The notes under the pieces are model-generated. The model searched no databases and was not told the DNA's origin. It was given only the letters and a program-made list of their open reading frames with translations. Made by a program: the position numbers and the translations under genes. Of a stretch of DNA of 64,000 nucleotides, positions 1 to 64,000 are shown piece by piece. The stretch is taken from the NCBI GenBank assembly GCA_039818205.1, contig JBCBUK010000011.1, positions 86,013 to 150,012 of the forward strand, given 5' to 3'. Numbering within the stretch: the stretch's first letter is position 1; each line of letters begins with the position of its first letter. Source of the DNA: Verrucomicrobiota bacterium (lineage in GTDB: Bacteria; Verrucomicrobiota; Verrucomicrobiia; Opitutales; Cerasicoccaceae).

Positions 1-1434
1 GTTTCCATCGAGAAGATTGAAGACCGGGTGACCGTGGTCATGGTTGATCCTGATGATGCCAAAAAGCGTGACTTTTTGGAGCAGGCATTGAAACCGCTCA
101 AGCCTGAGTTTGCCGCGACAAATGCCGACGATATGGCTCGCTTTATTGACCGCATGTCCGCTCATTGCGGATATCGGTCCAAGCCGCCCGCTGCGGTTGA
201 GTTGGATTTTCGGGGGCCGGACGGTCAGTCCGTTGAGGTCTCGCAAAACGAGGCTGCCAAGGTGCTGCGCAATGCATTGCGTGAAGCCATCACGCTCAAG
301 GCCAGTGACGTACACTTTGAGCCCAAGCGGGTGGGTATGGATGTCCGTGCGCGGATCGACGGCAAACTCCTTGCCTTGCATGGCGATGTGCCGAGCGCGA
401 TTGTCCGCCAAGTCATATCGATGATCAAGGTGCTGGGAAACTTGGACATCGCTGAGCGACGATTACCCCAGGATGGCAACTTTGTGATCAAGGTGGATGA
501 CCTGGAGATCGATGCCCGACTATCGATCATGCCGAGTCAGCATGGTGAGAAGGCTGTGATGCGTCTGCTGGATCCGCGAGCACAGCTGCACTACCTCAAC
601 CAGCTCATTTCCAGCGATCCGGTTTTAGCATTAGCGAAGGAACTCTTTACGCGTTCCGCCGGATTGACCCTGGTCACGGGGCCAACGGGGTCGGGTAAGA
701 CGACCACGCTCTATGCCGGGTTGCGCAGCATTTGGGAAGATAATCGTTTGCTGAACATCGTTAGTGCGGAGGATCCGATCGACCAGCGGTTGGACTTCGC
801 CACGCAAACACAGATTCAAAACCTGGTGGGTCTGGACTTTCCGACCGTGTTGCGCGGGCTATTGCGGCAGGACCCAGACGTCATCTTGATTGGTGAGATT
901 CGCGATAGTCAATCAGCCTCAATTGCCTTGGAGGCGGCCATCACTGGACACAATGTTTTATCGTCGCTGCATACGAAACACGCGACTGATTCTGTTGCTC
1001 GCCTGCGCAAGTTGGGTGCCGAGCCTTACCTGATTGCCGCGGCGCTGAATGGCGTGATTAGTCAGCGACTTTTGCCACGCTTGAACCCCAATGCTTGTGA
1101 AAGTGTTCCGGCAGACGATCCTGAGATAGCCCGTCTGGTGGGTATCGATATTTTGGCGGAAACCACAGATGCGCTGCGCCGCGGAGTCCAGCGAACGCCA
1201 GATCAGAAGCCGGAAATTGGCCGCGTTGGCCTCTATGAGATCATGGCGGTCACGGCGGCGGTACGGGATGCGATTGAAGGCACCGCCACCAGTCAACAGC
1301 TCGAAGCACAGCTGACGCCGCAAAACTTTATCAGCATGAAACGTTATGCACGCTTCCTATTGCTCGAGCAAGTGGTCTCGCCGGATGCGGTGCTAACCGT
1401 CTTTCCGGAAAGTCCGGAAATCGCCGAATTTTAG
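1..1434 (+). CDS. GspE/PulE/PilB family secretion or pilus ATPase (5'-truncated by the window edge)
   Basis: Frame open from base 1; ASDVHFEP, LDIAERRLPQDG, Walker A GPTGSGKT, LRQDPDVILIGEIRD, His-box TGH..LSSLHT. Confidence 0.9.
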   Translation, partial: VSIEKIEDRVTVVMVDPDDAKKRDFLEQALKPLKPEFAATNADDMARFIDRMSAHCGYRSKPPAAVELDFRGPDGQSVEVSQNEAAKVLRNALREAITLKASDVHFEPKRVGMDVRARIDGKLLALHGDVPSAIVRQVISMIKVLGNLDIAERRLPQDGNFVIKVDDLEIDARLSIMPSQHGEKAVMRLLDPRAQLHYLNQLISSDPVLALAKELFTRSAGLTLVTGPTGSGKTTTLYAGLRSIWEDNRLLNIVSAEDPIDQRLDFATQTQIQNLVGLDFPTVLRGLLRQDPDVILIGEIRDSQSASIALEAAITGHNVLSSLHTKHATDSVARLRKLGAEPYLIAAALNGVISQRLLPRLNPNACESVPADDPEIARLVGIDILAETTDALRRGVQRTPDQKPEIGRVGLYEIMAVTAAVRDAIEGTATSQQLEAQLTPQNFISMKRYARFLLLEQVVSPDAVLTVFPESPEIAEF

Positions 1435-1497
1435 GCAACGGGTCGTTGCATTCATTGTTGCGTCAGCAGCGCACGGTCTAGTGAAGCAGCGCTCTGG

Positions 1498-2493
1498 CTA
1501 GAAATCGTTTTGGAGGATGATTTTTCCGGTGGCTTGTCCGGACTCCAGGTAGGCGTGGGCCGCACCGACCTCACCGAAGCCGAATCGTCTTTCATCGCAG
1601 AGCAATTCCAGCTTCTCTTGATCGATCAGTTGGGCAAGGCGTTGCTGGACGGCGGCATGGTGCTCGATGCCATTGCCGGTCAAAACGGGGAGGGCGACGA
1701 ACACTGCAGCGAAGCTTGCGGCCTTCCCGTGTAAGGGAGTCAGATCGACTGTCGCTCGCGAAGCAATGCAGCTGATGTGCCCACCGGTTGCGAGCTGCGC
1801 AAAACTGTTTTCCAGGTTCGGTCCGCCCACGGTTTCAACGATCGCCTGGAAGCCTTGGCCGTCGGTAATCTCTTGAGCAGCGGCAAGCACATCCTGCTCT
1901 TTATAGTTGATGATGTAATTGGCGCCCAGGCCCTCGGCGAGCCCAGCCTTGGCGGAAGTCGAAGCGGTGGTGGTCACGATACCGCCTGCCATTGCGGCCA
2001 ACTGGACTGCAAGGTGCCCAACGCCGCCCGTGCCTCCCGTGACTAAAACATGATCCCCGGGTTGAATCGTGTTGCGGACGATCGTTGCTTCCCACGCGGT
2101 CAGGCCGACAATCGCCAGGCCGCCAGCGTCTTCAAGACTCAGCTGGGCGGGCTTCTTGGTCACCAGCCGGGCATCGACCACCATTAATTCTGCGAGGGCT
2201 CCCGGATGGCCTTTAAAGCCTCCCGCAAATCCAAAGACTTCGTCGCCGACCGCGAGCGCAGAAACGCCGGGTCCAACGGATTCGACCACGCCAGCGACAT
2301 CGCCATGCAGCACCGCCGGAAAATCAGGCGACACGGCAGGAACCGCCCCTGATCGAATTTTCGTGTCGATTGGATTCACGCTTGAGGCCCTCACTTGCAA
2401 GCGGACTTGGCCGGGACCCGCTTCGGGCGCAGCAACATCGTTTACGGCGAATACTTCCGGCCCGCCAAAGGAATTAATGGTAACAGCTTTCAT
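1498..2493 (-). CDS. NADPH:quinone reductase / zinc-independent MDR family oxidoreductase
   Basis: MKAVTINSFGGPEV, SVNPID, GGTGGVG Rossmann motif, C-terminal GKIIL. Confidence 0.88.
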   Translation of the reverse strand: MKAVTINSFGGPEVFAVNDVAAPEAGPGQVRLQVRASSVNPIDTKIRSGAVPAVSPDFPAVLHGDVAGVVESVGPGVSALAVGDEVFGFAGGFKGHPGALAELMVVDARLVTKKPAQLSLEDAGGLAIVGLTAWEATIVRNTIQPGDHVLVTGGTGGVGHLAVQLAAMAGGIVTTTASTSAKAGLAEGLGANYIINYKEQDVLAAAQEITDGQGFQAIVETVGGPNLENSFAQLATGGHISCIASRATVDLTPLHGKAASFAAVFVALPVLTGNGIEHHAAVQQRLAQLIDQEKLELLCDERRFGFGEVGAAHAYLESGQATGKIILQNDF

Positions 2494-2643
2494 CGTAGAG
2501 AAAATTTCGCCTTAGAATAGGATGGCGTTTGAGAAGCGCAACTGCTGAGGTATCGGAGGATGACGGCAATTCGTGTCATACTGCTTTTGGGCCTGCTGTG
2601 GAGGGAAGCTTGAATTATGACTAAAAAAGTCCTGAAACGGGGC

Positions 2644-2672
2644 TTGACGAATGCTAGGGGAGCGTTCATTTT
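2644..2672 (+). promoter_or_regulatory. Putative sigma70 promoter of rpmF
   Basis: TTGACG-N17-CATTTT about 45 nt upstream of the ATG; the -10 box is weak. Confidence 0.4.
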
Positions 2673-2718
2673 CCTCGGTTTCCTTAATTCAGGACCACCT
2701 TTTTAAACACCTTTCGTC

Positions 2719-2898
2719 ATGGCACAACCAAAACGCAAGCAATCTAAGCAACGCAGCCGCCTGCGCCGCGGCGCGAACCGTTTCAAGGCTCCCTTGCTCG
2801 CCAAGGACAGCACCGACGGCACAACTTTCCGTCCCCACCACGTGAATCCTTCGAACGGCATGTATCGCGGCCGTCAGGTGATCGACGTGGAGCTGTAA
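2719..2898 (+). CDS. rpmF: 50S ribosomal protein L32 (cysteine-free form), not in the ORF track
   Basis: Hand translation MAQPKRKQSKQRSRLRRGANRFKAPLLAKDSTDGTTFRPHHVNPSNGMYRGRQVIDVEL* (59 aa); followed by a terminator. Confidence 0.93.
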   Translation: MAQPKRKQSKQRSRLRRGANRFKAPLLAKDSTDGTTFRPHHVNPSNGMYRGRQVIDVEL

Positions 2899-2926
2899 GC
2901 ACTTGCTTATTATACATGTTTCCCCG

Positions 2927-2955
2927 AAACCCGGCCAGCAGTGGTCGGGTTTTTT
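2927..2955 (+). terminator. Rho-independent terminator after rpmF
   Basis: aacccggcca-gcag-tggtcgggtt followed by a T-tract. Confidence 0.8.
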
Positions 2956-3142
2956 GTGCCCCAATGCACCGTTTGACGCTTATGGGTGCTCGCAGTGCTT
3001 GATCGTCAGGTGAGTTCCGGTCGGGAACCGATGGATGCTGGCGGATGCCGGCATCACTGAAATGCCAGATTGGCTCCAGGCGTTCAGTGGCACATGAATG
3101 GACGAACCCCAGGTTCGAAGACTGGATCTTGCGGCACCTTGC

Positions 3143-3886
3143 TTAGCGGCGCTCGTTCCACTCTTTAGATTCGTAGTGGCTGATTTGGGATGAGAGCTGC
3201 GCGGGTGACCACTTAGGAAACGGCGCTGGGGCAGGGGATCCGCCAAGCCACTCGGCTAAGGCCGCAGTGAAGCTCTGTTCGAATTGATCCCAGTTGATGG
3301 CTCGAATTGGCGCTCGAGCGATGCTGCCTTGCATGAGCAGGCCGTCCTTGGAGCGGCGTTGCGCCGCACCCGCGAGCTTTTCGCCATCGAGGTCAATCAC
3401 ATCGCCAGGTTCAGCTCGTTGAAAGCAGCTGGCGGCGGTTGTTGGAGCCTCAGTGGCTTCATCGGTGTCGCACGGGCAGGGGGCGAGTTTGGAGTCGACG
3501 GATTGTGCCTTGAGGGCCCAGATCAGCAAATGGTGCACTTCTTGATAGGCCTCACTCGCTTTGGCTTTGGCCAGTGGGTGATCGGCGGGAATCACAAGGG
3601 AATAGGTCCAGTCGTCGCGATGGTCGACCACGCCGCCGCCGGTGCAGCGTCGAACCAACTCGAACCGTCCAGCAAAGTGGTCGTGGGCTTCGCGCCAGCT
3701 TGCGTGGACCGGGATGTGTTCCTCGGCTTCCGCCCAGCGTTGAGTCCGCCCGAAGGTAAATGACGGATTGGACCATTGGTAGTGGCGAAAGCGCGGTGTG
3801 CCTGGCTGCGGGTAGGCTTCGAGCAAGAGTTGATCGACGGCCATATTGGCGCCAGCTGACAGAGTCCGCGTAGGTAAGACGTGCAT
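3143..3886 (-). CDS. Lipoate-protein ligase family (LplA/LipM-like)
   Basis: NMAVDQLLL, VRRCTGGGVVDH, SCF, KLAGAAQRR, LLMQGSI; ATG at 3886 is the likely start. Confidence 0.85.
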   Translation of the reverse strand: MHVLPTRTLSAGANMAVDQLLLEAYPQPGTPRFRHYQWSNPSFTFGRTQRWAEAEEHIPVHASWREAHDHFAGRFELVRRCTGGGVVDHRDDWTYSLVIPADHPLAKAKASEAYQEVHHLLIWALKAQSVDSKLAPCPCDTDEATEAPTTAASCFQRAEPGDVIDLDGEKLAGAAQRRSKDGLLMQGSIARAPIRAINWDQFEQSFTAALAEWLGGSPAPAPFPKWSPAQLSSQISHYESKEWNERR

Positions 3887-3903
3887 CACAGTGTTCAAAG
3901 AAT

Positions 3904-3933
3904 AAAAAACCCGGCACTGGCAAGCACCGGGTT
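3904..3933 (-). terminator. Rho-independent terminator of the 233-aa gene
   Basis: Minus strand aacccggtgcttgccagtgccgggtttttt. Confidence 0.75.
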
Positions 3934-3955
3934 CGGAAAAATGATTTCGTCCAGC

Positions 3956-4657
3956 TTACTTGGAGAGCTCGTCGAGCGTTGGAAGGTCGTCGCCGAGTTG
4001 GATGTCCCACTCATCAACTGCTTCGTCGCCAGTCGGTGGGCCATTCTTGCTGGAGTTCTCGAGGATGTAACCGTTGAGCTCCCGATCGAGAATGTTTTCC
4101 GCCCAGTATCCGTTCTGCAACTCGTAGTCGTCTGGCTCATAGCCATACTTTTCCAAGGTTGCTAGGATGATGGAGGAGTCCGGTGTGCCACCATGGTCGG
4201 TGATGAGACCCTTTTCGCGGTGGATACGCACACTCTCGTGGACGATGAATGGAGGAAGCTTTTCCTGATAACTTGGGTGAACCTTGTGGCTCGCTGCCCA
4301 CTTGGCCCAGGCGTCACGGTCAATCGATCGCTGAGTCTGGGTGAGTGCTTCGTAATAGTAGACGCGGCGTTTGGACAGCTTTGTAACGAGTGCGATCAAC
4401 GACATGCCGTCTTGTTCGATCTCCAGCCAGTCCAGTGGACGAGGCTTTTCGATCGGGTCGCGGCTCTTGGAGATGTCTTCGGGAGCCTCGAGGAACTGGA
4501 CACCGAGAGCACGAGAGAATTTGACAGTCGTTTCCCCATCCTTCTGGAGTGTGACCTTGCCCTTATTCACCATGTCCTCGTGGAACTTACGGGCGTCCTC
4601 CGGTGATTCCGCCCATATGTAATTGGTAATGCGGGTAACAACCTTGAATTTTCTCAT
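3956..4657 (-). CDS. Hypothetical protein (233 aa)
   Basis: Long ORF with protein-like composition, AAGGA upstream and its own terminator; no family recognised. Confidence 0.7.
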   Translation of the reverse strand: MRKFKVVTRITNYIWAESPEDARKFHEDMVNKGKVTLQKDGETTVKFSRALGVQFLEAPEDISKSRDPIEKPRPLDWLEIEQDGMSLIALVTKLSKRRVYYYEALTQTQRSIDRDAWAKWAASHKVHPSYQEKLPPFIVHESVRIHREKGLITDHGGTPDSSIILATLEKYGYEPDDYELQNGYWAENILDRELNGYILENSSKNGPPTGDEAVDEWDIQLGDDLPTLDELSK

Positions 4658-5306
4658 AACCGTATCCTTTGATTGAACTTATAAAATCTAACGAACGAAT
4701 TCGGGGTGTAATTAAGTTTTTTTTAATATCCGTTGGAAACGCTAGAGTCCTGATTTTGTAATTTCAACCTCTTTTTGTTCACCATCGAAGGTACCGAGTG
4801 TTCCACCCTCTGTGAATTCGACAAAGTTTAAGATCGCCATCGCCACTCCACGTAAAGGATCGCGGCGAGATTTTGACAAAATTTTCCCGAAAATTAAAAT
4901 ATACATTTGTTTACTGACTGCCCGAAACGTCAATGCTGATCGGCTAGGCAGAATACCCGTGTTGATTTGGGATTGTCATTTTTGTTTTTCAGGGAGCGTA
5001 TGTGCACTGCGGTAGAGTGAGTTTTGCTGGCGTCCAGTTGGCTGATAAAAAATATGTGCTCCTGAATAAAATTTCATTTAGAAATTTCGAAGTTGATCGA
5101 TAAATCTCACCTCGAGAGACATTTCGACAGCCAAGATATTGTTTCCTGGAAGCCGTGACTTGACTTGCTCGCCAATGTCTCAATATGTCGTTGCTGCAAG
5201 AGGCGGTTACCCCGTCTTGATCAGCTAGTATTTTGAAGGTGAAAAGCTTGCATTCATCTACAGATAACCATTCTATTGCAGATCACCCGTTTAACTTCTC
5301 TTTTTT

Positions 5307-6197
5307 ATGCCACGTAAAATTTGTTTTCTGAATTATAAAGGCGGCGTCGGCAAAACTTCGCTTATCGTTAATACCGCGGCCTGTTTGGCCCATAAAGGTA
5401 AGCGCGTCTTATTGTTTGATTTTGATACTCAGTCTAACGCCAGCATCTGGTTGATGCGTCTCGATCGTTGGAATAAGTTGAATATTAATGGCTCTGGATC
5501 GGTTTACTCGATTTTTGATCCGGGCAAAGAGACGATTAAAGACAATGTTGTTAAAAACGTTGTCCAAAGCAAAACAGGTGAAAAAGTTCTCCCTGGTTTG
5601 GACATCGTTCCGACGACGTTCAATCTCGTTGACCTCGAGAATGAGTTTAAGGGCGACCCAACCAGTCCGCACTACCGCGTGGTGCATGACCAGTTGGAAG
5701 AAATCCAAGACGATTATGATTTTATCGTTTTTGACTGCCCGCCAAACATTCTGAACGCCTCGCAATGCGGCGTATTTACCAGCTCCGAAATTTATGTCCC
5801 GTCGAATCCGGACGCCCTCAGTTTGATCGGTTTTACACTCCTTGTTGAAAAATTACTCCTTTTTCACAAGCGTTCAGCGAGCTTCCGTAAATCGGGCATG
5901 GGTCCGCCTGCTGCGGTTCGCGGTATCATCTTTAACTCGATTAAAGCCAACGTAGATATTGAGGTGCCCAAGATGCGTATGCAGTTGCGTATGAATCAGT
6001 TCCGTAATCAACGCCGGGTTGCTCAGGATGCTAAGATTTTTGAATCAATGATTCGTGATGCCACGGTTGTTCGCCGGGCTGTTACCCTTGGTCTACCGGT
6101 AAGTCTAGTTGGTCAAGCCGCTCAAGAGGAAGACAGTGTGGTCAAGGACTATGCTCGCCTCGCTGCTGAGATTGACCGCCATGCGGTTTCTTGGTAG
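5307..6197 (+). CDS. ParA/MinD/Soj family ATPase (orphan, no adjacent parB)
   Basis: Deviant Walker A NYKGGVGKT, DFDTQSNAS, DFIVFDCPP. Confidence 0.9.
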   Translation: MPRKICFLNYKGGVGKTSLIVNTAACLAHKGKRVLLFDFDTQSNASIWLMRLDRWNKLNINGSGSVYSIFDPGKETIKDNVVKNVVQSKTGEKVLPGLDIVPTTFNLVDLENEFKGDPTSPHYRVVHDQLEEIQDDYDFIVFDCPPNILNASQCGVFTSSEIYVPSNPDALSLIGFTLLVEKLLLFHKRSASFRKSGMGPPAAVRGIIFNSIKANVDIEVPKMRMQLRMNQFRNQRRVAQDAKIFESMIRDATVVRRAVTLGLPVSLVGQAAQEEDSVVKDYARLAAEIDRHAVSW

Positions 6198-6253
6198 GGT
6201 TCGTAAAATTTGACTAATTCAATTTACGGAGGGACCCTAAGATTACACCTAAT

Positions 6254-7240
6254 ATGTCAGAGGAATCGCCAACGATACGTTATAACAGAGACGACTGGGA
6301 TGAAATCCGGTTGACCTTCGCTACCTCCTTGATGGTGGACACGAATCTGGTCAGCTTGTCACAGAATTTGGAAATTGAAGAGTGGCCGCTTCGCGGAGCT
6401 GGCGAAACACCTTCAAAATACATCGACTTCGCCTGGGAAGAGCTTCAAGAGCTGCCTGGTTTGGCGGATGACCCGCATCGGATTGATCTTCTGGTCCACA
6501 TCCTTCGTGAGACTCAGGCGTTTGATGACCCATTTGGGGACATGGTTGCAACGGTTGATGCACACGCCAGTGTCGATCGTACTCTTGAGAAGAATATCAA
6601 TCGTCTCAAGATTCCGCAGGATTTCCCAATGTCATTGAGCGGTTTGTCGGCAGACACGCTTACCTTCTGCCGCAACGAGGATATCAAGACCTTGAAGGAC
6701 TTTGGCCACTTCGCGCAAAACATGGCGCAGAATATCGTGATCGGTGGCGACTTCCGGGCTTTGCTCAATGCCCTCACCACGGAAGACCAACAGTCGCTGG
6801 CGAAATACATTCCGTTCCGCCCTGGTCATTTTGGTCTGCACCTTGCGGAGAGCATTGGTTTGTTGCTCAATCAATTGAGTGATGTTGAGAAATTTTCTCT
6901 CCTGAAGAAATACGGTTACTCGCTCGATACCGTTCAAGAAGCGAAGGCTCGCCTTGGCAAAGACCAGGTGCGCCAGCTCGAAGATATCTTGCAGGAGAAA
7001 GCCGGGGAAATTTGCCAATATTTCCCCGACCAATACCGCCAGTTGTCCCGCGATATCAAGTCCGGGAAGACGATGGAGCGGGTGTTCATGGTTGTTGATG
7101 ACCCCGAGCGTGAAACTATCTGTGCGAACATTGCAACTCGTTACCTGAAGGAGAACGTCGTTGATGATCGTGAAGAAGTCGCTGAATCCGCTGGTGCGAA
7201 AAAGGGCGGGTTCTTCTCGAGAATTTTTGGACGTAAGTAA
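6254..7240 (+). CDS. Hypothetical protein with alpha-CTD/HhH-like segments and a C-terminal amphipathic helix
   Basis: 328-aa ORF; LSGLSADTLTFCRNEDIKTLKDF resembles RNAP alpha-CTD; ends KKGGFFSRIFGRK. Confidence 0.7.
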   Translation: MSEESPTIRYNRDDWDEIRLTFATSLMVDTNLVSLSQNLEIEEWPLRGAGETPSKYIDFAWEELQELPGLADDPHRIDLLVHILRETQAFDDPFGDMVATVDAHASVDRTLEKNINRLKIPQDFPMSLSGLSADTLTFCRNEDIKTLKDFGHFAQNMAQNIVIGGDFRALLNALTTEDQQSLAKYIPFRPGHFGLHLAESIGLLLNQLSDVEKFSLLKKYGYSLDTVQEAKARLGKDQVRQLEDILQEKAGEICQYFPDQYRQLSRDIKSGKTMERVFMVVDDPERETICANIATRYLKENVVDDREEVAESAGAKKGGFFSRIFGRK

Positions 7241-7258
7241 TCGCCAAGTGGCGAAACA

Positions 7259-7852
7259 ATGGCATCTCCAATTCCACCAAAGAAGAAGCGGGCGATTAGT
7301 CTCCGCCCGAAGTTGCAAGAAGCGGCTGAAGCGTCATTGAAGTCGAAGGAAACCATCGACCTCATCATGCGGCGAACGAGGGCTCCTTTTCAGGACAATG
7401 AGCGTATGCCGAATGAAGAGATTGACGCGTTGGAGAAGAGTTTGCGCAAGCTCGAAAGCGATTTGCTGGAGCGCGAGCGCAAAGTCGCCGATTACGAAGC
7501 GAAGCTGACCGAGCGTGAACGCAATATCTGGGAAGGCGAGGCCCTGTTGAAGGTCAAAGAGGAGATGCTTGCGGCCAAGGTCAAAGACTTTGAACAATCC
7601 CGAGAAGATGCTCCTGATCAGCAGCAGGTATCACCGCAAGAGCGTGAGGCTCTTGATCACTTGCGTGAGACGCTTGAGGAACGTGAGGCTACCTTGCAGC
7701 GCTTAAAGGAAGAAATTAAAGAGCGCGAATCGTTCGTCGAAGAGTCGGAAAATGCACTCTTCGAGAAAATGATGGAGCAGCAGGAGAAGGAAACGGAGCT
7801 GGAGCAGCGAAGCGAAGAGCTGCGGGTGTTGCAAAATAAAGTAAGCGAGTAG
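7259..7852 (+). CDS. Coiled-coil protein with a basic N-terminal peptide
   Basis: E/K/R/L heptad-rich; N-terminus MASPIPPKKKRAISLRPKL. Confidence 0.75.
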   Translation: MASPIPPKKKRAISLRPKLQEAAEASLKSKETIDLIMRRTRAPFQDNERMPNEEIDALEKSLRKLESDLLERERKVADYEAKLTERERNIWEGEALLKVKEEMLAAKVKDFEQSREDAPDQQQVSPQEREALDHLRETLEEREATLQRLKEEIKERESFVEESENALFEKMMEQQEKETELEQRSEELRVLQNKVSE

Positions 7853-7877
7853 TTGAGCTCGTCTGTTTGGCTCCCCG

Positions 7878-10439
7878 CTATTCGTCTACCGGAATATTCG
7901 CGACATCATAGCTGATGTCGAAGCGGATAAATAGACGCGCGCCCTTCACAAACCGAGCCTCAACCAAATCGTAAAACGGTCCGGTGAAAACGACCCGATA
8001 ATCGTCTTCGAACGGCATGAAGTTGACTAGGTCGGTCGAGTATTCGACGTGATATCCGAGCAGCGGATAATTCTTTCGGCGTTCGAATTGAAAACCGAAG
8101 GTCGTGCTCGTTACTTCGAATGCGGGAAACTCGGTTGAGCGAGTGGGATGCCCATCGATGGCAAACTCTGCGAGATTTGAAAAAGAATCGCCGTCGGGAT
8201 TCGAATTCGGGTCGGTGTAGAAGGGGTCGTTGAGTTGCTCCGGGGTTAGGCGTAACTCCAGCCACGGTTGATATGCCGCCAAGCCCATTATGGCCGTTAT
8301 AATGGTCCAATTTTCTTCAAAGTTGGATAAAACGGTGCCGTCGAAGCTGACGGTGTCCTGAGATTTTAGCGTTCGAAAAGCGATTCGAAGGTCGTAGGTG
8401 CCGATGGGCTCAAGAGCATTGCGCTCGATAAAGCCACTCAACCCATCGTCAGCAATGTTGATGAGGTCTCCCGAGTAGACGAGTTCGTCGTTGGTTCGGT
8501 CAGTGGCAGTTACCGATACCGTGGTGTTAGGCCCAGAGGCATCGAACCCCGTCCAGGCGACGGGAACGGGAAGCGACGGGTCGAATATCGTTTGGCTTAG
8601 GTAAGTCGTATCGATCTGCGTCGCTGGAAACGTTGTGCTAGTTCCGCCGGGTTCGAGGCGAGCGCTTGAGGGGCCCCCGCCGACGGTTTGGGTGACGTTG
8701 AACCGGTAGAAATCGTCGGGCCAGGCAGTGTCCAGGTCCTGTTCGGTATCAAAGCTTTGTTCGAGCTGCCATCGATCGCCAGTGGGAACCAGGCGCTGGA
8801 GACTGCTCACCGGAGCGCCATTTACGTCTCGTTTGATGCTGGCAGCCGAAAGGGCCCCTTGGGTTGATTCAACGATTTCCGCTGTGAATGAAAAGGGTTG
8901 GTCAGGTGCGTCGATCCCGTTGCCATTGTCGAAGTATTCGCCTCGTATGAGCCGAGCTTCGGCAATTCCGTCAAGGGTTGTCGGTGTGGTTCGAACCGGG
9001 AATTCCGTAAATGTCGCGGCGCGAAACACAATTTTCTCTGTGGATCCAATGGTGCTGGTGTCGCGGGTTTCGATACTGCCTTGATAGAGGGTATCGGGCT
9101 GCAGGCTGTTGGCGGAAATTTGGGCTTCGAATTCGTTGGTTCCGTCGGGAACGTTCGCGAATCGAGAGGCTACCACATCACCATTTTGGTTTTTAATTTG
9201 GATGAGGGCTTGGAGGACTCCGGTGCTACCATCAGGACGCTGAAATTTTATCTGGAAGCTGCGTCGGCTTTGAATGTTCTGGCATGCCTCCCAATTAACC
9301 ACAGCGGTTGGTCCGGTGCTTCGTTCGGTCGTCGATTCTCCAAAAACCGACGCAGTGGTGCCGTCGGTGTTCCGCAAGCCCGCGCTAAAAAGACCGTCTT
9401 GGATGTCGGCCGTCGCGGCTCCGTCTAATTCGAAGCGATAGGTGTCCGGCAGAACGGGATCTGGAACCGGTTCGAGCGTGAAGGTCTGCCCAGTATGGAG
9501 TTGGTGGAGCGCGACCGCGGAAACGCCTTCTTCGACGGATCCATCGTAAGTAACGGTGAAAGTATCCTCGTCGGGGATCTCAACCGGGTCGCCGGCGGTG
9601 TTTTGCTCAAACCGCCGCCCCCAGATGACATTCAGGGTCTCTGCGAATCGATTTGCTACGACGTTTTGTGTTTTGATGACAAACCAGGTTTCGCGGATAA
9701 AACGGCTTTGCGTTTCATATTCATTGAACGCGCTGGCCTCATTGATTCTATCTGGGCTGACGAATTGGATGCGGGCGAGGTACTCCCGATTTGCGGTCAA
9801 AGTCCCCGGTGGAATCTGGTAATTCCCGGTAAACTGACTCAGGTTGGATTGCTCGTGGACGACGGCTAGCGTGACTGGGTCAAAGACGGTAAAGTTGTGA
9901 AAATTCTCAAGACCAATGCCGCCCGAGGATCCGCCCGACGTCTGGCTGAGAACTAGGATGAGCGTCGTATTGACGCTGTAGTTCTCAGCATTGAAAAAGT
10001 TGCTGATGTTAGGAAAGGCCATAAACGGGTCGAATCGGCCAAAATTGATCGTCGATGTCTTCGTCGTTTGAGCGTTCAGCGTGGTTAGGAACTGATATTC
10101 AACCGTTGGGGGAAATGTCAGATTGAGCGAGTTTAGTGTGGTCGCCCCATAGAAACCCGACCAGCGAGTCGGCGTTTGAAGCGTGAAGGGATAATCCGTG
10201 AAATTTGCCTCGAACTCCGCACTCACCAAATTGGTGGATTGTGCGATATCGAAAAAGTAGCGCAGGAAAACGGGATTTTGGGCGGGGATCGTGCTCGCTC
10301 CATTAGCCTCCTGGTATGCAATCTCCTTTTTTTCGACGATGAAACCCTCAAGCGGCTCTTGACCGTTGAGGTGGATTGACGCCAAAGCGAAAAGCACTGT
10401 GAGGGCGAAAGTGCGCATCATAGTCGGGAGAAATGGCAT
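7878..10439 (-). CDS. Large secreted protein with three internal repeats and a DxDGD-containing C-terminal module
   Basis: Signal peptide MMRTFALTVLFALASIHLNG; beta-rich repeats; C-terminal NPDGDSFSNLAEFA...YHVEYSTDL. Confidence 0.75.
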   Translation of the reverse strand: MPFLPTMMRTFALTVLFALASIHLNGQEPLEGFIVEKKEIAYQEANGASTIPAQNPVFLRYFFDIAQSTNLVSAEFEANFTDYPFTLQTPTRWSGFYGATTLNSLNLTFPPTVEYQFLTTLNAQTTKTSTINFGRFDPFMAFPNISNFFNAENYSVNTTLILVLSQTSGGSSGGIGLENFHNFTVFDPVTLAVVHEQSNLSQFTGNYQIPPGTLTANREYLARIQFVSPDRINEASAFNEYETQSRFIRETWFVIKTQNVVANRFAETLNVIWGRRFEQNTAGDPVEIPDEDTFTVTYDGSVEEGVSAVALHQLHTGQTFTLEPVPDPVLPDTYRFELDGAATADIQDGLFSAGLRNTDGTTASVFGESTTERSTGPTAVVNWEACQNIQSRRSFQIKFQRPDGSTGVLQALIQIKNQNGDVVASRFANVPDGTNEFEAQISANSLQPDTLYQGSIETRDTSTIGSTEKIVFRAATFTEFPVRTTPTTLDGIAEARLIRGEYFDNGNGIDAPDQPFSFTAEIVESTQGALSAASIKRDVNGAPVSSLQRLVPTGDRWQLEQSFDTEQDLDTAWPDDFYRFNVTQTVGGGPSSARLEPGGTSTTFPATQIDTTYLSQTIFDPSLPVPVAWTGFDASGPNTTVSVTATDRTNDELVYSGDLINIADDGLSGFIERNALEPIGTYDLRIAFRTLKSQDTVSFDGTVLSNFEENWTIITAIMGLAAYQPWLELRLTPEQLNDPFYTDPNSNPDGDSFSNLAEFAIDGHPTRSTEFPAFEVTSTTFGFQFERRKNYPLLGYHVEYSTDLVNFMPFEDDYRVVFTGPFYDLVEARFVKGARLFIRFDISYDVANIPVDE

Positions 10440-10543
10440 TGGATCTTTTCTGTCGTTTTACGGGTCTCGTGTCAACCCGTGCGTAAGTTTGTTACAGCCA
10501 TATTCAGGTTGGTATTTTTGGTAAATTGGAGTAGTTTATAGGG

Positions 10544-10978
10544 GTGATTATTCGTAGTTTTTTGCTTTTTTTAAGCCTCCTTCTTGCCGGTTGCGGCTAC
10601 AACGTTATCTACTCGCCGCTGAACAATCCGGTTACTCCCGAGCAGCGGGTGATTGCTGGTGAAGTGGCCGCTCGTGGCCCCACGGCACCCGCCGACGTCC
10701 GGATCTTTTTCACGCAGCGACCGACCAAGCCTTACATTGAGTTGGGGATTATCACCATTCCGACTCAGCAAGCAGTTCCCAATCAAGAAGAGATTTTCTC
10801 ACTCTTTCGCGATAAAGCAGCAGAGGTCGGAGGCGATGGCGTGATCATCATGGACACCCAGACTGCGGTTGATAGCTATTCGCGGCCCAGCTTTTATTCG
10901 GATTGGGGCGTTTACTACTCGGAAGTGATCCGCTCGCGGTCGATTTTTCGGGGAATGGTTATACAATACACGGAATAA
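10544..10978 (+). CDS. Lipoprotein, YbjQ-like domain
   Basis: Lipobox LLAGC; PYIELG...KAAEVGGDGVII pattern. Confidence 0.65.
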   Translation: MIIRSFLLFLSLLLAGCGYNVIYSPLNNPVTPEQRVIAGEVAARGPTAPADVRIFFTQRPTKPYIELGIITIPTQQAVPNQEEIFSLFRDKAAEVGGDGVIIMDTQTAVDSYSRPSFYSDWGVYYSEVIRSRSIFRGMVIQYTE

Positions 10979-11005
10979 TTCCGATTCTCTGCTGTCAGGT
11001 AATAG

Positions 11006-13207
11006 ATGGGGGTGCGACCTAAGCCATTCATGATTGTCCGTTTCCTAGTTGCCGTCTTTGGCCTGATGATTTTTCAGTCCGAGGCTCTGCGTGCACAAGT
11101 CGTTCGTAGCCAACATACTGAGGCTGAACTGGTTTCATCGGTTTCGAATTTTCAGCCCGGAGAAACCACGTGGATTGCCCTACGATTGAAGATGGATCCG
11201 CATTGGCACACCTACTGGATCAATCCAGGCGATGCGGGCTTGGCGACAAACATCTCTTGGAATGATTTACCCACCGGTGTTACGGTCGGTGAGATACATT
11301 GGCCGACACCGAAAGTCTTTGAACAAAGTGGTTTATATAACTTTGTCTATGAGGACGAGGTGTTGTTAATGATGCCGGTCACGTTGGATAAGAGCGTTTC
11401 CACGGGAAAAAGCCTAACGCTTTCTGCCAAGGTCGATTGGCTTGAGTGTGACGACCAGACCTGCATTCCGGGCGGGGCAGAGTTGTTGCTGGTTCAGGCC
11501 GTGAGCGAGGCACCCGCCAAACCAACTGGATGGTATGGGGCCATGGAAGAGACGCGCAAACTCCTTTGGCCAAAGGAGGCTCCAGGTAGCTGGAGCGCAA
11601 ATGCCTCCATTGAGGGGGATGCGATCACGCTGGTTTTGACACCCTCGGGTGAGGCCAAGAATTTCGACCCCGGTGCGGTAACTTTTTTCTCTCTCGATGG
11701 TTTTATCTCACCGAATAGCCGGGAGTATTCACGCGCTGCCGATGGTTCTTTGACATTTTCGCTGGAGGTTTTCGATTACTACTCCGGGCCAAACCCACCA
11801 AAAACACTCGCGGGTGTGGTCCGGGCAGAGAATGGCTGGCTGCCCAACGACCCGTTTATTGGTCTGACAGTAAATCCAGCATTCGGAAGTGAACCTAGTG
11901 GCTTGGCGCTGGCAGGCGAAGTGGCGGTTGATGACTCGGCATCGGCTGCGGCTCCTGCGCCTGGGATTATTTATCTGATCGGTTTTGCCTTTGTTGGCGG
12001 GCTGATCCTGAACTTGATGCCCTGCGTATTTCCCGTCCTTGGATTGAAAATTATGACCTTTGTCAGCCAGGCGGGTGAGGAGCGGGGCAAAGTGATCGCT
12101 CACGGGCTGATCTACACGCTCGGCGTAATTGTTAGCTTCTGGGTTTTGGCTGGCATGCTCATTGCACTACGAGCGGGTGGCGAAGAGCTTGGCTGGGGAT
12201 TCCAGTTGCAGAACCCTGGTTTTGTCCTGCTGCTAAGCATCGTCCTTTTGATATTCGGATTGAACTTGAGCGGTGTGTTCGAGATTGGGCATTCCGCCGT
12301 GGGTGTGGGCTCAGGGCTCGCATCGAAAAAGGGACTCGCCGGATCGTTTGCCTCGGGTGTGCTGGCCACAGTCGTTGCGACACCGTGTGCGGCGCCGTTT
12401 CTGGCACCAGCGTTGAGCGGTGCGCTGACCTTGCCGCCCCTGACCTCGATTTTCATATTTACGATCGTTGGCTTGGGTCTGGCCTCGCCCTACCTATTGC
12501 TTTCAGTTTTCCCGCAATGGGTGTCTCGCCTGCCGAAGCCCGGAGCGTGGATGGAAACCTTCAAGCAGTTTATGGCATTTCTGTTGTATGCGACGGTGGC
12601 GGCTCTCATCTGGGTAATCGCGGACCAAGTAACTTCGGAGACCTTCCTGATCATTCTTTTTAGTCTGGTTGGAGCTGGCCTGGGCTGCTGGGTATACGGA
12701 CGTTGGGCTCAGTTGCACAAACCCGCCAAGATCCGCCTGATTGCGACAGTCGTGGCGGTCGTGTTGATCGCCGGATCGGGGCTCTACGCCTGGTCGGACA
12801 TCTCATTTGAGCGGGCGCGCAAAGCAGAAATTGCCGAAGCCAGGGAGACCGGTAAGACCCTTGATTTTTTGGTGTGGGAGCCTTGGAGTCAGGTCTCGGT
12901 GGACGAGGCTTTGGGAGCCGGAAAACCCGTCTATATCGATTTCACTGCGCGGTGGTGTGCGACCTGCCTCGTGAATAAACGCGTATATAATGACCCTAAT
13001 TTGATTAGAAAATTCCAGGAGTTTGGCGTGGTGACCCTCAAAGCGGACTGGACCAATTACGACCCGGCGATCACTCAGGCACTAGCTGAGTTTAACCGTA
13101 GTGTATTGCCTTTCAACGTCTTATATGTTCCCGGTGGAGAAACTGTGGAACTTCCCGAATTGTTGACGGTCGGCAACGTAACCGCAGCCTTAGAAAAGTT
13201 ACCTTAA
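11006..13207 (+). CDS. dsbD: Thiol:disulfide interchange protein DsbD (N-terminal DsbD/DsbC domain, transmembrane domain, thioredoxin)
   Basis: HWHTYWINPGDAG, LNLMPCVFPVL, ATPCAAPFL, PKPGAWM, DFTARWCATC. Confidence 0.9.
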   Translation: MGVRPKPFMIVRFLVAVFGLMIFQSEALRAQVVRSQHTEAELVSSVSNFQPGETTWIALRLKMDPHWHTYWINPGDAGLATNISWNDLPTGVTVGEIHWPTPKVFEQSGLYNFVYEDEVLLMMPVTLDKSVSTGKSLTLSAKVDWLECDDQTCIPGGAELLLVQAVSEAPAKPTGWYGAMEETRKLLWPKEAPGSWSANASIEGDAITLVLTPSGEAKNFDPGAVTFFSLDGFISPNSREYSRAADGSLTFSLEVFDYYSGPNPPKTLAGVVRAENGWLPNDPFIGLTVNPAFGSEPSGLALAGEVAVDDSASAAAPAPGIIYLIGFAFVGGLILNLMPCVFPVLGLKIMTFVSQAGEERGKVIAHGLIYTLGVIVSFWVLAGMLIALRAGGEELGWGFQLQNPGFVLLLSIVLLIFGLNLSGVFEIGHSAVGVGSGLASKKGLAGSFASGVLATVVATPCAAPFLAPALSGALTLPPLTSIFIFTIVGLGLASPYLLLSVFPQWVSRLPKPGAWMETFKQFMAFLLYATVAALIWVIADQVTSETFLIILFSLVGAGLGCWVYGRWAQLHKPAKIRLIATVVAVVLIAGSGLYAWSDISFERARKAEIAEARETGKTLDFLVWEPWSQVSVDEALGAGKPVYIDFTARWCATCLVNKRVYNDPNLIRKFQEFGVVTLKADWTNYDPAITQALAEFNRSVLPFNVLYVPGGETVELPELLTVGNVTAALEKLP

Positions 13208-13226
13208 AAGATAGCTTTTTTTAAAA

Positions 13227-13270
13227 TAATCGGCTAATTTCCCTAAAGCTTTTAACCCATTTACCGATTA
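13227..13270. promoter_or_regulatory. Dyad-symmetric element matching sigma28 promoter consensus on both strands
   Basis: TAATCGG-N11-AAAGCTTT-N11-CCGATTA; + strand TAAAGCTT-N11-ACCGATTA, - strand AAAAGCTT-N11-GCCGATTA. Confidence 0.55.
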
Positions 13271-13276
13271 ATTTCG

Positions 13277-13377
13277 TATCAACATTTTAAGACTTTCTCG
13301 GGCGAAAGCCCGACGGAATGATAACACAGTAGAGATGGCGGGAGGTCCCCCTTGGGAGAGGGGGGCCTCTATTTTTT
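13277..13377 (+). ncRNA. Putative small RNA (about 100 nt)
   Basis: Promoter-like element, then hairpin tcgggc-GAAA-gcccga (13298-13313), then a GC-rich terminator with T6; no sizeable ORF. Confidence 0.4.
13342..13377 (+). terminator. Rho-independent terminator
   Basis: gaggtccccct...aggggggcctc-tatttttt. Confidence 0.75.
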
Positions 13378-13384
13378 GTACACG

Positions 13385-13417
13385 CAAAAGGCCGTCCGAA
13401 TCGAAATTCGAACGGCT
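13385..13417 (-). terminator. Probable pdxH terminator
   Basis: Hairpin gccgtccgaat-cgaa-attcgaacggc with a short minus-strand T-tract. Confidence 0.5.
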
Positions 13418-13434
13418 GAAATCAGACGGATGCT

Positions 13435-14082
13435 CTAAGGGCAGAGACGGCTGATTTCCCAAGTGTCACCCGTGAGCGAATACTGCAGGCGATCGTGTAG
13501 TCGACTGCGCCGGCCCTGCCAGAATTCTATTTTGGTGGGAACGACTCGATAACCGCCCCAGAAATCGGGAAGTGGAACTTTGCCCTCGGCAAATTTCTGT
13601 TTCAACTCGGCAAATTTCATCTCGAGGATCTGCCGCGAGCTAATGACGCTGCTTTGATCCGATACCCACGCGCCGATCTGGCTTTTGTAGGGGCGGCTGA
13701 TGAAGTACTGCAGCGACTCCTTAGCCGAAATTTTTTCCGCCCGGCCGAGGATCTTCACCTGCCGTTCCAAGGCCAGCCACGGGAAGAGCAGGGCGACCTG
13801 TGGGTTCTGTTCGATGTGCTTGGCTTTGGTGCTCTGGTAGTTGGTAAAGAAAACAAAGCCGCGCTCGTCGTAGGCCTTAAGCAAAACTGTTCGCGTCTCC
13901 GGGGCACCATCCGCGTCGACGGTCGCCAAGGTCATGGCGTTGGGCTCGATCAGTTCGGCCTTCTGTGCCTGTTCGAACCAAAGCCGAAACTGGGCAACCG
14001 GATCGGTGAGCAGACTTTCCTTGGTCAGCTCAGCCTGTCTGTATTCGCAACGCATGTCAGCAGGATCGTTCATGCTGAGCAT
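13435..14082 (-). CDS. pdxH: Pyridoxamine 5'-phosphate oxidase
   Basis: EPNAMTLAT, RTVLLK, FFTNYQSTK, WGGYRV, EFWQGRRSRLHDR. Confidence 0.95.
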   Translation of the reverse strand: MLSMNDPADMRCEYRQAELTKESLLTDPVAQFRLWFEQAQKAELIEPNAMTLATVDADGAPETRTVLLKAYDERGFVFFTNYQSTKAKHIEQNPQVALLFPWLALERQVKILGRAEKISAKESLQYFISRPYKSQIGAWVSDQSSVISSRQILEMKFAELKQKFAEGKVPLPDFWGGYRVVPTKIEFWQGRRSRLHDRLQYSLTGDTWEISRLCP

Positions 14083-14279
14083 TGTTGGCTATAAACATCG
14101 GAAATGCAACGTGTTCGGTGGAGTCCAATGATTTCATGGCGATGATCGCGCCCGGATTCGAAGAATATGCATCGAAATACTTAATGTCTCAGGGCGCTAA
14201 AACCTCCTCGCAGTCTAGCGACTCGGCGGCGGATTCTAGGGCCGATGGTGGCGGTTGATCTTATCGTCCTGTAACTCTC

Positions 14280-14777
14280 CTAGCGTGTCAGGTGCACGAT
14301 CTCCTCGTGCCAGTCGGGCCAGCCTTTGACGAGGTCGTCGCGGTCGCCGAGGATGAAGTCTTCCCAAAGGAATTCGGGAGTCACTACGACACTTAGTAGG
14401 GCAAAGCCAAACTGCGCCCCGTCGGCGAGGCGGGATCCCTGCCAGCTGCCGGTGGGCACGACGGCCATGGGCTGGTCGCCCGCGGCGAGGCTCATGCCTA
14501 GGCGGCACTTTTCTCCGGAGCCGTCACCATGGAGCATCAGCAACTCGACGGAGTCGCCCGCGTGCCAGTGAAAGGTCTCGGCTGAGTCGATGAGTCTGTG
14601 CAAGGCGGAAAATCCGTCCTGCGTGATGAGGTAGTAAATCGCCGAGGCAACTGCCCGCGGCGGCGACGATTTGGTCGGAGGCAGTTGGCGTTGGTCGGTG
14701 TGGACTCGGCGAAACCACCCGCCCTCGTGGGGGAGGGGTTGGAGCGATAGCTCGCTGATAATTGTTTCAGCATTCAT
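14280..14777 (-). CDS. Cupin_5 (DUF985) family protein
   Basis: LQPLPHEGGWFRR, SAIYYL, FSALHR, VVPTGSWQ, VTPEFLWEDF; start MNAET at 14777. Confidence 0.85.
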   Translation of the reverse strand: MNAETIISELSLQPLPHEGGWFRRVHTDQRQLPPTKSSPPRAVASAIYYLITQDGFSALHRLIDSAETFHWHAGDSVELLMLHGDGSGEKCRLGMSLAAGDQPMAVVPTGSWQGSRLADGAQFGFALLSVVVTPEFLWEDFILGDRDDLVKGWPDWHEEIVHLTR

Positions 14778-15004
14778 GGCAGTAGCAGCACCAGCTATGC
14801 TAGGTGTTAGCAGCGGCTTGGCAAGCGTGTCCCAGGAAAAACGGATTGCCAATGGTCAACAATGGCGGTTGAATTCCACGTTTGTCGCACAAAAAAAGCC
14901 TGATTCGGGGAAGAAAGCGGCTTGACAGCCACGGGTGCGACCTATTTTTTCCTCTGTTTTCCATTTAATCAGCAATCCGCTTCCGATTTACTTTTTACCA
15001 GATC

Positions 15005-15289
15005 ATGGCACTTAAAATTCGACTCCAACGCCACGGTTCCACCCACAATCCGGTTTACCGCATCGTGGTAACCGAAGCGCGTCACCGTCGCGACGGTCGT
15101 CACAACGAAATCCTCGGCAACTACAATCCACGTGCCCGTGGTAACGATGCTGAGTTGAAGCTCAACCTTGAGCGCGTCGATTACTGGACCAGCGTTGGCG
15201 CCAAGCCAACTGATACGGCCCGCACCCTCATTAACCGTGCACGCCGCGCCGAGAAGGCCGCTGCCGAGGCCGCACCAGCCGAAGCCTAA
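15005..15289 (+). CDS. rpsP: 30S ribosomal protein S16
   Basis: MALKIRLQRHG...YRIVV...RRDGR...GAKPTDT. Confidence 0.97.
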   Translation: MALKIRLQRHGSTHNPVYRIVVTEARHRRDGRHNEILGNYNPRARGNDAELKLNLERVDYWTSVGAKPTDTARTLINRARRAEKAAAEAAPAEA

Positions 15290-15326
15290 GTCCGCGCTGA
15301 CAAAGACTTCCTGTCCTGTATTTCTG

Positions 15327-15352
15327 GCCCCGGCAACTCGCCGGGGTTTTTT
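15327..15352 (+). terminator. Terminator after rpsP
   Basis: ccccggc-aactc-gccgggg-tttttt. Confidence 0.8.
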
Positions 15353-15525
15353 GTTGGAGGAGTCTATCGCTGTTTTCCGACAACGAGACGAAATCCCGAA
15401 ACGCATGTCTTTTAAGAGTTTCTAAACCGGTGATGTTTCTTGGATTTGTGTCGGCATGTTTCGCGTCTTGTATTGTATGCTCTTCCTGCCCAAAAATTTT
15501 GTGATGGCTTACGCAGTGAATAACC

Positions 15526-16239
15526 ATGCTTCGATTTGATCTCATTACCTTGTTTCCTCGGATGGCTGAGGGCTTCCTGCAGGAAAGTATGCTGGGGCAG
15601 GCCGCGAAGAACGAGCTGCTCGAAATAGGCGTGCACGATTTGCGCGATTGGTCGCAGAATAAGCATCAGACGGCCGATGACCGGCCTTTCGGTGGTGGTC
15701 CGGGGATGGTTTTGTCACCGGAGCCGCTGTTTTTGTCGATTGAGGAGGTCTCAACCCCGGGAGCCGAGGTCATTTTTCTCTGCCCAGACGGCGAGCCGCT
15801 GTCGACTCCGATGGCGCGTGAATTGGCGCAGAAAGAGCACATTGTGTTGGTCTCTGGACACTACGAGGGGATTGACCAGCGGGTGCGTGATCACTTGGTT
15901 ACGCGGGAGGTTTCCATTGGTGATTACGTGCTGACGAATGGCACTTTGCCTGCCTGTGTGCTGATTGATTGTGTGGCTCGATATGTTCCAGGTGTTTTAG
16001 GTGAAGAAAAATCCTTGACGCAGGACTCCTTTAGCGGCACTTTCCTCGGTTTTCCTCAATTCACGCGTCCAGCAGACTATCGTGGGATGAAAGTTCCGGA
16101 GGTTTTGCTGAGTGGCAATCACGCCGCGATTGAAGCGTGGAGGCAGGAACAAAGTCTTTTAAAAACTCAGCAACGTCGGCCCGATTTGTTGGAGCGAGCA
16201 GCCAAAGCAGCGCCGCCCGATGAAAAGAGCCCCCATTAA
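15526..16239 (+). CDS. trmD: tRNA (guanine37-N1)-methyltransferase
   Basis: [42 protein letters not shown]. Confidence 0.97.
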
Positions 16240-16253
16240 GTCCACCACCAGTC

Positions 16254-16625
16254 ATGCAAGCCTTACTTGAAGAAGTCACTTCGCACCAACTCGATTCCAA
16301 CCGCCTGAATTTCAAGGTTGGTGACGGGGTGCGCGTCCACACACGCGTTCGCGAGGGTGACAAGGAGCGTATCCAGATTTTCGCTGGAATCGTTATCGCC
16401 CGCAAGGGTTCCGGCATCCGTGAAGCGTTCACGGTCCGTCGCATTAGCTTTGGTGAGGGCGTCGAGCGCGTCTTCCCCATTCACTCGCCCAACATCGACA
16501 AGATCGAAGTCGATCGCGAGTCCGTCGTTCGTAAGGCGCGTCTTTACTACCTGCGCGGCCGCATCGGTAAGGAAGCGACCAAGGTTAAAGAAAAGCGTTT
16601 GGTTGAAGCCGCTCGCAAGAAGTAA
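16254..16625 (+). CDS. rplS: 50S ribosomal protein L19
   Basis: [38 protein letters not shown]. Confidence 0.97.
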
Positions 16626-16649
16626 ACCGCGAATAAGGAATTTATCATC

Positions 16650-17141
16650 ATGGCGACTACCAACGTTTTACTCCTCCAGCCAGTTGAGAGCCTCGGTCAC
16701 GAAGGTGACCAGGTGACCGTTAAGGCCGGTTATGCACGCAACTTTCTGTTGCCACGCAACCTTGCTTTGCCGGTTAACCGCGCAAACCAAAAGTACATCC
16801 AATCGCTTCAAGCTCGCAAGGAAGCCCGCCTCAAGCAGGAGCGCGAGCACGCTGAGCAGGTTCTTGCTCGTTTGGAAACCGTTTCCATCGCGATCGCCGT
16901 AAAGACCGGTGAAGGTGGCAAGATGTTCGGTTCGGTGACTTCTCAAGACTTGGTTGACCGCTTGAAGGAAGACGGTATCGAAGTCGGGCGCAAGCAGCTC
17001 AACCTCCACACGCCGGTTAAGAGCCTCGGAAAGCACACCACCAAGGTTAAGCTTCACCCAGAGATCTCTTACCAGCTTGAGTGGGAAGTTGTTTCGGAGA
17101 ATCCAATCGAAGAAACCACCGAAGAGGCAGCCGAAAGCTAG
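16650..17141 (+). CDS. rplI: 50S ribosomal protein L9
   Basis: LGHEGDQVTVKAGYARNFLLP, GKMFGSVT. Confidence 0.96.
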   Translation: MATTNVLLLQPVESLGHEGDQVTVKAGYARNFLLPRNLALPVNRANQKYIQSLQARKEARLKQEREHAEQVLARLETVSIAIAVKTGEGGKMFGSVTSQDLVDRLKEDGIEVGRKQLNLHTPVKSLGKHTTKVKLHPEISYQLEWEVVSENPIEETTEEAAES

Positions 17142-17166
17142 TCCGATCGGATCCTTAGATTTTCGA

Positions 17167-17198
17167 AGAGCCGCACGATGTTATCGGGCGGTTTTTTT
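17167..17198 (+). terminator. Terminator after rplI
   Basis: gagccgcacgat...atcgggcggtt followed by a T-tract. Confidence 0.7.
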
Positions 17199-17255
17199 GT
17201 GCCCGGAGTACTGCGGCTTGTCAAATGAGTGCGGCTGGCGTAGTCATGTCGTCCA

Positions 17256-19202
17256 TTGGCGGGTGAATCGGCAGAGCATGGGGCATCGCATGGCGCGAAG
17301 AAATTGTCGCCCGCCTTGTTGCTGGGTGCGCTTGGCGTGGTTTTTGGAGACATCGGAACGAGCCCGCTTTACGCCTTCAGTGCTGCGTGCAAGTTCCTCG
17401 ACGCCGATAATTTTGAGACTTCGGTTCTTGGGATCAGCTCGCTCTTTTTCTGGGCGTTGATCCTCGTGGTTACCGTGAAGTATCTCGGCTTCGTCATGCG
17501 AGCTGACAACCACGGAGAGGGTGGGGTGTTCGCACTGTTGGCTCAGCTGCGACCCTACATCAAAAAGAAGGGCGGGACGCCGGTGATTATGTTGATAATC
17601 CTGTTTGGGGCCGCGTTGCTTTTGGGAGACGGCGTGATCACCCCCGCGATCTCGGTGCTTAGCGCAGTCGAGGGTTTGGAATTTGTAACGCCCGAGTTGC
17701 ACAGATTTATCGTGCCCATTTCCATTCTGATTCTGGCAGTGCTATTTCTCGTGCAGCGGTTTGGCACGGGCTCGATCGGTGTGCTCTTCGGGCCGGTAAT
17801 GTTGGTTTGGTTTGTTACTTTGGGAGCCCTCGGGGCTTGGCAGCTTTTTGAACACGGGCTCGACGTGCTCCAGGCAGCCAATCCCTGGTTTGCGGCAAAG
17901 TTCCTCGTGACGCATCCAGGGATCGCTATTTTCGTCATTGGCGCGGTTGTCTTATGTGTGACTGGCGCGGAAGCCCTGTTCGCGGATATGGGCCACTTTG
18001 GCCGACTGCCAATCGTTATGGCGTGGTATTTTGTGGCGCTGCCGGGGCTCGTTTTGAATTACTTTGGTCAGGCGGCGATGGTTTTAGCTCGAGGGAAAGC
18101 GCCGGAGAATAGTTTCTATGCGCTCGTTCCGGATGGCTGGCCGACGTTGATGCTCACGATATTGGCGACACTTGCCACGATTGTCGCCTCACAGGCATTG
18201 ATCTCCGGGAGCTTCGCATTGGTTCGCCAGGGGATTCAGTTGCACCTGCTGCCGCCTCTTAAGATCATCCACACTTCGCGGCAGCACGAGCAGCAGATCT
18301 TCATTCCGCTGGTGAACACCTGCCTTGGGGTTGCCTGCATCTTTACCGTGCTGATGTTTCGCTCGGCCGATAACTTGGCGGCCGCGTATGGTTTGGCAGA
18401 TACCGGAGCGATGATGGTTACCTCGATCGCATACTTTGTCGTGCGGCGTAAGCGGATGAAGAAGGGCATCGTAAGTAGTGTGGCCCTGCTGGCCTTGTTC
18501 TTGACGGTCGATTTTCTCTTCTTTTCCGCAAATTTGCTCAAGTTGTTGTCGGGTGGCTACTATCCATTGGCAATTGCCGGTGCGGTTTTCTTTGTGATGG
18601 TTACCTATTACCTCGGTCGGCTTGCCTTGCACGACTATCACACAACCCAGCGCGCCCCACTCAAAAGCTTCCTGGAAGACCTGAAGCCCGAGGACTATCA
18701 GCGGATGCCCGGGACCGCCGTTTTTCTTACGGGTAACAACCTCATCATGCCGATTCCGCTGGCGAACCAGCTGAGGCTATACCAGGTCCTCCGCGAGCGC
18801 AATGTGATGTTAACCATGGCGCCGGAATCGGTGCCCCGAGTCTTGGGTAAATCGACAACGGAAACCGTGCCGCTGGCACATGGATTTGTTCGCGTCACGG
18901 CGTCGTATGGTTACGAGGAGCAGCCGGATTTGGATGCGATCTTGAAGGAGGCCGAGGAGCGGTTATTTGAGGGTGCTTTGCCGCGGCCCGTGGTCTATTT
19001 CGTTGCCCGGGAGCGGATCATTCCGTCGAAGGACTCGCCCTTGCCTATGTTTCAGGAGAAGCTCTTCGCATTTCTTCACCGCAATGCTCGACCCATCTAC
19101 GAATACTTCCATTGGAAGTCAGATGACTTCATTGAGACTATCTACGCGGTCCGGCTTGGGGAAAAAGTCGACCAGCCCGAGCATTTTCCGCCCAAGCGCT
19201 AG
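17256..19202 (+). CDS. kup: KUP/HAK/KT potassium transporter
   Basis: GVVFGDIGTSPLY, ADNHGEGG, GDGVITPAISVLSAVEG, EALFADMGHFG. Confidence 0.95.
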   Translation: MAGESAEHGASHGAKKLSPALLLGALGVVFGDIGTSPLYAFSAACKFLDADNFETSVLGISSLFFWALILVVTVKYLGFVMRADNHGEGGVFALLAQLRPYIKKKGGTPVIMLIILFGAALLLGDGVITPAISVLSAVEGLEFVTPELHRFIVPISILILAVLFLVQRFGTGSIGVLFGPVMLVWFVTLGALGAWQLFEHGLDVLQAANPWFAAKFLVTHPGIAIFVIGAVVLCVTGAEALFADMGHFGRLPIVMAWYFVALPGLVLNYFGQAAMVLARGKAPENSFYALVPDGWPTLMLTILATLATIVASQALISGSFALVRQGIQLHLLPPLKIIHTSRQHEQQIFIPLVNTCLGVACIFTVLMFRSADNLAAAYGLADTGAMMVTSIAYFVVRRKRMKKGIVSSVALLALFLTVDFLFFSANLLKLLSGGYYPLAIAGAVFFVMVTYYLGRLALHDYHTTQRAPLKSFLEDLKPEDYQRMPGTAVFLTGNNLIMPIPLANQLRLYQVLRERNVMLTMAPESVPRVLGKSTTETVPLAHGFVRVTASYGYEEQPDLDAILKEAEERLFEGALPRPVVYFVARERIIPSKDSPLPMFQEKLFAFLHRNARPIYEYFHWKSDDFIETIYAVRLGEKVDQPEHFPPKR

Positions 19203-20248
19203 GTGCCGTCGTCTTTGGCCTTTTGCGGCACGGTATCAGACAGAAGATAGGCAATGCCGCGAGTTTTCTCCCCAGCCTCGAGTGCGACTTTGATGGCCAT
19301 GGTCAAGGGGACCGAAAGCAGCATGCCGACCGGACCAAGCATCCAGCCCCAGAGAAACAGTGTGACGATGATGATCATGGGCGACAGGCCGAGTCCCTTA
19401 CCCATGTAGCGGGGCTCCAAAAAGTTACTGACGCCGACGTTGATACAAACGTAGCCCAGCGTTACAAAGATGGCATCGCCAACCCCGTGCAAGACGAGCG
19501 CCAGTAGGATTCCCGGGAACGCCGCGATGATTGAACCAATGCTGGGAACGTAATTGAGCAGGAAGGCCAGGACACCCAACAGAATTGGATAATCCACCTT
19601 GAAAAAGTAGAGCAGAATCATGACCAGGATCCCCGTCAGGGTGCTCATCACGGTCTTCATTCCCATGTAGGAGCGCACGTTCTCGACGATGAGTACCATG
19701 TCGTTCCATCGATTCTCCGTCATACCCGGCAAGTGGCGTATTTTGTCAGGGAGCCGGGCAGCTTCCATTAGGATGAAGATGGCGACCAAGATAATGACGA
19801 AGGCATTTGAGAGGAGTAGGCTGACCGACCCGAGAAGGCTGGCCGTTTGCCGAAAAAGCGATCGGGTATCGAGCATTTGCCTGACCGCGTCCTCCTCAAT
19901 GTCGACGCCTTTATCTTTGAGCCAATCGACGCTGTTGTTAATCTGCTGAGTTAGCTCGAACTGGTATTTGGGCAGGTTGCTCGCGAACTCGTTAACCGCA
20001 TTGGTAAAGAAGCTCGCTGCCGAGAGGCCAATGCCAAAAAGCCCAAGAATCAAAACGATCAACGCGGCCCAGGAGGGCGCTCCCATGCGCTGAAGCCAGA
20101 AATAGACGGGGTTGATCAGGATGACCAAGAAAACCGCGAGGAGGAAGGGCACCACAATATCGGCCGCCGCTCGCAGGCCAGCGATCACGACCACGGTTGC
20201 CGCTAGGGCGAGTAAGAAATTCAACGCGGTTGGTCGGGATATGGGCAT
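19199..20248 (-). CDS. AI-2E (PerM/TqsA) family transporter
   Basis: LNYVPSIGS, LEPRYMGKGLGLSP, WGWMLGPVGMLLSVP. Confidence 0.9.
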   Translation of the reverse strand: MPISRPTALNFLLALAATVVVIAGLRAAADIVVPFLLAVFLVILINPVYFWLQRMGAPSWAALIVLILGLFGIGLSAASFFTNAVNEFASNLPKYQFELTQQINNSVDWLKDKGVDIEEDAVRQMLDTRSLFRQTASLLGSVSLLLSNAFVIILVAIFILMEAARLPDKIRHLPGMTENRWNDMVLIVENVRSYMGMKTVMSTLTGILVMILLYFFKVDYPILLGVLAFLLNYVPSIGSIIAAFPGILLALVLHGVGDAIFVTLGYVCINVGVSNFLEPRYMGKGLGLSPMIIIVTLFLWGWMLGPVGMLLSVPLTMAIKVALEAGEKTRGIAYLLSDTVPQKAKDDGT

Positions 20249-20393
20249 AGGGTGATGCTTAGTCTAAAAAATGACTCAATACTTTCACCCGAATGAAGGC
20301 AATGAATGAATTCCCCCCGCAAGGTGTTCCGTTGGGATTTCCGAGGAGGAGCAGTATCGCTAGTATGATGCGGCAATTGGATGGTCGGTGCAC

Positions 20394-21152
20394 CTACAGC
20401 CGCACCGGTAGCTCAGCTTCTTGCAGCGCTTCCTTGGCTTCTTTGATGGTATAAGTGCCAAAGTGGAAGATGGAGGCGGCGAGGACGGCGCTGGCTTTGC
20501 CGTCTTGCAGGACATCAACTAGGTGGTCGAGCTTGCCCGCGCCGCCACTGGCTATGACCGGAATGCTGACAGCATCACTCACCGCTCGGGTAAGGGCGAC
20601 GTCGTATCCGTCTTTGGTGCCATCGGAGTCCATGCTCGTGAGCAGTATTTCCCCGGCACCCAGTTCAGTGACTTTTTTCGCCCACTCAATGGCATCGAGC
20701 CCGGTTGGGTTGCGTCCACCGTGGGTGAAGACTTCCCACTTACCATCGGTGACTTGTTTGGCATCAATCGCCACCACGATACATTGGTTGCCAAATTTTT
20801 CCGAGGCCTCGCGGATGAGTTCCGGCGTTTTGACGGCTGAGGTGTTGAGACTGATTTTGTCGGCGCCAGCGTTGAGCATCGCCCGGATGTCTTCGAGGCT
20901 GCGCAGTCCACCGCCCACAGTCAGGGGCATGAAACATTCGCTCGCGGTGCGTTCCACGACATCATACATGATGTTGCGCTCGTCACTCGAGGCGGTGATA
21001 TCGAGGAAGACCAGCTCGTCAGCGCCTTGCTTTTCGTAGGCCTTTGCCTGCTCGACCGGGTCACCGGCATCAATGAGATTGACGAAATTAACCCCCTTCA
21101 CCACGCGACCGGCGTGGACATCGAGGCAAGGAATGATTCGAACGCTGAGCAT
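20394..21152 (-). CDS. hisF: Imidazole glycerol phosphate synthase subunit HisF
   Basis: [37 protein letters not shown]; real start 21152 (the ORF track over-extends it). Confidence 0.96.
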
Positions 21153-21181
21153 TGCGCATTGCGTAATTTTGCGAAGCAAAA

Positions 21182-22939
21182 TTACTCGTCGGCCATGGCG
21201 AGGTCGGGCTCGAACTCGACGGTAAGGCGGTATTGCTGCCCTGGGCGCATGACCAGCGGGTGGTCCCGACGGAGTGCTTGCAGGTAGTGCAGCTTGCCCC
21301 AGTAAGTCTTGTATTCTGGGCTGGCAGTGACCGATTGAGTATCGGCCCACTCGGCATGGAAATCGTCCTTAACGACTGCTGGGCGCAATCCTTCTGCTCC
21401 CATGGTGAACGACAAACCGTGACGGTAGTGGTTGTGCGGCATACCCAGGGCGATCAGGTAGCGCATGGACTGCATCTCGGTCTGTTGTTTGACCGAGAAG
21501 ACAAAATCACTCGTCATCTTGCCGCCCACGAAAGTCCAGGAGACCTTGCAGGAGCCGAGGCCAGAAACCATCTTCTCGTCCTTGGTAATCAGGTCTGGCT
21601 GCTCGTAGGAGAAAGTCAATGCGCCGCGAAGGCCTTGGCGGATCGTGCATCGTTTGCCGTAGAAGGACGGGATGATGACGTTTTCACCAAAGGTTAGCTC
21701 GGGAAGTAGAATCGGCAGATACTTCGCAACGGGCCAATCGATAATACCCGGGCAGTGCGGGAAGGCCAGGGAGTCACTGTAGTTCTCGCGACCCTGGCTG
21801 ATCAATGGTATCTGCACATGCAGGCCACTTTCAGGGTCGTGGTAGAGGAACAGGCCCTGCTCTTTTTTGTGCGACTTGTCGAAAACAACGAAGCGGCTGA
21901 TGCGCTTTGGTGGAGCTGGCTTTGCGTCCATTTCGCCACCGATTGAGCGCGCGAGGCGTGCCCACTGACAAAGGTAGCGTGCTGCGTCGAAGTTCGCCAT
22001 TCGGGTGGTGTGGTTGTCACCAGTGGTGCGTTCTTCGTCGCGAATGACCAGGAAGCCGTGTTCACGGTCGACGTAAGTCAGGAAGAAAAATTGGAAGAGG
22101 CGACGCATCAGGTCGACAAACTTTGGCTTGTCGGCGTCCGAGATCCAGCCATCGCGGAGGGCTTGGAGGATCAAGCTGATGCAATGCATTTGACCGTAAG
22201 CGCCGATGCCACGGCCATAGCTCCAGCCCATACCGTCCAAGCGGACAATGTCGGGAAGCATCTTCAGGTATTTTTCCGCGTGGGTGCGCAAGCTAGGCAG
22301 CTTGCGATCGCGCAAGTGCATGTTGGCATGCAGTTGCAGGGCCTGGCGGATGAATACAAAGCTAAGGACACCGTAAACGTCGAAGCAGCCGCCGACGCCG
22401 GATGGTTCATCATCCATGTAGCCCGTGCTGCTGTTTTCTTTGATGCGCTCAATGAAGCGGTCAACGAGCTTTCCAGTCTCATCCTTTTTGGAGAGGCCCA
22501 TGGAGAAGCGAGTCACGGCTTTCGCGATGTTGAACGACTGCAGGTGGTTGTCGTAATCGCTGCGCTGAAGCAGGCGCTTGTCTAACGTTTCCTGAGTTTG
22601 CTCAAGGAGGCGCTCCCATACCGGGTTACGTTCCTTGGCGGGGCTAAACGACAAAAGGCCGAGAGCGGCGTAAGCGAGGCCGTTTTCTGCCTCCTCTTCG
22701 GTGAAGGTCTGCGCGGTGATGGTGCGTGCAGTCAGGTCGACTAGATCGTAGTCACCGAATTTCGACTCATTGGTCAGTCTAAAGTACTCACCAATGGCGA
22801 GTGCGGCGTGGCCCGGTTCGTCCGAGCGCGAATGTTCGCCCTCGATCGGCTGGATAGTACCATCTTCATTGATGGCTTCTAAGTTGTGACTCAGGATTGC
22901 CTGAGCCATATCGAGGCACTGCTCTGCGAAGTTATGCAT
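21182..22939 (-). CDS. Hypothetical protein (585 aa), DUF2264/lyase-like alpha-barrel plus beta domain
   Basis: Long [16 protein letters not shown] and DG.GWSYGRG motifs are reminiscent of DUF2264. Confidence 0.6.
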
Positions 22940-23197
22940 CTATGTGGTTAGAGGAGGTCTCTACGATAGGGATCGTTTCGGAAAAAGTCACACAGTTGTG
23001 TAGCACGCGGAACTACTGTCAACCCCCTTTATTTCACCGATTTCAATTGTTTTAGGCGAAGCCAGTTAATTTTTTCCAATAAGTGCACCAATTACGCAAT
23101 TTAGTGGATGGTGAACGGATCAAAACCCGCTTGCACCGGTGCCAGAAGTCTCTAGCTTAGGGGATCTTCCAAATTTTCACTTAAAAATACGAAATTC

Positions 23198-23833
23198 ATG
23201 AGACCCTTTCTCCCCGCATTTTCACTTTTTTTAGCGCTCTGCAGTCAATTATTTGCGTTCGATGGTGACATCACCATGGAATCCGTAATGGGCGGCCAGG
23301 CTGTGAACTCCACTTTCGTCGCTAAGGGTGCGAAGGTTAAAGTTTCGCCACCGGGAGGCATGGGGACGGTGATCATCGATCGCAGCACCGACGACGTGTA
23401 TATTTTGATGGATGCCCAGCGGATGTACATGAAGCGCCCAATGGATTCTCTCCAAGCACCACAGCCCGATGGGGAAATTACTGATTCGGGTGAAACGGAT
23501 GAGATCTTGGGTTATCCCGTTCGCAAATTAGTTTTTACCGAAGCCAGCGGCAACTATACCGAGATTTGGGCAACGACGGAAATCAAGAACGAGGCGCTCA
23601 ACAATATGCCGGGGGTGAATCAGAAGATGCTCGATCAGATTGAGGCTGTATTTGGCACTTCGGAGATCCTTCCCCTGAAGACAGTCACTCACAACAAGGA
23701 TGGTGTTGTTTTGAATGCCATGACGGTCACCGCAATTACTCCTCGTGAGGTTAGTGATGCGGAAGTATCGATTCCTGAAGGTTACACCGAGTTTGAGATG
23801 CCAGCGGGAGCACCCGTTGCTCCTGGCCAGTAA
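23198..23833 (+). CDS. Secreted DUF4412-domain protein
   Basis: Signal peptide; DSGETDEILGYPVRK, TEIWAT, VSIPEGY. Confidence 0.7.
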   Translation: MRPFLPAFSLFLALCSQLFAFDGDITMESVMGGQAVNSTFVAKGAKVKVSPPGGMGTVIIDRSTDDVYILMDAQRMYMKRPMDSLQAPQPDGEITDSGETDEILGYPVRKLVFTEASGNYTEIWATTEIKNEALNNMPGVNQKMLDQIEAVFGTSEILPLKTVTHNKDGVVLNAMTVTAITPREVSDAEVSIPEGYTEFEMPAGAPVAPGQ

Positions 23834-23858
23834 TGATTGTTATTTGGAAATTTTTCCG

Positions 23859-23887
23859 AGCACCGTCCCGAAAGGGCGGTGCTTTTT
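23859..23887 (+). terminator. Terminator between convergent genes
   Basis: agcaccgtccc-gaaa-gggcggtgct-tttt. Confidence 0.75.
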
Positions 23888-24879
23888 CATTGCATCCAGT
23901 CGGCCCATTTCGCGCCGTAGTCCGCTAGATCGTCACTTGTAACGAGCTCAATCTGAGTTTCGATAAGGACCGTTTGCGGAGACTCTTTCAGGTGGATGAA
24001 TTTGATGAGCGCATCCATCGCGAGGTAGCCCCATCGGTAGTACTGCTGGGCAATGAGGGCGTCGACGCTCCCTTGAGCGAGGTATGGCAGGGAGGGTGGA
24101 AGCGCATCGGCTGCTACGCAGGGCATCTCGCCTGGTTGCCAGGGGAGTTGGGCAACGCCCATGAGCGGCCATTTCGTGAGGAAAATCCAGCCGTCTATTT
24201 CTTCGTTGCGGTCCTCGTTCATGGCGAAGTGGAGGATCTCCCGGGCGCCATTCACGGATTCTGGACACGGGTAGATGTCAAAAATTTCCACCTTCTCTTG
24301 CTCAGCCGCTGCTTGTTTGATTGCAGCCAGGCGCTTGGCAATACCTGGTGAACTCGTGTCACCAGCGAGAATGGCAACGTTGTTACTGCTGCCCCAGCTG
24401 GGAAGCTCCTCCGAGATTTGCATGAACAAGGCCTTGCCCATCGCTGAGTTGTCGGTTTGCACGGTAGCGAGCCGACTGCTTTGTGGGGCGTCACCGTCAA
24501 AGGTCACGGTTGGGATCCCACGTTGCATTAAGGAGTCGATCACTGGTGTGATCGCTGTTGGATCGGCTACGGAAATGATGACGCCGTTGGCACCGTCGGC
24601 ATAGGCTTTTTGGAGTGCTTCCGCCTGGGCCGCAGAGTCACGGTTCATTGCGGTTAGGTCGACGATTTTGATCTCGAGCTTATGGGCGAGTTCGAGACGA
24701 TTGGCAGCATCGCGAGCGCCGGTGCGGGCGGCCCCAAACACGGGATCTGAGCCGTCTTTGCCGATAAATGCTACGGAGTAGCGTTCCCAAATTTCGCGGG
24801 GACGCGCGGCACTGGATATGCTTGCGCCCAGCACCAAAACCGCGAGGACGAGGCTCAAAGATAAAGAGAATGGTTTCAT
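23887..24879 (-). CDS. Periplasmic sugar-binding protein (RbsB-like), no adjacent permease
   Basis: Signal peptide; GIPTVTFDGDAP, VQTDNSAMG, IAQQYYRWGY. Confidence 0.82.
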   Translation of the reverse strand: MKPFSLSLSLVLAVLVLGASISSAARPREIWERYSVAFIGKDGSDPVFGAARTGARDAANRLELAHKLEIKIVDLTAMNRDSAAQAEALQKAYADGANGVIISVADPTAITPVIDSLMQRGIPTVTFDGDAPQSSRLATVQTDNSAMGKALFMQISEELPSWGSSNNVAILAGDTSSPGIAKRLAAIKQAAAEQEKVEIFDIYPCPESVNGAREILHFAMNEDRNEEIDGWIFLTKWPLMGVAQLPWQPGEMPCVAADALPPSLPYLAQGSVDALIAQQYYRWGYLAMDALIKFIHLKESPQTVLIETQIELVTSDDLADYGAKWADWMQ

Positions 24880-24956
24880 AGGGTTTCGAGTGAAGGCGCG
24901 ATTTTCGTTGCCAGCTCGCTAATGCTAAGACGGGCTATTGAACCATTGGTTCCGCA

Positions 24957-26345
24957 ATGAATGCAATAACGGTAATCGCGCTTTTTGTTTCCGGTCTTGT
25001 GGTCGGGTTGGTCGCTTGTTGGCTGATCATGCGGCGGGCCAAGGAGGATGCGCGGGCACTCGGTCGCGCTGAGCTCGAAACTGACTATGCCTTAGCCGTT
25101 CAGCGAGCGGATGAGCTTGCCAGCCAGTTGGGAGCTCAAGAGCAGCAGCTTGCCGCGAAGGTTCAGGAGTCGACAGAACTCGCCCTGCGTTTGCGGGAAA
25201 CGGAAACACGGCGTGATCAAGAGATCATGGCTGCCGAAAAACAGTTGCGGGAGATCGAGGAGGTCAAGGAGCGGCTCCTTGATGCATTCAAAGGCTTGTC
25301 TGCAGATGCCTTGCGCGCCAATAACAGTGAGTTCCTGAAGCTCGCGAAGGAGAATTTAGACCGCTACCAGGAAGGTGCGAAGGGGGACTTAGATAAGCGC
25401 CAAACGGCTATCAATCAAATGGTCACGCCCATTCGCGAATCGCTGGACAAGGTTCAAACGAACCTCAAGGAGATTGAGAAGCAACGGGTGGGTGCATATG
25501 CCGGCTTGGAGCAGCAAATAAAAGACATGATTTCCGTCCAGCGCTCGCTGCAGGGTGAAACAGCAAATTTGGTCAAAGCCTTGCGAGCACCACAGGTTCG
25601 TGGACGCTGGGGCGAGATGCAACTGCGCCGCACCGTTGAGATGGCGGGCATGATTAACTACTGCGATTTTCTGGAGCAGGAGAACGTCTCGACTGAAGAG
25701 GGACGACTGCGTCCCGATATGGTTATCAAGCTGCCCAACAGTCGTCAGGTGATTGTCGATGCCAAAGCGCCGCTCGCCGCCTACCTTGATGCGCTCGAGT
25801 GCGAGGATCCCGATGAGCAACGGGCACGCTTGGCGGACCACGCAAGGCAAGTCCGCGATCATTTGAAGAAGCTGAGTGAGAAGCGGTATTGGAGTCAGTT
25901 CGATTTCACCCCGGAGTTCGTGGTGTTGTTTTTGCCAGGTGAGACATTTTTCAGTGCGGCGCTTGAGCAGGATCCAGGTCTCATTGAATACGGTACGGAT
26001 AGTCGCGTAATTCTCGCGACGCCCACGACATTGATCGCTTTGTTGAAAGCCGTTGCCTACGGATGGCGCCAGGAGGAAATCGCCAAGGAAGCTAAACAAA
26101 TCAGTGAACTGGGTGGCGAGTTGTACGATCGAATTGCGACGCTGGCTGGTCATTTTGATGATTTGAGGAAAGGTTTGGACCGCGCAACGGGGGCCTACAA
26201 CAAGGCAGTTTCGTCCATGGAACGGCGGGTGTTGGTCTCCGCTCGAAAATTTCGCGAAATTCACGCGACGAGCGCCAAGGAGTTGCCGGTTGCCGAAGAA
26301 GCAGAGACGCATCTCACCCCGCCACCCAGTGTCGAGCGCGATTAG
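24957..26345 (+). CDS. rmuC: DNA recombination protein RmuC
   Basis: [45 protein letters not shown]. Confidence 0.95.
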
Positions 26346-26348
26346 GCG

Positions 26349-27620
26349 CTAGGCGTTTGCCGTTGTTCGTGGCTCGACGAACTCTTCCAGGATTTTAACA
26401 GCGGTTGCGGGGCCATCTTCTGATTCCAGAGTCTTGGCTAGCACTTCGGCCTTCGCCCGTAATTGCTGGTCGTGCTCGGCGCCATCCACAAGCAGTGGCA
26501 AGGCTTCGGGCCAATTTTGCCGATTTCCGATGAGCCCGGAGCCGAGCTTCTTCACCTGCTCCGCCCAAAAGGCTTGGTCGGCGATGTGTGGAATGATGAT
26601 CTGCGGCTTGCCCGAATGGAGTGCTGAGGCCGTGGTCCCGGCTCCGCCGTGGTGGATAATTACTGATGCATGGCTGAAGAGAAGGTCGTGGTTGGCTTGG
26701 CCAATAACTTTTACTTCGGGGCGTGACGCAGCATCGCTTTCCTTAAAGCCGACCCAGCCGCTTTGAACGATTAGCTTCTTTCCTTGCGGCCACGCGCGAA
26801 GGAACCGGGTGAATAGCTCCGCTGAGTCGTCAAAGCTGACACTGCCAAAATTCAACACGGGCACCTCTTGACCGGCGCAAAATGCCTCAAGTTCGGCGGC
26901 TTGCTTCGGGTCTGGATCGGTTTGGTAGCGCCAGTATCCGGTGTAGCGAAAGCGTGGGTCAACAGCACCGTCATCCGGCGCAAAAAGTTTCTGGGAAACG
27001 GTAACCAGAGCCAGCGGTGCTGGCTCTCGGAAAAAACTCTTGGTGGGCTCGAGGCCGCGCTCGACGAGCTTATGCTGGTAAACGCTGTTGAGGGTCCGCG
27101 TGACGACTAGATCGGAAATCCACCACCACAGGTCGCGCCAGGATTGCCCAAATGGCTCGGGAAGCCAAGGAAAGGATAGCCAGGGGATCGGCCCGATGCC
27201 GTAGGCGGGCACTACGTTGTGGGCAAAGGATGCGACGGCGAATTGGCAGTCGTTCTTTTCGGCCAGCGATTTCAAAAACGGATAGAGGTAGGTGGACACC
27301 AAGACGTCGGCACCCTTGGTAATTTCCTCCAGTGTATCGAGATAGTCATCGAGGTAGGGGAGGCCAAAGGTATAGATTTGTTTCAGCTGCTTGAGTTGGT
27401 CATCGGTCCGACACAGAGCGCGCATCGCGTCTTTGCCGTTTTCGGTATCCCATTCAGGCGGGACAGGAACGTAGGGGATACCCGAGTCCTCGATCACATT
27501 TTGAAACAAGGTTGAGGCGGCAAATCGAGTTTCGTGCCCGGCCTCAATCAACGCTCGACCCAGCGCGATCATCGGAATGATGTCACCGGTGGAGCCTTGG
27601 CTGGTGAGCACGACCTTCAT
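26349..27620 (-). CDS. GT-B glycosyltransferase family 1 (sterol glucosyltransferase-like)
   Basis: GSTGDIIP, HHGGAGT, PHIADQAFW. Confidence 0.88.
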   Translation of the reverse strand: MKVVLTSQGSTGDIIPMIALGRALIEAGHETRFAASTLFQNVIEDSGIPYVPVPPEWDTENGKDAMRALCRTDDQLKQLKQIYTFGLPYLDDYLDTLEEITKGADVLVSTYLYPFLKSLAEKNDCQFAVASFAHNVVPAYGIGPIPWLSFPWLPEPFGQSWRDLWWWISDLVVTRTLNSVYQHKLVERGLEPTKSFFREPAPLALVTVSQKLFAPDDGAVDPRFRYTGYWRYQTDPDPKQAAELEAFCAGQEVPVLNFGSVSFDDSAELFTRFLRAWPQGKKLIVQSGWVGFKESDAASRPEVKVIGQANHDLLFSHASVIIHHGGAGTTASALHSGKPQIIIPHIADQAFWAEQVKKLGSGLIGNRQNWPEALPLLVDGAEHDQQLRAKAEVLAKTLESEDGPATAVKILEEFVEPRTTANA

Positions 27621-27641
27621 GGTATCCGGGATCGGTCGGGC

Positions 27642-27947
27642 TTAGGAGAGATCGCTGAGTATCTGGCGAAGTTCTTCGGCTGGATCGTCGTGGTGCTGAT
27701 CCACGGCAAGTTTCAGGGCGACTTCGAGGATCGGCTTGGCGGTAGTGGCATCACCGGTTTCGAGTAATGCTTTGCCGAGGAGAATCCGCGGCATCATCCA
27801 ATCGTCGCGACTATCCGCACAGAAGCGCAGGTGTTCTTGGGAATCGGCAAAGTTGCCTTCGTCAAACAGTGCTTGGCCGAGGCTGAAGCGGAAAAGTGAA
27901 TTGTTTGGGTCTTTGTTGACCCGTTCGCGAAAGAGTTCTGAGCGCAT
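27642..27947 (-). CDS. Small tetratricopeptide-repeat protein
   Basis: DPNNSLFRFSLGQAL and LLGKALLETGD TPR-like helices. Confidence 0.75.
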   Translation of the reverse strand: MRSELFRERVNKDPNNSLFRFSLGQALFDEGNFADSQEHLRFCADSRDDWMMPRILLGKALLETGDATTAKPILEVALKLAVDQHHDDPAEELRQILSDLS

Positions 27948-28077
27948 TTTATCTATAAAAACAAACGAGGAATTTCGAGCTACTATACGCTTGCGGAGGG
28001 CCTTGTCTAGCCCTCGAGGAAATTGCTTCGCTTGCCGGCGGAGATTATTGATGAAAATCCTCGAGTGAAATTGTTTT

Positions 28078-29997
28078 TTGCCAAATGTAAGTTTCGGCTT
28101 TTCTCACCCTAGCATCCCTTCTTATGGTGAAGGCTTGGAACGGAAACCGCAGCGTTTGAAGGATTCAATTCGTTGGTTGTCGCAATCAAACCAACTCGAC
28201 TTCTTTCCGCTACCCAAACAGCTACGCGGATACAATACCACTACCGCCGGTGGCGATCTGCGTGCCGGGTTGAATGTGGCTCTATTGGCCTTCCCGCAGG
28301 GTATGGCTTACGCATTGATTGCGGGACTTCCCATTGAGTATGGGATCTATGGTTCGGCGATCGCCGCGATCGTGGCATCGTTCTTTGCGGGGTCTCGCTT
28401 CATCACGCTGGGGCCAACCAATGCGACATCGGTTACCTTGGCATCGGCAATGGCTGCATTAGGGATCATGGATGAAAACGCGCGGGCAGCGCTTTTACCG
28501 CTGCTGTTGCTCATGATCGGTTTTTTTCTGGTGGTTGGGGCCTACCTCCGAGTGGCGAGCGTCATCCAGTATATTTCCCGTACGGTGGTCACTGGATACA
28601 TTACGGCGGCGTCGTTGCTGATTATTGTTGGGCAAGCGAAGAATGCCTTGGGGATCGATTTCAGCCCGGAGGAGAAGCAACTGGCGACGACGTTTTTTGA
28701 AAAGTTGATTGTGACGATCAAGCATCTGCCTGAATTGCAGTTGGAGTCAGCCGCACTCAGTGTGATTACAGCGCTATTGTTTATTGGGCTACAGAAGAAG
28801 CTTCGGGCCTTGCCGAATGTGGCGATTACGATGGTGACCGTTTCAGCGATTGCGGTCGGCTTAACGGCCCTGGCCAATAATGTATTTCCCGACTCCGCGT
28901 TCCAGCGAAACTGGAGTGGTGACGATATTCGATGGCTTAACGAAGTCGATGCATCGGCCTGGCCGTTTACTATTCCGAGTCTGCAGTTTGATTCGATTGC
29001 CCAACTCGCCGGTGTTGCCTTTGCCATTTCGTTATTGTGCGTTTTGGAGGGAACCAGCATTGGAAAAAGTCTGGCCGCACGATCGGGCGAGAAACTGGAT
29101 GGGAGCCAGGAGATGTTCTCGATTGGTATGTCAAATATAGCCTGCGGCTTTTTCGGCGGCATGCCAGCATCCGGTTCGCTCACTCGCTCACAGCTTTCCT
29201 GGAGTAGTGGCGGGCGCACGCCATTGGCCTCGTTGTTTAGCGGCATCTTGGTCGCGATTGGGGCATTCGTGCTGGGACCATATATTCGCTTTATACCGCA
29301 GTCCGTATTGGCGGTTTTGGTTATCTTTATCGGCATCGGCTTGTTTAATCGGCACGCAATTAAAATCGTGACCCGAGCAACGCGTAGTGATCGCGCGGTA
29401 TTTTTTACCACCTGTATCGCTGGATTGTTGATTCCGTTGGACACCGCCATTTACCTCGGCGCGAGCTTGAGCATTGTCCTTTTCTTGCGCAAGGCGGCGA
29501 CGCCTGAGCTTGCGGAGTATGGCTTTACCGAAGAAGGACAGTTGGCGCAGGTCGACGAGAAGACCGAACAGAATGCCGAGATCTCGATTGTGCACGTAGA
29601 AGGTGATTTGTTTTTTGGGGCTGCCGAGATTTTTGATGAGCAGATGCGCCGGGTTTGCGAGCAGCCCAACTTGAAAATCGTGGTGCTGAAGATGCGAAAC
29701 GCACGCCACCTGGATGCGACGTCGGCGATGGCAATCGAGGAGTTGGTTGGCTACATGAACGAGCGTGACCGCACCTTGATATTGAGCGAGTGCCGAGAGG
29801 AGTGTATGCGCACGCTTAGGCAGTCCGGTGTCATGGATACCTTGAACGAGAAGAATGTTTTTCCCGATACCACTAGCAATCCAACCATGTCCACAGCGAA
29901 GGCGCTGCGCCGCGCGCAGGAGATCCTGGGGGATCAGATGGTCGATGTGAAGATCTACGTGAACCCAAACAAACGAAAGAAAGTCGGAGAGGATTAG
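28078..29997 (+). CDS. SulP family anion transporter with STAS domain (start uncertain)
   Basis: DLRAGLNVALLAFPQGMAYA, GPTNA, GSLTRS, GDLFFGAA. Confidence 0.92.
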   Translation: MPNVSFGFSHPSIPSYGEGLERKPQRLKDSIRWLSQSNQLDFFPLPKQLRGYNTTTAGGDLRAGLNVALLAFPQGMAYALIAGLPIEYGIYGSAIAAIVASFFAGSRFITLGPTNATSVTLASAMAALGIMDENARAALLPLLLLMIGFFLVVGAYLRVASVIQYISRTVVTGYITAASLLIIVGQAKNALGIDFSPEEKQLATTFFEKLIVTIKHLPELQLESAALSVITALLFIGLQKKLRALPNVAITMVTVSAIAVGLTALANNVFPDSAFQRNWSGDDIRWLNEVDASAWPFTIPSLQFDSIAQLAGVAFAISLLCVLEGTSIGKSLAARSGEKLDGSQEMFSIGMSNIACGFFGGMPASGSLTRSQLSWSSGGRTPLASLFSGILVAIGAFVLGPYIRFIPQSVLAVLVIFIGIGLFNRHAIKIVTRATRSDRAVFFTTCIAGLLIPLDTAIYLGASLSIVLFLRKAATPELAEYGFTEEGQLAQVDEKTEQNAEISIVHVEGDLFFGAAEIFDEQMRRVCEQPNLKIVVLKMRNARHLDATSAMAIEELVGYMNERDRTLILSECREECMRTLRQSGVMDTLNEKNVFPDTTSNPTMSTAKALRRAQEILGDQMVDVKIYVNPNKRKKVGED

Positions 29998-30034
29998 CCA
30001 AGCTTTGCATCGCAAAGTTTTTGGTAAAGAAGGT

Positions 30035-30859
30035 ATGCCAGAACTTGCAGAAGTTGAATATTTTCGCCAGCGCTGGGACGCGGGTATTGGGCACAAGGTG
30101 TTGGCGATCGAGACCCACGCGGATACTCGAATCTTTCGAGAAGTCGCATCCGAAGAGCTTGCGAGTGCGTTGACAGGTGAGACTCTGATTGGCTCTGAAG
30201 CGCAGGCCAAGCAGATGCTGTTTGCCTTCTCAGGCAATCATTGGCTCGGATTGCACCTTGGGATGACCGGTAGATTACTCTGCGAGGCAAAGTCTTATGA
30301 GATTGGAAAATGGGATCATTTCGTTTTGCGCCAAGACACGCAAAGCTTGGTGTTTCGTGATCCGCGCCAGTTCGGGCTTTTGAAGTGGCACGAGGGAGGT
30401 GACCCACCCCCTTGGTGGGCCGCGCTTCCGCCGCCGGTGTTGTCAGGCGGGTTCACGCTGGACCTCATGGAGGCATTTCTCAAACGCCGCTCCAAGTCGC
30501 CCATCAAAGCCGTCCTCCTGATGCAGGATCGATTTCCAGGCATTGGCAATTGGATGGCGGATGAGATCTTGTGGCGCGCAAAGATTCATCCATCAACGAA
30601 GTCTTTCCAACTCGATGGGCCTCAACGTGGCGCTCTCTTTGAAAAGCTACAGGAGGTTGCCCGTGACGCGCTGCAGGCAATCGCCGGAGTAGGGGAGGCG
30701 GCACCTCCGGCGGACCTGAATGTAAACATCCCGCAAGGCTGGTTGTTCTGGCACCGCTGGAAAGACGGTGGATTTTGCCCAATCGACGGTGAAGCTTTGC
30801 AACGCAAAGCTATTGGTGGGCGTACCGGCTGTTGGTGCCCCGTTTGTCAGCCAGAATGA
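30035..30859 (+). CDS. mutM: Fpg/Nei family DNA glycosylase
   Basis: N-terminal MPELAEV, HLGMTG, DPRQFG, GIGNWMADE, C-terminal zinc finger CPVCQ. Confidence 0.88.
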   Translation: MPELAEVEYFRQRWDAGIGHKVLAIETHADTRIFREVASEELASALTGETLIGSEAQAKQMLFAFSGNHWLGLHLGMTGRLLCEAKSYEIGKWDHFVLRQDTQSLVFRDPRQFGLLKWHEGGDPPPWWAALPPPVLSGGFTLDLMEAFLKRRSKSPIKAVLLMQDRFPGIGNWMADEILWRAKIHPSTKSFQLDGPQRGALFEKLQEVARDALQAIAGVGEAAPPADLNVNIPQGWLFWHRWKDGGFCPIDGEALQRKAIGGRTGCWCPVCQPE

Positions 30860-30862
30860 TTG

Positions 30863-32050
30863 CTACGCAAGGATTGGCTCTTGCGCAGGGGCGTTTTCGG
30901 GATTCACAGCCTTCTTGCCGGCGACGAGCGGATAGCGATACTCGTTGCCTTCGAAGTTGCGCATCACCACTTCCTCGTCGGTAATCTTTTCCACATAGTC
31001 TGGATTGATCGGCACCTTCCCGCCGCCGCCAGGCGCATCGATTACGAATTGAGGAATCGCATAGCCGGTGGTGTGTCCGCGCAGGTGCTGGATGATCTCG
31101 ATCCCCTTGCGCACATCCGCTCGAAGGTGATGGCTGCCCGTGATCAAATCACATTGGTAAAGGTAGTAAGGCCGCACGCGCATCATCAGTAGCCGGTGGA
31201 CAAGCGACTTCATGATTTCGGGGTCATCGTTGACCTCACGCAGGAGCACCGATTGGTTACCCAAAGGAACCCCGGCAAAGCTTAGGCGCTCGGTAGCTTG
31301 ATAGAGCTCTTCCGTGCATTCGTTCGGATGGTTCACGTGGATACTCATCCAAATTGGGCCGTGCTTCTTAAGGATTTCGCACAGCTCAGGAGTGATGCGC
31401 TGGGGCAGGAAAATCGGAATGCGCGAGCCGATCCGAATAAACTCAACATGAGGAATCGCGCGCAGCTGCCCGAGCAGGTAATCGAGCTTATTGTCTGAAA
31501 GCAGGAGCGGGTCGCCCCCAGAAAGGAGTACATCCCGTATTTCCGGATGTTCCCGAATATACTGCAGGCCGCTCTCAAATTCGGGGTGAAAGTTGTAATC
31601 CTGTGCATTGGATACGAGGCGACTGCGGGTGCAATAGCGACAGTAGGATGCGCAGCGGTCCGTCACCAAAAACAAGACGCGATCGGGATACCGGTGGACG
31701 ATCCCTTGAACGGGCATCGTTCCTTCCTCGCCAACGGGGTCCAACAACTCCTCAGGTGAGGTAACGCTTTCTTCGCCACGAGGGATGATCTGACGGCGAA
31801 TCGGATCATGCGGATCGTTGACGTCCATCAGGTTGAAGAAATAAGGCGTGATCGCGAGGGCGAGTTTCTGCTTCGAAAAATAGCACCCGGCCTTCTCCTC
31901 TGGAGTCAGGTCAATAAATTTCTCTAGGCGCTCAACGGTGGTAATCCGGTTTTTGAGCTGCCATTTCCAATTCTGCCAGTCTTCGGCAGATACGTCAGCC
32001 CAATGGCCTTGGCCTTGGAACCAGTTCGATTTGGCGTCTTTCGGTTGCAT
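30863..32050 (-). CDS. KamA family radical SAM enzyme (lysine 2,3-aminomutase-like)
   Basis: HRYPDRVL, CASYCRYC, LSGGDPL, DAPGGGGKVP (PLP lysine). Confidence 0.9.
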   Translation of the reverse strand: MQPKDAKSNWFQGQGHWADVSAEDWQNWKWQLKNRITTVERLEKFIDLTPEEKAGCYFSKQKLALAITPYFFNLMDVNDPHDPIRRQIIPRGEESVTSPEELLDPVGEEGTMPVQGIVHRYPDRVLFLVTDRCASYCRYCTRSRLVSNAQDYNFHPEFESGLQYIREHPEIRDVLLSGGDPLLLSDNKLDYLLGQLRAIPHVEFIRIGSRIPIFLPQRITPELCEILKKHGPIWMSIHVNHPNECTEELYQATERLSFAGVPLGNQSVLLREVNDDPEIMKSLVHRLLMMRVRPYYLYQCDLITGSHHLRADVRKGIEIIQHLRGHTTGYAIPQFVIDAPGGGGKVPINPDYVEKITDEEVVMRNFEGNEYRYPLVAGKKAVNPENAPAQEPILA

Positions 32051-32092
32051 GGTAGGCTATCACAAAAGCAGGTTTCCGAAATATTGCAAATG

Positions 32093-32114
32093 TGAATTTA
32101 AATATTTAAATTCA
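32093..32114. promoter_or_regulatory. Perfect 22-bp palindrome, probable ArsR-type operator
   Basis: TGAATTTAAATATTTAAATTCA in the divergent kamA/arsR spacer. Confidence 0.65.
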
Positions 32115-32175
32115 TCTATACATTTGCCAAGCGTGTCCAATTCTGCTTAATTGATAACTTATTCCAAAATCGACG

Positions 32176-32490
32176 ATGGCGAAAGACGTAGAACAGTTGG
32201 CGACCCAGCTCTGGGCGATCGGGGATGCGACCCGGTTGAAGATTTTGCAGATGCTTCCCGACACGGCTGACTGCGAAAGTAGCAAGAACGTCTCGCAACT
32301 TGCCGAGAAGCTAAACTTGTCCCAACCGACGGTTTCCCATCACCTCCGCGTTTTGCGGCAGGCCGGTATCGTGTCGCATAAGAAGGCGTGTCGGGATTGT
32401 TACTACTGGGTCGACCGCGACGCAGCGAGCGATGTGATTGAGCGGCTGGACTGCTTGCTGGGCGTATCAAGCCCATCCGTCGCCGACTGA
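32176..32490 (+). CDS. ArsR/SmtB family transcriptional regulator
   Basis: AIGDATRLKIL, LSQPTVSHHLRVLRQAGIV. Confidence 0.92.
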   Translation: MAKDVEQLATQLWAIGDATRLKILQMLPDTADCESSKNVSQLAEKLNLSQPTVSHHLRVLRQAGIVSHKKACRDCYYWVDRDAASDVIERLDCLLGVSSPSVAD

Positions 32491-32561
32491 TTGCTTCTTT
32501 CGGCTGATGCGTCAGTTTGGTCTGGCCTGGTGCAATCAGGCGCAGTCTACTCATTTCCGCT

Positions 32562-34883
32562 ATGCGCATTCATCCAGGAGAACGCCGCGTGACGCTTAGT
32601 GCGCGCGAGTTGGCGGAGTTTCGGCTCGGCCCAGAATCCGGGCGCGGGTTCACTGGCCGATGGCGCACCGCGCTCGGTACGGCGTGGCACAAGGACATGG
32701 AGACGCTCACCGCGGAATCGACGCCCGATGCCCGCTTCGAGGTAACGATTTCTGGGATACTCCGCCGCAAGAATTGGACCGTGGAGGTGAATGGTCGCAT
32801 CGACCAAGTGATTGATGGCAATGGCTTTACGCTGCTGCGTGAGGTGAAGACGACCTCTCGTCCGTTACCGATGGCTAACGAAGACCTCGCCAACGCTTAT
32901 CCCGAGTATCGTCGGCAGATAGCCGTTTATTGTTTGCTCGCGGCTCTCGATGAGTCCTTTGGCACCGATATCCGGGGTGAGTTACTATTTGTCTCGATTG
33001 GCGATGGAATTCGTCAGACGCTCGCGCTTGAGGATTCTCCCGATGCCGTCCTTGAACAGCAGTTTGACCGAATTATCGGCTTTTGTGAGGAGCAGGCTCA
33101 CCGGCGAGAGCGCCTATCACCCACCGAGTTTAAGCCCGCGTTTGCAACTTTTCGTCCGGAACAGATTAAGCTTCGGAGGGAGCTTCAGGAGTCCTCTACC
33201 GCCGCGTCTGTCCGGCTGCTTGAGGCACCAACAGGCTTTGGTAAAACGGGCATTGCCTTGCAGCATGCCCTGGAGAATCTACGCGATGGCCTCTGTGATC
33301 GAATCATCTATCTAACAGGAAAATCTACCGGCCAACATCAGGCGATACGGCAGTTGAAGGCAATGATACCGAGCGGTGGCGATTTGCGTTACCTCCAGCT
33401 CCGGAGCAAGCGGGAGCACGCCATCACGACGCCGCGGCATGACTGCAGTCGCCCGGAATCCTGCCTGGAGGGCATCGAGACCGCCTGGGAAGAATCGGAT
33501 ATCAGCCCGGCGGCGCTCTTGGCCGACGGTAAGGTGGGTGTGGATGATTTGCGGCAGTTAGGTGCGCTGACCGGGGTTTGCCCATTCGAAATCGCCAAGG
33601 CCTGTTTGCCTTTCGCCGAAGTCTGGATCTGCGACTATAACTATGTATTCTCTCCCTTGCACCGCAGCGTGCTTTTCGGGGTGATGGGCTTTGACCCGTC
33701 GCAGACCTTACTCATCGTTGACGAAGCCCATAATCTACCCTCACGCGTTGCCGATAATTTTTCGTTTGCAGATAGTGCATCTGAAGCGGAGAGCCTGGCC
33801 GCCGAATTGCGCGGGACAGATCAACCGTATAAACTCGTGCAGACTGCCGATGCTTGGGCGGAATTCCTCGCAACCTTAAAGGAAAAAGATGCCCATCCGG
33901 CGACCGTCGAATACGAAGCGCTCGATCTTCTCGAACACCTTGCTGATGCCATGGGGCAGGGGCCAATCGAGTTCGAAGCGTTGAGTCCCGCGGCGCGTGA
34001 CCACCTATTTCGATTTACATCCTACCGCGATTTTATGGCGGATAGTCGCTTCCCCCGCCTGCTTTGGTCGCCGCGTCGGGGCAGCTTGCGGGTGACCTGC
34101 CTGGATGTGGCACCGCACCTCAAGGACACGATGGACAGCTATTCCAGCGTGCTGCTAATGTCGGCCACCTTGAGTCCTGAAAAGTCCTACGCGAGCCGCT
34201 TGGGTGTTGAAGCGCCCATGATTCGCGCCGGGGCTCCTTGGCGCGACGATGCGTACCGAGTCGCGGTTGATTGCCGGGTTGACACCCGCCTGCGAACCCG
34301 CGCCAACCATTATGCCGAGACCGCCGAGACGATTCAGGTGCTTTCCCAGCAAGGGAGCTCACCCGTTGCGGTCTTCTTTCCAAGCTATCAGTACGCGGAA
34401 ACGATCCAAGCCTACCTGAGCGAAATGGATTCACTGCTGCGCGTTGCCATGCAGCCGCGGTCCGTCGATCTGAATGGTCAGCTAATGTTTGTTGAAGACA
34501 GTTTGCTGACGGCGCATGTGTTGTTTTTCGTATTGGGCAGTAGCTTTAGCGAGAGCATCGACCACCTGGGCGGACGGATTGAACACGCCATGATTGTCGG
34601 CCCGGCCTTGCCGGAGGTAAATCCCGTGCAGAAAGCGCGCATGCAGCAATGTGACCATAGTGGGCGCCAGCACGCATTTCGCGAGGTCTATCAGCTGCCC
34701 GCGATGACCAAGATTAACCAAGCCTTGGGGCGTTTGGTTCGGGGCCCTGGGCAATCCACACAGGTGATTTTACATTGCAAGCGTTTTGCCGATGCCAGCT
34801 ATCAGGAACTCCTGGCACCCGAATACGCAACCGATGTGCACATCTCCAACTATGATGAGCTCATTCAATGGCTTTCCACTTGA
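32562..34883 (+). CDS. DinG/XPD-family helicase with an N-terminal PD-(D/E)XK (Cas4-like) nuclease domain
   Basis: GTAWH..GRID..EVKTT..QIAVY; APTGFGKT, DEAHNL, QALGRLVR. Confidence 0.85.
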   Translation: MRIHPGERRVTLSARELAEFRLGPESGRGFTGRWRTALGTAWHKDMETLTAESTPDARFEVTISGILRRKNWTVEVNGRIDQVIDGNGFTLLREVKTTSRPLPMANEDLANAYPEYRRQIAVYCLLAALDESFGTDIRGELLFVSIGDGIRQTLALEDSPDAVLEQQFDRIIGFCEEQAHRRERLSPTEFKPAFATFRPEQIKLRRELQESSTAASVRLLEAPTGFGKTGIALQHALENLRDGLCDRIIYLTGKSTGQHQAIRQLKAMIPSGGDLRYLQLRSKREHAITTPRHDCSRPESCLEGIETAWEESDISPAALLADGKVGVDDLRQLGALTGVCPFEIAKACLPFAEVWICDYNYVFSPLHRSVLFGVMGFDPSQTLLIVDEAHNLPSRVADNFSFADSASEAESLAAELRGTDQPYKLVQTADAWAEFLATLKEKDAHPATVEYEALDLLEHLADAMGQGPIEFEALSPAARDHLFRFTSYRDFMADSRFPRLLWSPRRGSLRVTCLDVAPHLKDTMDSYSSVLLMSATLSPEKSYASRLGVEAPMIRAGAPWRDDAYRVAVDCRVDTRLRTRANHYAETAETIQVLSQQGSSPVAVFFPSYQYAETIQAYLSEMDSLLRVAMQPRSVDLNGQLMFVEDSLLTAHVLFFVLGSSFSESIDHLGGRIEHAMIVGPALPEVNPVQKARMQQCDHSGRQHAFREVYQLPAMTKINQALGRLVRGPGQSTQVILHCKRFADASYQELLAPEYATDVHISNYDELIQWLST

Positions 34884-34923
34884 CCCTGTCACAAAACGCA
34901 TCAACATATCCCAATAATTTGAT

Positions 34924-35823
34924 ATGAGTGAATCCCGCAAAATCATTTCTAAGCTCAACGCGAGCCGTCCCGTTTTCTCTGTGGAGTTCTTTCCTCCTAA
35001 GACGGAAGAGGGCGCGCGCCAGATTTTGAGAACCGCGAACGCAATCAAGGACCATAATCCGGATTTTGTTTCGATCACTTACGGAGCTGGCGGATCAAGT
35101 CGAGAGCGGACGATTGATTACGGTGAGCTAATGCGCGATCTTTTTAAGTTCGAAGTCATGCCTCACCTGACTTGTGTCGGGCACTCGCGCGATGATCTCG
35201 CTAAGATTCTTGAGCGTTTTCAGGGTAGCGATTTCCACAACATCATGACTTTGCGGGGAGATCCGCCAAAGGGCCAAAAAGATTTCCAGCCACATCCAGA
35301 CGGCCTGGCCTACGCAAGTGACTTGGTGGGCTTTATTCGCGAACGTTTCCCAGATTTTTGCCTCGGAGTTGCCGGTTACCCAGAAAAACACCCAGAGGCC
35401 ACGGACCTCGATACCGACCTGGCAAATCTGAAAACCAAGGTCGAAGCTGGTGCGGATTTCATCACCACCCAGCTATTTTTCCGCAATGCGGACTACTTTA
35501 GCTTTGTGGAGAAGTGTCGGGCAATTGGCATTGAGATCCCAGTTTTGCCAGGACTATTGACGGCACTCAGCTTCGATCAGGTGAACAAGTTTTGCGGTTT
35601 CTGCGGCGCCAGTGTTCCTCGGGAGCTCGCGGCTAAGCTTGAAGCCGTCAAGGGTGATGACTCAGCCTCCGAATCCGTCGGTGTGGATTGGGCATTCCAG
35701 CAAATTCGCGAACTGCTCGATAAAGGGGCTCCGGGCGTTCACCTTTATATCCTCAATCGCTCGGGTCCGGCGGAAGCGTTTATGCAGAAGCTGCGGGACG
35801 CTGGTTGCGGCTTTGGAGACTAG
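34924..35823 (+). CDS. metF: Methylenetetrahydrofolate reductase
   Basis: SVEFFPPKT, SITYGAGG, HLTCVG, LRGDPP, ITTQLFF. Confidence 0.96.
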   Translation: MSESRKIISKLNASRPVFSVEFFPPKTEEGARQILRTANAIKDHNPDFVSITYGAGGSSRERTIDYGELMRDLFKFEVMPHLTCVGHSRDDLAKILERFQGSDFHNIMTLRGDPPKGQKDFQPHPDGLAYASDLVGFIRERFPDFCLGVAGYPEKHPEATDLDTDLANLKTKVEAGADFITTQLFFRNADYFSFVEKCRAIGIEIPVLPGLLTALSFDQVNKFCGFCGASVPRELAAKLEAVKGDDSASESVGVDWAFQQIRELLDKGAPGVHLYILNRSGPAEAFMQKLRDAGCGFGD

Positions 35824-36242
35824 ATGTCGGCCGCGAGGTCCTCGCGAAAATATTGGGCGAAGTGCTCCAGGATGTCCTGGGGGGGCTTTACGGGTCGACC
35901 TTCTGGACTCATGAACGCGTGCTTCGAGAAACCAGAAGCGAGGAGCTTTTCGTCGCGTCGAACCTCGTAGTCAATGGTCATCCGGAGGCTAGGCGCTTCC
36001 CGCATGAAGCAGGTGACGTCGACATGGTCGTCAAAGTAGGCAGGTTGCTTATAGACCGCATTGATTTCTAACACCGGCAGCAGGTAGCCCCGCTCCTCGA
36101 GGTCGCGGTAGCGGCAGCCAAGCTCTTCTAGCATGACGACGCGGGACATCTCAAACCAGACAAAGTAGTTGGTGTGGTACACGATCCCCATTTTATCTGT
36201 CTCAGCGTAGCGGACCCGGATGCGGCTGGTGGAACTAATCAT
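35820..36242 (-). CDS. YbgC/4HBT family acyl-CoA thioesterase
   Basis: VRYAETDKMGIVYHTNYFVWFE. Confidence 0.9.
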   Translation of the reverse strand: MISSTSRIRVRYAETDKMGIVYHTNYFVWFEMSRVVMLEELGCRYRDLEERGYLLPVLEINAVYKQPAYFDDHVDVTCFMREAPSLRMTIDYEVRRDEKLLASGFSKHAFMSPEGRPVKPPQDILEHFAQYFREDLAADI

Positions 36243-36268
36243 GATTCCATGCTAAGATAGAGGACGCG

Positions 36269-36625
36269 TTGGCCACGCCAAGGAAAACCTTTTGGCTTGG
36301 CCCAGCTAGAAATTCCCTTGAGCATGCTCGATTCAAACGAATGATGAAGATTATCCGGATCGTCTTTTATTGGCTCGCGAGCTTTGTCGCTTATTTTGCG
36401 AGTGTCTTGCTATTTGGCGCAGTCGTTGGCGCGATCTTGTTTGTGCTTTTTGGAGCCATAACCCACCCGCATTTGGAAGTTCCATATCGGTTGGCCAAAG
36501 GCGTGACTAATGGTATGATGCTGGCAACTGTTTGGGGGCCAGCAATTGCGATCGTTCTTTGTTTCATGCAGGGGCATCGGCGTAACCAGGCTAAGCGGCT
36601 TGCATCCCCGGAGGAGCCCGCATGA
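36269..36625 (+). CDS. Small membrane protein (likely start about 36341)
   Basis: Two hydrophobic segments; ATGA overlap with the next gene. Confidence 0.6.
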   Translation: MATPRKTFWLGPARNSLEHARFKRMMKIIRIVFYWLASFVAYFASVLLFGAVVGAILFVLFGAITHPHLEVPYRLAKGVTNGMMLATVWGPAIAIVLCFMQGHRRNQAKRLASPEEPA

Positions 36626-37218
36626 ATTTTAAGGATCGTTTAAAAGTCTTTGGCGTCGGAGTCTTGCTTGGAGGTATCCTGGTCGCGGTCATAAAGAGCC
36701 GCCGTGAGCCGGAGCAGAATGAACGACCATCGGCCAATGCCTATCAATCGCCGGAAGACATTCAACGGGCAGCGGTCCCAGGGATTCTTGAGGCTTACGA
36801 CGAGCGGGGCGTTCCAATGCAGTCAGATTTTATTGCCGCCTCACGATTGTATCCTCACGCAGACGAAAACAAATACGAGCGAGTCTTGGTCCTAAAAGGG
36901 CAGGAGTCCGAGCAGGTATTGCGGATTGTCGAGACGATCAAGAAGCCAGTCGAAGGGCGCGACGAGGGCGAGAAAGTTGTGAATGTTCGGGTGATGTCGG
37001 TCGACCAGGTCCGTGTCGAATTGCATCCAGGTTCACAGTCATCAAAACTGGCTAATGCGATCCGCCCTTGGGGGTATCGTGTGCTGAGGCGGGGCGACCG
37101 GGAGAATGTCTATATCGTGGTACTCAATAGTCAGGAACCGGAGGCGGTGCACGATGCGATTGAGAATTTGCGGACGGTTCCTGAGGTGTCTTATGGCTCG
37201 CCTTACTTCCTGGATTAG
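36622..37218 (+). CDS. Membrane-anchored protein resembling a subtilase (S8) prodomain with no catalytic domain
   Basis: N-terminal anchor; DQVRVELHPG...AIENLRTVPEVSYGSPYF. Confidence 0.55.
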   Translation: MNFKDRLKVFGVGVLLGGILVAVIKSRREPEQNERPSANAYQSPEDIQRAAVPGILEAYDERGVPMQSDFIAASRLYPHADENKYERVLVLKGQESEQVLRIVETIKKPVEGRDEGEKVVNVRVMSVDQVRVELHPGSQSSKLANAIRPWGYRVLRRGDRENVYIVVLNSQEPEAVHDAIENLRTVPEVSYGSPYFLD

Positions 37219-37311
37219 GGGGGCTGCGGTTATAAAAATACCCATATATTGTAACCGTTTATGAGGTGAGTTTGGTTGACATCTTCTTTGATACGATTCA
37301 CCATTGTGTCT

Positions 37312-38067
37312 ATGAATCGAGCTATCACTGTAATTATGGCACTGTGCATGGGTGCCACTGCGTTTGCGGGGGAGGAGTTCCGCAAATTTACGAGCCAAGA
37401 TGGTCGCGAGATGCGTGCGAAAATTGTTGAATCCGGCTCTCCGGACAAAGTGACCATTCAGCATGAAAATGGGACCTTTTATCGGGACCTGAACCCGGAA
37501 ATCTTTTCCTTCCAGGATCAGCGCTACATTCGTGAATGGCGCGAGAAGCAGCGTAAATCACTGGATGAGGCTGACTTGAGCTCGGATTCCCGCATCGAAG
37601 TACGTGTCTATCGCGGACGGGATGATGACCTGAATAAATACGGCAACGTCGATGATCGCGATGTGCGCTATGAGCCGAGCGTGGTGATTGTCAATAAGGA
37701 GCTGGAGAAGTCCTATACGGGAATCCAGGGAACGGTGGTTTATGTTGGCCAAAGTGTTTTTGATCGAAAGGAGTTTAAGATTCTGAATCGACAGGAGTTC
37801 ACAATGGATGCTCCCCGGAAGAAGGAAACCGAGTGGAAGGGTGACCCGTTTCAAAACCTCTACGATGACGACGCATCGAATGGCCATGCCTTCGGCTACA
37901 AGTACGCCGGCTATCTCTTGGTGCTGAAAAACCGCGCCGGAGAAGTTGTCTTCACCAAGGGTTCCAAGGGGGATTGGGAAAACGCTCCTCAAAGCCTGAT
38001 GCAAGCGAGCCTAAGAAGCTCCTACGCAAAGAACTTTCGCCGCGTTATCAATGCTCAAGCACGCTAG
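37312..38067 (+). CDS. Secreted protein with an N-terminal SHD1-like domain
   Basis: Signal peptide; RKFTSQDGREMRAK...FSFQDQRYIREW. Confidence 0.65.
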   Translation: MNRAITVIMALCMGATAFAGEEFRKFTSQDGREMRAKIVESGSPDKVTIQHENGTFYRDLNPEIFSFQDQRYIREWREKQRKSLDEADLSSDSRIEVRVYRGRDDDLNKYGNVDDRDVRYEPSVVIVNKELEKSYTGIQGTVVYVGQSVFDRKEFKILNRQEFTMDAPRKKETEWKGDPFQNLYDDDASNGHAFGYKYAGYLLVLKNRAGEVVFTKGSKGDWENAPQSLMQASLRSSYAKNFRRVINAQAR

Positions 38068-39178
38068 GCTCATGCACCTGGCCGGTTAGCTGCTCCAGAA
38101 AAGCAGCTTCGGCCTGGTTAGCCCATTCACGAAAGGTGGTGTTGGCCTCGCGGTCTTGTTTCAGGGCATCCATGAATGCGGTTAGATCGAAGGAATCTGC
38201 GGCCATGCCGGCACCGGCCTTGACTGCGTCGATCGCGTTGCACTGCTGTTCGAAATGCCCGCCGGTCGGTCGCATCATGACCATCTTGTCGAGAAACATC
38301 GCCTCGCAAATGGACTCAAACCCGGCCGTAGCGACGAACCCTTTGCAGTTCGCCATGCGCTCGAGAAATTTGGTTCCGCTTAGGCGGTGGAAAAACAGGT
38401 TGGGTTGATATTCTTCCGTCTCTGCCGCACCTGGGCGGTCCCAAAAACCATGAATCTGCACCTCCGGATTTTTCTTCTGCCAGTTGGCGACTTCCTCGGC
38501 GTAGCCGTCATTCAGAATATAGAGCAGGATGAAATCACCTGGTCGTGGTTCTAGGTTCAGCACTTCTTGGCGCAGAAGGGGTGGCATCACAAATATCTTC
38601 CGGTCCGGCAGGTCATCCATCTTGCGGAAGGAGAGTGCAAGAAGCTTCTCCGCCCCGATCGCCGTCATCCAATTGTTGAAAAGCAACAAGGTTCGGTCGA
38701 TGACTTTGCCCTCTGGAAATTCAAACTCCGGATGGTGAAGGAGATACTGATGGCCAACGCACATGATCTTGGCGTGCTTGGGCTTGAAGAACAAAAACGA
38801 TAGCCCTGCTAGCAACTCATAGAAGTTGACGATAACGTCGGGCTTGGTCCGTCGGATACGGCGGCGGATGACGAAAAAACTCTTCAGGTAAAGGGGGAGC
38901 CGCAGGAGGTTCTTCAACACGGTGGGGCCGATCAGGATGCCACGCCGGTGGGCATCGACCACAAAGGTTGGGCTCCGAAACATGCGGACGGGTGCCTGGA
39001 TCCCTTCCTTGAAAAACTGTGGGATGTCTCGGCGGTCATTCTTGCCGACCAGGACTTGAGTCACTTCGTGCCCATTGGCTGTGAGCAGGCGTCGGAGCGC
39101 CATTGCCTGCGTGAAATGTCCACGACCTTCGCCTTGAATAATGAATACGAATTTCAGCTTTTTATCAGACACAAACAA
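38048..39178 (-). CDS. Glycosyltransferase (MJ1255/VC2487-like, GT-B)
   Basis: QGEGRGH, TAGFESICEA, GHFEQQCNA. Confidence 0.85.
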   Translation of the reverse strand: MFVSDKKLKFVFIIQGEGRGHFTQAMALRRLLTANGHEVTQVLVGKNDRRDIPQFFKEGIQAPVRMFRSPTFVVDAHRRGILIGPTVLKNLLRLPLYLKSFFVIRRRIRRTKPDVIVNFYELLAGLSFLFFKPKHAKIMCVGHQYLLHHPEFEFPEGKVIDRTLLLFNNWMTAIGAEKLLALSFRKMDDLPDRKIFVMPPLLRQEVLNLEPRPGDFILLYILNDGYAEEVANWQKKNPEVQIHGFWDRPGAAETEEYQPNLFFHRLSGTKFLERMANCKGFVATAGFESICEAMFLDKMVMMRPTGGHFEQQCNAIDAVKAGAGMAADSFDLTAFMDALKQDREANTTFREWANQAEAAFLEQLTGQVHEPSVLEH

Positions 39179-39235
39179 AGAAATATTATTAATGAATCCA
39201 ATCAGTGAGATGAATCAGCAATACACAACGGCGAA

Positions 39236-39688
39236 TTACCCACTGATTAGCAATAGGAAACCGATCGGCGTGAACACCCAATAATCGATGGGCATACCTA
39301 GCCACCAGCGCGGGGCGTGCCACCAAATATTTTCCCGTTTGAATTTCTTGAGCCCATAGGCGGGGTTGATCGCGAACCACAGAAAATCCTCCAGAACCCA
39401 AAACAAGATGTAGAAGCCCAAGGCCTTGCGCTCGAGGTCCCAGCTCCAGGGTAATCCCATGAAAAAGGGAAAATGCACCATGATCAGCATGAAAATGAGG
39501 ATCGATAAATGATAGCCGGTTAGCGGTCGTCCTCCCCAGATTGTTACGACCCATGGCTTGTCGATCTTCCAAGTTGGCAGTTTTTCGGCCCAGCCGGCGC
39601 CTTCGATGCCTTCGGTATTGATCTCGATCCAGGCGAAGGCCAAGGCGGAGACAAACAAAAAGGCCAGCAAGAATAGGAGGTCGATCAT
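39236..39688 (-). CDS. Hypothetical membrane protein
   Basis: Four hydrophobic, Trp-rich segments; same strand as the downstream glycosyltransferase. Confidence 0.65.
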   Translation of the reverse strand: MIDLLFLLAFLFVSALAFAWIEINTEGIEGAGWAEKLPTWKIDKPWVVTIWGGRPLTGYHLSILIFMLIMVHFPFFMGLPWSWDLERKALGFYILFWVLEDFLWFAINPAYGLKKFKRENIWWHAPRWWLGMPIDYWVFTPIGFLLLISG

Positions 39689-39843
39689 TTCCGGGAATTC
39701 AATTTGGGGCGACGAGTCTGCCGCAAATCAAACGATCGGGCCCATTGATACAATCGCGGAGTGCCCTCGTAACCGAAGTGTTACGTATTTGGGGCAATTT
39801 CCTATTTAGGATTGTCCACTTCCATTAGATACTATGAATTGAC

Positions 39844-40890
39844 GTGATGAATCTGCTGCTGACCGGGTGGTTTCTGCTCATTGCCCTTTCTTTGGTTTAT
39901 ATCATTTGGGATTCATTCAAGAACACCCCGACGGGTGCCGTGATGAAGCTCGCCTGGGTGTTGGTCGGAGCCTACACCGGGCCAATCGGGGCTCTGATTT
40001 ATTCCTTGTCGTGCCGAAAACCTAAAGATCGGAGCCACGATGAGTTCATTGCGCCGACCTGGAAACAGGCAACCGGTTCGCTGCTTCATTGTGTGGCTGG
40101 CGACGCAACCGGTATCATTTTGGCGGCAATTATTGTCTCGTTTTTCGGACTCCCAAACGGTTTTGATCTCATCATTGAGTATGGGGCTGCCTTTATTGTT
40201 GGTCTTCTTATTTTTCAGGCACTGTTCATGATCAGCATGTATGGTGACTATTGGTTGGCGGTGCGGAAAACCCTTTTTGCGGAAACAGTTTCAATGAACA
40301 TGGTCATGCTCGGAATGTTTCCGGTAATGTTGATTCTCAAGGAACACGTTCCTCATTCTGATAGCCCGGCTCGGCTGGAATTCTGGGGAGTCATGTCGGT
40401 GGCAACGATTGCCGCGATGATTACGGCTTATCCAATTAATTACTGGATGGTAAAGCGTGGTTTGAAGCACGGAATGATGTCGGCCAAACCCAAATCAACG
40501 AAGCCAGAATTGATACCAGTGGCTGCCGATGGGGCAGGTTCGCATGGGAGAGGCGGCGCGATGGATATGGCAATGCCTCAACCCGACGATGGCGGTGAAC
40601 ATAGGGGCCACACGATGAAGCACGACGCAATGGCACATAAGACTGGTGATCATACGGGGCACGCGATGGGGGCAAAGCCGAAGGCGTCCTCAGCGCACGC
40701 TGACATGGAGATGCCGGAGCATGGTGGTATGGATGGCCCTGTCGATAGCGGCCATGGCGAGCATAGTCGTCACGAGGCAGCGAGCTTACCGGTAGGCCAG
40801 GCGGTGGGAATCGTTTTGGGCACCTTCGCCCTGCTATTTTTGGCGATATGGTTGACCAGCTTTTTGGTTCCAATTCGCTTCTCGAACTAG
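39844..40890 (+). CDS. DUF4396-domain membrane protein with a His/Met-rich insert
   Basis: HCVAGDATG, AYPINYWMVKRGLKHGM; His/Met/Gly-rich stretch. Confidence 0.8.
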   Translation: MMNLLLTGWFLLIALSLVYIIWDSFKNTPTGAVMKLAWVLVGAYTGPIGALIYSLSCRKPKDRSHDEFIAPTWKQATGSLLHCVAGDATGIILAAIIVSFFGLPNGFDLIIEYGAAFIVGLLIFQALFMISMYGDYWLAVRKTLFAETVSMNMVMLGMFPVMLILKEHVPHSDSPARLEFWGVMSVATIAAMITAYPINYWMVKRGLKHGMMSAKPKSTKPELIPVAADGAGSHGRGGAMDMAMPQPDDGGEHRGHTMKHDAMAHKTGDHTGHAMGAKPKASSAHADMEMPEHGGMDGPVDSGHGEHSRHEAASLPVGQAVGIVLGTFALLFLAIWLTSFLVPIRFSN

Positions 40891-40930
40891 CAAACCGATT
40901 GAGTTGTTTGGTCGCTTCGCGGCGACATTG

Positions 40931-41566
40931 CTAAGCTTTTTTCTTCTGCGCGTTCAAGTGGGGGTAGGCGAGGTCTGCTGGATGCGGTAGCTTGAGGAAA
41001 TCGCAGAGCCTTGCCATGGTCTCTCCTTTACAAATGTCAACTTCGAGCAGGTCGTCTTGGCGGTCAGCGAAATAGTCGATTACGGTGCGGTGGTGGTTCT
41101 CGTAGGTCTCCGTGAACCTCGACTCATCGTACGTTGCGGAGCCGTAGAAATTTTTCCGTATTCCAAAAATATCTGGGTCCTTTGATGGTTCAGCGAAGTG
41201 CACGGAGCAACTGCGCAGCCAGCTGCTAAGTTCACGTTTGGTCAGAATGTATTTGGTTTGCGGAAAAAGGCTGTCCAATTCCCGGAAGAAATGGACGACC
41301 GAGATATCCGTGAAGCCGTCATACATACCGAACCACCACTTCCAGTCGAGCGACAGGCTTCCATCTGTCTCCACTTTATAGATGGGTGGGAAGTGGACGG
41401 TCGGAATGCCTAAATTGGCCAGAGCCACACTGAGCGATGAGGTGCCCGTCCGGCTGAGGCCCAAGCAGATGACTTTTCGGCGATCCAAGCCGCGGTCACC
41501 CAGCAATTGGTATTGGATGCGGTTTCGCACCCGTTGGGCAAAGCTGGTTGAATCGGTAGCGCTCAC
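40931..41566 (-). CDS. Sulfotransferase-family protein
   Basis: GLSRTGTSSL PAPS loop, ILTKR..SWLRS, LCDFL..P...YPHLN. Confidence 0.8.
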   Translation of the reverse strand: MSATDSTSFAQRVRNRIQYQLLGDRGLDRRKVICLGLSRTGTSSLSVALANLGIPTVHFPPIYKVETDGSLSLDWKWWFGMYDGFTDISVVHFFRELDSLFPQTKYILTKRELSSWLRSCSVHFAEPSKDPDIFGIRKNFYGSATYDESRFTETYENHHRTVIDYFADRQDDLLEVDICKGETMARLCDFLKLPHPADLAYPHLNAQKKKA

Positions 41567-41590
41567 GGAAGCCGGTGTTGGAATGGCGTG

Positions 41591-43303
41591 CTAGAACAAG
41601 TCTTTGTCGGTGACGGCGCCTTCGCTGGCGTTAGAAACAAGCTTAGCATACTTTGCCAGAATGCCGCGTTTCTCCTTCGCTGGGCGAGGTGTGTAGGCGG
41701 CCATGCGGGCATTGTATTCGTCGTCTGGGATCAAAACACTGATGCTGTTCTTCACCGCATCGATTTCGATGATGTCGCCGTCCTTAACGATGCCAATGGG
41801 CCCGCCGCAAGCTGCTTCAGGGGTGATGTGACCGACATCGAAGCCGTGGCTGCCTCCAGAGAAGCGACCGTCGGTGATGAGAGCAACTTCTTTGATGAGA
41901 CCACGCCCAGCAACCGCCGAGGTCGGAGAAAGCATTTCACGCATACCGGGTCCGCCAACGGGGCCTTCGTTGCGAATGACTACCACATCGCCGCTCACCA
42001 CGTCGCCACGCAGGATGCCCTGGAGGGCGCTTTCTTCGTCTTCGTAAACCTTGGCTGGCCCTTTGAAATAAAGTCCTTCCTTACCGGTGATCTTACCAAC
42101 GCCGCCGGTTGGTGCGAGGTTACCGCGAAGAATCCGCAGGTGGGTGTCTGGCTTGATCGGGTTATCCCATGGGCGGACAATGTCTTGCTTGTCCGGGAAA
42201 GATGGGTAGGGCTCAACGCCCTCGAGTGTTTCGGCCAGGGTTTCGCCAGAAACCGTCAGGCAATCGCCATGGAGTAGGCCCCGGTCGAGCAAGGTCTTCA
42301 TGAGCGGACGAATGCCACCGATGCGGATCATGTGGCTAACATTGTATTTGCCGAAGGGTTTCACGTCGCACATCACGGGCACGCGTTTGCCGATCTCTTC
42401 AAAATCGTCGATGCTCAAATCAATTTCGGCAGCATGGGCAATCGCGAGTAGGTGCAGGACGAGATTGGTTGAGCCACCCACAGCCATTCCAACCGTGATC
42501 GCGTTCTCAAACGCTTTACGTGTCATGATGTCCCGCGCGGTAACGCCTTTTTGGAGAAGCTTACAAACCGCTTCGCCAGCGCGTTTGCAGTCTTCGCGCT
42601 TGGGCTTGCCAATCGCTAATTGAGCCGAACTGTTAGGGAGGCTCATGCCCATTGCTTCAATCGCACTGGCCATTGTATTCGCGGTATACATGCCGCCGCA
42701 GGAACCCGGGCCGGGAATCGCACATTTCTCGACTTGTTTCAGGCCGTCGTCGTCAAGCTCGCCACGGGCGTGGCGTCCAACGGCTTCGAAGACCGATACG
42801 ATGTCCATCGCATTTTTCTCGTCTTTGTCATCCGGCGTGAAGCCTGGTAAGATTGAACCGCCGTAAACAAAAATAGATGGCCGGTTGAGGCGGGCAATCG
42901 CGATCATGCAGCCTGGCATGTTCTTATCGCATCCGCCAATCGCGACTAGGCCATCGAAGCCTTCGGCAGCAACCGCGGTTTCGATCGAGTCGGCAATCAC
43001 TTCCCGGGAAACGAGCGAGTAGCGCATCCCAGCGGTGCCCATGCTGATGCCGTCGGAGACGGTGATCGTGCTGAAATTGACTGCTTTTCCACCCGACTGG
43101 TTGACGCCCGTGGTGGTGTGTTCGGCGAGCTCGCCCAAGTGCATGTTGCAAGGGGTCAGGTCGCTGGGGGAAGACGCGATGCCCACTTGTGGTTTCTTAA
43201 AATCCTCGTCCTCAAAGCCCACGGCACGGAGCATCGAACGAGCTGGCGCGCGATCGCGCCCGTCTACCACAACAGAAGAATGCTTACGAGAAATGTCAGC
43301 CAT
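41591..43303 (-). CDS. ilvD: Dihydroxy-acid dehydratase
   Basis: PCNMHL, GGCDKNMPG, GSCGGMYTANTM, GGPGMREML, TDGRFSGG. Confidence 0.97.
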   Translation of the reverse strand: MADISRKHSSVVVDGRDRAPARSMLRAVGFEDEDFKKPQVGIASSPSDLTPCNMHLGELAEHTTTGVNQSGGKAVNFSTITVSDGISMGTAGMRYSLVSREVIADSIETAVAAEGFDGLVAIGGCDKNMPGCMIAIARLNRPSIFVYGGSILPGFTPDDKDEKNAMDIVSVFEAVGRHARGELDDDGLKQVEKCAIPGPGSCGGMYTANTMASAIEAMGMSLPNSSAQLAIGKPKREDCKRAGEAVCKLLQKGVTARDIMTRKAFENAITVGMAVGGSTNLVLHLLAIAHAAEIDLSIDDFEEIGKRVPVMCDVKPFGKYNVSHMIRIGGIRPLMKTLLDRGLLHGDCLTVSGETLAETLEGVEPYPSFPDKQDIVRPWDNPIKPDTHLRILRGNLAPTGGVGKITGKEGLYFKGPAKVYEDEESALQGILRGDVVSGDVVVIRNEGPVGGPGMREMLSPTSAVAGRGLIKEVALITDGRFSGGSHGFDVGHITPEAACGGPIGIVKDGDIIEIDAVKNSISVLIPDDEYNARMAAYTPRPAKEKRGILAKYAKLVSNASEGAVTDKDLF

Positions 43304-43421
43304 ATTCTCGCAATCTTGCTAAGCCATCAGCTCACGAGGCGAGCATAAAGTTTAGAGAAGCGAACCCGCCAAATTGCAACAACTATGCCAAGGTTATAAT
43401 ACTATCGTAATTGAAATTATT

Positions 43422-43988
43422 ATGCGATATTTCTTTCTAGCGCTTCTGTTCTGTGCGACGATTACCAGTTCCTTTGCGGTGGACTTTGAGAAGATGCGGA
43501 TGGATTTCGCGGACAAGGCGGGATACGATCCGAGTTGGCGGGCCGACCCTGAGCGGAAGGCGATCACCGACCTCTGGGACGAAGGTAAAATAGACGAAGG
43601 AATTGCGCTGGCTGAGGCCTGGCTCAAGGAGGTTCCGGTAGATATTCAGATGCGCGGCTGGCTTTCCTACTTCTATGAGCTTAAAGGCGAGTTTCCCAAA
43701 AGCATGCACCAAATGTTCATGAAAGTGGGTTTGCTCAACTCAATTACCCAATCGGGAACTGGTCTCAGTCCGGAGAGCCCCTGGGTTGTCATCTCAGTCC
43801 ATGAGGAATACGACCTGCTCGGAAGTATCGGTGCCGAGGTGCAGTCTCAAACCTTGGGGAAAACCAGCAATGGCCAGCCTTGTGATATCATGGCATGCAA
43901 GATCGGCGACGAAGACGTTACCTTTTATTTTGATGTCGCAATCTCATTTGCCGCCACGTCGAAGTTGTTGAACCCAGAGGGCGAGTAG
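43422..43988 (+). CDS. Secreted DUF4919-like protein
   Basis: Signal peptide; SGTGLSPESPWVVISVHEEY, FYFDV. Confidence 0.65.
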   Translation: MRYFFLALLFCATITSSFAVDFEKMRMDFADKAGYDPSWRADPERKAITDLWDEGKIDEGIALAEAWLKEVPVDIQMRGWLSYFYELKGEFPKSMHQMFMKVGLLNSITQSGTGLSPESPWVVISVHEEYDLLGSIGAEVQSQTLGKTSNGQPCDIMACKIGDEDVTFYFDVAISFAATSKLLNPEGE

Positions 43989-44101
43989 GATGTCAATGGG
44001 TCCCGTGCAACGCCGCAGAGGCGGAGCGCGTATTCCAACTCAGACGCCTGAGGTCGCGGAGCCTGCCAATTGTTGGCACAATCGCGCGTCTTGATGCTGG
44101 T

Positions 44102-45178
44102 CTAGTTCTCGGAAATGCGGATGACCGCGTAAGGCAACTCGACCGCTGGGCGGCCCTTGCTAAAAACGGGCGCTCGGTTGAGTTGGTTGATGGTTACCAC
44201 AACGCTGCCGTCGGGGGCGACATAGAGGCCGTCGGGCCACACCAAGCGTTCGTCCTGTAGCCAAGTTCTCGTTCCCGAGGCGTCGGCGATGTCGATCGAG
44301 CTATCGTCAATATTGGTGATATAGACGGTCCCGTTTGGTCCTACTGCGATTCCGTCGCTCGATGGTTTGGGAGCGTAGACTTCGATGGCTTCCGCGATCG
44401 CAGATTCGCCCGCGGTGAAATCTCCGATTATGGCAGCCGGCACACGGTAGATGCTACCGGGGGTCATTGTCGAAAAATAGACCCACTCGTTTTCGGGATC
44501 GATCGCGATCGGATTTAGCCCAAGGTGGATGGAATGTGTCGTTCCCTGGTCGTCGACCAATTGCATGGGCATGCCTTCGGCGATAATCGGGGTGTCCGCC
44601 GGTTGGAAAACCTTATCGCCCGAAAGGACCCGGCGCGTCGCACCCGTTTTCAGGTCGACAACGACGATCGCGGGTTCGCTGGTATCAATCATTCCGCTGC
44701 GTGACATGTCGGCGATGAAGGCGCGCTGGCGTTTCTCGTCGATCGCAAAGTCTTGGTGGAACGAGTTCGCAACGTTTGATTCCTGGGGAACAACGATCGA
44801 CGATTTCAAGACGTCATGATTGGTGTCCCACCCGAAGAGTTTTGGCGAGATTTCGTCATTTCCCATGTCGAGGATCCAAACGGTTCCGTCCTGGGTCACC
44901 TGGATACCAATCACCGATGCAAAGCCTTTCGATAGGTTTTCGTTGGGGAACGGGATCGCTTTTCCGTCCTCCAAACGCATAACTTTATACTCAGGGTTAT
45001 CGAATGGATGCATGGAAATGTAGACCGTCCCGTCGGGTGCGACGGCCGGGTTACCGGGGCGTTCCTGCAGCTCGGCGAGAACCGTCACCTCGGGCTTGGC
45101 TTCGATTTGGACGCTTCCAGCGACCAATACGGTTGTAATGGCAAGTGTGGCGGTGGTAACTCGTGAAAATGAGGTCAT
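44102..45178 (-). CDS. Major royal jelly protein / Yellow family beta-propeller
   Basis: VWILDMG, AIVVVDLKTG..RRVL, LVWPDG. Confidence 0.85.
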   Translation of the reverse strand: MTSFSRVTTATLAITTVLVAGSVQIEAKPEVTVLAELQERPGNPAVAPDGTVYISMHPFDNPEYKVMRLEDGKAIPFPNENLSKGFASVIGIQVTQDGTVWILDMGNDEISPKLFGWDTNHDVLKSSIVVPQESNVANSFHQDFAIDEKRQRAFIADMSRSGMIDTSEPAIVVVDLKTGATRRVLSGDKVFQPADTPIIAEGMPMQLVDDQGTTHSIHLGLNPIAIDPENEWVYFSTMTPGSIYRVPAAIIGDFTAGESAIAEAIEVYAPKPSSDGIAVGPNGTVYITNIDDSSIDIADASGTRTWLQDERLVWPDGLYVAPDGSVVVTINQLNRAPVFSKGRPAVELPYAVIRISEN

Positions 45179-45377
45179 GGTGATTTTAGCAGGTTGGTTT
45201 CTTAGCGTTGTATCCTACCTGAGTCGCACGATTCGGCAAATAATGTCATGCTTTTTCGAGTTATCAGAATCTTTGTGTTGTGGGAGACGTTCCCACCGCT
45301 TCCATCCAGTGAATGCCTTCGCCGATCTTTAGTGTTTCCAAACACATTGGATTGCCGATAGAGCTATCCACGCAGAT

Positions 45378-46166
45378 ATGACCAGCGATCAATTCAAATG
45401 GGTAGCGATAGTTTTGATTTTTGTGTCGGGAGTCGCCGGCGGAATGCTTCCCTGGCTTCTGAAGAAGAACGCCCGTTTTGACCTCTGGTTTTCCCTGGGC
45501 AACTCCTTCGCGGGCGGAGTTTTTCTCGGAATTGGGCTTATTCACATGCTGAGTTCAGCCGCCGATGTCTTCTCGGAGAAGATGCCTAACATGTCATATC
45601 CGATGGTTTATCTGTTGGCTGGCATCACCTTCATGCTGTTCCTGCTGATCGAACGGATTCTTCCGAAACACGACTTTGATGAGGTTCAATTGTCAGTAGA
45701 TGGTTCGAAGGAGCCCAGCCGGTTGTCGGCCTATTTGCTGTTGTTGATTTTGTCCGTGCACTCGTTCCTGGCAGGATTTGCGCTGGGAATCGAAGCCACG
45801 ATCGCCGGCGCGGTCGTTATCCTCATCGCCTTGCTGGCCCACAAATCGGTGGCCGCGTTTGCGCTGGGTATCAGCTTTTTTCGAACAGCGACGAGTTTCA
45901 TCCAGCACCTGTTTTACATCCTGCTCTTCTCGCTGTCGACGCCGGTGGGGGTCATTGCCGGGATGCTCTTCGATGAATGGATATCCGCCTCCCGCCGCGG
46001 GGCGGCCGAGGGCGTATTCTACGCGATGGCTGGCGGGACGTTCCTCTACATTGCAACCTTGGATATCTTCAGCGAAGAGTTTCTCCGGCCAACTTATCGC
46101 CAACGCAAATTCCTGGCTTCGACCTTGGGATTCGCGCTGATGGCACTCGTCGCCGTTTGGCTATAA
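45378..46166 (+). CDS. ZIP family metal transporter
   Basis: SFAGGVFLG, LSVHSFLAG, AHKSVAA, GTFLY. Confidence 0.88.
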   Translation: MTSDQFKWVAIVLIFVSGVAGGMLPWLLKKNARFDLWFSLGNSFAGGVFLGIGLIHMLSSAADVFSEKMPNMSYPMVYLLAGITFMLFLLIERILPKHDFDEVQLSVDGSKEPSRLSAYLLLLILSVHSFLAGFALGIEATIAGAVVILIALLAHKSVAAFALGISFFRTATSFIQHLFYILLFSLSTPVGVIAGMLFDEWISASRRGAAEGVFYAMAGGTFLYIATLDIFSEEFLRPTYRQRKFLASTLGFALMALVAVWL

Positions 46167-46208
46167 TGATGGTGTTTCTAACACATACTTAGGTAAGGGA
46201 TGGGCCAG

Positions 46209-46913
46209 TTATAGTTCGACCGAAGAGTTTTTCGATGGGTTGCTGGTTGTCGATCGGTTGCTGAGACGGCGATACCAGGTCATCCCGGTAAGAAGTGCGA
46301 AACCCCATGAGGATACCCAAACAGCTGGTTCGGGGATGGCGACGACCGGTGCGCCCAGGGATATGTTTAGGTTGATGATGTCGCTTGGGACGGTCCAGGA
46401 ATAGGAAGCGATTGAAATGCCCAAGCTGGCGAATGATTGGCCAACGAAGGTTGTTGTGAATGCGATCGGGTCTCCTGTCGTATATCCGGTTGGCAATAAT
46501 ACTCGCTGAGATCCGGATGTAACAATAAAGGGGGTGCCGGTAGCATTTCCAGTTGAACTACTAAAGAAGGCGCCTGGTCCATAAGAAACATGTGGCGACG
46601 TTAGTGAGTAGGTGTCAAAAATCGTTGGAAAGCTAGGTTGATTAGCAAAAACACCATTTGACGGGACAACGACTTCATTGAACGATCCAGATGGTGCGGT
46701 CTCGATGAAACTGGCTCCGGTGAGGTCAAGATCCCCCGAGCCGCTAAACACAACGTTGCTACCGCTTTCAGTAACATTGATGGTGAGCACCGCGTGAGTC
46801 GCTGAGGTGAGGAGAAGCGAACCGGTAGTTATGAACAAGACTATCTTAGGGACGGCTAAAAGTCGAGAAATGGACTGCTCGATGAATTTGAATGGTGTAT
46901 GTTCACATAGCAT
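46209..46913 (-). CDS. PEP-CTERM sorting-signal surface protein
   Basis: Signal peptide, Ser/Thr/Gly-rich body, IPEP + hydrophobic helix + RR. Confidence 0.75.
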   Translation of the reverse strand: MLCEHTPFKFIEQSISRLLAVPKIVLFITTGSLLLTSATHAVLTINVTESGSNVVFSGSGDLDLTGASFIETAPSGSFNEVVVPSNGVFANQPSFPTIFDTYSLTSPHVSYGPGAFFSSSTGNATGTPFIVTSGSQRVLLPTGYTTGDPIAFTTTFVGQSFASLGISIASYSWTVPSDIINLNISLGAPVVAIPEPAVWVSSWGFALLTGMTWYRRLSNRSTTSNPSKNSSVEL

Positions 46914-47170
46914 GTTAATTTCATATCGTAATGGATTAAAATTAACAAATCTAAGTGATGGGTTGAAACCCCTATATTTAGACTGGAAAATTGTTATCTA
47001 TTGACTGTCTGCTTCTGGTGTCCGTCATCAGAAAAACGATTGGACGTAGTCTAGCTGTTTACGACCAAGGAGCTACTGAGGCCATATGTATTGTGTTCCG
47101 TCCAGAAGCGTGATCGAAGCGACCAGAAGGATGACGACGGGAATGACCAACGGTTTTTCCGATGAAATGA

Positions 47171-47743
47171 CTAGCTGCCAATGGCTGGATTTGGACCTTC
47201 GATATCTGGCTGGGAGTTCTTGGCCTGGATGCGTTTGAGGCGGAAGTAGGCCTGGATGAGTTCGAGGCACTCCGCTTCAAGAACACCGCTGCGCACCTGG
47301 AGGCTGTGGTTGAGTGTCGGGGTCGAGTGCGCTTCGATGGCGCCGCCCAGATAGCCCATTTTGGGATCGGGGATCGCAAAGATGACCTCCTTGAAGCGGG
47401 CCATGATGGAGGCACCGGCGCACATCGGGCAGGGCTCCTTGGTCACGTAAAGCCGGCACTCATTCAACCGCCAGTCGCCGATGAAATTCGCTGCTTTAGT
47501 AATCGCGAGCATCTCAGCGTGTGCCGTTGGGTCGCGAGTGGTGTCCACGCGGTTGTGGGCAGAGGCAATGGGTTCGCCGTTCAGTTCGACAACCGCGCCG
47601 ATGGGCGTCTCGTCCGCGCGCCAGGCGTCAATCGCCTGATTGTAAGCCAGCTTCATAAAAAACACATCGTCGCGCACGAGCTGAGACGGGTAGAGCTTAT
47701 CATAGGGGCAGGGGAGCGTGGGTCGGATTTCCGGCGAGTCCAT
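47171..47743 (-). CDS. tadA: tRNA adenosine(34) deaminase
   Basis: ETPIGAV, DPTAHAE, TKEPCPMCAGA. Confidence 0.88.
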   Translation of the reverse strand: MDSPEIRPTLPCPYDKLYPSQLVRDDVFFMKLAYNQAIDAWRADETPIGAVVELNGEPIASAHNRVDTTRDPTAHAEMLAITKAANFIGDWRLNECRLYVTKEPCPMCAGASIMARFKEVIFAIPDPKMGYLGGAIEAHSTPTLNHSLQVRSGVLEAECLELIQAYFRLKRIQAKNSQPDIEGPNPAIGS

Positions 47744-47933
47744 GGATCAGGTTTCTTCGTTCGATTGGGCAGGCGCAAGGGGAAATGACCGGATTCGCCT
47801 GGAAAGGCTATCAGAAATGGTGTTAGCTGGGATAAATCCTTGACTCAAGGGGTCGGTCGGCGAAGCTGTCGCTTTCTTCTTTTTGGACCGGCATTTGAAC
47901 TCCCCCGGACCATACCCTGGAAATCAATTATTT

Positions 47934-48206
47934 ATGGCAGACGACGTAATCGAAGTAGAAGGCAAAGTAGTAGCAGTGCTCCCAGGCACCATGTTCCGGG
48001 TTGAATTGCCCAACAAGCACGTCGTGTTGGCCACGATTTCAGGAAAATTGCGTAAGCATTTCATCAAGATCACGACCGGTGATATGGTGAAAATGGAGAT
48101 GTCTCCGTACGACCTCGACAAGGCACGGATCACCTTCCGCCTGCGAAATGTGAACCAACAGCGCAATGCGCCGATTCGTAGTTTTGGTCCCCGCCGTAGG
48201 AGGTAG
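47934..48206 (+). CDS. infA: Translation initiation factor IF-1 with a basic C-terminal extension
   Basis: [37 protein letters not shown]. Confidence 0.95.
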
Positions 48207-48243
48207 TCTTTAAACGAAACGAATAACCCAACCATTCAACACT

Positions 48244-49197
48244 ATGTCTCTCGCCAGCTCGATTACTGGAACCGTGGGCGGAACTCCGCTCGTGAAGCTC
48301 AACAAGATTTCTGCCGGTCTCGAAGCCGAAATCTACGTTAAGTGCGAATTTTTCAACCCGCTCTCCAGTGTGAAGGACCGTATTGGTCTCGCCATGATCG
48401 AAGCAGCCGAACGGGACGGAAAGTTGAAGCCAGGTGGTCTCGTAGTTGAGCCAACATCGGGCAACACCGGAATCGCTTTGGCCTTTGTCTGTGCATCCAA
48501 GGGCTATCGTTGCCTCTTGACCATGCCGGAAACCATGTCGATGGAGCGGCGCGTATTGCTCCGCATGCTGGGTGCTGAGCTCGTCTTGACTCCTGGGCCC
48601 AAGGGGATGGGTGGCGCAATTGCCCGCGCGAATGAGCTGCTCGCCGAAAACGAGAACTCCTTCATGCCACAACAGTTTGAGAATCCAGCGAATCCAGAAG
48701 TACACCGCCGGACGACCGCGGAAGAAATCTGGTCCGCCACCGAAGGTAAAGTAGACGCTTTCGTATCGGGCGTTGGCACCGGTGGCACGATTACTGGCGT
48801 TTCGGAAGTGCTCAAAGGCAAGACCGAGCTGCATACGGTAGCCGTTGAGCCGGAAGCCAGCCCCGTTATTTCCGGCGGCCAGCCTGGCCCTCACAAGATC
48901 CAAGGTATTGGTGCTGGCTTCATCCCGAAGAACTTGAACACCGATATTGTCGACGAAGTGATTCAGGTCAGTAATGACATCGCTTTTGAAACCGCCCAGC
49001 AAGTTTGCTTAGAAGATGGGTTGCCCGTTGGTATTTCTTCCGGTGCCAATATTTACGCTGCGATGCAGTTGGCCAAGCGTTCGGAATGGGCTGGAAAGCG
49101 AATTGTTACGGTTGCGTGTAGCTCCGTTGAGCGCTATCTGTCCACTCCGTTGGCTGAAAAAGCGCGCCAGGAAGTTGCTCAAGGCTTTGGTATTTAG
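48244..49197 (+). CDS. cysK: Cysteine synthase A
   Basis: [28 protein letters not shown]. Confidence 0.96.
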
Positions 49198-49254
49198 TGA
49201 GATCTGAAGCTCATTATCAATGAGCAGATCTCAGGTTTAAATTTGTAAATCGAT

Positions 49255-49291
49255 AACCCGCATGGATTTGTTTCGTCCATGCGGGTTTTTT
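49255..49291 (+). terminator. Terminator after cysK
   Basis: aacccgcatgga...tccatgcgggtt followed by a T-tract. Confidence 0.8.
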
Positions 49292-49424
49292 CTAGTCCAG
49301 TTCAACGTGCTTTCGGATCTAGTTTATCGATCCTGAAGACTCGTTCTTAATAAGGTCTAGCCTCTATGCAAAAAAGATTATTCGGGTGCTTGACATCTCT
49401 GTATCAGGAGCGTTACAGATAATA

Positions 49425-49575
49425 ATACTGTAACATTCTTGGCAAACTAGAGAATTTTACCGATACCCTTAGAAGAATTTTGTGTTATATTTTATGTGTT
49501 GGTTAAAACCGACACAGAATAGTAGCAGTAGTGGTAGCTGAAGCCGTCAACCTTTTGGTTGGCGGCTTCTCTTTT
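49425..49575 (+). ncRNA. Putative small RNA between cysK and moxR (5' end uncertain)
   Basis: TTGACA at 49390, hairpin 49495-49516, TAG-rich linker, own terminator 49540-49575; no ORF. Confidence 0.45.
49540..49575 (+). terminator. Rho-independent terminator
   Basis: gaagccgtcaacc-tttt-ggttggcggcttc-tctttt. Confidence 0.8.
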
Positions 49576-49695
49576 GGTTGATCACCAAAGGTATGCAATA
49601 ACTTGCCTTTTATCCGATCGTGGAACATGCTCGTATAATTCGAGTCTGCAGTTAAGGTAGATGTAAGTGTGCCGATGTGATATCAACTTGTACCG

Positions 49696-50673
49696 ATGAG
49701 CCAAACTTCCGAATCCATTCCCGCGCCGCGAATCCGGGAAAGTCTACTAAAGCTTCAGTCCAACATCTCAAAGGTTATTCGCGGGAAGGATGAAACAATC
49801 CAAGATGTTATTGTCAGCCTCATTGCGGGAGGGCATGTCCTTTTGGAGGATTTGCCGGGTTTAGGCAAGACGACCTTGGCTTATTGCCTCGCTCAGTCGA
49901 TCGAAAGCAAGTTTTCGCGCATCCAGTTTACGAGCGATCTGCTGCCAACCGATGTTCTGGGCGTTTCGATTTACGATGAGCAGCAAAAGCAGTTCGTCTT
50001 TAAGAAGGGACCGATCTTTGCGAATATCGTCCTCGCCGACGAAATCAACCGGGCGACTCCGAAAACCCAGTCGGCCTTGCTTGAGGTCATGGACCGCGGA
50101 AAAGTATCAGTCGATGGGGTCACGCACGCCGTCGGTGAACCATTCATTGTTTTTGCTACCCAGAACCCGGTCGACTACGAGGGCACCTTTCCGTTGCCAG
50201 AGAGTCAGATGGACCGATTTTTGATGCGCCTGCAGATGGGATACCCAGACTACGAATACGAGCTGGAAATCCTTGGGGCTGACCAAAGTCGTCGCAGCTA
50301 CGATTCGATCGAAATTTCTCCCGTGCTGACTCAGGAGCAAATCTTTGAGATTCAGCAATTTGTCCCCCAAGTATACGTTGAGGACAGCCTTCTTCACTAT
50401 ATGTTGAAGTTCGTTACCGCGACTCGGACTGAAAGTGAGTTCGAGGCTGGCGTTAGTACTCGGGGAACGCTCGCACTGAAATTGGGGTCCCAGGCAAAAG
50501 CGATCTGCGCCGGGCGAGCGTTCGTCATCCCGGAGGACGTGACGGCTGTCGTTAAGTCCGTGTTTACACATCGACTGGCGTTGCGTCGGCAGACTGCGGA
50601 TCCGCTCGAGGAGCGCCGTGCTGTTGAGGGGATTCTGACTAAACTCATTGATTCCATACCGCTTCCGATCTAA
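49696..50673 (+). CDS. MoxR family AAA+ ATPase
   Basis: [39 protein letters not shown]. Confidence 0.95.
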
Positions 50674-50687
50674 GATACGCCACCTCG

Positions 50688-51860
50688 ATGTCGCGAACCG
50701 CCGAGCCGAAAGGAGAAGCCGCTGCTCAAACCAATGTGTCGGAGTGGGTGGACGGTTCGAAGGGGCGTAACAAGCCGAAGTTTCGCAATGCGTTGTGGCA
50801 AATGCTTTGGATGTTTTTGGTCCCGCCGGAGCGCCATCAGCGCATGGCAATCACGCCGGCCGGTCTCGTGCTGATTATGGTTTCCGTCGGACTGCTGTCC
50901 GCTGCGTATGCCTCCTCAAGCAATAACATTCTCTTCATGGCGCTCTCGCTGGTGCTCTCAACCCTGGTTCTGAGCGGAATCTTGAGCTGGATGAATTTTC
51001 GCGGATCGCAGTGGCGTTTGTTGCTGCCCACGCATTTTCGGGCCGAAGAGCCGGCTCCGGTCGTTGTGGAGCTATGGAATACGAAACGCCTGCTCCCCGT
51101 TTTTAGCGTTTGGACAACGCTGTACACCGATCGGCAAAAGAAGCCAGAGCGTTTGTACTTGGAAGAGCGTCTCGACCCAGGAATTCAGCACAAAATGGAG
51201 TGGCTCTTCACGCCCCATTCGCGCGGCATCGACCAGATCCATTTGTCCGGTTTGGAATCGCAGTTTCCCTTTGGTTTTATCCGCAAAACGATGGGGCGCG
51301 GGCTTGAGCGAGAGATAATCGTGATTCCCAAGCGGATTGATTACGAATTTAAGACCCCGGTGGGCCGAACGGGTCGTCAACTAGGCGCATTAACCCGCCG
51401 ACCAGGAGCGGGTGCCGAGCTGATGAATATCCGCCGCTATCAGAGGGGAGACCCGCAACGGGTGGTCCACTGGAAGGCGACCGCTCGATTGCGCCAGTTG
51501 ATGGTGCGCCAGATGGAGGAGGAAAATCGCGACGGCTATATAGTCTTCGTAGAGACCCCCGAATCAATTTGGCAGGACGCCGACCAGTTTGAGAAAATGT
51601 GCAGCTTTTCGGCCAGCTTGGCGGAGGATTTGTTTCGCGAAGGCCGACTCGTTGGAGTCGCGCTGAACGATGACCCGCTGATTGTTGTGAAGCGGTTGCA
51701 CGACCTCCATATTTTCATGGAAGGGCTAGCACGGGTTGAGCCGACCAAGGCTTATAAGCTCAGTGGCGAACACTACAGCGGAAATTTAATCACCTTTAAA
51801 CCAGGAGCGAAGAAGCACGTTCATGCCTATCTCAGTGGCAACCTCGCGGGTTCGGCTTAG
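50688..51860 (+). CDS. DUF58 domain protein
   Basis: IRRYQRGDPQRVVHWKATAR; follows moxR. Confidence 0.9.
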   Translation: MSRTAEPKGEAAAQTNVSEWVDGSKGRNKPKFRNALWQMLWMFLVPPERHQRMAITPAGLVLIMVSVGLLSAAYASSSNNILFMALSLVLSTLVLSGILSWMNFRGSQWRLLLPTHFRAEEPAPVVVELWNTKRLLPVFSVWTTLYTDRQKKPERLYLEERLDPGIQHKMEWLFTPHSRGIDQIHLSGLESQFPFGFIRKTMGRGLEREIIVIPKRIDYEFKTPVGRTGRQLGALTRRPGAGAELMNIRRYQRGDPQRVVHWKATARLRQLMVRQMEEENRDGYIVFVETPESIWQDADQFEKMCSFSASLAEDLFREGRLVGVALNDDPLIVVKRLHDLHIFMEGLARVEPTKAYKLSGEHYSGNLITFKPGAKKHVHAYLSGNLAGSA

Positions 51861-54111
51861 CGAAGACGAACTCCACCAACTCAAGTGGGTATCCGGTCAG
51901 CTGTTGGCGCTGATCGCGATGTGGTCATTGTGGAGTCTTAATTCGATCCCACATGCGCTGATCTTGGTGTTCATTCTTGGCATCGGTGCGGTCACCGTTG
52001 CCCCAAGTCTGATCGCAAAAATCCCGGCCTGGGTGAACAAGGCGTCCACGCCAGCGTTGATCCTGATTATCGCCGTCGACTTCATTCTGCATGGGGCGAA
52101 TTTCCTGGACCCCATGGTTCGGATGGTGGGTTTCCTGACGCTCTATCGTGCGCTGCAGTTTCGAAAGCGTCGGGAAGATCTCCAGCTTTTGCTGCTTACC
52201 CTGTTTACGCTGATCATTGTCGGGGTGCTTTTGTTGTCGCTGTCGTTTGCGGTTCAAATGCTGGTTTTCACTCCGATTGCGATGGGGCAGCTTTTCCTCG
52301 TCAATTTGTTGGAGTCCACCCGTGAGCGGGTTCTGAACGGGGGGGCATGGCACAACTTCTCTTGGATGCGTTTTGTCGGGCGCCTGCGCCATGGTATGGA
52401 CTTCCGCTTGATCTCGTTTTCGGGCGTGTTGTTCCTGATCGTGGTGGCAATCTCCAGTGTGATCTTTGTTTCGTTACCGCGGATCAAAATGGACCAGGCG
52501 CTGCCGTTCCTGCAATTGCAGTCCGGTTCGGGCATTGGCTTTAGTGACACCATTAGCTACGGAACGGTGAGTGAGCTGCTGGAAGGCGATGACCGCGTTG
52601 CTCTCCGAGTAGAGGTCAGTGATCCGGATCGCATGCCGACTCGTCCCTACTGGCGCATGGTTGTGCTAGACCAATATGATCCGATCGAGAGTACTTTCCG
52701 CGTTTCTCCAGCCCTACGGCATTACACCAACAAACGGATACAGGAAGGCCATCGCTACGAATGCCTAGAGTTGCCTCAGCGCTATCTGGGTGGGACCAAG
52801 ATGGATTCGATGACATACTTTCTCGACGGAAACATCAGCAATTACCTGCCGCTGATTGGCCCGTTTGAATCCATCTCTTTCTCTCAGCGAGTAAAGTTTT
52901 TTGCGGGGGAGGAAATGAATGTTTTTGAGCTAGATGCTGCCTCAGCGAGCACCTTGGGCTATTCGTTGGAACGCGTTGGTCTTGGCGAGTCATTGATCGC
53001 TAGCCGGCGGGAGAAACGTGCCCTGGATGCCATTTATGGAAAGCCCATCTTCGTTGAAGGAAGCCGCGGGGGTAATTCACTGAAAGACATTTCCTATCCG
53101 GAAACGACGCTTACGGTTGCCTTGGATGAGGATGACCGGGCCTACCTTCAGGCTGTTGTCAAAGAGATCACCCAAGGCCAACGACTTAGCGCCACGGAGT
53201 TCAGCCAACGTGCGATGACGTGGCTGCGGAAAAACTATCGTTATAGCCTACAGACCGGATTGGGTAAGCAGGAGCAATCGGATCACCTGATCTACTGGAT
53301 GCAGAATGCGGACCGTGGCTGGTGCGAACATTTTGCTGGTGCATTTATCATGCTGGCGAGAACTGCTGGTTATCCTTCGCGCGCGATTGCCGGTTTTGCC
53401 GGGGCAACGTGGAATGATTACGAGGACTATTTTGTCATCCGCAACAACATGGCTCACGCATGGGTGGAGCTCTACGATGGCGATGGCCAATGGGTCCGGG
53501 TCGATCCAACCCCGGCTGCATCTGGCCTCTTCGCAATGTCCGAAGATGGTATCCTGCAACCCATGCAGACAGAGTCTGGATGGAGCGCGTGGCTCGATAG
53601 CGTGCGGATGGTCTGGTATCGCCGTGTCGTCAATTTCGATCAAGGTGATCAGGAAGAGATTGCGGCTAACTTGCGCGATATGTCGGTGAGCACCTATGAG
53701 CAGCTTCGGCAACAGCTCGCTGAAAAGTGGCAAGCCGTGAAAGTCTGGCTGACCGAAGGCTGGGATTTGGCCAAGGTCCGAGACATCTTTCTCGTGGTTT
53801 TGATCGTGGTCAGCGGTGCGTTGTTCATCCGTTGGCTCTACCAAATGGGGGTCGGTTGGCGTTCCGTGCGTTCACAGGGCAGGGGGCGGCCAGCTAGTGA
53901 TCCGATTCGTCGAAAAGCCGGTCGTCTTCTCATTCGGTTTCGCCCCGCATATACAAATGCTCAAGCGCAGCTTTCTGGCGACGATCTGCAGCCTTGGCGG
54001 TCTATCTATGAAGAGCTGGTGGCTTTGCGTTTCGGTGCAAAACCAAACATCTCGACTTGGAAGGTGACCTTGAAAGCGGCTCGCCGGTTGATGCGCCAAT
54101 CATCTAGCTAG
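51823..54111 (+). CDS. Membrane transglutaminase-like protein (DUF3488 + TGase core, TgpA-like)
   Basis: Multi-TM N-terminus; YWR, GWCEHFA, HAWVE, DPTP catalytic triad. Confidence 0.9.
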   Translation: MPISVATSRVRLSEDELHQLKWVSGQLLALIAMWSLWSLNSIPHALILVFILGIGAVTVAPSLIAKIPAWVNKASTPALILIIAVDFILHGANFLDPMVRMVGFLTLYRALQFRKRREDLQLLLLTLFTLIIVGVLLLSLSFAVQMLVFTPIAMGQLFLVNLLESTRERVLNGGAWHNFSWMRFVGRLRHGMDFRLISFSGVLFLIVVAISSVIFVSLPRIKMDQALPFLQLQSGSGIGFSDTISYGTVSELLEGDDRVALRVEVSDPDRMPTRPYWRMVVLDQYDPIESTFRVSPALRHYTNKRIQEGHRYECLELPQRYLGGTKMDSMTYFLDGNISNYLPLIGPFESISFSQRVKFFAGEEMNVFELDAASASTLGYSLERVGLGESLIASRREKRALDAIYGKPIFVEGSRGGNSLKDISYPETTLTVALDEDDRAYLQAVVKEITQGQRLSATEFSQRAMTWLRKNYRYSLQTGLGKQEQSDHLIYWMQNADRGWCEHFAGAFIMLARTAGYPSRAIAGFAGATWNDYEDYFVIRNNMAHAWVELYDGDGQWVRVDPTPAASGLFAMSEDGILQPMQTESGWSAWLDSVRMVWYRRVVNFDQGDQEEIAANLRDMSVSTYEQLRQQLAEKWQAVKVWLTEGWDLAKVRDIFLVVLIVVSGALFIRWLYQMGVGWRSVRSQGRGRPASDPIRRKAGRLLIRFRPAYTNAQAQLSGDDLQPWRSIYEELVALRFGAKPNISTWKVTLKAARRLMRQSSS

Positions 54112-54197
54112 GATTAGGGCAATCAAATTACTGGGTGTCTTTTGATAGATGCGTTTCCATTTGACGGACGAAAAACAGTTACATTTAATCATCGACG

Positions 54198-54878
54198 ATG
54201 AAAAGCCTAGGTATTGCTGGGGTTGCCCTTCTGATATGTGCCGTCGCATATTTGGCCTACCAAATGAACACCTTAAGCCGGCAAGTTGCGGAGCTCGCCA
54301 AGGCTAATACGGTTCAGGCGATGCGTGAGACTGCGGCGCGGCCTGCGCCCGGGAACATCTCAGAGCAAGAGCTCAAGGACGAGTTTCAGCGATTTCAATT
54401 GGGCATCGAAGAGCAGCTGGAGATGCAAAATGAGACCTTGGCAACCGTGTTGGCGGACCATCTTGAGCTGCAAGCGGAACAGCAATACGAAGTGATGGAC
54501 GAGTATTTGAACTCATCGGCGGTCGAAGATCGTATGTTTGAGATGATCTATGGCTACATCCTCGACTTTATGCATCCAGAAAATATTCGGTCGATAGAGA
54601 AGCAATTGGCTGAGCAGGAGGAGGCATTCCAGGAGGAAGAGCAGCGCCGTTATCCCGAGAAGGCAGTTACGAACAATTTGCGACAGATCGCTTCGGCAGG
54701 GCAGCAATATATTTTGGAAGAAGGCGTTGCGAGTGTGAACTATTCTCAGCTCGTGGGCGAATATATCTACATCGAGCCGGTGAACGGAGAGCGTTACGAA
54801 AACATCGTCATAAACGAGGATGGCGGCACGATCAGGGTGACAACGGCTGACGGCAAAGTAGTCGAATTCACTTACTAG
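54198..54878 (+). CDS. Membrane-anchored coiled-coil protein with a C-terminal pilin-like head
   Basis: N-terminal TM helix; KAVTNNLRQIASAGQQYILEEG. Confidence 0.6.
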   Translation: MKSLGIAGVALLICAVAYLAYQMNTLSRQVAELAKANTVQAMRETAARPAPGNISEQELKDEFQRFQLGIEEQLEMQNETLATVLADHLELQAEQQYEVMDEYLNSSAVEDRMFEMIYGYILDFMHPENIRSIEKQLAEQEEAFQEEEQRRYPEKAVTNNLRQIASAGQQYILEEGVASVNYSQLVGEYIYIEPVNGERYENIVINEDGGTIRVTTADGKVVEFTY

Positions 54879-55153
54879 CGATCCAGGTGACCCAGATCGC
54901 GATCCGGATCCAGTCGATCTCTTACCCGTTGCTTTAGTTCCTTCACGTCGGGGAATCCGCCGTCTTTCTTTCGCTCCCAAAGCGTCTCCTCGTTATAGAA
55001 GATTTCAAAGTGCCCAGGATCTTCTGCGGGCTCCAAGCCAACGCTCTTTAGGTCGTCGACGAACGTGGATAAAAGTTCCTGCGCCATCCAGGCTGAGCGC
55101 ATTAGCCAGTTACACTTGGGACAATAGCGAATGAGAACGGTTGGTTTGGCCAT
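54875..55153 (-). CDS. SelT/SelW/SelH (Rdx) family protein, CxxC form
   Basis: IRYCPKCNWLMRSAWMAQELL, GGFPDVKELKQRVRD. Confidence 0.92.
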   Translation of the reverse strand: MAKPTVLIRYCPKCNWLMRSAWMAQELLSTFVDDLKSVGLEPAEDPGHFEIFYNEETLWERKKDGGFPDVKELKQRVRDRLDPDRDLGHLDR

Positions 55154-55207
55154 AGATCAAAGCGAAGCGATTGCTTGGTTATTTGGCAATCATTCGCGAG
55201 TCGGCGC

Positions 55208-56503
55208 TTAAAGATACTCAATGCTAATGAAGCGTGGGTTCCCGGAGGCCAGTGCGGTAGCGTCGCGGATGGTAACCGTCCACGATCCGTCTCCTTCATC
55301 AGTTTCGCTTACCACGGTGGCGATCAGCGCATCATCGGTTGACCAGCTTCCACCGCTGAACGTGACAGCGCTATTTGACCAGCCGCTGAGATCATTGCCT
55401 ACCATGACGGAGTAAGTGACATCACCTGCCTCGCGGATGCGGACTGTGATTTCGCCGTGTTCGCTGTTGTTGACCTCGGCGGTGGAGACCGTCAATCCGA
55501 CGAAGTCATTTGGGTCAGTTGGATCAAGGCTCAGGGCATATTCATCAAAATTGGTTTTGCCGTCGAGGTCGTAGTCGATGTTCGGTCCCGTCTGGGCAAG
55601 CTCAGAGACTCCGCTGAAAGCAACATCTCTCCAGGTTCCGTAATCGGCTCCGGAGTTACCCGCGAAAGCATCGATAATCTCCTGGATTTCAGTTGCGTAG
55701 TTTCCGACGTAAGCAAATCCGCTCAGGCTGCGCATATCCTCCGTCATTGGGCTTGGGTCGATGTCAATTGCGTCGGCTGCGATAAACCAGTTGATGCCAA
55801 TGACCGTCGGTTGCCCATTCGTAATGTGAATGAGTGGCCCGCCCGAGTCGCCTGGTTGAAGATACGCTTCGTGCGCCACGAAATCGGAATCTCCGTTGAG
55901 GTGCTGGATCGCGCCAAGGGCGACATCGGTGACACCGCTTACCGTGACCGAGGATGTGAAGAATTCCAAGACATTTACCCCGGCGGCCATATTGGTGGCT
56001 CCGCTATAGATCGTCGGTGAATGCCCAATCAAATAAACCGTTTCGCCGCTGTAGGACGAGCTGTTGAAATCAATGACCGAATTGATTTCTTCGGTCGCGA
56101 AGGGGAGAGGAGAATATTCTTCCGGTAGATCGGATTCGAGAATGCCCACCCAGAGGTCGCTATCGCCCAGGCGCTGATCGGCAATGACACGTCGCTGTTC
56201 TGAGGGGCCATTGGGCACATTGTCCTGATGGAACTTTAAGACCGAACCGTTTACGGTGGGGTGAAAGTGCTCCGCGGAAATAATCACGTTCGGGCTAATC
56301 AATGTTCCCCACCGCGAGTTTGCCCGCCCAATCGCGCTGAGATCCTCTTCGACGAGCAGGAATGAGGGATCGTTGGCGAATCGATCGTTTACCAAGGTAT
56401 CGTAGCCGTCGATGACGATTGCGGCTTGAGCAGGGTTAAGAACCAATCCAATCAGTGCACAGCAGCCAACGAGGCTAGCTCTCTCGCGATTTACTTTTGC
56501 CAT
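55208..56503 (-). CDS. Secreted trypsin-like serine protease with a DxDxDG C-terminal module
   Basis: GTLISPNVIISAEH, SDLWVG, GDSGGP. Confidence 0.8.
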   Translation of the reverse strand: MAKVNRERASLVGCCALIGLVLNPAQAAIVIDGYDTLVNDRFANDPSFLLVEEDLSAIGRANSRWGTLISPNVIISAEHFHPTVNGSVLKFHQDNVPNGPSEQRRVIADQRLGDSDLWVGILESDLPEEYSPLPFATEEINSVIDFNSSSYSGETVYLIGHSPTIYSGATNMAAGVNVLEFFTSSVTVSGVTDVALGAIQHLNGDSDFVAHEAYLQPGDSGGPLIHITNGQPTVIGINWFIAADAIDIDPSPMTEDMRSLSGFAYVGNYATEIQEIIDAFAGNSGADYGTWRDVAFSGVSELAQTGPNIDYDLDGKTNFDEYALSLDPTDPNDFVGLTVSTAEVNNSEHGEITVRIREAGDVTYSVMVGNDLSGWSNSAVTFSGGSWSTDDALIATVVSETDEGDGSWTVTIRDATALASGNPRFISIEYL

Positions 56504-56600
56504 CGGTGTTTCAAGGGTCTCCAGGGGCGCATTCGCGGCGACCTGATCTTGGATTATCTAACACAAGAATATAGGCTTAGTTGCACTAATTGCGAATACA

Positions 56601-57254
56601 TTACGCTTTTCGCGTCACCTTCGGCTTTTTACGATTTGGATACAGGGTTCGGCACATTTCGCATATAGTTCCGTCACAGGCGCGGGCGGTGCAATGATCC
56701 CGCCCATAAAAGATGATCTGGAGGTGGAGCTTATTCCAGCGGTCTTCGGGAAAGAGTCGTTTCAGGTCCTTCTCGGTTTGAGCGACACTGGCTCCGGTGG
56801 TCAATCCCCAGCGTTGGGCGAGGCGATGGATGTGGGTATCCACCGGAAAACTGGGCACATTAAACGACTGAGCCATAACGACTTGAGCAGTCTTGTGTCC
56901 AACTCCTGGTAGGGCTTCGAGCGCTTCTAGGTCGGCCGGGACCTCTCCATCATGTTGTTCCAGAAGGATTTCGGAAAGTCGATGGATTGCCTGGGCCTTT
57001 CGCGGCGCCAGCCCGCATGGTCTGACAATGGTGTTGATATCATCGACACTGAGTCGTGCCATGTCGGATGGGTTGTCGGCTTTGGCAAACAGGGCGGGCG
57101 TGGTTAGGTTTACCCGCTTATCGGTGCACTGGGCGGAGAGCAGAACCGCAATGAGTAGCGTGTAGGGATCGGTATGATCCAGCGGAATTGGCGGATTGGG
57201 ATACAATTCCGCCAGTCTCTCATCAATGTGAGCGGCTCGCTCTTTCTTGGTCAC
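56601..57254 (-). CDS. nth: Endonuclease III
   Basis: LSAQCTDKRVN, LPGVGHKTA, VDTHIHR, C-terminal Cys cluster. Confidence 0.95.
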   Translation of the reverse strand: MTKKERAAHIDERLAELYPNPPIPLDHTDPYTLLIAVLLSAQCTDKRVNLTTPALFAKADNPSDMARLSVDDINTIVRPCGLAPRKAQAIHRLSEILLEQHDGEVPADLEALEALPGVGHKTAQVVMAQSFNVPSFPVDTHIHRLAQRWGLTTGASVAQTEKDLKRLFPEDRWNKLHLQIIFYGRDHCTARACDGTICEMCRTLYPNRKKPKVTRKA

Positions 57255-57274
57255 TGGAATAGATCGCCGATCGT

Positions 57275-58195
57275 CTAGAAGGCAATACCACCTTGCAGGC
57301 CAATCGCAAAGGCTGGGTCGACGGTGACCTCGTAGAAGGTGCTGTGGTCATGGCGGAACTTGAACTCGCGCCAAACAATGCCTTCTAAATAGCCCCGAAT
57401 GTAGAATCCACCGCCGAGACGTTGCGTTACACCGCCAGCGAGCACGATCGATTGCTTTTCGACAATTGGGGCGCGGGCAATGCCGGGAATTGGCTGGCGT
57501 GTGCTCAGGCGGAAGAGGTCGCTTTCGTATTCGGTTGTAAAGTCGATCTCCGTAGATTTGTTGCCGGAGATGTCATAGCTAATCGTGAAACCGTTGAAGG
57601 TCCGGAGATTGATGTCTTCGGTAATCTGCCAGTTGAGGATCGGTAGCGGGAGGAGGAACATATCGTCTTCCTCTTGCCCGATTGCCATCACGCCAAGGCT
57701 GAACGAATTAAAGCCGCCGAAGTAATAGGTTGCTGCCACACCCACGCGGTAAGAACCACCCCGACCGAGGTCGCCGCCGTCTCGCTCCGCGCCGAGAGAG
57801 GCACCAAGCACGCCAACGAGACCCCAGTCAGAGTCGACGAAGCGCTGGCCGAAAATAGTATTGAAGTTCAGTTCGTAGGTGTCGCCGAACAGGTCGGGAC
57901 CGCCCCATTGCCAATCGGTATATTCGAATGAGATACCGGCGCGCCAGAATCCGCGCTCCCAGCGTGTAGCATAGTCAACGACAGTCGTGAAGCGGTTGGC
58001 TGCGACATCGCCGTTTCCATTGTCCAGATCCGCCGCAAAGGCGTGTTCGTAGTTTTGACTGATGGTAAATCCGAGCTTCTGCTGGACAGAGATGATGTCC
58101 AAAAAGGTGGTTCCCCCAGTGGCGGATTGGGCGCGGAGCAGACCAGAAGCGGCAAGAAATACAGTCAGTGTGCAAAGCAGCTTAATTCTTAACAT
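57275..58195 (-). CDS. Outer-membrane beta-barrel protein (DUF6268-like)
   Basis: Signal peptide, alternating beta strands, LPLPILNW, terminal Phe. Confidence 0.7.
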   Translation of the reverse strand: MLRIKLLCTLTVFLAASGLLRAQSATGGTTFLDIISVQQKLGFTISQNYEHAFAADLDNGNGDVAANRFTTVVDYATRWERGFWRAGISFEYTDWQWGGPDLFGDTYELNFNTIFGQRFVDSDWGLVGVLGASLGAERDGGDLGRGGSYRVGVAATYYFGGFNSFSLGVMAIGQEEDDMFLLPLPILNWQITEDINLRTFNGFTISYDISGNKSTEIDFTTEYESDLFRLSTRQPIPGIARAPIVEKQSIVLAGGVTQRLGGGFYIRGYLEGIVWREFKFRHDHSTFYEVTVDPAFAIGLQGGIAF

Positions 58196-58244
58196 GCTGC
58201 GCAGCGTGTCCGCATTGGCGGCAAAATCAACTCTGAAACGTATT

Positions 58245-58955
58245 TCAGTGGGTGCCCGTCAGCGGGACAAAGCGAACGAGCATGAGTTCCTGTTCCCGGA
58301 AGCCCCCATCGGCCATGCGATCGATTTGCATCAGTTGCTGGGTATCATGAATTTGGCCCATGGGGACGAGCATACGCCCACCGGGTTTGAGCTGGGATCG
58401 AAGCTTATCTACAGGATGATCAGAGGCAGCGGTTACGATGATGCGATCGTAGGGAGCGTCCGGATCATAGCCGCCCGACCCGTCGCCAAGAAGCAAGCGA
58501 AGGTTTTCGTAGCCGAAGCCAGCGAGGCGTTTAGCCGTTGGCCGGGCGAGCTCTTGAATGATCTCGACTGACACGACTTCGCGGGCGAGCAATCCTAGGA
58601 TCGCGGTTTGGTACCCGCAGCCCGTGCCGATCTCGAGCACCTTTTCGGTGCCCGAAAGTTCCAGCTGTTCCGTCATGTAGGCGACCATGTAGGGCTGGGA
58701 AATCGTCTGGCCCAGCCCGATGGGGACCGGCCGATCCGCGTAGGCCCAGTCTTTTTCCGGCTCCGGGACGAATCGATGTCGGGGAACGGCTCGCATGGCC
58801 TCAAGCACCGTTTGATTGTTCACACCGTGCGGAATGATCTGCTGATTCACCATGGCATTCCGTTCCCGCTGGTAGGCTTGCTCGCCAAACTTTGGCTGTT
58901 TGGCCGAGTCCGAGTTTGATCGGCTTGTAAGCAATGGCTCGAGGGGCGATGTCAT
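58245..58955 (-). CDS. pcm: Protein-L-isoaspartate O-methyltransferase
   Basis: VPRHRF, GQTISQP, LEIGTGCGYQ, PYDRIIVTAA, RFVPL. Confidence 0.94.
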   Translation of the reverse strand: MTSPLEPLLTSRSNSDSAKQPKFGEQAYQRERNAMVNQQIIPHGVNNQTVLEAMRAVPRHRFVPEPEKDWAYADRPVPIGLGQTISQPYMVAYMTEQLELSGTEKVLEIGTGCGYQTAILGLLAREVVSVEIIQELARPTAKRLAGFGYENLRLLLGDGSGGYDPDAPYDRIIVTAASDHPVDKLRSQLKPGGRMLVPMGQIHDTQQLMQIDRMADGGFREQELMLVRFVPLTGTH

Positions 58956-59092
58956 TGCGATCGAGACTATCGAGGATTTGGCGGGTTGCCAAGGCTGGAA
59001 GTGCCGGGGCGGGCTTGTGGGGGCATTCGTTTGCGCAGCGCTTTTCTGTTTGCCAAGTGGCGCGGCATTTGTCTCCCTTGCGGGCTTTACTC

Positions 59093-60889
59093 ATGAAGCG
59101 GACCCATACTTGTAGTGAACTAAACAAGGCCAACGCTGACGACACCGTCACCTTGATCGGTTGGGTGGAGTCAGTGCGTGACCACGGCGGCGTACTTTTT
59201 GTCGACCTCCGTGACCGTGCCGGTAAAACCCAGGTGGTATTCCACCCGGACTACCCAGAGATGCACGAGCAGGCCGGTAAGTTAAAGGATGAGTCTGTGA
59301 TTCAAATTACCGGCATCGTTAAATTGCGCGAGGAGTCGACCATCAATACCAATTTGCCCACGGGTGAGATTGAAGTGTCGGCGCGCGAGCTGCTGATTCA
59401 TAATATGAGTGAGACCTTGCCGTTCCCGCTTGAGGACGAGAAGGCTGAGAAGGTGAACGAGGACCTGCGCCTGCAGTATCGCTACCTCGATTTGCGCCGC
59501 CCGAACATGCGCAAGATGATGACCATCCGCAGTGACGCGACCAAGAGCTGCCGCGACTATTTGGCCGACGAGGGATTCCTCGAGATCGAGACTCCGGCGA
59601 TGTTCAAGTCGACCCCAGAGGGCGCGCGCGAATTTTTGGTGCCCAGCCGATTGAACCCGGGTGAATTTTATGCGCTCTCGCAGAGTCCTCAGCAGTATAA
59701 GCAGATGCTGATGGTGGCTGGCATTGAGCGCTACTACCAGATTGCGCGTTGTTTCCGTGACGAAGACTTGCGGGCCGACCGCCAGCCAGAGTTTACCCAG
59801 ATCGATTTGGAAATGTCCTTCATCGAGCGTGAGGATATGTATACCCTGATTGAGGGTATGCTCGCGAAGATGTGGAAGGATGTGCTCAATGTCGATGTCC
59901 CGACGCCGTTCCCGCGTCTCACTTATCAGGACGCAATGAACCGCTTCGGTGTCGACAAGCCCGATACGCGTTTTGACATGGAGTTGGTTGACCTCTCTGA
60001 GGACCTTAAGGACACCGGCTTTAAAGTGTTCTCGTCCGTCATCAAGGGCGGGGGCGTGGTCAAGGCGATCAATGCCAAGGGTCTCGGCGACATCACTCAA
60101 GGTGAGGTCAAGGCAATGGAAGACGTTGCCAAGACGCTCGGTGCTAAGGGGCTCGCATACATCGTTGTTCGTGGCGATGACCCTAAAGAATGGCGTTCGC
60201 CAATCATCAAGTTTTTCTCGGAAGACGAACTCAACGCGCTCAAGTCGAAGCTCAGCATTGAAGACGGCGATTTGATCTTGTTTGCTGCTTCAAAGTGGGA
60301 GCAGGCCTGCGCGATCTTGGGTCGTATCCGTCTCGAGAGCGCTCAGTTGCTCATCAAGCGCGGCAAGATGGAAATCTCTGACGACCAATACAACTTCCTT
60401 TGGGTGGTCGATTTCCCATTGATGCTGTTTGATGAGGACGAAGGCCGCTACGTCGCGGCGCACCACCCATTTACTGCGCCACATCCAGAGGATATCGATA
60501 AGCTCGATACTGATACCCAGAACTGCCGTTCGCAGGCATATGACGTTGTGCTCAATGGCTCGGAGATCGGCGGTGGCTCAATTCGTATCCACCAGCCTGA
60601 ATTGCAGGACCGCGTATTTGCTAACGTGCTGCAGATGCCTGAGGACGTGATTGAGTCACGTTTTGGTTACATGCTGAAAGCCTTTAAGTTTGGAGCACCA
60701 CCACATGGTGGAATTGCCCTCGGCCTCGACCGCTTGTGTGCCATTCTCGGTAAGGCTAAGTCGATCCGTGAAGTTATCGCATTTCCGAAGACCCAGAAAG
60801 GTCAGGATTTGATGACCAGCGCTCCGGGTCCAGCCACCGACCGCCAGCTCCGCGATCTCAACATTGCCGTCACCAAGATCGAAGACTAG
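59093..60889 (+). CDS. aspS: Aspartate--tRNA ligase
   Basis: MKRTHTC start, RDHGG, STPEGAR, FRDEDLRADRQPEF, GAPPHGG. Confidence 0.97.
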   Translation: MKRTHTCSELNKANADDTVTLIGWVESVRDHGGVLFVDLRDRAGKTQVVFHPDYPEMHEQAGKLKDESVIQITGIVKLREESTINTNLPTGEIEVSARELLIHNMSETLPFPLEDEKAEKVNEDLRLQYRYLDLRRPNMRKMMTIRSDATKSCRDYLADEGFLEIETPAMFKSTPEGAREFLVPSRLNPGEFYALSQSPQQYKQMLMVAGIERYYQIARCFRDEDLRADRQPEFTQIDLEMSFIEREDMYTLIEGMLAKMWKDVLNVDVPTPFPRLTYQDAMNRFGVDKPDTRFDMELVDLSEDLKDTGFKVFSSVIKGGGVVKAINAKGLGDITQGEVKAMEDVAKTLGAKGLAYIVVRGDDPKEWRSPIIKFFSEDELNALKSKLSIEDGDLILFAASKWEQACAILGRIRLESAQLLIKRGKMEISDDQYNFLWVVDFPLMLFDEDEGRYVAAHHPFTAPHPEDIDKLDTDTQNCRSQAYDVVLNGSEIGGGSIRIHQPELQDRVFANVLQMPEDVIESRFGYMLKAFKFGAPPHGGIALGLDRLCAILGKAKSIREVIAFPKTQKGQDLMTSAPGPATDRQLRDLNIAVTKIED

Positions 60890-60939
60890 TCAAGCAACGT
60901 GCCGGTGCACCTAGTCTTCCTAGGCGTCAACATTTCATG

Positions 60940-60969
60940 GAGTGGAGCCCAGCGGGTTCCACTCTTTTT
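60940..60969 (+). terminator. Terminator after aspS
   Basis: gagtggagccc-agc-gggttccactc-ttttt. Confidence 0.8.
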
Positions 60970-61011
60970 GTTTACTTTTGACCAAACGAACGGATGCGAC
61001 TTGCACGTTGC

Positions 61012-62040
61012 CTAGTGTAGTGATTGCCAGAGGCGCTTGGCTCGCTCGAGAATATTTTCTTTCGCGGTCTCGACTTCACGTTCTCGGGCTTTGAGGTTCT
61101 CATTCGCAATCTGCGCCAGGTGATCGAGGTTGTAGAGGTAAACGTTTTCGAGTGCCTCGATGTCGCCGTCGATATCGCGGGGCAGGGCGGTGTCGATCGC
61201 GATCAGCGGACGAGTCATCCGCTCATCCATGATGGGCTTAAGCAGCTCACGTGTGATGATCGGCTCGGGAGCTGATGTGGCACCAATAACAACATCGGCA
61301 TGTGCGAGGAGTTGAGGGAGCTTTTCGAAGTTGGATACGGCGCCGGTAAACTGATCGGCGAGAGAGCGAGCGCGCATGAGGTTGCGTCCGACCACGATGA
61401 TGCGCTCGGCGCCTCGGCTGGCGAGGGCCTGAGTAGTTTTTTCGCCGACTTCGCCTGTCCCCAAGAGCACAACCTGCGTGTCCACCAGATTACCGCAAAC
61501 GCGCGTTGCCAGTTCGGTGGCAATATTTCCAATACTTACCTGGCCTTTGCTGACTCCGGTATGGGTGCGGACCCATTTGGCGGCTTGGAAACTCTTTTGG
61601 AAGACGCGATTGAGAACGCGCCCGGTGTAGCGTTCGTCGGAGGCCTTGGCATAAGCCTCCTTTAGCTGCCCGAGGATCTCGTTCTCGCCCACCATTTGCG
61701 AGTCCAGTCCGGAGGCAACCTCAAAGGCATGTCGGATAGCCTCTTCATCCGTCATCCAGTAGATGTGTGATTCCAGCTCTGAAATCGGTAGGCCATGGAT
61801 GCCGGAAAGCTGCTCCAGCAGCGGTACTTTGAGTTCCTGATGTCGAGTCACGCCATAGATCTCAACCCGGTTGCAAGTGTTGAGGATCAGGCATTCGTCG
61901 ACCTGCTCTGCGTCCCGCAACTCGTTTGCCAGTTTCTGGGCACGCGAGCTGTCCAGCGCCAAACGCTCCCGCACTTCAAGCGAGGCGGTTCGGTGCGAAC
62001 TACCGAGCACAAACAAAGCCTTACCGTTACTCGCCGCCAT
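61012..62040 (-). CDS. hemA: Glutamyl-tRNA reductase (short form)
   Basis: TCNRVE, ASGLDSQMVGENEILGQ, LGTGEVG, ALPRDID. Confidence 0.93.
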   Translation of the reverse strand: MAASNGKALFVLGSSHRTASLEVRERLALDSSRAQKLANELRDAEQVDECLILNTCNRVEIYGVTRHQELKVPLLEQLSGIHGLPISELESHIYWMTDEEAIRHAFEVASGLDSQMVGENEILGQLKEAYAKASDERYTGRVLNRVFQKSFQAAKWVRTHTGVSKGQVSIGNIATELATRVCGNLVDTQVVLLGTGEVGEKTTQALASRGAERIIVVGRNLMRARSLADQFTGAVSNFEKLPQLLAHADVVIGATSAPEPIITRELLKPIMDERMTRPLIAIDTALPRDIDGDIEALENVYLYNLDHLAQIANENLKAREREVETAKENILERAKRLWQSLH

Positions 62041-62884
62041 TGCTTAACAAGTCCACACCAACGGTGGAGGGGGCAGCCGCGCTGCGGTGGGTTAGCGGCC
62101 ACAAGGAAACCAATGCAACAATGAAGAGGTAAACACAGGTTTGAGCAAAGCGGCGTGCAACCAGTTTATGCTTTCTGCGCAGAACCAGTGTCGCTAGGTA
62201 GGCGAGCCACACGGCCATGGCGATTGAAAGCTTGATGGCACCAACAGCGCCAGGGGACTGAAGGAGGTTTAAAAATCCAATAGCAACTGCGACAGACAGG
62301 AGCGATACGCCAATGGATATCAACTTGATGTTGATTTCTTCCAGTTGCCGAATCGCAGGCAGTTTGCTGAACCAGCCGTCAAACTGGCGTCGAGCCAACG
62401 CTCGATCCTGAAAAATATACATGAGCGAGGTCAACGCCAGGACCGCGAACACACCGTAGCTAAAGATTGCCAGTGCCGCGTGAAAGCCGACCCACGGGCT
62501 ACCCGAGATATTGGTCGGTGCGGTGGGATCATCCCATGGCGCAACCGCCAAAGAGATGAAGCAGAGCCCAAATCCGAATGCCGAAGAGAAAAAATTGAGC
62601 AGTCGGAGTTGAAAGAGCTGCCTTAGAATGAAGTTTAGCCCGACTGAGCACCAAGCGAGCACTTGGAAGACCTCAAAGGTATTGGTCAGCGGAAAGACAT
62701 GTTTTTCAAGACCGCGCACATAGAGTCCGAAACTTTGGAAAATGAACCCGCCAATCAACAGAGCCAAAAACACGAGGTGGATGGCTTCGCGGCGGCGGAT
62801 CAGCGCGACGAGCGCATAGGCAAACGCCAGGCCGTAGAATACACAGCCGGTCCCGGTTAATGCACGATCTTGCCAAAATTCCAT
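62027..62884 (-). CDS. Cytochrome c assembly (CcsA/HemX-like) membrane protein
   Basis: FPLTNTFE, WVGFHAAL, YIFQDRAL, LPAIRQLE; overlaps the hemA start. Confidence 0.8.
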   Translation of the reverse strand: MEFWQDRALTGTGCVFYGLAFAYALVALIRRREAIHLVFLALLIGGFIFQSFGLYVRGLEKHVFPLTNTFEVFQVLAWCSVGLNFILRQLFQLRLLNFFSSAFGFGLCFISLAVAPWDDPTAPTNISGSPWVGFHAALAIFSYGVFAVLALTSLMYIFQDRALARRQFDGWFSKLPAIRQLEEINIKLISIGVSLLSVAVAIGFLNLLQSPGAVGAIKLSIAMAVWLAYLATLVLRRKHKLVARRFAQTCVYLFIVALVSLWPLTHRSAAAPSTVGVDLLSNGGE

Positions 62885-62951
62885 TAGTATATCGACACCT
62901 GCAGAGCCTTTAATGCTTTAGCATGGCCTAATAATGCGGTGAGAAGCAAGA

Positions 62952-63998
62952 TCACACCGTGGCCGGAGATTCGTGGGTGAGGTTTTCATGCCAGCGTTGA
63001 ATGCGTCCATTCATGAAGTTCACGAATGCGGGATCGTCGTTGAGGCAAGGGATTTGTTCGAACCATTCGCCACCGGCTTCGAGAAACTCTTCTTTTCCTT
63101 CCATTGAGATTTCCTCAAGCGTCTCCAGGCAATCGGTGATGAACGCCGGGCAAATGACCAAAAGTTTCTTAACTCCTTTGGCAGGAAGTTCTTCGAGAAC
63201 GAAATCAGTGTATGGTTTGAGCCAAGGGTCGCGACCCAGTCGGGATTGGAACGACACACTATATTTTTCCTGAGGAATTCCGGCTTTTTCGACAAACGCT
63301 TTGGTCGTGGCGAAACACTGATGCCGGTAACACGTCGCGTGTGCTGGATTGCAGGTGTCGCAGCAGTCTTCTCGAGCCAAACAATGGGCGTGGGACGGGT
63401 CGCTTTTGCGTAAGTGGCGCTCGGGAATGCCGTGATAGGAAAATAGAATATGGTCGTAGTCTTTCGCTAGATATGGGGAGGACCGTTCGACTAGGGCCGA
63501 TATATAGTCATTGTCCTGGTAAAAGGGCTGGAGTAGTTCGACTTTTATCCCGGGATTCTGCGCATTTACTTCTTCCATGACGCGCACCACAACCGTTTCG
63601 TAGCTGCTCATCGCGTAGTGAGGATAGAGAGGGGCTAAGAATAGGTTTTTTACCTTACTTTTTACAATTTTCTGAACTATGTCAGGAATGGACGGCTCAC
63701 CATATCTCATGGCGAGTTCTATGGGGAAATCCCATTTTTCAGCGATCTTTTCTTGTTGTTTTTGGCTGACCACAACGAGTGGAGAACCTTCCTCGAGCCA
63801 TACTTTACGATAGGCTTCAGCCGACTTTTTGGGGCGTGTTGGCAGGATGATTCCTCGCACAACCAGGTTCCGAATGATGGCAGGAGAATCGATAACTCGT
63901 TCATCTAGAAGGAATTCCTTTAGATAGGAGCGAACATCTTCGTTTGATGTCGAGTTTGGTGAACCCAGGTTTAGCAACAGTACGGCTGAATTGGACAT
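62952..63998 (-). CDS. hemH: Ferrochelatase
   Basis: LLLNLGSP, AMRYGEP, SYHGIP, FQSRLG..WLKP, DCLETLEE. Confidence 0.96.
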   Translation of the reverse strand: MSNSAVLLLNLGSPNSTSNEDVRSYLKEFLLDERVIDSPAIIRNLVVRGIILPTRPKKSAEAYRKVWLEEGSPLVVVSQKQQEKIAEKWDFPIELAMRYGEPSIPDIVQKIVKSKVKNLFLAPLYPHYAMSSYETVVVRVMEEVNAQNPGIKVELLQPFYQDNDYISALVERSSPYLAKDYDHILFSYHGIPERHLRKSDPSHAHCLAREDCCDTCNPAHATCYRHQCFATTKAFVEKAGIPQEKYSVSFQSRLGRDPWLKPYTDFVLEELPAKGVKKLLVICPAFITDCLETLEEISMEGKEEFLEAGGEWFEQIPCLNDDPAFVNFMNGRIQRWHENLTHESPATV

Positions 63999-64000
63999 AG

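Follow-up and report, generated by a model that had tools for sequence, protein, structure and literature searches.

A conserved ParA-type ATPase module of Opitutales with a membrane-type tail on the partner protein: a candidate positioning system

Results

Organization of the locus

The window, which is the whole stretch of 64,000 nucleotides that was analyzed, contains three co-oriented genes separated by gaps of 56 nt (genes 1 and 2) and 18 nt (genes 2 and 3). A preliminary description had given these gaps and the termini of the genes exactly, and the AT-rich spacer of about 650 nt that it had placed upstream has a GC content of 40.5% compared with 53.9% for the window. The locus comprises the following features:

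3956-4657, minus strand: 'up', a fourth, accessory gene (233 aa), divergent from parA in this genome
4658-5306: divergent intergenic region (649 nt, 40.5% GC)
5238-5251, plus strand: sigma-54-like spacing site GG-N10-GC, 55 nt before parA, kept within the genus only
5307-6197, plus strand: gene 1 (parA), ORF for a ParA-type ATPase of 296 aa
5850-6077, plus strand: stretch of the ATPase (residues 182-257) with conserved basic positions
6254-7240, plus strand: gene 2, ORF for the core partner (328 aa, pI 4.9), helical and multi-domain with a C-terminal amphipathic tail
6605-6781, plus strand: residues 118-176 of gene 2, a domain resembling an alpha-CTD
6875-7021, plus strand: residues ~208-256 of gene 2, a degenerate helix-turn-helix resembling sigma-70 region 4
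7199-7237, plus strand: C-terminal helix of gene 2, amphipathic and basic, of MinD type and predicted to target the membrane
7259-7852, plus strand: gene 3 (197 aa), Pro/Lys/Arg-rich N-terminus followed by a long coiled coil
7280-7312, plus strand: basic motif (K/R-x-L-x-L-x-R type) in the N-terminal part of gene 3
7721-7786, plus strand: segment of the gene-3 coiled coil with the highest conservation

In relatives of the same genus the intergenic region between up and parA has a length of about 400 nt. The site at 5238-5251 resembles the sigma-54 consensus in its spacing and was present at 6/6 loci of the genus. Over the order, 9 of 125 upstream regions contained such a site, which corresponds to the background of 7% (193/2625), and sigma-54 control of the module across the order was therefore rejected. 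Promoter and terminator scans gave results at chance level. The gene up (4657-3956) had been overlooked in the preliminary description and is a member of the module. It was detected in 12 of the 131 genomes surveyed and adjoined the module ATPase in all 12; in other families it is co-oriented and located directly before parA. Searches of Pfam, NCBIfam and the PDB with the 233-aa product gave no match, and feature searches of the Atlas gave no usable match for up or gene 2.

Conservation and inheritance of the module

The distribution of the genes was analyzed in 131 genomes of the order Opitutales. The module ATPase was found in 45 genomes and gene 2 in 44 of these 45; all 44 genomes with gene 2 also contain the ATPase. 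A gene-3-type match was present in 39 of the 44 gene-2 genomes and was not found in the other five, and in some carriers gene 3 is unlinked and located elsewhere in the genome. The gene order was preserved at 22/22 loci. Of 79 further loci, 78 contained parA and 76 contained gene 3; three of the misses were at locus ends and one was divergent. This three-gene arrangement is far beyond chance, and the neighborhood survey confirmed the three genes as a real conserved module of Opitutales. The triad had been regarded as a unit; the arrangement is indeed conserved, but the fixed core consists only of the ATPase and gene 2.

A quick tree clusters by family with 16 label changes compared with a mean of 44 after shuffling, and the module is vertically inherited within Opitutales. 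The main ATPase copy shows 60-94% identity in nearly all carriers. The module is a slowly evolving single copy, yet one family harbors two paralogous modules, and six extra ATPase copies have no adjoining gene 2. It was seen only in genomes of at least 2.5 Mb, many genomes of 3-5 Mb are devoid of it, and its presence is patchy inside families. The flanks contain mostly housekeeping genes; among the further loci surveyed neither a conserved cargo gene nor a conserved division gene was seen next to the module. Gene 2 had no plasmid or phage match.

The patchy presence within families, together with a distant gene-2 homolog at the head of a 1601-aa protein, would suit a defense or mobile-element module with gene 2 as an RNA-polymerase decoy for phage proteins. 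We consider this highly improbable: PADLOC 2.0 yielded no match for genes 2, 3 and up and matched the ATPase over the P-loop only, and the missing plasmid and phage matches, the family-clustered quick tree, the high identity of the main ATPase copy and the mostly housekeeping flanks all argue against it.

The ATPase is related to ParA but separate from Soj

As had been proposed, the product of gene 1 belongs to the ParA/MinD family (Pfam AAA_31, E 3e-34). It scores under every NCBIfam equivalog cut-off, with 33.5 bits for the MinD model TIGR01968 at a cut-off of 212.9. Using the family motif definition of PMC9178275 (deviant Walker A with signature Lys, Walker B Asp), we found K11 and K16 of the deviant Walker A motif as well as D38, D40 and D143 to be invariant in 60 ATPase sequences. 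The predicted structure (pLDDT 94.1) is nearest to ParA 8ray_A (Z 30.5, rmsd 2.2, 253 residues aligned); FleN 8p53 is also among the fold matches (Z 24.3), but ParA is nearer by 6 Z units. A strict MinD-type tail pattern was found in 0/60 relatives, in line with the earlier statement that the ATPase has no amphipathic tail.

In the quick tree the module ATPase forms its own Opitutales-specific clade with long branches, apart from canonical Soj. Separate copies of Soj (at C8), ParB (at C9) and parS (at C10) exist in the genome, an SMC protein is present too, and ParB and parS are absent from the module locus. The view of a dedicated ParA module distinct from canonical Soj is thus upheld.

Within residues 182-257, 12 positions are occupied by K/R in at least 80% of the sequences versus two acidic ones (D217, D251), which makes this segment a candidate surface for binding of DNA or of the acidic gene-2 protein. 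Soj of this genome has arginines here that serve non-specific DNA binding; at the corresponding positions the module ATPase has N215, D251 and V254. The conserved basic C-terminal face and the restriction to genomes of at least 2.5 Mb would be compatible with a nucleoid-membrane tether or a second segregation aid. In this case, the ATPase would bind DNA, attach to gene 2 at the membrane and help to spread or anchor larger chromosomes. Such a function is quite unlikely, considering the separate Soj, ParB, parS and SMC, the many genomes of 3-5 Mb without the module and the replaced Soj arginines; it would also leave the signaling-domain fusions described below unexplained.

Gene 2 combines a membrane-type tail with domains resembling those of the transcription machinery

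The strict MinD-type tail pattern was found in 58 of 90 gene-2 relatives compared with 4 of 2647 genome ORFs of at least 250 aa, and a looser pattern, which was applied without a control set, in 84/90. The membrane-type tail noticed earlier on gene 2 is therefore a conserved feature. Gene 2 has no transmembrane helix, and the protein is net negative in 89/90 relatives.

The structure of gene 2 was predicted with a pLDDT of 89.7. A Foldseek search with the model gave no match at E 0.001 and a profile search of the PDB gave 0 matches. The first domain resembles an alpha-CTD by eye only, and its best structural match (Z 5.1) was uninformative. Comparison of residues 118-176 with 1z3e_B (VIA-align) resulted in a middling match (Z 4.7, rmsd 3.0, 58/67 residues aligned). 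The Pfam model RNA_pol_A_CTD matches, below the cut-off, the homologous part of the distant homologs P0226 and P0261 only. P0226 and P0261 each have a Sigma70_r4 match to which residues ~208-256 align (P0226: hhalign 99.6%, E 1.7e-23; P0261: Pfam E 4e-10). The columns of the sigma-4 recognition-helix arginines contain K/R in just 47%, 10% and 7% of the gene-2 family. With these Arg columns mostly gone, an intact sigma-70 region 4 helix-turn-helix at residues 208-256 was rejected. Gene 2 thus has homologs that contain alpha-CTD and sigma-region-4 domains of the transcription machinery, but it has lost most of the DNA-reading arginines. The earlier assignment of gene 2 as the membrane anchor agrees with the conserved tail but falls short with respect to these additional domains.

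A distant homolog of gene 2 forms the start of a protein of 1601 aa of unknown function. The genomic context of P0226 was looked for and not found. In P0184, one database protein from a single contig, gene 2 appears to be fused to the gene-3 coil.

Gene 3 carries a basic peptide and a coiled coil common to signaling proteins

The basic motif that had been pointed out near the N-terminus of gene 3 is conserved: the pattern was present in 24/28 gene-3 sequences, two of them at spurious places, versus 442/2647 control ORFs, and the first 40 residues are net positive in 26/28. Known ParA/MinD partners work via basic disordered N-termini (10.1101/2022.06.09.495121 and PMC7993993). The motif of gene 3 is a candidate for an ATPase-stimulating peptide. 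Since gene 3 was not found in 5/44 gene-2 genomes and is unlinked in others, the peptide is not a universal activator.

The coiled-coil segment at 7721-7786 is common to response-regulator and GYF-domain proteins encoded elsewhere in module-positive genomes. Gene-3-type coils were detected in 41 of the 131 genomes, namely the 39 with gene 2, G133 with a cut-short ATPase and G091 with a broken gene 3; the remaining 85 module-free genomes contained none at E 1e-9. Genome G000 encodes five further proteins with this coil, two of which are receiver-domain proteins; a receiver-coil protein of G000 is encoded at C17:33381-34457. Elsewhere, fusions combine this coil with GYF_2 or with receiver plus sigma-54-activator AAA domains. 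Most of the receiver-coil proteins examined contain no AAA domain, and the AAA-coil fusions had no DNA-binding Pfam match.

These fusions bear on an expression control like that of FleN/FleQ, in which the ATPase would bind and tune proteins of the sigma-54-activator or receiver type via the shared coil and gene 2, derived from alpha-CTD and sigma-4 domains, would sequester or mimic RNA-polymerase contacts at the membrane. The homology of gene 2 to alpha-CTD/sigma-4 proteins, the receiver and sigma-54-activator AAA proteins that end in the gene-3 coil, the match of the ATPase to FleN and the sigma-54-like site before parA in the genus are consistent with this explanation. It is nevertheless unlikely: gene 2 is acidic and most of its recognition-helix arginines are lost, AAA domains are missing from most of the receiver-coil proteins examined and DNA-binding matches are missing from the AAA-coil fusions, the sigma-54-like site is at background over the order, and the nearest fold is ParA and not FleN.

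Candidate cargos

The divisome had been suggested as cargo. A division-site selector of the Pom/Min type would move a membrane-attached cluster of gene 2 and gene 3 over the nucleoid to mid-cell by means of the ATPase and mark or promote the FtsZ ring. No MinD was found in any of the 131 genomes, FtsZ is present in 44/44 gene-2 genomes, single copy and slow evolution suit a core cell function, and the plan of gene 3, a basic N-terminal peptide plus coiled coil, is like that of PomX (PMC7993993). The divisome is nonetheless not favored as cargo because 62 of the 87 genomes without gene 2 contain FtsZ, likewise without MinD. Furthermore, G079 has a normal module alongside a very divergent FtsZ, no division gene is a conserved neighbor, one family has two paralogous modules, and the coil common to response regulators would be left unexplained. 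We regard a division-site selector as possible but rather unlikely.

Type IV pili were considered as well. A gene of the PilT/PilB or PilC type directly adjoins a coil paralog at 5/18 loci examined; two of these loci (G138, G030) had been selected for their position next to PilT matches and two (G119, G061) belong to one family, so that the unbiased count is 3/16 in two lineages. Neither pilB nor pilT adjoins the pilC-type gene of G119 and G061. At least two PilT-family genes, with only 14 candidates scored per genome, were found in 43/44 gene-2 genomes versus 24/87 others. Genome size and kinship confound this difference, because 15 of the 31 listed module-free genomes of at least 2.7 Mb also have at least two such genes and PilT numbers are alike in module carriers and non-carriers of the families f2, f5, f31 and f32. 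PilM did not track the module, with an outcome that depended on the threshold, and an MglA-type motif was not found in G000.

Several other structures were rejected as universal cargo. FliG of flagella was not found in G000 and G030 and was present in the carrier G036 and in two non-carriers. The microcompartment family PF00936 was not found in G000, G036 and G030. For chemosensory arrays, CheW was detected in 2/5 carriers tested, and the che cluster of G000 lies on another contig. MreB was present in 5/5 genomes tested, carriers and non-carriers alike.

Discussion

Comparison with known systems

PomXYZ from Myxococcus xanthus (PMC7993993) resembles the module in that an orphan ParA-type ATPase has two partners, one of which combines a coiled coil with a basic peptide at its N-terminus. 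Unlike in PomXYZ, the core partner of the module has a membrane-type tail on a folded protein of alpha-CTD/sigma-4-like character, and gene 3 is sometimes absent or unlinked; Pfam and NCBIfam gave no link to PomX or PomY. With MinCDE the module shares a C-terminal MinD-type amphipathic helix, but this helix is located on the partner and not on the ATPase (0/60). The ATPase scores far under the MinD cut-off and is nearer to ParA in fold, and neither MinC nor MinE was found among the module neighbors. The ATPases of ParABS/Soj systems have the same fold and catalytic motifs and provide the nearest solved structures; the module ATPase differs from them by its separate long-branch clade, the lack of ParB and parS at the locus and the replaced Soj Arg positions.

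An orphan ATPase with a dedicated cargo-linking partner is also typical of McdAB, ParC/ParP, PpfA and FlhG/FleN, as outlined in 10.1101/2022.06.09.495121 and PMC9178275. The cargos of McdAB, FlhG/FleN and ParC/PpfA do not fit the module, as G000 has neither a BMC shell gene nor FliG and three other carriers gave no CheW match. HubP of Vibrio is a membrane landmark that recruits motility regulators, and RomR and FrzS of Myxococcus are pole-localized proteins with receiver and coiled-coil regions that control pili or motility. These proteins may resemble the module in plan; gene 2, however, has no transmembrane helix, and no MglA-type motif was found in G000. A literature search that covered few subscription journals revealed neither a description of this module nor a positioning system described for Opitutales.

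Proposed mechanism

We conclude that the locus very probably encodes a dedicated ParA/partner positioning module. With less than even confidence, we propose that the ATPase, membrane-anchored gene 2 and the gene-3 scaffold place a cluster of signaling proteins, tied to type IV pili, at a set membrane site. Through its conserved basic face, the ATP-bound ATPase dimer would attach either to nucleoid DNA or to the acidic product of gene 2. Gene 2 would reside on the inner membrane via its tail, with the alpha-CTD-like and sigma-4-like domains serving for protein binding and not for DNA binding. The basic peptide of gene 3 may stimulate ATP hydrolysis like partner peptides in other ParA/MinD systems. 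The cargo would consist of the proteins with the gene-3-type coil, through their joint assembly with gene 3.

A more speculative version, to which we assign a low probability, is a ParA system that uses, in place of DNA or lipid, an acidic protein on the membrane as its positioning matrix, this protein having been built from reused alpha-CTD/sigma-4 domains. It would build a single signaling pole to which the shared coil sends a family of response regulators, adaptors of the GYF type and former sigma-54 activators, with a lysine-less opsin and a Ser/Thr kinase as inputs in some lineages, and would decide where type IV pili act.

Significance

Members of Opitutales, some of which are in culture, occur commonly in soil and in both freshwater and marine habitats. 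The module represents a concrete candidate positioning system for these bacteria. It would add a new type of partner to the ParA/MinD family, in which the membrane tail has moved from the ATPase to the partner and the scaffold is drawn from domains of the transcription machinery. The analysis also exposed an unannotated coiled-coil 'address' common to several signaling proteins. Either main outcome, a pilus/signaling pole or a division site, would explain the spatial organization of Opitutales cells.

A conserved three-gene module in the Opitutales

The three reading frames, the gaps of 56 and 18 nt between them and the termini quoted in the preliminary description were found exactly as stated there. 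The AT-rich spacer, put at about 650 nt, measures 649 nt with 40.5% GC.

Features of the module region in the window
4657-3956, minus strand, 'up', divergent gene upstream of parA
5307-6197, plus strand, ATPase (parA, gene 1)
6254-7240, plus strand, gene 2
7259-7852, plus strand, gene 3
7878-10439, minus strand, secreted-looking protein of 853 aa that weakly matches fibronectin-III; convergent with gene 3

Among named organisms, the closest gene 2 homologues, all hypothetical proteins, come from Cerasicoccus (80-81%), Rubellicoccus, Lacunisphaera and Oleiharenicola, and the window was therefore assigned to the Opitutales. Gene 2 is present in 22 of 41 relatives, and the order parA-gene 2-gene 3 is kept in all 22 of their loci. 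A GTDB scan revealed 346 relatives; among the 79 loci listed from it, 78 contain parA and 76 gene 3, the misses being three at locus ends and one with a divergent coiled-coil gene. The proposed three-gene arrangement is conserved and the three genes form a genuine module, of which a literature search found no published description.

In an order-wide sample of 131 genomes, each at least 90% complete, gene 2 occurs in 44 and the ATPase in 45, namely the same 44 and G133, which has a shortened ATPase without gene 2 after it. In a phylum sample (251 genomes), 32 genomes of the order match the ATPase at 57% or more; outside the order the best matches reach 31-32%, in three genomes and without adjacent gene 2. 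Gene 2 had no match among plasmids, phages or PADLOC. Since these counts include related genomes, which are not independent, they describe distribution and are not usable as statistical tests.

The wider flanks vary from family to family in the loci compared. The place of the 853-aa protein beside gene 3 is not conserved. A PilB/GspE-type ATPase with an N-terminal extension resembling a cyclic-nucleotide-binding domain (window 28-1434; full reading frame C11:85488-87446; C numbers without prefix denote contigs of the window's genome, G000) lies 3.9 kb upstream of the module and is not conserved there in relatives.

The ATPase is distinct from MinD and Soj

Across 60 ATPase sequences there is no variation at K11 and K16 of Walker A, D38, D40 or D143. 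The nearest folds to the structure model (pLDDT 94.1) are ParA 8ray_A (Z 30.5), McdA (26.7), pNOB8 ParA (25.6) and MinD (25.2). As described before, the ATPase lacks a C-terminal amphipathic tail: a MinD-type tail was found in 0 of 60 relatives. A search for MinD itself, a check that the preliminary description had proposed, found it in none of the 131 genomes from the order. Grouping with canonical Soj had been named as a refuting outcome; a quick tree, with long branches, placed the ATPase clade apart from Soj and clustering by family. The genome also has a separate Soj (C8:94097), a ParB (C9:154604), two parS-like sites (C10:32126-32174), SMC and FtsZ, all away from the module. Soj, ParB and the parS-like sites lie on three separate contigs, and a parAB operon is absent. 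A third ParA-family gene (C7:36387-37136) follows two genes resembling, by eye, CYTH- and CHAD-type proteins.

Because certain Arg positions of this Soj, presumably DNA-binding (a search of PMC9178275 did not confirm their numbering), are N, D and V in the aligned module ATPase, and twelve other basic positions are conserved in its residues 182-257, the candidate binding surface is basic yet remodelled and may have DNA or gene 2 as partner. By membership tests the ATPase is neither a MinD nor a Soj, and the module differs from McdAB, FlhG and ParC; that it belongs with PomXYZ is at most a possibility.

Gene 2 has a putative alpha-CTD-like part and a MinD-type tail

In the confident structure model of gene 2 (pLDDT 89.7, pTM 0.64), residues 118-176 match the RNA-polymerase alpha-CTD with Z 4.7, a weak score by itself; the top 22 structural matches include three further alpha-subunit/RNA-polymerase entries. 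A profile search with the gene 2 family in 1.84 billion proteins gave 259 matches. Using Pfam, 22 long or distant ones were scanned, and the proteins P0226 and P0261 showed alpha-CTD and Sigma70_r4 matches. P0226 aligned with the gene 2 family over 285 columns (99.6%), and a search in the opposite direction, starting from P0226, recovered gene 2 from 30 of 251 genomes (E 1.6e-13 for G000). Because the recognition-helix arginines of both proteins are mostly missing from the gene 2 family and 89 of 90 members have a net acidic charge, gene 2 is probably a protein-binding scaffold rather than a DNA binder.

The membrane-type tail reported for gene 2 proved to be conserved, with the strict MinD-type pattern in 58 of 90 members versus 4 of 2647 control ORFs. 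MinD is described as binding the membrane through its helix (excerpt of PMC9178275), and by this likeness the tail is a predicted membrane-binding helix.

Some gene 2 variants in databases, each from a single contig, have other forms: P0184 is a gene-2/gene-3 fusion, P0139, P0207 and P0223 have a duplicated first domain or a long acidic form (two such), and P0261 (1601 aa) has intact alpha-CTD/sigma-4 domains at its head.

Gene 3 has a basic N-terminus and a recurrent coil

The basic N-terminus of gene 3 was likewise conserved: of 28 aligned sequences, 24 have the motif, two of these at spurious places, versus 442 of 2647 controls, and a net positive charge over the first 40 residues is seen in 26. 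Partners of ParA/MinD ATPases have activating N-terminal peptides (excerpts of 10.1101/2022.06.09.495121 and PMC7993993), and the motif, as a candidate peptide, fits these. A gene-3-type match occurs in 41 of 131 genomes, namely 39 of the 44 gene 2 carriers, G133 and G091 (gene 3 broken), and was not found in five of the 44; in G103 and G133 it is a paralogue.

The alignment identified the C-terminal coil as the most conserved stretch. It recurs on other proteins, five of them in G000, two with receiver domains and one GYF-like by eye only.

Further proteins with the gene 3 coil in G000
C17:33381-34457
C6:107262-107858
C4:185681-186325
C2:220744-221355
C6:81457-81954

Relatives show receiver-coil, GYF_2-coil and receiver-AAA-coil fusions, and no coil-bearing protein was found in the 85 genomes without any module part. 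The coil is an unannotated domain family. Two genomes, G086 and G064, have a single-pass membrane protein as the third gene product (loci L114:4498-5763 and L118:4531-5793). That of G064 shows weak similarity (E 6e-5) with a Roadblock/TPR/FGE-domain protein of G000 (C2:221977-223899), divergent to a gene-3-coil paralogue.

Module variants

The gene 'up' was found in 12 of 131 genomes, adjoining the ATPase in every one; divergent in the window, it is co-oriented ahead of the ATPase in families f32 and f33. Genomes of f33 have two modules each. The first comprises parA and tailed gene 2 (6/6 fetched), with gene 3 located elsewhere (3/3 tested). The second consists of 'up'-parA with a tail-less gene 2 in 6 of 7 (G322 is without gene 2); genes for a Ser/Thr kinase and a multi-pass membrane protein mostly lie ahead of it. 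The homologue of this membrane protein in G000 (C11:72336-73358; L209:2337-3359), 18 kb from the module and outside the window, matches Bac_rhodopsin (E 3e-5; PDB match E 9e-4). The retinal lysine was seen in no aligned member, and this opsin-fold protein occurs in 11 of 131 genomes, every one of them module-positive. It has a conserved N-terminal peptide and is encoded by two separate genes in G138; in f33 its gene comes first in the run of the second module. Six additional ATPase copies lack gene 2, and each of these genomes also holds a paired copy. Because of these variants, the module core is ATPase and gene 2, with gene 3 and 'up' as accessory.

Candidate cargo

The module probably works like a ParA/MinD cargo-positioning system, as the preliminary description proposed; its mechanism and cargo are putative. 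Searches in a few carrier genomes ruled out flagella, microcompartments and chemosensory arrays as universal cargo. G000 has a chemosensory cluster (C6:137850-149903) with three CheW-domain matches, a CheA-like kinase and receptors; FliG was not found in this genome. FtsZ is present in 44 of 44 carriers, yet also in 62 of 87 other genomes. It was not found in 25 of 131 genomes, many of about 1 Mb, and is highly divergent in family f5 (G079, G019, G099, G115).

At least two PilT-family genes are present in 43 of 44 carriers versus 24 of 87 others, and in 15 of 31 large non-carriers listed; within four mixed families carriers and non-carriers do not differ. PilM presence does not follow module presence. 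A PilT/PilB- or PilC-type neighbour was found at 5 of 18 coil-paralogue loci, two of which were chosen for pilus neighbours (3 of 16 without them, two lineages); the chance of such a neighbour is roughly estimated at 1-2% per gene. A 622-aa PilT-family ATPase of G000 (C2:412192-414060; L235:3193-5061) ends in a tail resembling that of gene 2, being short, basic and hydrophobic. It also has a long N-terminal extension and lies upstream of a second pilT. Opitutaceae isolates are reported to have pilus genes, PilT among them (excerpt of PMC7251102). Taken together, these observations modestly favour a signalling hub linked to pili as the cargo.
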